Counted from the stretch's first letter, positions 1 to 24,000 are shown. The stretch is 24,000 nt of DNA from an uncultured Candidatus Saccharibacteria bacterium (GCA_964369045.1 CAYJDY010000010.1:3333-27332); one strand, 5' to 3'. Numbers and translations are program-made. The notes: generated from the sequence alone by a model not told the origin.

Positions 1-144
1 ACACTACAGCGATACGTAAACATGTATGGCCAAATTGAAACACGCAAAAAAACCGGACTTACTGAGAGTCAGCAACGACGTCTCTCAGTCGCTATTAAGC
101 GTGCACGACACTTGGCTTTGATGCCTTTCGTCGCTAATAATTAA
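1..144 (+). CDS. rpsR: 30S ribosomal protein S18, C-terminal part (5' end lies outside the window)
   Basis: Frame 1 reads ...KKTGLTESQQRRLSVAIKRARHLALMPFVANN* and ends at TAA 142-144. The AIKRAR-LAL-P(F/Y) tail is the conserved S18 C-terminus. Confidence 0.75.
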   Translation, partial: TLQRYVNMYGQIETRKKTGLTESQQRRLSVAIKRARHLALMPFVANN

Positions 145-162
145 GTCTTTTGAGGCAAACAA

Positions 163-441
163 ATGGATGAGCTTCGAAAACAGGCAGAACAGCTCCAAAA
201 CAAGATACGCAACTATCTTGATCAGCCAAAACATGCACATGCACAGACGCTAACGCGTGAAGTGGATAACTTGATCCTAGACATACGTGCCAAAAAGCAT
301 CCGCTTTCGATCGAAAATCGTATCAAACAAGTTATCAAGCACCTTGAAGCATTTACTGATGACACTATTATGGATTATCGCCATATTGACGAGATTATTC
401 AGCATTCGAACAATATGCGGCAGGCAACACAGAAACTGTAA
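163..441 (+). CDS. Hypothetical small helical protein (92 aa)
   Basis: This ORF fills the rpsR-efp gap and has a charged, helical-looking composition. No family was recognised. Confidence 0.45.
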   Translation: MDELRKQAEQLQNKIRNYLDQPKHAHAQTLTREVDNLILDIRAKKHPLSIENRIKQVIKHLEAFTDDTIMDYRHIDEIIQHSNNMRQATQKL

Positions 442-453
442 AAAAGGAACAAT

Positions 454-1020
454 ATGGCACTCAGCATTACAGATCTCAAAAAAGGAACAATATTTAAGCT
501 CGATGGTACACCGTACCGAGTCGTGGAGTATTCCCAGAAAGTTATGGGGCGTGGTGGCTCTATAGTCAATGTTCGGATAAAAAGTTTGATCGACGGCAGC
601 GTGCTAGCGAAGACCTTCAAAGGGAATGAACAACTCGAATATGCCGATGTTAGTAACCGTAATGTTCAGTATTTATACAACGATGCTAACACGTTCTTCT
701 TTATGGAAGAGGAAACATTTGAGCAGTTCGAGGTTCCATCTTCAATCCTAGGCGAACAGTCGGGCTACCTAAAAGAAGGCGACAAAGTTCAAGCACAACT
801 TTTTGATGGACGTGTGATTAATATTGATTTACCAAAAAACGTGCCACTTCTCGTAACCTATACGGAAGACGTTGTTAAGGGCGATACCACTAGTAATGTA
901 CTCAAAGACGCTATGCTCGAGACCGGAATATCAGTAAAAGTACCAGCTTTTATTAAGCAAGGTGATCTCATTAATGTCGATACCAGCACTGGTGCATACC
1001 GCGAACGCGTAAAAGAATAA
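454..1020 (+). CDS. efp: Translation elongation factor P
   Basis: The 188-aa product aligns along its full length to the EF-P pattern (G..F..DG.PYRVVE..., ...KGDT...K.A.LETG..V.VP.FI..GD.I.VDT..G.Y..R). The SD AAGGAA lies upstream. Confidence 0.95.
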   Translation: MALSITDLKKGTIFKLDGTPYRVVEYSQKVMGRGGSIVNVRIKSLIDGSVLAKTFKGNEQLEYADVSNRNVQYLYNDANTFFFMEEETFEQFEVPSSILGEQSGYLKEGDKVQAQLFDGRVINIDLPKNVPLLVTYTEDVVKGDTTSNVLKDAMLETGISVKVPAFIKQGDLINVDTSTGAYRERVKE

Positions 1021-1021
1021 G

Positions 1022-1747
1022 ATGAATAACCAAAAGATTCGGCTCGATCACCTCGTGCTAGAACTAGGCCTGGTCATCTCGCGAAGCCAAGCCGAGAATC
1101 AGATAAAATTGGGGAATATACTGGTTAATGGGCTGGTAGTAAAGAGGGCGGGGACGCTTGTCTGGCCAGATGCTGCAATTGAGCTTACTGCCAAAGAGCA
1201 GTATGTGTCGCGCGCGGGGCTAAAGCTTGCCAGTGTTGCCCAAACACTCGGTGTCTCGTTCGAGGGCACTACCGTACTAGATGTGGGGTCATCGACTGGT
1301 GGCTTCACCGAGTATGCATTACGCCATGGTGCACATAAGGTTATCGCAGTAGAGATCGGGAGCAATCAATTGCATCCAAGCCTTCATGGTGACCCAAGGA
1401 TTGAGCTTCATGAGCAAACTGATATCCGAAATTTTAAAACTCCAGAGAAAATTGATGTGGTGGTTGCTGATGTCTCATTCGTGAGCCTACGTGACATACT
1501 TCCGAGTGTTGCAAAGCTTTGCACTAAGAACACGCAAATAATTGCTATGGTAAAACCACAATTCGAAGCAAAGATGAGTAATCTATCTCACCGTGGAGTC
1601 ATAAAGAACGAGAAAGTCAGACGGGATATCCTAAAAGACTTTGAATTGTGGGCACGGAATCACTTCGTTATCATCAATAAATCAGACTCCGACATCACGG
1701 GTGCCAAAGGTAACAGGGAACGATTCTACTTATTGAAGAAATCCTAA
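1022..1747 (+). CDS. tlyA: TlyA-family rRNA 2'-O-methyltransferase (S4-like domain + FtsJ-like SAM methyltransferase)
   Basis: The N-terminus has an S4-like segment (RLDHLV...SRSQAENQIKLGNILVNG). It is followed by YVSRAGLKL and the SAM motif VLDVGSSTGGFT, then DVSFVSL. The start is 1 nt after the efp stop. Confidence 0.85.
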   Translation: MNNQKIRLDHLVLELGLVISRSQAENQIKLGNILVNGLVVKRAGTLVWPDAAIELTAKEQYVSRAGLKLASVAQTLGVSFEGTTVLDVGSSTGGFTEYALRHGAHKVIAVEIGSNQLHPSLHGDPRIELHEQTDIRNFKTPEKIDVVVADVSFVSLRDILPSVAKLCTKNTQIIAMVKPQFEAKMSNLSHRGVIKNEKVRRDILKDFELWARNHFVIINKSDSDITGAKGNRERFYLLKKS

Positions 1748-1792
1748 GCATCTATGCTCGACGAACTGCTTATGTTTACGTAGAATTAGAGC

Positions 1793-2473
1793 ATGTATTT
1801 CACCAACCGTGTTGAGGCCGGTAAGCAATTAGCCGACAAACTATTAAAGTACAAAGGCTTAAATTGTACACTTGTTGCGCTCTCTGATGGGGCAGTTGTT
1901 ATTGCCATCCAAGCTGCAGCAATACTAGAATGTCCAATCAGTATGTTGCTCACAGAAGGCATAGACGCGCCCGGCGAGAGGGAGTCGGTAGCCAACATAA
2001 ATCAAGACGGCCAGTTTGGCTACAACCAATCATATACGTCAGGCCAGATCGATGAATTCAATATGGAATATTTTCAGTTGTTCGAGCAGAAAAAGATGGA
2101 GAAACTCAGCAAGATGCACCGACTACTCGGAAGACTTGGTGTAATCAAGAGAGACATGTTAAAAGGCCACACAGTTATATTAGTCGCCGATGGTCTTGGC
2201 GATAACTCAACAATTGATTCAGCAATGCTGTATCTAAAATCCATCAAGTACAAGCAACTCATAATTGCCACACCTTTCGCTAGTGTTAATACCGTTGACC
2301 GGATGCATCTACTTGCGGATGAGATTGCCTGCCTAAATGTCGTGCAGAACTTTATGGGTGTGAATCATTATTACGAAGATAACCTTATCCCACCACATGA
2401 CGTCATTATTAAATCCGTACAGAATATGGTCCAGAATTGGCAAGAGCCTGTCCCAATAGGCCCAGCAAAGTAA
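1793..2473 (+). CDS. Phosphoribosyltransferase-like protein (PRTase fold, function unknown)
   Basis: The N-terminus FTNRVEAGKQLADKL... and the later hydrophobic-acidic PRPP-loop-like VILVADGLGDNST resemble the two-part putative-PRTase family. TAGAAT sits 6 nt upstream of the ATG. Confidence 0.5.
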   Translation: MYFTNRVEAGKQLADKLLKYKGLNCTLVALSDGAVVIAIQAAAILECPISMLLTEGIDAPGERESVANINQDGQFGYNQSYTSGQIDEFNMEYFQLFEQKKMEKLSKMHRLLGRLGVIKRDMLKGHTVILVADGLGDNSTIDSAMLYLKSIKYKQLIIATPFASVNTVDRMHLLADEIACLNVVQNFMGVNHYYEDNLIPPHDVIIKSVQNMVQNWQEPVPIGPAK

Positions 2474-2503
2474 ACGCTAGCATATTGACAAAATAGACAT
2501 AAA

Positions 2504-3175
2504 ATGCTAATGTATACGCATATTATGAAAAACAATGAAGCACACAAGTTTAATCAAATGATGGCCGGAGTAGGCGAGAAAGACCGTTCGCCCGAATTCA
2601 AAATTGCGCGAGCTAAAATCATCGATACTGTCGACGATATGTTTTCACAACTCGAAGATGCAAAGGAGAGTGGCGACCGACCTTTTAAGTTTGGAGGCGC
2701 GGTATTCGGCGTGCTCGGCATAGAGCGTTCGACTGTTCAAAACCCATTTGGTGGGGTATCACTCCTAAGTGAGAAAGCAAAAGCAACTCCTGGTTTGTAT
2801 GTTGGTCATGACCAAGCAGATGGCCAAGATGTAATCTTTCTGCGACGGCCCGATAAAACTACAGTTGAAATTCGACGCGATGCACTGCTTACCGGACTTA
2901 TTTTACCTGCTGATCCAGCAAGTTCATGGGACCCAGCTCCAAAAACTGTTAGTAACCTCCAAAATCTTGTAAGTATTACCGAGAGTCAGGAAGATGGCGG
3001 TTCACACGGGTATAGCGTAACTGCCTCAGGGGCTATTTATCATACAACAAAAGAACCGGGCAGAAACGGAATGAATAGCACTGGCCCCATAGGTCCTACA
3101 GATATTGAAGCAGTGGCTTCTGCACAAGCATTGTTTGATCAAGCACAGCAGGACTTCTTTCTAGACCAGGACTAG
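2504..3175 (+). CDS. Hypothetical protein (223 aa; the true start may be ATG 2525)
   Basis: This is a long ORF with no recognisable motif. TTGACA (2485-2490), a 17-nt spacer and TAATGT (2508-2513) would place the transcription start after ATG 2504, which favours M8 (2525) as the start. Confidence 0.5.
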   Translation: MLMYTHIMKNNEAHKFNQMMAGVGEKDRSPEFKIARAKIIDTVDDMFSQLEDAKESGDRPFKFGGAVFGVLGIERSTVQNPFGGVSLLSEKAKATPGLYVGHDQADGQDVIFLRRPDKTTVEIRRDALLTGLILPADPASSWDPAPKTVSNLQNLVSITESQEDGGSHGYSVTASGAIYHTTKEPGRNGMNSTGPIGPTDIEAVASAQALFDQAQQDFFLDQD

Positions 3176-4242
3176 ACGTTAAAACGAAATTCAACGATGT
3201 CGTTGGGTTGCATGATGTAGGTTTTGCCCTCGGTACGTACTTTTCCGTTTGCCTTGGCAGCTTGTTCAGAGCCCGCGGTAATGAGGTCTTCATAATCAAT
3301 AATTTGGGCAGCGATAAACCCTCGTTCGAAGTCCCCATGAATCACGCCAGCTGCTTGCGGGGCAGTGAAGCCTTTCTTGATTGTCCAGGCACGAACTTCT
3401 TTTTCGCCAGCAGTTAGGTAACTTTGTAGTCCTAATATGTCGTAGGCAGTATGAATCAGTTGCACCAGTCCTGATTCGGACTGTCCATAGCTCTCTAGCA
3501 TCTCGGTGCGATCATTTTCGTCTAGCCCTCGAAGTTCGCTTTCCAGCTTTGCACAGATAAACAAACTTTTTGATGGTGCTACAATTGTGCTGAGTTTGTC
3601 TCGTCTTTCCTTATCAATAAGTGTGTCTTCATCTACGTTGAACACGTAAATTACTTGTTTGGCTGTTATAAGTTGCAGGTCTGCAATATGTTCCGGGTTA
3701 ATGCCAAGCTCACTGGCAAGACGTCCGTCATTTAATCCGGTTAGTAAGGTTTGATACGACTCAACAATTGGTTTTAATTTTGTGTTCGCCCGGGCCTCTT
3801 TCTCTAGGCGGGGGAGCCGTTTCTCTAGCGTTTGGATATCTGCCAGCACCAGCTCAGTATTAATAATGTCGATGTCTTTTTTTGGATCGTGCTGTTCATC
3901 AACGTGGATGATGTCGTTATCAGTAAAAGCCCGTACTACATGCACAATTGCATTGGTGCTACGAATGTGGCTCAGGAACTGATTTCCTAGTCCTTCACCT
4001 TTGGATGCTCCAGCAACGAGTCCTGCGATATCAACAAATGTTACCGTGGCAGGGATAACTTTTTGGGCGTTGTATAGATCGCGCAGCTTCTGAAGCCGCT
4101 CATCAGGTACCGGTACGATACCAGTGTTTGGCTCGATGGTTGCAAAAGGGTAGTTGGCAGCTAATACCTCTGCATCCGTCAGGGCATTAAAGAGGGTAGA
4201 TTTGCCAACGTTAGGCAGTCCAACAATTCCTATTGAAAGCAT
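3172..4242 (-). CDS. ychF: Ribosome-binding ATPase YchF (Obg-family P-loop NTPase)
   Basis: It has the canonical N-terminus MLSIGIVGLPNVGKSTLFNALT, the FVDIAGLV..AS.GEGLGN.FL motif, and a TGS-like C-terminus ending ...YIMQPNDIVEFRFNV. Confidence 0.95.
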   Translation of the reverse strand: MLSIGIVGLPNVGKSTLFNALTDAEVLAANYPFATIEPNTGIVPVPDERLQKLRDLYNAQKVIPATVTFVDIAGLVAGASKGEGLGNQFLSHIRSTNAIVHVVRAFTDNDIIHVDEQHDPKKDIDIINTELVLADIQTLEKRLPRLEKEARANTKLKPIVESYQTLLTGLNDGRLASELGINPEHIADLQLITAKQVIYVFNVDEDTLIDKERRDKLSTIVAPSKSLFICAKLESELRGLDENDRTEMLESYGQSESGLVQLIHTAYDILGLQSYLTAGEKEVRAWTIKKGFTAPQAAGVIHGDFERGFIAAQIIDYEDLITAGSEQAAKANGKVRTEGKTYIMQPNDIVEFRFNV

Positions 4243-5905
4243 TTAAACCAACCTTTCCGTCTTTTGACAGATGATTTGACAACTGGTCTGAAAAGTTAGA
4301 TTCATGTAGTTGTTTTGTAAAGTACCCGTTGCTATCGTTAGCATAGTACCCAACTTGTTCTGTCGCTGGAATTGGAATACGACCCCATATAGTGACCTCC
4401 TGCTTAGTTGCTTCTATTTTAGTTACAAGTTTTCTTATAACAGATTTCTTATCTGCAAAATCTAGACTTTGTACTAATTTTAGCACGCCGTCAATCAGTT
4501 GTTCCACTGGAATAACAGGCTTGTTAACAAGTTCTGCTTCAATACCTGACATCTCAGATACTATATCGGCACGCTTGGTATTGGTTTCGTGAAAGTTATC
4601 CTTATACAGACGTTCTGACATTACTCCCTGACCATAGGCTTTAGTGTAGCGGCGTTCCTCATCATCTAAGCTCTTGAGACGCTTTTTAAGTGCTACTAGC
4701 TGGCTTTCTAGTGGGGAAGAGGACTTCTGCCAGCGTTCCGCTTGCTTGATGACTAGTGAAGGGTCACTGAGTAGAGCTTTTATATTGTTCCAGACTAATG
4801 CGTCAAACACAGGTGCGTTGATACCGTGCTCGTAGCATTGGCGAGGCAGAGGAAACTTACTAAGCCTGTCAGTGCAACGATAGTATAGATTTCCTTTGTT
4901 GGCAGGGTCACCAGTACGGGCTTTTCCGCATACACAATTCACCAAGCCAGCCACAAGGTACTGATTTTTGCTGTTATTTCGTGTGTTGACTCTCTTATGG
5001 AGTGCTAACTGTACTTGAACCTTATCAAATAGCTCTGGGCTAACGATTGCTGGCACTTCTACGCTTAGCCACTCTTCCATAGGACGGCGTTTGCGGCTAC
5101 CTTTAATCACTTTGCGATACTTCTGTTCAGGATTTTGTGGGTTCTTTGTAGGTACAGATTCACTCTTGTTATAGTAGTGAATACCTTTGTAGGTGGTATC
5201 TCTGACCGTTCGGTCAAGTGTTCCGCCACTCCATTGTTCACGCTTTCCTTTAGGTGGGGTAATGCCTTGTTCGAATAGTTGACGCTTCACTTCGTGCTTA
5301 GACATACCCGAAGCGATCCACTCAAATATCCGTTTAACAACTTTGGCTTGAGCCTTGTTGATAGAGAAGTATCCGTCACGAGCGTCTTCACCTGATTTTA
5401 TGCGTAGGTGATAGTCATAGCCATACTTAGGCTGGTAGCCTAAGAGCTTCTTGTTCTCACGAACTTTGCGGACTTTACCAAGACGCATACGCTCGGTAAT
5501 TTTAACCCTCTCATATTCGTGGAAGATACCCATTACACTGCCCATCATCACTTCTTCGCTGGTTTGCCCGTTAATATCATGTAGGCTTATGTATTCAATT
5601 CCACATTCACGTAGTTCCTCTAAAATAATCTCTTGATGAAGAAATTTACGTGACACACGTCCTCTGTCGTAAGAGTAGAGGACATCAAACTTTTTATCCC
5701 GTGCGTCTGAACGCATACGGTCTAGGTCGGGTCGCTCAATAATTGCTCCACTCCAACCCTCGTCTTTGTATATGCACTCTGGTAGTAGGTGGACATCTTT
5801 GTCTTCTTTGATTCGAGCAAGTAGCTCCATCTCTTGGCTTTGGATTGTTTGTTCTTCTTCTTGCTGTGCCGTACTGACACGCATATAAATTGCTGCTTTT
5901 TTCAT
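4211..5905 (-). CDS. Large serine recombinase (integrase)
   Basis: The N-terminal resolvase-type catalytic domain reads AAIYMRVSTAQQ (catalytic Ser) ...YSYDRGRVSRKF. It is followed by a recombinase domain (W.GGTLDRTVRDTTYKGIHYYNK), a Cys-containing zinc ribbon (CVCGK...YYRCTDR...RQC) and a coiled-coil tail. The SD AAGGAG lies upstream. Confidence 0.9.
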   Translation of the reverse strand: MKKAAIYMRVSTAQQEEEQTIQSQEMELLARIKEDKDVHLLPECIYKDEGWSGAIIERPDLDRMRSDARDKKFDVLYSYDRGRVSRKFLHQEIILEELRECGIEYISLHDINGQTSEEVMMGSVMGIFHEYERVKITERMRLGKVRKVRENKKLLGYQPKYGYDYHLRIKSGEDARDGYFSINKAQAKVVKRIFEWIASGMSKHEVKRQLFEQGITPPKGKREQWSGGTLDRTVRDTTYKGIHYYNKSESVPTKNPQNPEQKYRKVIKGSRKRRPMEEWLSVEVPAIVSPELFDKVQVQLALHKRVNTRNNSKNQYLVAGLVNCVCGKARTGDPANKGNLYYRCTDRLSKFPLPRQCYEHGINAPVFDALVWNNIKALLSDPSLVIKQAERWQKSSSPLESQLVALKKRLKSLDDEERRYTKAYGQGVMSERLYKDNFHETNTKRADIVSEMSGIEAELVNKPVIPVEQLIDGVLKLVQSLDFADKKSVIRKLVTKIEATKQEVTIWGRIPIPATEQVGYYANDSNGYFTKQLHESNFSDQLSNHLSKDGKVGLNAFNRNCWTA

Positions 5906-6087
5906 TGCTTTCTCCTTGTGGAGTGGTTGGCTATAAATTTCTGCAAGGCGGTTTCACTAATGCGGTAGCCTCTGCCAAGCTTAACGGCTTCTAACTTTCC
6001 GCTTTTAATGTAAGTGAGTACGCTCTGCCAGTGGATTTGCAGTATGTCTGCTACTTCCTGTACTGTATGAAATTTATAGTCAACCAT
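5902..6087 (-). CDS. Excisionase/MerR-type HTH DNA-binding protein (candidate recombination directionality factor or regulator)
   Basis: The 61-aa product has HTVQEVADILQIHWQSVLTYIKSGKLEAVKLGRGYRISETALQKFI, which matches the excisionase-family HTH_17 pattern. Its stop overlaps the recombinase ATG (ATGA, 5902-5905). Confidence 0.7.
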   Translation of the reverse strand: MVDYKFHTVQEVADILQIHWQSVLTYIKSGKLEAVKLGRGYRISETALQKFIANHSTRRKQ

Positions 6088-6097
6088 TGTATCTCCA

Positions 6098-6125
6098 TTA
6101 TTAGTTATTTGTAAGTAATTGTCAA
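6098..6125 (-). promoter_or_regulatory. Candidate sigma70-type promoter for the HTH-recombinase operon
   Basis: On the minus strand, TTGACA (6125-6120) is followed by a 16-nt spacer and TAATAA (6103-6098), about 10 nt upstream of ATG 6087. Confidence 0.4.
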
Positions 6126-6144
6126 TGTTAATCTGTTATATTCG

Positions 6145-6276
6145 TTATCTAATCTCCTTTTCTACCTGTTCAAATAGTTTGTTAAATATCTCGTCTAAGA
6201 TGTTGGATTCGTCTTCCACGACTATGTATTCAACCGTCGGTTCTTTTTGCGGGCTAGATGCTTCCTTTCTTTTCAT
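6145..6276 (-). CDS. Possible small ORF (43 aa, MKRKEASSPQKEPTVEYIVVEDESNILDEIFNKLFEQVEKEIR)
   Basis: I translated this by hand; it is below the ORF-track size cutoff. It has the same orientation as the surrounding operon and a plausible charged composition. No SD or family was recognised. Confidence 0.25.
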   Translation of the reverse strand: MKRKEASSPQKEPTVEYIVVEDESNILDEIFNKLFEQVEKEIR

Positions 6277-6290
6277 GGCATATCTTCTAA

Positions 6291-6437
6291 GTCTTATCTA
6301 TCTCATAAACAGTAATCCTATAGGTTAGTTAGCTATCTATTAGTACTAGCTATCTCATAGTTCTTGGTAATCCTATAGGTTAAATAGTTATCTATACAGA
6401 ATTAGTTATCTAATAGGTCTAGTAATCAAATAGGTTA
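6291..6437. repeat. Operator/iteron-like repeat array with 55-bp periodicity
   Basis: The 16-mer GTAATCCTATAGGTTA occurs at 6312-6327 and 6367-6382, with a degenerate copy GTAATCAAATAGGTTA at 6422-6437. Its core CCTATAGG is palindromic. The copies are interleaved with TAGCTATCT (6330-6338, 6347-6355) and TAGTTATCT (6385-6393, 6403-6411). Confidence 0.8.
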
Positions 6438-6451
6438 CTCTTATGTGAGAT

Positions 6452-6814
6452 TTAGAAAGACTTACCCTCCATTTCATCAATGGCTTTACCTAGCTCTGCT
6501 TCAATATCCATGTCCTCAATATCTTCAAAGACTTCTGAAGCGTTGTCGAACTCATCTACTGCTTTCAGTGCCAGCTCTTTCAAGAACTGCAACAGTTCGC
6601 TCGAACTGTCGTATTCGTAGTTGGTCTTCCAGTCCCCATTGGCGTTAAGTATTGCTGGCTTATAGACAACATACTCGCCCTCTTGAAGTTTTGACGGTAT
6701 GACACGTATGCCACTTACATAGAGACCTACGTCTGGGAAGTGAAGTTTGACGAAGTACGTACCGTTATCACGCTTACTAACCTCTGGGTAGTTGTGGCTA
6801 AAGTCTATATGCAT
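6452..6814 (-). CDS. Hypothetical protein (120 aa) with a beta-rich N-terminal half and a strongly acidic C-terminal tail
   Basis: The ORF overlaps the upstream gene's stop by 10 nt, which suggests translational coupling. The tail is DEFDNASEVFEDIEDMDIEAELGKAIDEMEGKSF. There is a faint SpoVG-like pattern (GLYVSGIRVI...), but it is not reliable. Confidence 0.55.
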   Translation of the reverse strand: MHIDFSHNYPEVSKRDNGTYFVKLHFPDVGLYVSGIRVIPSKLQEGEYVVYKPAILNANGDWKTNYEYDSSSELLQFLKELALKAVDEFDNASEVFEDIEDMDIEAELGKAIDEMEGKSF

Positions 6815-7182
6815 GACGAACCCCCATTGATGTCATGCCACAGCTTGTGCAACAGGTCGTACCACTCATCTGTATTGCGGTAGCGGTTGCAAAACACACG
6901 GTCTAGCTGTGCTTCCATAAGCTCAACATTCAAACATTTACGACGATACTGATTAACGTAGAATTTCTGACGTAACCAGCTTGGCTTTTGCTTGCCAGCT
7001 TGCTCAAAAAGCCACTTGGCCGTACTAAGCTGCTGACGTGTGATTGTTATTTCGATTTTAGACGCAACTCTCATCTGAGAAGTTGAATCGTTAATCGGTG
7101 TTTGGTGGCCATGAGCACTATTTGTGTGTTCCGAGCCATTCTGTTTATTTTGGTCGTGACTTTCTTTCTTAAAGTCTTTCAT
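6805..7182 (-). CDS. Hypothetical protein (125 aa)
   Basis: The ORF has the SD AAGGA 9 nt upstream of the ATG. No family was recognised. Confidence 0.55.
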   Translation of the reverse strand: MKDFKKESHDQNKQNGSEHTNSAHGHQTPINDSTSQMRVASKIEITITRQQLSTAKWLFEQAGKQKPSWLRQKFYVNQYRRKCLNVELMEAQLDRVFCNRYRNTDEWYDLLHKLWHDINGGSSCI

Positions 7183-7336
7183 TGTTATTGTCCTTAGGTT
7201 TATGGAGCACCGACGAGTTCGCTATTAAGTCGGTGGATTCCTGCGAACCTACATCGAGGATATTTCAAGCAGGAGCAATAGTCGTTGAATCGGTTTTATG
7301 TTGTATAAAAGTGGTTCAATTGAAGTTCAATTCGGT

Positions 7337-8290
7337 TCACTCTGGTTCATCTGGTGCAAGAAAGCCCCACTCAATGAGTAGCTCATCAGGCCAAAGAGTT
7401 GTTTTAGCCCCCGCCCGTGCTAGTTCTGCTTCGAATTCATAAATGTCGATTTTCTCGGCCATTGCCTCATCACGGGTTACTTTTGGACGGAAGACAATTT
7501 GTTTATCTTCCCTAATCGTGGGGAAGAATAATGCTCTAAGCGTTGGCGTAAAGCCCGCACTACTTAACACCGTACTGATGTTACGTGCCGTCTTATCAAT
7601 GTTGGGCTTAAATAGTTTGTCTGGGTTGCTAGTGGATTGTTCCATTAGCTGGTCTAATACCGAATCAACATGTGCCTTCTTCAGTTTAAGTGCGTCATTC
7701 ACTAAGATTGAGCCGTCTAATTTATATGTTAGGGTAAATTCAGGTATGTACCACATTCGTGGCTGTCGAGTTTCTTCTTCATCACCTGCTTCTTCATGCC
7801 TTTTCAGGGCTTCTTCAACCACTATTTTGTTATATTTATCTAGTACGACTTGAACGAGTCCAATTAGTTTCTTTTGTTCTGGCGAGAAGTCAGGAGTATC
7901 CTTATCGGCGATTATGCATAGTCTATCTATCTCGGCTATATGGTAATCAATGTACTTGCTAGGATTTTTGATGTACTTAACAGGGCTTTCCTTGCTCTCG
8001 TATAATCTTTCTAGGAATTTCTGGACATCGTATGCCGCATGGATATAATCAATCTGCTGCCATATTGGTTCGTATTTAATGTTAGCTAACTCAGTGTTTC
8101 GCTTATACAATTCTTGTAGCTCGTTCACCAGTAATACATACACACGGTTAATTTCCTTTAGGTCGAAGTCTGGGCTGTGAACAACAATTTGGTACAGGCT
8201 AAAAATGTTTATTACTTTGCTTGCGTATTCATTCAATGATTTTGCTACTGCATAATCGTTGGCTTTTGATGGTTGTTTTGGATCACCCAT
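7337..8290 (-). CDS. Hypothetical island protein (317 aa)
   Basis: This is a long ORF with coding-like composition. TATAAT (minus strand, 8307-8302) lies 11 nt upstream of the ATG. No family was recognised. Confidence 0.65.
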   Translation of the reverse strand: MGDPKQPSKANDYAVAKSLNEYASKVINIFSLYQIVVHSPDFDLKEINRVYVLLVNELQELYKRNTELANIKYEPIWQQIDYIHAAYDVQKFLERLYESKESPVKYIKNPSKYIDYHIAEIDRLCIIADKDTPDFSPEQKKLIGLVQVVLDKYNKIVVEEALKRHEEAGDEEETRQPRMWYIPEFTLTYKLDGSILVNDALKLKKAHVDSVLDQLMEQSTSNPDKLFKPNIDKTARNISTVLSSAGFTPTLRALFFPTIREDKQIVFRPKVTRDEAMAEKIDIYEFEAELARAGAKTTLWPDELLIEWGFLAPDEPE

Positions 8291-8399
8291 AATTAGATAA
8301 CATTATAGGTGATTTTGTAGCTGTTAAGCCAGACGCTTGTACCTGTACCTTATCTGTCATAATTAGAGTAGTAGTTTTGACAGACAAAAAGGAGTTATT
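8291..8399. promoter_or_regulatory. Divergent promoter/operator region between the 317-aa gene (-) and the 77-aa HTH gene (+)
   Basis: It contains a minus-strand TATAAT (8302-8307). TTAGATAAC (8293-8301) is the reverse complement of GTTATCTAA from the 6405-6413 repeat. TATAGGT matches the 16-mer core. CATAATTAGA is duplicated at 8288-8297 and 8357-8366. The SD AAAGGAG lies before ATG 8400. Confidence 0.5.
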
Positions 8400-8633
8400 A
8401 TGGCAATCAAGAATGCCGTTGGGCGACCACCAAAATTCAACATGAAAACCGTAGACAAGTTAGCATTCTATATTCAGCGTAACTACAACGTTAGTGACAG
8501 TTGTAAATTTGTTAGCATTTCGAGGTCTACTTATTACAAGTATTTAAAGTCTGAACCACTATTTGCAGATAGCATAGCTACCGCACAGGACAACGCCAAT
8601 AAGGTAAGTTTTAATTTTCGTACATATCCTTAG
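8400..8633 (+). CDS. Small HTH DNA-binding protein (77 aa), possibly a truncated remnant
   Basis: GRPPKF...TVDKLAFYI...SDSCKFVSISRSTYYKYLKSEPLFADSIATAQ matches the homeodomain-like HTH found at the N-termini of small terminase, transposase and resolvase proteins. The ORF ends abruptly and is followed by 320 bp with no convincing ORF. Confidence 0.5.
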   Translation: MAIKNAVGRPPKFNMKTVDKLAFYIQRNYNVSDSCKFVSISRSTYYKYLKSEPLFADSIATAQDNANKVSFNFRTYP

Positions 8634-8884
8634 CTCAACTAGTTTCCGTGTACATGATTTCAATACAGATAGTGTCTATAAATGGCGGTAATCTGCAACG
8701 AAAAAACGGCGTTAAGGTGTCAAAATACTGGGAAAAATCATATCCGACGATACTCTTGATAAGAATCAGTGTTACCATGAACGGGTTTTGGCTGTGTTCT
8801 AGAGGTACAGAGAGGGGTCTAGGAGCGTTTTTCGTTAAAGTTAATGTAAGTTTCATATCTGACGATATTAGTCTAAAACCCCTG

Positions 8885-8913
8885 TTGACATATAAAGCTT
8901 ATTATGCTACAAT
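8885..8913 (+). promoter_or_regulatory. Near-consensus sigma70 promoter upstream of the cargo operon
   Basis: TTGACA (8885-8890) is followed by a 17-nt spacer and TACAAT (8908-8913). A second TATAAT (8941-8946) lies 7 nt upstream of ATG 8954. Confidence 0.55.
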
Positions 8914-8953
8914 CTAGACAGTAAAGCAAAAATAAAAAGTTATAATTTTAATT

Positions 8954-10657
8954 ATGGAAACAGTACCTAAATCACCGCAAGAAATGGCAGCCCAAATGCT
9001 GGACGTTTATCCGTATTTCAGCGACTACGCTATGCCTGAAGGTGAAGCTACACGACTAGGAGACCAAGTGAAGGGATTAAAAGCCGAAGTTGAGGGTATT
9101 AAGCCTTATATGCTTCCTGATGAGGAACTTGCTCCTAAGCTGGAAGATGTTAAGCAAAGAGCTACAGAAAGTGGCGTTTGGCGGGCTGATAAGGGCGAGG
9201 GTGCAGACGAGCGTTTAGCATTCGCAGTTGAACAAAAGAAAGGATATGGTTACACCGAGGAAGAAGCAACCGCAGGTGCAGTAAAGGAGCTCAAACGTAA
9301 CGGCTATCTTGATGCAATTAGGGACAAGCGTAAAGAACAAGAACGCCTATTCAAAGACCCCATAAGTGAATACATCGGCAACCATAAAGTAGAAGCTTCA
9401 ACAGAAAAAAACGAGATTGAAATGCTACTTGAGCGAACGGTTGACATTACAACTCTTACCGAAGCTGAATTAGGAAAGCTATCACATGATTTTCCTTCTG
9501 GTAATTTTGTATATCATGGCACTGGCACAGAGCAACTAGTCCAGATACTAGATTCGGGTGTCTTAGCGAATGCAAAAGCATTATACGAACGTGAAGAGGC
9601 GGCAGCTAAAGCAGAAGGCCGTGAAAAGGGAATGATTCGGCGTAACTCTGGTTTTGAAGGTGTATCGTGGAGTATGAACGGTATTGACGCTCTACCAGGA
9701 GACAGATACCACATGGCTGGTTTTTTGGCAGCACCTGAAGCCATTTTAAGCGATACAATGCAGCTTGCAGTACCATCACGACCTGCACCGAACGAGGTCT
9801 TGCAGATTTCTGCGGAAGTAGACGCAAGTGAGTTTTATGACGCTAAAACACAGTTTGAGTTGTATCGTAATCCCGGTATGTTTGGTGAAACTAATTCAGT
9901 TTTTGACAATATGTTCTCGGTCAGTATGTGGGAAAAAGAGGAAAACAGACAGTTTCGTGATGAGCCAATGCTTTATCAGGCAAAGCGTGGTTTACTTGCT
10001 CAGCCAGAGTACCAAGACCAATTACGTGAACTGTATTCAGTAGACGAGGTTGGCAAGATTCGTCTGGACCCAGACTTATTGCAGCAAATTGATAATGAGA
10101 TACCAGTTGCCGCCGTATGGTTACAAGCTGCAATAGATACAGGCCGCTTAAAGGGAACGCAATTTGCGGACAAAGAGCTTTCTGCAATTATTGACGAGCT
10201 GAATGGCGAAAATATCAAAGGACTAATAGGCAATAGTCGGCAAGATTGGGAACAATATGAAGCAGTTCTTGATGAAGCTGAGAAAGTTGCTGGCAACGTG
10301 GAGATACCAGTGGAGAATATGTACTTTGTGGCACCTCGTAAAGACGCTGAAGCTTGGCTCAAAGTAATGGCTCGTAGCCAGTACAAGCCAGCAGGAATAC
10401 TGCTATATGATGATAAGAAAGTTCGTCTTGAGAACTTTGCTTCACTACATCGTGGCGACCATACAGAACTAACAGCAGAGCTACAGGCAGCTATTAAGCC
10501 TGAAAGTGAAGGTTACATTGATTATGCCAAAGTGCTTGGCACAGAATTTAGCGACGATATGCGTACTGGTCACAAGCACCAAGTTATTGCCGAAAAGCAC
10601 CTTGCCAACCGTGGTACCATTAAAAAAGTGAATGATAAGCTGGTAATAGAAAGGTAA
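8954..10657 (+). CDS. Large hypothetical protein (567 aa) with a central ADP-ribosyltransferase-fold-like (Tpt1/KptA, DarT, PARP-type 'YHGT') signature
   Basis: This is a long ORF with coding-like composition. Residues ~185-285 read FVYHGTGTEQLVQILDSGVL ... GFEGVSWSMNG ... PNEVLQIS, which parallels the H / aromatic-S / E elements of H-Y-E class ART folds. Compare E. coli KptA, FLYHGTASRFLDEIKKQGL...YVHLS. The functional call is by motif only. Confidence 0.4.
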   Translation: METVPKSPQEMAAQMLDVYPYFSDYAMPEGEATRLGDQVKGLKAEVEGIKPYMLPDEELAPKLEDVKQRATESGVWRADKGEGADERLAFAVEQKKGYGYTEEEATAGAVKELKRNGYLDAIRDKRKEQERLFKDPISEYIGNHKVEASTEKNEIEMLLERTVDITTLTEAELGKLSHDFPSGNFVYHGTGTEQLVQILDSGVLANAKALYEREEAAAKAEGREKGMIRRNSGFEGVSWSMNGIDALPGDRYHMAGFLAAPEAILSDTMQLAVPSRPAPNEVLQISAEVDASEFYDAKTQFELYRNPGMFGETNSVFDNMFSVSMWEKEENRQFRDEPMLYQAKRGLLAQPEYQDQLRELYSVDEVGKIRLDPDLLQQIDNEIPVAAVWLQAAIDTGRLKGTQFADKELSAIIDELNGENIKGLIGNSRQDWEQYEAVLDEAEKVAGNVEIPVENMYFVAPRKDAEAWLKVMARSQYKPAGILLYDDKKVRLENFASLHRGDHTELTAELQAAIKPESEGYIDYAKVLGTEFSDDMRTGHKHQVIAEKHLANRGTIKKVNDKLVIER

Positions 10658-10662
10658 TATCA

Positions 10663-11013
10663 ATGACAAATCCATTTGAAGAATTAAAGACAGCCGAAAG
10701 CTTACTAAAAAAATATGAGCCTTCTAACGATCCTGAGCTTGATTACCGACAGCTCAAAGCTCTATTGGCTCAAGAAAGAGTGCTTGATTATTGTAGGATT
10801 GATATGTTTGAAAAGCACAAGCACGGCAGCAGTAAAGCGAAAGACTATGTCTTCCGTGAGTACATGGTGCGACACCAGATTAGTGAATTTGCACTCAAAT
10901 TGAACAAAGAAGTTACTGACAGAATCACGGGTGAAGACCCAGAAGAAAAGTCATTTGTAGCCATGTGTGTTAAGAACAGAGAACTTTATCCAAAACCAGT
11001 TAAAAAGACTTAA
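10663..11013 (+). CDS. Hypothetical helical protein (116 aa), coupled to the 567-aa gene
   Basis: It starts 5 nt after the upstream stop, and the SD-like GAAAGG lies inside the end of the upstream gene. No family was recognised. Confidence 0.6.
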   Translation: MTNPFEELKTAESLLKKYEPSNDPELDYRQLKALLAQERVLDYCRIDMFEKHKHGSSKAKDYVFREYMVRHQISEFALKLNKEVTDRITGEDPEEKSFVAMCVKNRELYPKPVKKT

Positions 11014-11037
11014 GTCATCTCGGCTATAATACCAAGC

Positions 11038-11595
11038 ATGAACGTACTTGCCATTGCCGATAGAAGACCAAAAATAGATATTCAAGAAGTCGTTCAGCAG
11101 AATAACATTGAACTTATTGTAACCTTAGGCGATTTGACTCGTGAAGACTTGCTGCAACTTGAGCAAGTAACCACAATTCCCAAGATAGGTGTATATGGCA
11201 ACCACGATAGTGGTACATATATGTCTGATTTAGGTATTTGGGACATGAACCTTAAGGTTTGGGATTATAAAGGATTACGATTCGGTGGCTTTCAAGGTTG
11301 TGTTCGTTATAAAGAAAATCCTGACGCAATAATGTGTACTCAGGAAGAAGCCTCTCAGCTAATGGCTAACTTTCCAAAAGTAGATGTTTTCCTCTGCCAT
11401 TGTCCGCCTAGAGGCATAAATGACGAGGAAGAAGTAGCTCATCAAGGTTTTAATGCTTTGCGAGATTATATTGAACGTGAACAGCCAAAAGTGTTGTTAC
11501 ACGGTCATACCTACCCGACAGAGGAGAACGTCGTCAAACAGCACGGCTCTACTCGGATTGAGTATGTGTACGAGTATAAGATTCTAACTCTTTAA
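11038..11595 (+). CDS. Calcineurin-like metallophosphoesterase (small YfcE/MJ0936-like type) with degenerate metal-site motifs
   Basis: The motifs present are LGDLTRED (GDxxD), YGNHDS (GNHD), LCHCPP and LHGHTY (GHxH-like). Motif I is IADRR rather than DxH. TATAAT (11025-11030) lies 7 nt upstream of the ATG. Confidence 0.75.
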   Translation: MNVLAIADRRPKIDIQEVVQQNNIELIVTLGDLTREDLLQLEQVTTIPKIGVYGNHDSGTYMSDLGIWDMNLKVWDYKGLRFGGFQGCVRYKENPDAIMCTQEEASQLMANFPKVDVFLCHCPPRGINDEEEVAHQGFNALRDYIEREQPKVLLHGHTYPTEENVVKQHGSTRIEYVYEYKILTL

Positions 11596-11761
11596 CGGCT
11601 TTGGCAACGAATTCATCGGAGTAGCCACGACCACCTTTGTCGGTCGGTGGCATGGTCAGTTTTAGTTCAAAAGGTAGTTGGGTTATAAAGTCATCATACC
11701 AATTTGAAGAGTACTCATACACATATTCTAACAGAGGTAGATAGAATTGACAAATATCCAT
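11549..11761 (-). CDS. Possible small protein (70 aa), divergent from the oxygenase gene
   Basis: The ORF has TATTAT 7 nt upstream of its ATG on the minus strand. Its 3' end overlaps the phosphoesterase gene by 47 nt. No family was recognised and it could be spurious. Confidence 0.35.
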   Translation of the reverse strand: MDICQFYLPLLEYVYEYSSNWYDDFITQLPFELKLTMPPTDKGGRGYSDEFVAKAVKELESYTRTHTQSE

Positions 11762-11784
11762 AAGTATGATAATATACTAATCTT

Positions 11785-12501
11785 ATGTCTGCAGAAAAAA
11801 ACCCTAATTCAAGCTTTCATTTCCCTGAAGCTACAGAAGCGTTACAGGCAGATTTCAATACTACTCTAGAGCGAGTCAAAGATGTAGGTGCTGGCTACAT
11901 GGATATAGTTACAGAAGAGGCATCAGTAGGGCTTGCTCAACAGCTTGCTCAGGAATTGCCCCCAGATGACTGGAATCTAGACCCGGTTGGACGCATGAGG
12001 CAATACGATGTATCTACGCCTACCTCAATGGAGTTTAAAAACCTCACAATTGCCTTATTGGCTGTCGATAGTCCTCAAAGGAAACGTATTGCTGATTGGA
12101 AGCAAGATGCCGGGACGGCTAATGTAGCTGTTTATCCTGCGGGAAAGGATCTTGAATGGCATATTGATGATGATAGTGCAGGAATTGTCGCTGTGCTGAC
12201 ACTCACGAACGAAGCAAACTTCTACTATATGGGGCAAGACAAACGAGTTCACGCCATACTCACAAAACCTGGTCGGCTGGTTCTAGTAGAAGGGGGCTCT
12301 TATGGGGCATGGCATTCAGTCTCGCAGCCACTAAGACCTGGCGAGCGGACCATTCTAAGTATGGGCTCAGCGGATTATAGCGATTACGAATATGATGGGG
12401 CTGGAGCACGTGCAATGATGCAATCCCTACGAAGAGCACGGGGACAGAAGCTAGAAGCTAAGAGAAAGCGGTTCGGTGGCGCACGAGTTATCTGGGACTG
12501 A
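11785..12501 (+). CDS. 2OG-Fe(II) oxygenase superfamily protein, AlkB-like core
   Basis: NVAVYPAGKDLEWHIDDDSAGIVAVLTLTNEANFYY...LTKPGRLVLVEGGSYGAWHSVSQPL..GERTILSMG parallels the AlkB pattern N.Y..G..L..H.D.D...IVSVSLG...F....L..GD.VV.GG.SR..H.V.P....R..LTFR (HxD...H...R facial triad plus 2OG-binding Arg). This is a motif-level call. Confidence 0.55.
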   Translation: MSAEKNPNSSFHFPEATEALQADFNTTLERVKDVGAGYMDIVTEEASVGLAQQLAQELPPDDWNLDPVGRMRQYDVSTPTSMEFKNLTIALLAVDSPQRKRIADWKQDAGTANVAVYPAGKDLEWHIDDDSAGIVAVLTLTNEANFYYMGQDKRVHAILTKPGRLVLVEGGSYGAWHSVSQPLRPGERTILSMGSADYSDYEYDGAGARAMMQSLRRARGQKLEAKRKRFGGARVIWD

Positions 12502-12535
12502 TAAATTAACTTAGTATTCAAAATCTTAATCGTTT

Positions 12536-12561
12536 AAAAAGTGACTACCAAGTCCTTTTTT
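12536..12561 (+). terminator. Weak A/T-flanked hairpin after the last island gene (possible bidirectional terminator)
   Basis: AAAAAGTGACT-ACCA-AGTCCTTTTTT forms a ~10-bp stem with one bulge and a 4-nt loop, followed by a T-run. The stem is AT-rich and weak. Confidence 0.3.
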
Positions 12562-12566
12562 AATTT

Positions 12567-12667
12567 TGTGGATATCAGGTTAGTGTCTAGCTTCGGTTCT
12601 GACCATGTTGATATATAAACTTACTGTGCTCTCCACAACAGATATCAGGGATAAAATATTATCCACA
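12567..12667. promoter_or_regulatory. Cluster of DnaA-box-like 9-mers / short repeats in the island-pilus intergenic region
   Basis: TTATCCACA at 12659-12667 is a perfect DnaA-box consensus. TGTGGATAT at 12567-12575 is the reverse complement of ATATCCACA (8/9). CTCTCCACA at 12629-12637 matches 7/9. GATATCAGG is repeated at 12571-12579 and 12641-12649. Confidence 0.3.
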
Positions 12668-12723
12668 AAGATATAAGTAAATTTACAACGTAAGCGTTAG
12701 AGGTATGATAAACTTGATGTAAT

Positions 12724-13221
12724 ATGAAGCTTTTCAAAAAAAGTGCTATGGTCAAGGGATCCTCTATACAAACTGGCGCAGTTCAACCTGCCCAAAAACC
12801 TCATCAAAAACGTAAAGTTTTTAAGTTTTTACTCCTACTGCTCGTGATTCTCCTTGGTGCAGGCGGGTATGCTTACTATCAAGGGAGGAATGCTCCAATA
12901 GCCAATCCTAACGCTTGCAGTAAGGGCATTAGCATGCAGGCAAGCCCATATCTTGGCGCCGCAAAGAACCAGGAACTAAAACCTATCGTCAAGAAAATAC
13001 TCGGTACCAAAGATTTCGATAAAGATTCGGCTTGCAACCTAATACTTACGCAGTACTACATCAATATTTCTGATCCTAAGAATGCTCGCTTGTACTATGA
13101 CAAACTCATGCAACAAGTAAAGCCGAACGAAAAAACTGAAGTAATGCTCGGCAGTGTTGTATTCCTCGAAAAACAGACAACAGGGAAAAGCAATGTGATT
13201 TATCTGGGTGAGAACAAATGA
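12724..13221 (+). CDS. Single-pass membrane-anchored protein (165 aa), function unknown
   Basis: A basic N-terminus is followed by the TM segment FKFLLLLLVILLGAGGYAYY and then a soluble domain. Its stop overlaps the next gene's ATG (ATGA, 13218-13221). Confidence 0.6.
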   Translation: MKLFKKSAMVKGSSIQTGAVQPAQKPHQKRKVFKFLLLLLVILLGAGGYAYYQGRNAPIANPNACSKGISMQASPYLGAAKNQELKPIVKKILGTKDFDKDSACNLILTQYYINISDPKNARLYYDKLMQQVKPNEKTEVMLGSVVFLEKQTTGKSNVIYLGENK

Positions 13222-15470
13222 AACTGAAGATTACCACATTCTTTATTGTTGTCTTTGCATTAACGCTTGGGGTGTTTATCTTTAGTCCAGGTAGGGCATC
13301 GGCCGCCGCCGTAGATGACCCATGGTATATTCCTTGGTGGAAGAACCTCGAAATGCGTGCTTGTGATGGTACTGCCAACGAAGCCGCTCAGACATCGTGG
13401 CTGTCGCTACAAGGAAACAGCTTGGCGACCTCCGCCGAAGTGCCATACGGTTCCACAAGTGTCAACTTACAGATGAACTACCTAGTTTACATTTGTAGCC
13501 GCGGACTAAATAGTAACGGTGACGTGGCTACGGGTAGGATTGGCACAAACTTTGTTAACCTTAGCTCTAACCCGAATATCCCAGGTTTGGTAACAGGGAC
13601 AATCATCGTGCCATACGGTGCATACAACAGTAGATGGACGATGGTTTCCAAGCCGTTTACCTATGACTTTGGCGGTCCGATTACCTCGACTAGAGATATT
13701 CATATCGACACTGTCGACAAAAAGATAAACCAGCGACGTAACGGAAGTTATGAATGTGTTACCAATCCTGGTGACGTAAACTTCAGAACGCCGGGTAATT
13801 ATTACGATTTTGATGCTTGTAGAAGCACCGGTGGAGCCTCGCTCGATATGCATATTACGGTGAGCGATAAACCGCCAACTATTGGTATAGACGCTAACGG
13901 GAGCTGTAACGCCATTACCGGCTGGGCATGGGACGAGGACTCTCCGGGCGCACCACTTCGGGTTGATATATGGCTGGATGGCCCGGCAGGAAGTGGATGG
14001 GGCCTCGCTAGCATTACGGCAAATCAGCCGAGCCCAGATGTTAATGCCATCTATCCGGTAACAGGAAATACACCACACAGGTTTAATTTCGATATCACAC
14101 CGTACATCGACTTTGCTACGAGCGGACCGAGAACGTTCTTCGTTTACTTCCTGAACAAAGATCAAGCAGGTAATGCTGTTAGTTGGGAGATAAGAAACGT
14201 TACGGTCGATGTTCCTAATTGTGGCACACCATTCTCACTTACCCCTTCAGGCAAGACAGACTTCGTTCCAGACACCGAAGATCCAACGAGTGTTTCATTT
14301 AGTAATATGGGGGTTGGTGGTTCAACTCCGACTGTTAATGGGGTTACCGTTAGTAGGAAGTACGTTCTTAAGCGGACCGGCCAACCTGACACAGACTTAG
14401 GCTCACCGGCCGATGCCGTATATAACGTAGGTGCGGGCGGATTGACATTCCCTAATGAGTCAAAAACTGTCAGTAATCTGACGGCGGGTGACCAGGTTTG
14501 TTATGTTGTTACTCTCAATCCGGGGACAGGACGGGTGAATAGAAATACGGGGGCAGTGATTGCTGGCTCAGGAGGTTCTGTTTCGCGATCGTACTGTGAT
14601 CGTGTGGCAAACAAACCTTACGTATCATTCTATGGCAATGACGTGAAAGCTGGTGGTGGTTTCGAAGGTGGTTCGTGTAATACGGCTGCAGGTATAACGA
14701 CCAGTGCGTCGTCTAAGGGCTCCGGAAGTGTGCAGTTTGCAGCCTATGCACTTGGTGCAATCAGTGGCTTTTCTAGCGCATCGCTTCGGTCAAGCGCACC
14801 AACTGCGCCGAGTGGACTTACGTTCACTAGCTTCAGTACCAGCGGATGTACACATGATTACTTCGCCGATGGCGCAGCAACCGCTACACCAGGTCCAGTA
14901 ACAATCGGTACTACCAATGTTGGAGCTGGCTCGCATGTATATAGGTATGTTAACGGTGATGTAATAATAACAGGGAATATATCAATGAGTTCCGGTCCTT
15001 GGGCCAACAAAGCTTCCATTCCTAGTTTTTACCTTGTTGCTAAGGGTAATATCTATATTGATAAAAGTGTTACGCGTCTCGATGGTGTGTACGTTTCACA
15101 AGCAAATGCCACACCAGGTAGTGGGGCGATCTACACTTGTACAAATGGTTCTGCTCAGATTCCTGTAAAAGATCTGTATACCGAATGTGGCAGGCAGCTT
15201 ATTGTTAACGGTTCATTCGTATCACAAAAAGTGGCACTGCTGCGTACTTATGGATCGCTTCGTAATGCGCTTAGCGATACTCCATATGGTGGGCCAAACA
15301 GTATCTGTGCAACAGGCACAGCGGGTCAGCCTAAATCAAGTGTGTGTGCCGCAGAGGTGTTCAATTTTAACCCAAGCCTCTATATAGCCGATTCACCACC
15401 TACAAGTGGGGGCAGCGTTAGGGCTGATCGTGAGTACCAATACTATACTCAGCTTCCGCCGATCCTGTAG
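13218..15470 (+). CDS. Large secreted protein (750 aa), candidate surface/pilus-associated adhesin
   Basis: The N-terminus is signal-peptide-like: MKLKITTFFIVVFALTLGVFIFSPGRASA/AAV. The product is rich in Gly, Ser, Thr and Asn and has multiple Cys. The C-terminal third has beta-helix-like repeats (GNDVKAGGG, GDVIITGNI, KGNIYIDKSV..LDGVYVSQ, LIVNGSFVSQKV). Confidence 0.75.
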   Translation: MKLKITTFFIVVFALTLGVFIFSPGRASAAAVDDPWYIPWWKNLEMRACDGTANEAAQTSWLSLQGNSLATSAEVPYGSTSVNLQMNYLVYICSRGLNSNGDVATGRIGTNFVNLSSNPNIPGLVTGTIIVPYGAYNSRWTMVSKPFTYDFGGPITSTRDIHIDTVDKKINQRRNGSYECVTNPGDVNFRTPGNYYDFDACRSTGGASLDMHITVSDKPPTIGIDANGSCNAITGWAWDEDSPGAPLRVDIWLDGPAGSGWGLASITANQPSPDVNAIYPVTGNTPHRFNFDITPYIDFATSGPRTFFVYFLNKDQAGNAVSWEIRNVTVDVPNCGTPFSLTPSGKTDFVPDTEDPTSVSFSNMGVGGSTPTVNGVTVSRKYVLKRTGQPDTDLGSPADAVYNVGAGGLTFPNESKTVSNLTAGDQVCYVVTLNPGTGRVNRNTGAVIAGSGGSVSRSYCDRVANKPYVSFYGNDVKAGGGFEGGSCNTAAGITTSASSKGSGSVQFAAYALGAISGFSSASLRSSAPTAPSGLTFTSFSTSGCTHDYFADGAATATPGPVTIGTTNVGAGSHVYRYVNGDVIITGNISMSSGPWANKASIPSFYLVAKGNIYIDKSVTRLDGVYVSQANATPGSGAIYTCTNGSAQIPVKDLYTECGRQLIVNGSFVSQKVALLRTYGSLRNALSDTPYGGPNSICATGTAGQPKSSVCAAEVFNFNPSLYIADSPPTSGGSVRADREYQYYTQLPPIL

Positions 15471-15547
15471 GGCTACATCTGGATAAGCAGACTAGTAGTT
15501 CACCGGAATAATTTTGCAATTAGTGTTGCAGAACATCGTAGTGCTTA

Positions 15548-15556
15548 TGCTATAAT
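15548..15556 (+). promoter_or_regulatory. Extended -10 promoter element for pilM
   Basis: TGcTATAAT occupies 15548-15556 and ends 9 nt before ATG 15566, which implies a leaderless or near-leaderless transcript. Confidence 0.45.
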
Positions 15557-15565
15557 CAGTGCAAT

Positions 15566-16606
15566 ATGAGCATAATGAGTGGGATATCTGAATTCTTTGG
15601 TCTGGACATCGGCACAACAGCAGTCAGGCTCGTCGAGCTACACAACTCTGGTAAATCGAAGGCGCTCGTTAAATATGCGTTCGTGCCATTAGAGCAAAAC
15701 ATTGCGCTCAGTGAATCTAAAGTTGATCAGCAAAAGTTAGCTCAAGCCATCAAGGATCTTATCGACCAGTCCAAGGTTACGACACGAAACGTCGCTGTTG
15801 GGCTACCTAGCCAACGTGTATTTACCACAGTGGTAGACATTGACCGCCTCAGTGCTGATGAGATAACTAAGACCATTAAATACCAGGCTGATTCACTGAT
15901 TCCGACACCACTCGCCGAATCAAAGATCGATTGGGCAGTACTGGGCGATTCTGCTAAAGATAAAGACAAGATCGAGGTGTTGCTCACAAGCGTTACCAAC
16001 TCATTTATTGAGAGTAGGTTGGATATTTTAGAATCAATAGGCCTGAACGTCATCGCCTTCGAACCAGATCACATGGCACTTAGTAGGGCAGTTATACCGT
16101 TCGATACGACTGCACCCCAGATGGTGATTGATATTGGTAACAAGGCAACAGATATGGTCGTGTGTATGGCAGGCGCACCTCGGCTCGCTCGCTCGATTCC
16201 TACTGGAAGTGAGGCGATTATTCGTGCTGCAACTCAGAACCTGAATATCGATGATAAGCAGGCACAACAGTTTGTAAATAAATTCGGGCTCAGCAAAGAC
16301 AAGCTCGAGGGGCAAATCTATAACGCTATCATCGGTACTATCGACATTCTAATCACCGAAATGGATAAATCCATTAAGTTCTTCCAAACACGCTACCCAG
16401 ATGTAAAGATTGAGCGAATCATCATGACCGGTGGCGCATCAGCACTACCAGATTTTCCGCTTTACGTAGCCAATAAGTTCGGGCTAAACGTAGAAATTGG
16501 TAATGCCTGGAGAAACGTCTCGTTCCCGGCAGATAGACAAAATGAACTACTTGCTGCATCAAATCACTTCGGTGTAGCAGCCGGGCTTGCGGAGCGTGAT
16601 ATATGA
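15566..16606 (+). CDS. pilM: Type IV pilus assembly protein PilM (actin-like ATPase fold)
   Basis: FGLDIGTTAVRLVEL... is an ASKHA phosphate-1 motif. The length (~346 aa), the MTGGASALPDFP motif and the position before pilN/pilO all fit PilM. Confidence 0.85.
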   Translation: MSIMSGISEFFGLDIGTTAVRLVELHNSGKSKALVKYAFVPLEQNIALSESKVDQQKLAQAIKDLIDQSKVTTRNVAVGLPSQRVFTTVVDIDRLSADEITKTIKYQADSLIPTPLAESKIDWAVLGDSAKDKDKIEVLLTSVTNSFIESRLDILESIGLNVIAFEPDHMALSRAVIPFDTTAPQMVIDIGNKATDMVVCMAGAPRLARSIPTGSEAIIRAATQNLNIDDKQAQQFVNKFGLSKDKLEGQIYNAIIGTIDILITEMDKSIKFFQTRYPDVKIERIIMTGGASALPDFPLYVANKFGLNVEIGNAWRNVSFPADRQNELLAASNHFGVAAGLAERDI

Positions 16607-17298
16607 TCCAGTTTAACCTCCTACCAGATGTAAAACAACAGTATATAAAAGCGGCACGCATGAAGCGGACAGCCATTGTCGTGGCTTTCTTGGTTACCGC
16701 ATCTTCTTTGTTTATTTTTGTGATGCTGTTTATGTCGGTGCACGTTTTCCAAAAAAATAACATCGATGACCTTAGTGACGAAATTAATGTAAAGACAGAA
16801 GAACTAAAGAGTAAACCAGACCTCGATAAAGTTTTAACAATCCAGAATCAACTGAATAGCCTCTCGGATCTTCATGCTCAAAAGCCTGTGACGAGCAGAC
16901 TTTTTACGTACATGGCACAGGTTACGCCAGCACAGGTTAGTATTGGAAAGCTTGAAGTTGACTATGCTACTAAGACGATGACATTGACCGGCAACGCCGA
17001 TACCCTCAGTACCGTGAACAAGTTTGTAGATACACTCAAGTTTACTACCTATTCTGACTCCGCCACCGCCAATACTGCGGAAGCACCTGCAGCTCAGAAG
17101 CCATTCCCAAGCGTCGTATTGTCGAGCTTTTCTCGAACCGAGAAAGAAGCTACGTATAGCATTTTGATTACATTCGATCCGCTGATATTCAACAGCAATA
17201 ACAATGTTGTGTTCACTGTACCGAAACAAATCTCTACTCGTTCAGAGACAGAGAAGCCCGTCGATCTTTTTAAAGCACTACCAGAGAAGAAGCAATAG
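16603..17298 (+). CDS. pilN: Type IV pilus assembly protein PilN-like
   Basis: The N-terminus reads MIQFNLLPDVKQQ (the INLLP motif), followed by a TM helix and a coiled segment. It overlaps pilM by 4 nt. Confidence 0.7.
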   Translation: MIQFNLLPDVKQQYIKAARMKRTAIVVAFLVTASSLFIFVMLFMSVHVFQKNNIDDLSDEINVKTEELKSKPDLDKVLTIQNQLNSLSDLHAQKPVTSRLFTYMAQVTPAQVSIGKLEVDYATKTMTLTGNADTLSTVNKFVDTLKFTTYSDSATANTAEAPAAQKPFPSVVLSSFSRTEKEATYSILITFDPLIFNSNNNVVFTVPKQISTRSETEKPVDLFKALPEKKQ

Positions 17299-17307
17299 GA
17301 AAACACC

Positions 17308-17982
17308 ATGGCAAATACAAACTTTTCACCAAAGAGAGTACAGATCAATAAATCACAGGCAACGGTTGTCGGCATTGTCGCAGCTGCAGTGTTTGTTACC
17401 ATATTCTCGCTTGTCTCTTCAAAGGCTTTATGGACACAACGAGGTTACCAAGCGCGTGTAATAGACAAGAAAAAAACAGCCAATAAACAGCTCGAAGACA
17501 ACTTAGCATCTGTTTCTAACCTTGCAACAAGTTATAAAGCGTTTGTAAGTCAGCCAGAGAATATGCTCGGTGGCAACCCAAGTGGGTCTGGTGAAAAAGA
17601 TGGGGATAACGCAAGACTGGTACTCGATGCATTACCAAGCAAGTATGACTTCCCGGCACTAACGTCAAGCCTAGAGAAGATTGTGACGGACAGAGGTCTC
17701 AAGATTGACAGCATTACAGGAACAGATGATGAGGTTGCACAGTCAGCTCCTAGTCAATCTCCGACGCTTGCTCCTCTAGAGATTCCATTCCAGTTGAGTG
17801 TTGCCGGGTCGTATCAATCAATTCAGGATGTTATATCGGTATTCGAGAGGTCAATACGACCATTTGCCATTCAGAAGATATCGCTGAGCGGGGGAGCCGC
17901 TAGTATGAAGATGCAGATCGATGCAAAGACATACTATCAGCCAGAAAAAACACTGACGATTAAGAAGGAAGCGGTACAGTAG
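17308..17982 (+). CDS. pilO: Type IV pilus assembly protein PilO-like
   Basis: It has an N-terminal TM helix, a coiled-coil and a C-terminal alpha/beta domain (IPFQLSVAGSYQSIQDVISVFERSIRPFAIQKISL). The position after pilN also fits. Confidence 0.6.
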   Translation: MANTNFSPKRVQINKSQATVVGIVAAAVFVTIFSLVSSKALWTQRGYQARVIDKKKTANKQLEDNLASVSNLATSYKAFVSQPENMLGGNPSGSGEKDGDNARLVLDALPSKYDFPALTSSLEKIVTDRGLKIDSITGTDDEVAQSAPSQSPTLAPLEIPFQLSVAGSYQSIQDVISVFERSIRPFAIQKISLSGGAASMKMQIDAKTYYQPEKTLTIKKEAVQ

Positions 17983-17983
17983 T

Positions 17984-18241
17984 ATGAAACAAAAAGACAT
18001 AGCACTCTTTGCAGTCGTAGCCATTATTAGTGGCGTGCTTTCAGTTGTTATATCTGGAGTTCTGATTACGCCTAAGCAAGATAAACTACAGCAAGCAGAG
18101 ACTGTTGATCCTATATCGGCAGAATTTAATACGCCTGCCTCTGATAGTAAGTACTTCAATAAGAATTCCATCAACCCAACCAAGCTTATTCAAATCGGTG
18201 ATAACGCTAACAATGTCCCATTCAATGGCACAGCTCAGTAG
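17984..18241 (+). CDS. Small single-pass membrane protein (85 aa) within the pilus operon
   Basis: The TM segment is IALFAVVAIISGVLSVVISGVLI. It starts 1 nt after the pilO stop. No family was recognised. Confidence 0.5.
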   Translation: MKQKDIALFAVVAIISGVLSVVISGVLITPKQDKLQQAETVDPISAEFNTPASDSKYFNKNSINPTKLIQIGDNANNVPFNGTAQ

Positions 18242-18260
18242 AAATGCCTGGTAATGCAAC

Positions 18261-20060
18261 GTGAGCGTATTATCAACCACCACGCAAAAACAAGTAGAAG
18301 ATGATCTTGTTGAGCAGGGCTTAATAACAAGTGAGGCCTTAGAGCATTTGCACGAACAAGCAGACGCCGAAGGTACGCCGATCTTTAGTCTACTCATTAG
18401 TGATGGGGGCGTAAGCGAAGAAGATCTCACCCGAACGACGGCAAAAATCACTAAGGTTCCGTACGTAAACCTTAGTGATGCAAGAATCGACGCAGATGTA
18501 TTGGCACTCTTACCTCAGGAGATAGCCGAGCGCTACATGGCGGTGCCACTAGGTGAAATGCAGCATCGCTTGGTGGTTGCCATGCTCGACGCTGATAACG
18601 TGCAGGCAGCCGACTTTTTAGCTAACAAAATTGGCCGACCCCTCAAGGTTTACTCAGCGAGTGAAGTAGGGATCAAGCGTATTCTCAAACAGTATATGGA
18701 GCGGCTCGATAGTCGTATGGTTGGGGATCTTAATGATTCCGCAGAGTTAGCTGCTGGGCAAGAAGCAGCTGATAAAAAAGCGACAAATACCAAGAAAGAT
18801 AATGTTCAGACTATCGTCCAGGACTCGCCGATCAGCAAGGCGCTATCAACCATACTCGAGTATGCTGCCAAGAACCGAGCTAGTGATATACATATCGAAC
18901 CACTCGAGAAGATGCTCAAGATTCGTGCACGTATTGATGGTGTTCTACGCGAGATTATGAAATTGCCCAAGAGCACCGAAGCTGCGCTGGTATCGCGTAT
19001 CAAAATTTTGTCGAACCTAAAGATTGACGAACATCGTATCCCGCAAGACGGTGGCTTTGCAATTATGGTAGATAACCATTCCATTGACCTCCGTATATCG
19101 ATTAGCCCTGTGGTTTGGGGTGAGCAAGTAGTCATCCGTTTACTCGATAAAAGTGGCACCAGCCTTAACCTGTCTGATATGGGTTACCATGGACGTGCTC
19201 TGCGAACTATCAAGAAGGCACTTGAGCAACCAAACGGCATGATCCTGACCAGTGGACCAACAGGCTCCGGTAAGTCCACATCACTCTATGCGCTACTACA
19301 AGAGATCAAGAGCGACACCGTTAACATCGTTACGCTCGAAGATCCCGTTGAGTATAAGATGCAAGGCATTAACCAGATCCAGGTGAATGCCGAAGTAGGA
19401 CTGACTTTCGCTAATGGCCTTCGCTCCATCCTTCGTCAAGACCCTGATGTTGTGATGGTAGGGGAGATCCGTGATAAAGAGACCGCTCAGCTTGCGGTGC
19501 AAGCAGCGCTCACGGGGCACCTTGTCTTCAGTACACTTCACACCAACTCTGCTGCTGGAATTCTGCCACGTCTACTCGACATGGGTATCGAACCGTTCCT
19601 GATTGCCAGCACTGTACATACGGTTATTGGGCAACGCTTGGTACGTCGTATCAGCGAGAATAAGACGTCGTATCAGTCCGATAAGACAGAAACCGCAGCC
19701 ATTCAGGCAACGCTTGGTGCGCTACTCCCGGCCACTGATGCAGATCGCAAAAAAGCAGCAGAAGATTTAGGCTATGATAACTTGCCACTTAAGGGTCAAA
19801 ACGCTTATACTTTATTCAAGGGCAATGATGCTCCCGATACTCCGGGTGGGTATAAGGGTAGAATGGGGCTCTACGAAGTTTTCGAGATTAGTGAACCCAT
19901 TCAGGATCTTATCCTTAAACGATCCACCAGTGCTGAAATACAAAAGGCAGCACGCGCAGAGGGAATGATTACTATGCGCGAAGACGGGTACTTAAAAGCT
20001 TTAACAGGACAAACCACATTGGCCGAAGTCAACCGTGTTGCGGCCACAGATAGCGCCTAA
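18261..20060 (+). CDS. pilB: Type IV pilus assembly (extension) ATPase PilB/GspE family
   Basis: It has an N-terminal T2SSE_N-like domain, Walker A GPTGSGKST, an Asp box, Walker B DPDVVMVGEIRD and the His box TGHLVFSTLHTN. A GTG start is required because there is no in-frame ATG before residue 93. Confidence 0.9.
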   Translation: MSVLSTTTQKQVEDDLVEQGLITSEALEHLHEQADAEGTPIFSLLISDGGVSEEDLTRTTAKITKVPYVNLSDARIDADVLALLPQEIAERYMAVPLGEMQHRLVVAMLDADNVQAADFLANKIGRPLKVYSASEVGIKRILKQYMERLDSRMVGDLNDSAELAAGQEAADKKATNTKKDNVQTIVQDSPISKALSTILEYAAKNRASDIHIEPLEKMLKIRARIDGVLREIMKLPKSTEAALVSRIKILSNLKIDEHRIPQDGGFAIMVDNHSIDLRISISPVVWGEQVVIRLLDKSGTSLNLSDMGYHGRALRTIKKALEQPNGMILTSGPTGSGKSTSLYALLQEIKSDTVNIVTLEDPVEYKMQGINQIQVNAEVGLTFANGLRSILRQDPDVVMVGEIRDKETAQLAVQAALTGHLVFSTLHTNSAAGILPRLLDMGIEPFLIASTVHTVIGQRLVRRISENKTSYQSDKTETAAIQATLGALLPATDADRKKAAEDLGYDNLPLKGQNAYTLFKGNDAPDTPGGYKGRMGLYEVFEISEPIQDLILKRSTSAEIQKAARAEGMITMREDGYLKALTGQTTLAEVNRVAATDSA

Positions 20061-20086
20061 ATAAGGCAGAAATAGGGTAGGGAACC

Positions 20087-21148
20087 ATGCAACCACGAAT
20101 CGAAATATTACTCGAGGAAGTCATCAAGAAAAAAGCGTCCGATCTTCATTTGCAAGTTGGGTTGCCGCCTATGCTACGTGTTGACGGTTCACTATTGCCA
20201 GTCAACGGCACGCAGCCTCTTACCGAGGAAACCATCGAGTTGCTTATCTTTGCTATTCTCGACGAAGATCAAAAACAGATACTGCTCAAAGATAAAGAGT
20301 TTGATTTCTCCTTTGCTTTCGGTGATCTAGGACGATTCCGTGTGAACGCGTTTCACGAAAGGGGCAACTTAGCTGCCGCTCTTCGTCTCATTCCAAACGA
20401 AATATTAAGTATCGAACAACTAGGGCTGCCGCCAATTGTAAATAAGTTTGCCGACTACCCAAGAGGCCTTGTTTTAGTCACCGGACCAACTGGATCTGGT
20501 AAGTCAACCTCACTGGCCGCGCTTGTCCACAAGATTAACCACGAACGTGCTACCCATATTGTTACTATCGAGGATCCAATCGAATTTACGCATAAGTCTG
20601 TAAAATCTGTTATTGTCCAAAGAGAAGTACACTACGATACCTACTCATTCTCAGCAGCACTTCGCTCGAGCCTTCGTCAAGATCCAGATGTGGTACTTAT
20701 TGGAGAGATGCGTGACCTCGAGACTATCAGCTCAGCTATTACTATCGCAGAGACAGGACACCTCGTATTCGCTACACTTCACACTAACTCAGCGGCACAG
20801 AGTATTGATCGTATGATCGACGTATTCCCACCACACCAGCAGCCACAAATCCGTTCACAGCTTGCCAATATCCTCATGGCTATCTGTTCTCAGCGACTCG
20901 TACCATCAATTGGTGGCGGGCGTATTGCAGCCGCAGAAATCCTGGTGGCTACTCCAGCTGTTAGGAATATTATCCGTGAAGGCAAGAGCCATCAATTAGA
21001 AGCCGTGATTCAGACAGGTGCAGAGTTTGGTATGCAATCAATGGACAAGACACTGGTTAACCTGATTCACAACGGTACCATTACCTACGAAGAAGCACGA
21101 AACTATGCTGTTGATATCGACGAACTTGATAGATTGATGAGGGGTTGA
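20087..21148 (+). CDS. pilT: Type IV pilus retraction (twitching motility) ATPase PilT
   Basis: ASDLHL..G.PP..RV.G, Walker A GPTGSGKST, DPDVVLIGEMRD, TGHLVFATLHTNSAAQSIDR and the AIRNLIREGK-like VRNIIREGKSHQ motif are all typical of PilT. Confidence 0.92.
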   Translation: MQPRIEILLEEVIKKKASDLHLQVGLPPMLRVDGSLLPVNGTQPLTEETIELLIFAILDEDQKQILLKDKEFDFSFAFGDLGRFRVNAFHERGNLAAALRLIPNEILSIEQLGLPPIVNKFADYPRGLVLVTGPTGSGKSTSLAALVHKINHERATHIVTIEDPIEFTHKSVKSVIVQREVHYDTYSFSAALRSSLRQDPDVVLIGEMRDLETISSAITIAETGHLVFATLHTNSAAQSIDRMIDVFPPHQQPQIRSQLANILMAICSQRLVPSIGGGRIAAAEILVATPAVRNIIREGKSHQLEAVIQTGAEFGMQSMDKTLVNLIHNGTITYEEARNYAVDIDELDRLMRG

Positions 21149-21193
21149 GGTGAGTACGATTATGCCCATCAGTAGTAATCTGAGGAACATACT

Positions 21194-22411
21194 ATGTTAA
21201 TGTTCGAGTACACTGCCCGTAACTCTGCAAACGGTCAGAAGGTTAAGGCAGAGGTCGAAGCAGAAAATGAGCAAGCAGCCGCCAAGCTTATCCAGGCACA
21301 GGGATTGTCGCCCCTGGATATTAAGCTCAAAGGCTCTTCTTCTGGCGGTATTAACAAATATATCAAGCGCATAAAGACAAATGACAAAGTACTGTTTTCG
21401 CGTCAGCTTTCCACGCTTATCAATGCAGGGCTCCCGCTTGTGCAGAGTCTTCGAAACGTAGCCACACAAACTCAGAACAAAAAGCTCAAAATCATTATTA
21501 ACCAGGTCATATCGGACGTAGAAGGTGGATCATCACTGTCGTCCTCAATTGGCAGACATCCAGAAGCTTTTAACAAAGTATTTATCAGTATGGTAGCTGC
21601 CGGCGAGGCCTCTGGAACACTCGATAAAGCACTAGAGCGACTTGCCAACCAGCAAGAAAAAGACGCAGAAATTCTCAGCAAAGTACGTGGCGCACTGATA
21701 TACCCAGCGGTGGTGTTAGTAGTCATGTTCGCGGTCATTGGTTTTATGGTGGTAAAAGTGTTGCCACAGGTTGAGATTCTTTATAAAGATCTACCGGGTG
21801 CAACACTACCACTTGTTACGAGGATTTTACTCGTGGTTTCTCACACCATCACCAAGTATTGGTACATCGTTATCCTCGTTTCGATTATTGGTGGTATCTT
21901 GCTTGGCAGATGGGCTAAAACCGAGAGTGGTCGAAGCGTAGCTGATAGGCTCAAGATGACTGCTTGGCCAATCGGTCCGCTTTTTATGAAGCTCTATATG
22001 GCCCGTTTTGCTCGCACCGGGGCAACACTGGTCAGCAGTGGCGTCCCGCTACTCCAGATGCTTCAGATTACTGGTGACGCAATCAGTAACGTACACGTTG
22101 AGGGTTCACTACAAAAAGCAGCAGAGAAAGTAAAGGGTGGTAAGGCGCTCAGTGATTCATTAGAGGGCGACCCTAATTTCTTACCACTCGTACCAAACAT
22201 GCTCCGTATTGGTGAACAATCAGGTGCACTCGAATCAATGCTCGAGAAGATTGCAGACTACTATGAAAAAGAAGTAGATAACCAGATTCGAAACGTTTCC
22301 AGTATCATCGAACCAGTCCTCATGGTCATCCTCGGTATTTTTGCCTTTATTATCGTTGCGGCTGTTCTGCTACCAATTTATGGACTGGCAGGCCAGAACT
22401 TCGCTAAGTAA
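21194..22411 (+). CDS. pilC: Type IV pilus platform protein PilC (GspF family)
   Basis: The 405-aa product has two T2SSF repeats (FSRQLSTLINAGLPLVQSL...; FARTGATLVSSGVPLLQML...) and three or more TM segments. It ends in the characteristic LLPIYGL. Confidence 0.9.
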   Translation: MLMFEYTARNSANGQKVKAEVEAENEQAAAKLIQAQGLSPLDIKLKGSSSGGINKYIKRIKTNDKVLFSRQLSTLINAGLPLVQSLRNVATQTQNKKLKIIINQVISDVEGGSSLSSSIGRHPEAFNKVFISMVAAGEASGTLDKALERLANQQEKDAEILSKVRGALIYPAVVLVVMFAVIGFMVVKVLPQVEILYKDLPGATLPLVTRILLVVSHTITKYWYIVILVSIIGGILLGRWAKTESGRSVADRLKMTAWPIGPLFMKLYMARFARTGATLVSSGVPLLQMLQITGDAISNVHVEGSLQKAAEKVKGGKALSDSLEGDPNFLPLVPNMLRIGEQSGALESMLEKIADYYEKEVDNQIRNVSSIIEPVLMVILGIFAFIIVAAVLLPIYGLAGQNFAK

Positions 22412-22425
22412 GGGTAAAAAAGTAC

Positions 22426-22453
22426 TTGCAATAAACTTTAAACGAAGTATTAT
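22426..22453 (+). promoter_or_regulatory. Candidate strong promoter for the pilin gene
   Basis: TTGCAA (22426-22431) is followed by a 16-nt spacer and TATTAT (22448-22453). A leader of about 35 nt follows, with the SD AAGGGGG before ATG 22495. Confidence 0.5.
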
Positions 22454-22494
22454 TGTAAACATAAACAAGTTAATATCTTAAGGGGGCATTAAGA

Positions 22495-23025
22495 ATGCTA
22501 AACAAAATAAAAAACCGTAAACAAGAAGGATTCACGATCATCGAAGTTTTGATCGTACTTGCTATCGCAGGTTTGATTCTACTTATTGTGTTCTTGGCCG
22601 TTCCAGCATTACAGCGAAACAGCCGTAACACACAACGTAAGAATGATGTTTCAGCACTTCTTGGTGCAGTTAATGAATTCGTTACTAACAACAACGGTAC
22701 ACTTCCAAACACAGCAACATGGGCTGCGCCTACTTTGTCTCTGACATGTACTGGTGGTTCATGTCCAGCAGGTACAACGAAGTCAGAAGCAAAGCTCGGT
22801 TACTATAACAAAGGTGTTGGAACTGGTGTAGGTCAGGTCCAGGTTCTTACAGCATTTGCAGTTACCGGTCCATTCACTAGCGCAGCAAACGATAGACTTG
22901 TGGTTGTTCCAACTGCATCTTGTGGAACAAACGGTGCTAGCCAAGCAGGTTCTACTCGTGCAGTAGCAGCCGTACACGAACTTGAGACAGGTGCATCAAC
23001 ATACGGTGCAGCTTGCCAAGAGTAA
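22495..23025 (+). CDS. Type IV pilin (prepilin with a class III signal peptide)
   Basis: The leader MLNKIKNRKQEG is followed by the cleavage site and FTIIEVLIVLAIAGLILLIV (G/FTxxE with Glu5). The globular domain is Cys-containing. Confidence 0.88.
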   Translation: MLNKIKNRKQEGFTIIEVLIVLAIAGLILLIVFLAVPALQRNSRNTQRKNDVSALLGAVNEFVTNNNGTLPNTATWAAPTLSLTCTGGSCPAGTTKSEAKLGYYNKGVGTGVGQVQVLTAFAVTGPFTSAANDRLVVVPTASCGTNGASQAGSTRAVAAVHELETGASTYGAACQE

Positions 23026-23067
23026 GTTAGTTAGCTTGAGATAGGTACCTCACAGAACCTATACGAC

Positions 23068-23100
23068 AAAACAGACAGGGAATTAACCCTGTCTGTTTTT
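23068..23100 (+). terminator. Rho-independent terminator after the pilin gene
   Basis: AAAACAGACAGGG-AATTAA-CCCTGTCTGTTTT is a perfect 13-bp inverted repeat with a GC-containing 10-bp core, followed by a T-run. Confidence 0.8.
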
Positions 23101-23163
23101 ATGTATAACAGCCTCTCTGCTAAGTACGCAGTAGATCATGTCAATTACTGCTAGAATAGAATA

Positions 23164-24000
23164 ATGATTATTGTAGTGCTAATCCTACTTGGGCTATGCT
23201 TCGGCAGTTTCGTGAACGCACTTGTATGGCGTATCTATAAACAAGATTCTAAATCAAAGGCAAAGAAGCAGAGTAAATCCAAAGAGGACTATTCTATTCT
23301 GCACGGACGCTCCATGTGTACACACTGTGGGCACACGCTGTCCGCACTAGATCTAATTCCGGTTTTGAGCTGGTTAAGCCTTAGTGGCAAGTGTCGATAC
23401 TGTCACAGGCCGATTTCATGGCAGTATCCACTGGTAGAGCTTCTTACGGCCTGTTTGTTTGTTGCCTCGTATTTATTTTGGCCTGAACCCTTGCAGGGCT
23501 ATCAGATTGTCTCGCTATGCTTCTGGCTGATATATGTTATTGGATTTACGGCCTTGGCCGTCTATGACCTTCGCTGGTTCCTATTACCAAACAGGATAAT
23601 CTTCCCGCTCATGTATCTAGCAGGTGCACAGTTCTTGGTTCATATGATCTTTTTTGATGGTGGTACGGCGCTTATCATAAATACCGTCGGTGGTATCTTA
23701 GTCGGCGGTGGTATCTTCTACCTTTTATTTCAGTTGTCGAAAGGCAAATGGATAGGTGGTGGTGATGTTAAACTGGGTTTTCTTCTCGGTGCTATCCTAG
23801 CCAGCGCAAGTAGTAGCTTGCTGCTCATTTTTATTGCTTCACTAATTGGTACGGTCGTTTCGATACCAATTCTAGCTACTAAGCGATTAACGAAACAGGC
23901 GCATGTGCCATTCGGGCCATTTTTGCTCTCGGCAGCTGTTATTGTGCAGCTATTTGGGGCTGATATGATTGCTTGGTACAAAGGCGTTATTGGCCTGTAA
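23164..24000 (+). CDS. pilD: Prepilin peptidase / N-methyltransferase PilD (peptidase A24)
   Basis: It has the N-terminal Cys motif CTHCGHTL...GKCRYCHRPISWQYPLVELL, multiple TM helices and the catalytic-region motif GGGDVKL. The stop codon is at 23998-24000. TGcTAGAAT (23149-23157) lies 6 nt upstream of the ATG. Confidence 0.9.
   Translation: MIIVVLILLGLCFGSFVNALVWRIYKQDSKSKAKKQSKSKEDYSILHGRSMCTHCGHTLSALDLIPVLSWLSLSGKCRYCHRPISWQYPLVELLTACLFVASYLFWPEPLQGYQIVSLCFWLIYVIGFTALAVYDLRWFLLPNRIIFPLMYLAGAQFLVHMIFFDGGTALIINTVGGILVGGGIFYLLFQLSKGKWIGGGDVKLGFLLGAILASASSSLLLIFIASLIGTVVSIPILATKRLTKQAHVPFGPFLLSAAVIVQLFGADMIAWYKGVIGL

Follow-up and report, generated by a model that had tools for sequence, protein, structure and literature searches.

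The genome of an ultra-small bacterium of the Saccharibacteria, within the candidate phyla radiation (CPR), raises the question of whether five ORFs near a large serine recombinase gene form one mobile functional unit and, if not, which of them belong together and what they do. The stretch of DNA that was analyzed, here called the window, is 24,000 nt long. The five ORFs occupy 8954-12501 and lie where a preliminary description had placed them (Table 1); that description had taken all five as cargo of a recombinase-borne island acting in NAD/ADP-ribose conflict or RNA repair, with a 567-aa product (p567) likened to ADP-ribosyltransferases (ARTs) and Tpt1. On balance, we favor an account in which a serine-recombinase island carries three genes (p567, p116, and MPE185) as cargo, p567 is ART-like, the recombinase exchanges its tail upon integration, and the AlkB-like gene belongs to the host.

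Table 1. Positions of the island, its genes, and flanking host features in the window (nt)
Feature	Position	Strand	Basis or remark
Large serine recombinase, 564 aa in integrated form	4211-5905	-	Pfam domains; comparison with L001
Island left end (attL region)	4232-4256	.	Identity jump versus L001; alignment of five loci; sequence reading
Candidate crossover ATTGAAAG	4232-4239		Left island end
Left inverted-repeat arm TAAACCAAC	4244-4252		Left island end
Excisionase-type HTH protein, 61 aa	5902-6087	-	NCBIfam TIGR01764 2.3e-11; PHROG excisionase matches
Direct repeats of 17 nt (GTAATCCTATAGGTTA-like), three copies at 55-nt spacing	6311-6437	.	Repeat search; inside island
Backbone ORFs of 120, 125, and 317 aa	6452-8290	-	
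HTH77, 77-aa HTH_7-type DNA-binding protein	8400-8633	+	Pfam, PHROG
Operon promoter TTGACA-17-TGcTACAAT and unstructured A-rich leader	8885-8953	+	
p567, 567 aa	8954-10657	+	Conserved CPR-restricted family
p116, 116 aa	10663-11013	+	Small partner protein
MPE185, calcineurin-like metallophosphoesterase, 185 aa	11038-11595	+	Pfam
p70, 70-aa ORF	11549-11761	-	ORF call
Alternative recombinase C-terminal tail (conserved part of p70)	11549-11709	-	BLASTP; in-frame join
Right inverted-repeat arm GTTGGGTTA	11677-11685		Right island end (attR region)
Candidate crossover ATTTGAAG	11702-11709		Right island end (attR region)
Native ychF promoter (probable), TTGTCA-17-TAGAAT	11725-11753	-	Cut off from ychF by island
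Promoter of the 238-aa gene, TTGACA-17-TAATAT	11747-11775	+	
2OG-Fe(II) oxygenase, AlkB-like superfamily, 238 aa	11785-12501 (with promoter, 11747-12501)	+	Pfam, sequence reading

An integrative island between ychF and its probable promoter

The mobile integrative island is ~7.5 kb long (~4232-11709), and its ends were mapped against the copy carried by a divergent host (L001). Nucleotide identity to L001 is 48-78% in ychF, 94-100% from ~4215-4265, and 80-100% through p567 and MPE185, and it collapses at ~11690-11740. Right-end homology stops at 11685 against L009 and L011 and at about 11704-11738 against L001. The interval 8954-12501 covers the distal part of the island together with ~0.8 kb belonging to the host. 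Amino acid identities differ between host markers and cargo, both in L001 (YchF, 69.7%; p567, 94%; recombinase, 97%, with dS 0.27) and in L011 (YchF, 60%; PilM, 45%; p567, 88%). Furthermore, the recombinase, Xis, p125, HTH77, and p567 have dS values of 0.18-0.46 and p120 one of 0.74, while ychF is saturated. The dS of p116 and MPE185 (1.0-1.5) exceeds that of p567 (0.44), and consequently the island is a mosaic.

That the island is recombinase-borne, as had been described, is confirmed by this identity profile together with the domains of the recombinase (Pfam Resolvase, 2.7e-24; Recombinase, 1.3e-17; Zn_ribbon_recom, 1.4e-5). Its discrete ends are common to divergent hosts, insertion is site-specific, at the end of one gene, across several hosts, and the same arrangement of the ORFs is present on contigs from three independent samples and is therefore no assembly artifact. 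As in other integrative islands and prophages with large serine recombinases, an excisionase-type HTH protein is encoded next to the recombinase, and this 61-aa protein is likely the directionality factor.

The insertion point lies between ychF and the probable native ychF promoter, and the left end overlaps the ychF start codon (4240-4242). The -10 box of this promoter is conserved in the right flank of L001 (as TATAAT) and, immediately 5' of ychF, in L014, the island-free comparison locus, which is a relative at ~69% YchF identity. The anatomy drawn in Table 1 is very likely to hold; the exact crossovers would fall where breaks in similarity and short repeats place them. The insertion site is a hot spot of integration, and a ParE-type toxin pair is also found there in L001.

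Within the backbone, the 120-, 125-, and 317-aa ORFs gave no above-threshold family match in Pfam, PHROG, or NCBIfam, and an unrelated ORF stands in place of the 317-aa gene in the L001 copy. HTH77 is 92-94% identical in L001 and L009; it matches Pfam HTH_7 just under the cut-off (9.6e-5) and a PHROG small-terminase-like/HTH family (5.7e-9).

The 70-aa ORF and the recombinase tail

In the integrated form, the final ~10 codons of the recombinase extend into the 5' end of ychF. The counterpart of this junction is found at the other end of the island, where residues 12-70 of p70 are 66% identical (BLASTP) to the C-terminal 59 residues of the 603-aa serine recombinase of L009. When the island ends are joined in frame, a 599-aa ORF results that is colinear with the L009 protein. 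Since the conserved codons of p70 join the recombinase frame in this way, integration swaps the recombinase tail: with the ends joined, the recombinase would bear a conserved 45-aa tail, and integration would replace it with a host-encoded one of ~10 aa. The candidacy of p70 as an independent gene was rejected, as it is a junction ORF whose 45 conserved codons are the alternative recombinase C-terminus. This tail ORF overlaps the final 47 nt of MPE185 in antisense, and the N-terminal part of p70 overlies the apparent displaced ychF promoter.

In some elements, attP is intragenic and integration thereby alters the gene product, as in the integration-dependent immunity of certain mycobacteriophages. 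The present island resembles these in that a reading frame crosses the attachment site, but the gene that is altered is that of the recombinase itself.

A three-gene cargo operon

The sole plus-strand cargo of the island is the operon p567-p116-MPE185, which lies behind a strong sigma-70-type promoter. The near-consensus promoter reported previously is indeed present, matching at 11 of 12 positions, with TTGACA at 8885, a 17-nt spacer, a TG extension, and TACAAT ending at 8913. However, of the four same-strand genes that had been placed behind it, only p567, p116, and MPE185 are so arranged, the 238-aa gene having a promoter of its own. An alignment of 12 upstream regions also supports the promoter and leader, which are unique within the window, and the leader is less structured than shuffled sequences (z = +1.95). 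The start of the promoter, 8885, is exactly where homology begins to the island-free L014 and to L016. In L020, which is without the island, a copy of the promoter/leader drives an operon for a 181-aa phosphoesterase beside an ADP-ribosylglycohydrolase gene (Pfam, 2e-59); such a gene is near the trio in two loci only.

The intergenic gaps are 5 and 24 nt, no plus-strand terminator was found between the genes, and all three genes are under purifying selection (dN/dS 0.04-0.15). The conservation of this neighborhood, which the preliminary description had proposed as a check, was borne out: the trio recurs in five lineages, with p567 identities of 52-95%, and was found in L001-3, L009, L011, and L020. 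Its ADP-ribose context is weak, which counts against the ART reading: besides the ADP-ribosylglycohydrolase gene of two loci, there is a NUDIX gene in L001, but this one is located beyond the island and is thus a chance neighbor.

The phosphoesterase had been called atypical, rightly so. MPE185 passes both Pfam cut-offs (Metallophos/PF00149, 2.1e-7, 32 bits vs 21.5; PF12850, 29.8 vs 27), and like small metallophosphoesterases of the YfcE/MJ0936 type it keeps GD (31-32), GNHD (54-57), H121, and H155-G-H157. Unlike them, it has D8-R9-R10, i.e., DxR rather than DxH, as motif I in five of five copies, so that the metal-binding motif set is incomplete. The protein is 85-92% identical across loci (dN/dS 0.036). 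A search for PDB sequence relatives at E < 0.1 returned none, and the PADLOC-DB 2.0 model PDC-S10, a single-gene candidate, matches it partially (1e-10).

What is p567?

The p567 protein consists of a variable helical N-terminal part (1-145) and a conserved core (146-567), which contains a YHGT motif. The family, for which 141 homologs were found, is restricted to CPR bacteria and is small and closed (120 clusters at 50% identity among 1.84 billion representatives); an exhaustive profile search did not lead to any known family. Invariant residues are H188, E235, S238, H253, R276, E281, Q300, W389, Q391, D395, and D464, and dN/dS is 0.06.

Several lines of evidence point, each weakly, to the ART superfamily. 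When p567 was aligned by hhalign to a Tpt1 profile of E. coli KptA plus seven phage homologs, a match of 24 columns was obtained with a probability of 59-79% (E 1.7e-5 to 9e-5); it spans columns 98-122 only, a single strand-helix motif that does not extend reliably. The score against PTS_2-RNA/PF01885 is 12.3 bits, below the gathering threshold of 26. Among 46 family members, sub-threshold Pfam matches are to PTS_2-RNA (6/46, best PF01885 E 0.019), PARP (2), and Tox-ART-HYD1 (1), and a PDB sequence search lists a Tpt1 chain at E 0.8. An AlphaFold2 model of high quality (pLDDT 90.3, pTM 0.87) nevertheless found nothing in the PDB by Foldseek with E below 0.6 and no significant neighbor among viral models; its weak matches include OspC3 (rank 1) and DarT/DarTG (rank 4).

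The resemblance to Tpt1/KptA lies in FLYHGT...I...G, the strand-helix motif with which the NAD-binding lobe opens. However, p567 is three times longer, with extra helical and alpha/beta parts, it is without the N-terminal RNA-binding lobe, and no counterparts of the Tpt1 invariant residues R21, H22, R69, and R125 were found in it. With the H-Y-E ARTs (PARP, DarT, and relatives) it may share an invariant His on a first strand, an aromatic-bearing GxSWS strand, and an invariant Glu opening a later strand. The predicted strands 186-190, 237-241, and 281-286 carry the invariant H188, S238 (followed by W239 in at least 90%), and E281, respectively, an order that would correspond to the ART triad. 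In contrast to those enzymes, p567 has Ser-Trp where Tyr is usual and yields no significant fold or sequence match, and unlike DarT it has no DarG-like antitoxin or macrodomain partner. Taken together, the YHGT match and the invariant H188/S238-W239/E281 are suggestive of an ART/Tpt1 likeness. ART-like chemistry is a serious prospect, if a little short of an even one, and p567 would then most likely be a NAD-binding transferase with an ART/Tpt1-type site (FxYHGT...G, H188, S238-W239, E281).

The principal alternative is that p567 does not have an ART fold at all, being instead a new-fold hydrolase or metal-dependent enzyme (H188, H253, E235, E281, D464) or a non-enzymatic scaffold, with a convergent YHGT motif. 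The lack of a significant neighbor in the PDB or viral models, the brevity of the motif match, and the closed nature of the family favor this, as does the failure of region 146-312 to fold when modeled alone (pLDDT 57). The independent methods, however, all favor, albeit weakly, families of the ART superfamily over random ones, and so many invariant polar positions speak for catalysis. We regard a non-ART p567 as rather unlikely, though well worth keeping in mind.

A toxin-immunity pair?

Another explanation holds that p567 and p116 are a toxin-immunity or defense pair, aided by the phosphoesterase, which stabilizes the island or protects the host. The small p116 begins 5 nt after p567, occurs only together with it, and at the protein level changes four to six times as fast as its neighbors (67% amino acid identity to L001 vs 92-95%; dN 0.22 vs 0.03-0.04), and the ParE-type pair in L001 occupies the same hot spot. 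Nevertheless, p116 has a dN/dS of 0.145 and thus gives no gene-wide sign of positive selection. It is also confined to a subclade (31 clusters, all 55-100% identical, vs 141 for p567; for many of these, the longest contig equals in size one listed for a p567 cluster), and therefore the constant company of toxin and antidote expected of a type II-like pair is missing from most p567 loci. In most genomes, p567 stands alone on the chromosome, surrounded by genes for housekeeping and translation (ribosomal, RNase, GTPase), which is hard to reconcile with a toxin that requires immunity and counts against an obligate toxin/immunity or conflict module. No family match was obtained for p116 in Pfam, PADLOC, PHROG, or NCBIfam, and PADLOC-DB 2.0 has no match for p567, p116, or p70. 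No known defense system fits, in agreement with the preliminary description. A toxin-immunity pair is accordingly improbable.

Under the reading preferred here, p567 would probably not be a toxin but have an endogenous target, and p116 and MPE185 may be clade-specific accessory partners, e.g., a regulatory protein and an enzyme for processing a phosphodiester product. The island of this clade probably captured p567 from a resident copy, which in relatives adjoins this ychF site. A bolder proposal, which must be considered speculative and on the unlikely side, is that p567 founds a CPR-restricted group of NAD-dependent transferases, with an ART-like site buried in a larger fold that has no solved relative, working with a DxR phosphoesterase and a fast-evolving p116 on an endogenous target, either RNA or a translation factor, while the recombinase toggles between its conserved tail (excised) and a host-encoded stub (integrated) as a switch of directionality or stability.

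The AlkB-like gene belongs to the host

The 238-aa AlkB-like gene is a rare host gene outside both the island and the trio. Because it has its own promoter and lies beyond the right end at ~11709, only three genes are common to operon and island; of the cargo originally envisaged, p567, p116, and the phosphoesterase remain, while the AlkB-like gene and the 70-aa ORF do not. Thus, the proposal that all five ORFs form a single NAD/ADP-ribose conflict or RNA-repair module (Tpt1, PNKP-type phosphoesterase, AlkB), to which the close packing of four genes on one strand, their position at the island, and the joint presence of an ART-like motif, a metallophosphoesterase, and a 2OG oxygenase triad had lent appeal, is highly improbable, given that the AlkB-like gene is absent from every related locus examined, including all other trio loci, that p70 is a recombinase tail, that p567 lacks the Tpt1 lobe and R-H-R-R residues, and that neither p567 nor p116 is matched in PADLOC.

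Like AlkB-type 2OG-Fe(II) dioxygenases, the 238-aa protein has, as read from its translation, the iron-binding triad H126-x-D128...H177 and a downstream Arg, and it matches 2OG-FeII_Oxy_2 (PF13532) weakly (7.4e-5) and a generic 2OG model of PADLOC-DB 2.0, also weakly. Unlike them, it falls under the Pfam cut-off (23.5 bits vs 31.2), as does its sole relative, P0153 (29.2 bits), and a search of 5.8 billion proteins gave no more than two clusters for it, which makes it extremely rare. Before the island inserted, this gene would have been the divergent neighbor of ychF.

Organization of the locus

The preliminary description had placed five ORFs and a near-consensus promoter in this part of the window; all five are present at exactly the coordinates it gave, and its promoter is confirmed (table below). 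Three of them, encoding a 567-aa protein (p567), a 116-aa protein (p116) and a 185-aa calcineurin-like phosphoesterase (MPE185), form an operon. Between the gene for an excisionase-type HTH protein (Xis) and p567 lie three unknown minus-strand ORFs and the gene for a 77-aa HTH_7 protein (HTH77), and type IV pilus genes follow downstream of the 238-aa gene. The identical gene arrangement is found on contigs from three independent samples, and the database relatives are labelled Candidatus Saccharibacteria or Saccharimonadales. No RNA family is detected in the window with Rfam.

Features of the locus (window positions)
Feature	Position	Strand	Product	Remarks
ychF	3172-4242	-
Large serine recombinase	4211-5905	-		Pfam Resolvase, Recombinase and Zn_ribbon_recom domains
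Excisionase-type HTH (Xis)	5902-6087	-
Cargo-operon promoter	8885-8913	+		TTGACA, 17-nt spacer, TACAAT, TG extension; 11/12 matches
p567	8954-10657	+	567 aa
p116	10663-11013	+	116 aa
MPE185	11038-11595	+	185 aa
p70	11549-11761	-	70 aa
238-aa gene	11785-12501	+		own promoter at 11747-11775

A mobile island at the start of ychF

The same island is present in a related locus, L001, where the product of the adjacent ychF gene is only 69-70% identical to that of the window. Comparison of the two loci in 100-nt windows, together with the synonymous divergence of each gene, delimits the element (table below). Furthermore, L011 comes from a host that is more distant still (YchF 60%, PilM 45%), yet its p567 is 88% and its MPE185 85% identical, at the same site. 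A serine-recombinase island of ~7.5 kb thus occupies the start of ychF. Because the identity profile, the dS values and the L011 identities all disagree with the host markers, p567, p116 and MPE185 are island cargo, as had been proposed, and travel with the recombinase between divergent hosts.

Divergence between the window and L001
Region or gene	Nucleotide identity	dS
ychF	48-78%	saturated
From ~4215-4265 onward	94-100%
Recombinase, HTH77, p567, MPE185, p70 tail	80-100%
Recombinase		0.27
Xis		0.18
120-aa ORF (p120)		0.74
317-aa gene	unrelated ORF in L001
125-aa ORF (p125)		0.41
HTH77		0.46
p567		0.44
p116	54-80%	1.53
MPE185		1.04
~11690-11740	34-41%

A smaller island of 4.4 kb, ending at 8648-8665 (inverted repeat I3) and leaving p567 as a resident gene just outside, had been considered on the basis of the island-free locus L014 and of promoter homology starting at 8885; it was dropped because the identity profile and dS show p567 travelling with the recombinase. 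The AlkB-like 238-aa gene, which had been counted as a member of the module, is a host gene: it lies beyond the collapse of identity at the right end and has its own promoter.

The dS of p116 and MPE185 (1.0-1.5) is well above that of p567, which marks the island as a mosaic whose right-hand segment has been replaced or is older. In addition, the 317-aa ORF (7337-8290) is swapped for an unrelated ORF in L001 (8687-9502; 240 aa in the gene call, 271 aa in an ORF scan) within an otherwise ~90% identical island; neither ORF has a family match. Between Xis and the 120-aa ORF, at 6311-6437, three direct repeats of 17 nt (GTAATCCTATAGGTTA-like) are spaced 55 nt apart. This region, the least conserved stretch of the backbone relative to L001 (40-68% identity), might act as an array of protein-binding sites or as an origin.

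The element is of an ordinary kind, in a phylum that has been little studied: a small island with clean limits that crosses hosts with YchF only 60-70% identical and inserts at the ychF start every time. Little is known of mobile elements in Saccharibacteria and the other CPR bacteria, whose tiny genomes are full of genes without annotation.

Junctions and the probable native ychF promoter

At the left end, AAACCAACCT directly follows the ychF start codon in all island-bearing loci. At the right end, all copies are alike up to 11672-11686, and the window and L001 remain similar to ~11704. An imperfect 9-nt inverted repeat at the ends (TAAACCAAC, 4244-4252, and GTTGGGTTA, 11677-11685) and a 6/8-nt direct match, ATT(N)GAAG (4232-4239 and 11702-11709), were both read by eye and are too short to be significant alone. 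A search for longer repeats shared by the ends, inverted or direct (at least 13/18 nt), found none.

A promoter-like site on the minus strand, TTGTCA-17-TAGAAT, lies immediately beyond the right end, from 11753 to 11725. Its -10 box and flank (ATTCTAACA) recur in the right flank of L001 and are also found directly upstream of ychF in the island-free L014. The site is probably the native ychF promoter, now 7.5 kb from its gene, a reading that would make the 238-aa gene the divergent host neighbour of ychF before the insertion.

A recombinase ORF that runs through the attachment site

The 70-aa minus-strand ORF, p70, had been listed as a separate cargo gene. Its residues 12-70, however, align at 66% identity with the final 59 residues of a serine recombinase (603 aa) in L009, whose gene lies directly after MPE185 in the same orientation as p70 and with the same 47-nt antisense overlap. 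As annotated, p70 is, judged from these alignments, a chimera of a recombinase tail and host promoter DNA. An in-frame join of the window's island ends (e.g., 4244 to 11686) yields a 599-aa recombinase ending ...KVGL-ITQLPFELKLTMPPTDKGGRGYSDEFVAKAVKELESYTRTHTQSE, and with the intact L009 ORF as a ruler (VGLNA-xx-WY...), the two halves in the window are in one register. It should be noted that a shared register requires only that the island length be divisible by 3, which happens by chance one time in three, so the match is weak support.

The recombinase reading frame thus spans the attachment site. Because the in-frame join extends the recombinase colinearly with the L009 ORF, the recombinase of the excised form would carry a conserved 45-aa tail, whose coding sequence runs antisense to the 3' end of MPE185; the integrated form ends instead in ~10 host-encoded residues overlapping the ychF start (4211-4256). 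The swap of tails may affect the activity or stability of the recombinase. A functional swap would give a serine recombinase a simple means to "sense" the integration of its element.

A probable sister island and an apparently decaying copy

L009 appears to carry two islands in tandem. The second and larger one (3042-11548) has genes for a recombinase (46% identical), an excisionase, a Toprim protein of 726 aa, a DUF5659 protein and an HTH77-like protein, plus two unknown cargo genes, the first of which (414 aa) was considered as a relative of p567 and proved unrelated. In L011 (5160-9703), an insert of ~3 kb interrupts the recombinase gene and the excisionase-to-HTH77 block is absent; consequently, this island looks like a decaying copy. 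The insert holds a second copy of the tail sequence (87% over 101 nt, window 11572-11672).

p567, an uncharacterized family

A search of 5.8 billion proteins returned 141 homologs of p567, all unnamed. Among 1.84 billion representatives, the profile of the conserved core (residues 146-567; short homologs lack residues 1-145) collected only 120 clusters at 50% identity, and in this exhaustive search it reached no family beyond its own. The family is small and closed, and no literature on it or on the island was found. Its invariant residues include H188 (in FPSGNF-x-YHGT) and S238 (in NSG-x-EG-x-SWS), as well as E235, H253, R276, E281, Q300, W389, Q391, D395 and D464.

It had been proposed that p567 is ART/Tpt1-like. 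When compared with a Tpt1 profile (E. coli KptA and seven phage homologs), p567 shares an LYHGT...G strand-helix, with an hhalign probability of 59-79% and E of 1.7e-5 to 9e-5 over only 24 columns; a relaxed alignment adds nothing reliable. Searched singly against Pfam, 46 members give weak matches to PTS_2-RNA (6/46), PARP (2/46) and Tox-ART-HYD1 (1/46), and ten divergent or longer members give nothing informative. With nothing beyond those 24 columns and no counterpart in p567 of the invariant Tpt1 residues R21, H22, R69 and R125, membership in the Tpt1 family is ruled out. The AlphaFold model is confident (pLDDT 90.3, pTM 0.87); in Foldseek it matches neither PDB nor viral structures at E < 0.03, the top PDB matches being OspC3 (E 0.69) and DarTG (E 2.7). 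A PDB sequence search with whole-p567 and putative-domain profiles gave only coiled-coil noise and one Tpt1 chain (E 0.8). A model of residues 146-312, meant to sharpen the fold search, was unusable (pLDDT 57), as the region does not fold alone.

Taken together, these results describe an uncharacterized, confidently modelled family without a solved relative. Its set of invariant residues is enzyme-like, and its tie to ARTs is only at the level of a motif. An ART-like NAD site is a reasonable lead, although we hold it tentatively; should it be borne out, p567 would represent a new type of NAD-using enzyme specific to these epibionts.

The putative partner proteins and the AlkB-like neighbor

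MPE185 passes the Pfam thresholds for Metallophos and Metallophos_2, and "atypical", as it had been called, is fair because its motif I is D-R-R rather than DxH. It has no PDB sequence relative, and is 85-92% identical across lineages (dN/dS 0.036). p116, which has 31 clusters and no family match, is a real gene (dN/dS 0.145), with 67% amino acid identity to its L001 counterpart (11714-12061) compared to 92-95% for the flanking p567 and MPE185. For many p116 clusters, the length of the longest contig coincides with one given for a p567 cluster. The three-gene operon is under purifying selection. The 238-aa protein contains H126-x-D128...H177 and matches PF13532 below threshold, as does the single other cluster (59% identity, named AlkB by JGI); it is best described as an AlkB-like 2OG-Fe(II) oxygenase of uncertain subfamily.

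Genomic context and possible role of p567

p567 has no match above threshold in Pfam, NCBIfam, PHROGs or PADLOC, and no known defence, toxin-antitoxin or RNA-repair system fits, in keeping with the initial impression that the genes belong to no named defence or toxin-antitoxin system. A general role as a conflict module, also suggested at first, fares less well. Among 30 non-redundant loci, obtained from a genome scan and contig look-ups, p116 and MPE185 accompany p567 in L001-3, L009, L011 and L020, besides the window's own arrangement (re-sampled in L042-44). In most loci p567 is solitary: between L19/RNase HII and ychF, between L32/NusB/RNase III/S16 and RecG, or adjoining UMP kinase. GTPases of the YchF and EF-Tu types, RNase HII, L19, HSP20 and ribosomal proteins head a Pfam census of 150 neighboring ORFs, where recombinases occur in 2 and metallophosphoesterases in 3. 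Because p567 is mostly solitary among housekeeping-type neighbors, its context argues against both an obligate toxin-immunity pair and a general conflict-system role. p567 may instead be an NAD-site enzyme that acts on an endogenous target, with p116 and MPE185 as putative accessory partners.

In L014 and L016, p567 is a host gene, 65% identical (about host level), that lies within some hundreds of bases of this ychF site; the -35 box is the exact point at which homology to the window begins. This suggests capture by the island of a resident p567 along with its promoter.

The p567 promoter and its A-rich, unstructured leader (8914-8953) are conserved in orthologs down to ~58% protein identity. 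In L020, which has no island, p567-p116 faces a 181aa-MPE operon that lies behind a copy of this promoter/leader (13240-13284, minus strand), suggesting shared regulation. An ADP-ribosylglycohydrolase gene (13295-14395, minus strand; PF03747, 2e-59) adjoins that operon, and a homologous gene is present at the far end of L009 (11545-12141, plus strand; PF03747, 5e-30); they lend thin support to an ADP-ribose theme around p567. A NUDIX gene in the AlkB slot of L001 lies outside the island and was set aside as a chance neighbor.

In L005, L015, L026, L039, L004, L016 and the window, type IV pilus genes (pilM, pilB/T/C, pilins) are found only a few kb from the p567 homolog, which may simply reflect conserved gene order in small genomes. 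Upstream of pilM are pairs of genes for a small membrane-anchored protein (~165-175 aa) and a secreted-looking protein of 750-870 aa. Present in one, two or three copies depending on the genome (window 12724-15470, L004 9795-15917, L016), these pairs are a variable, duplicating module adjoining the type IV pilus genes.
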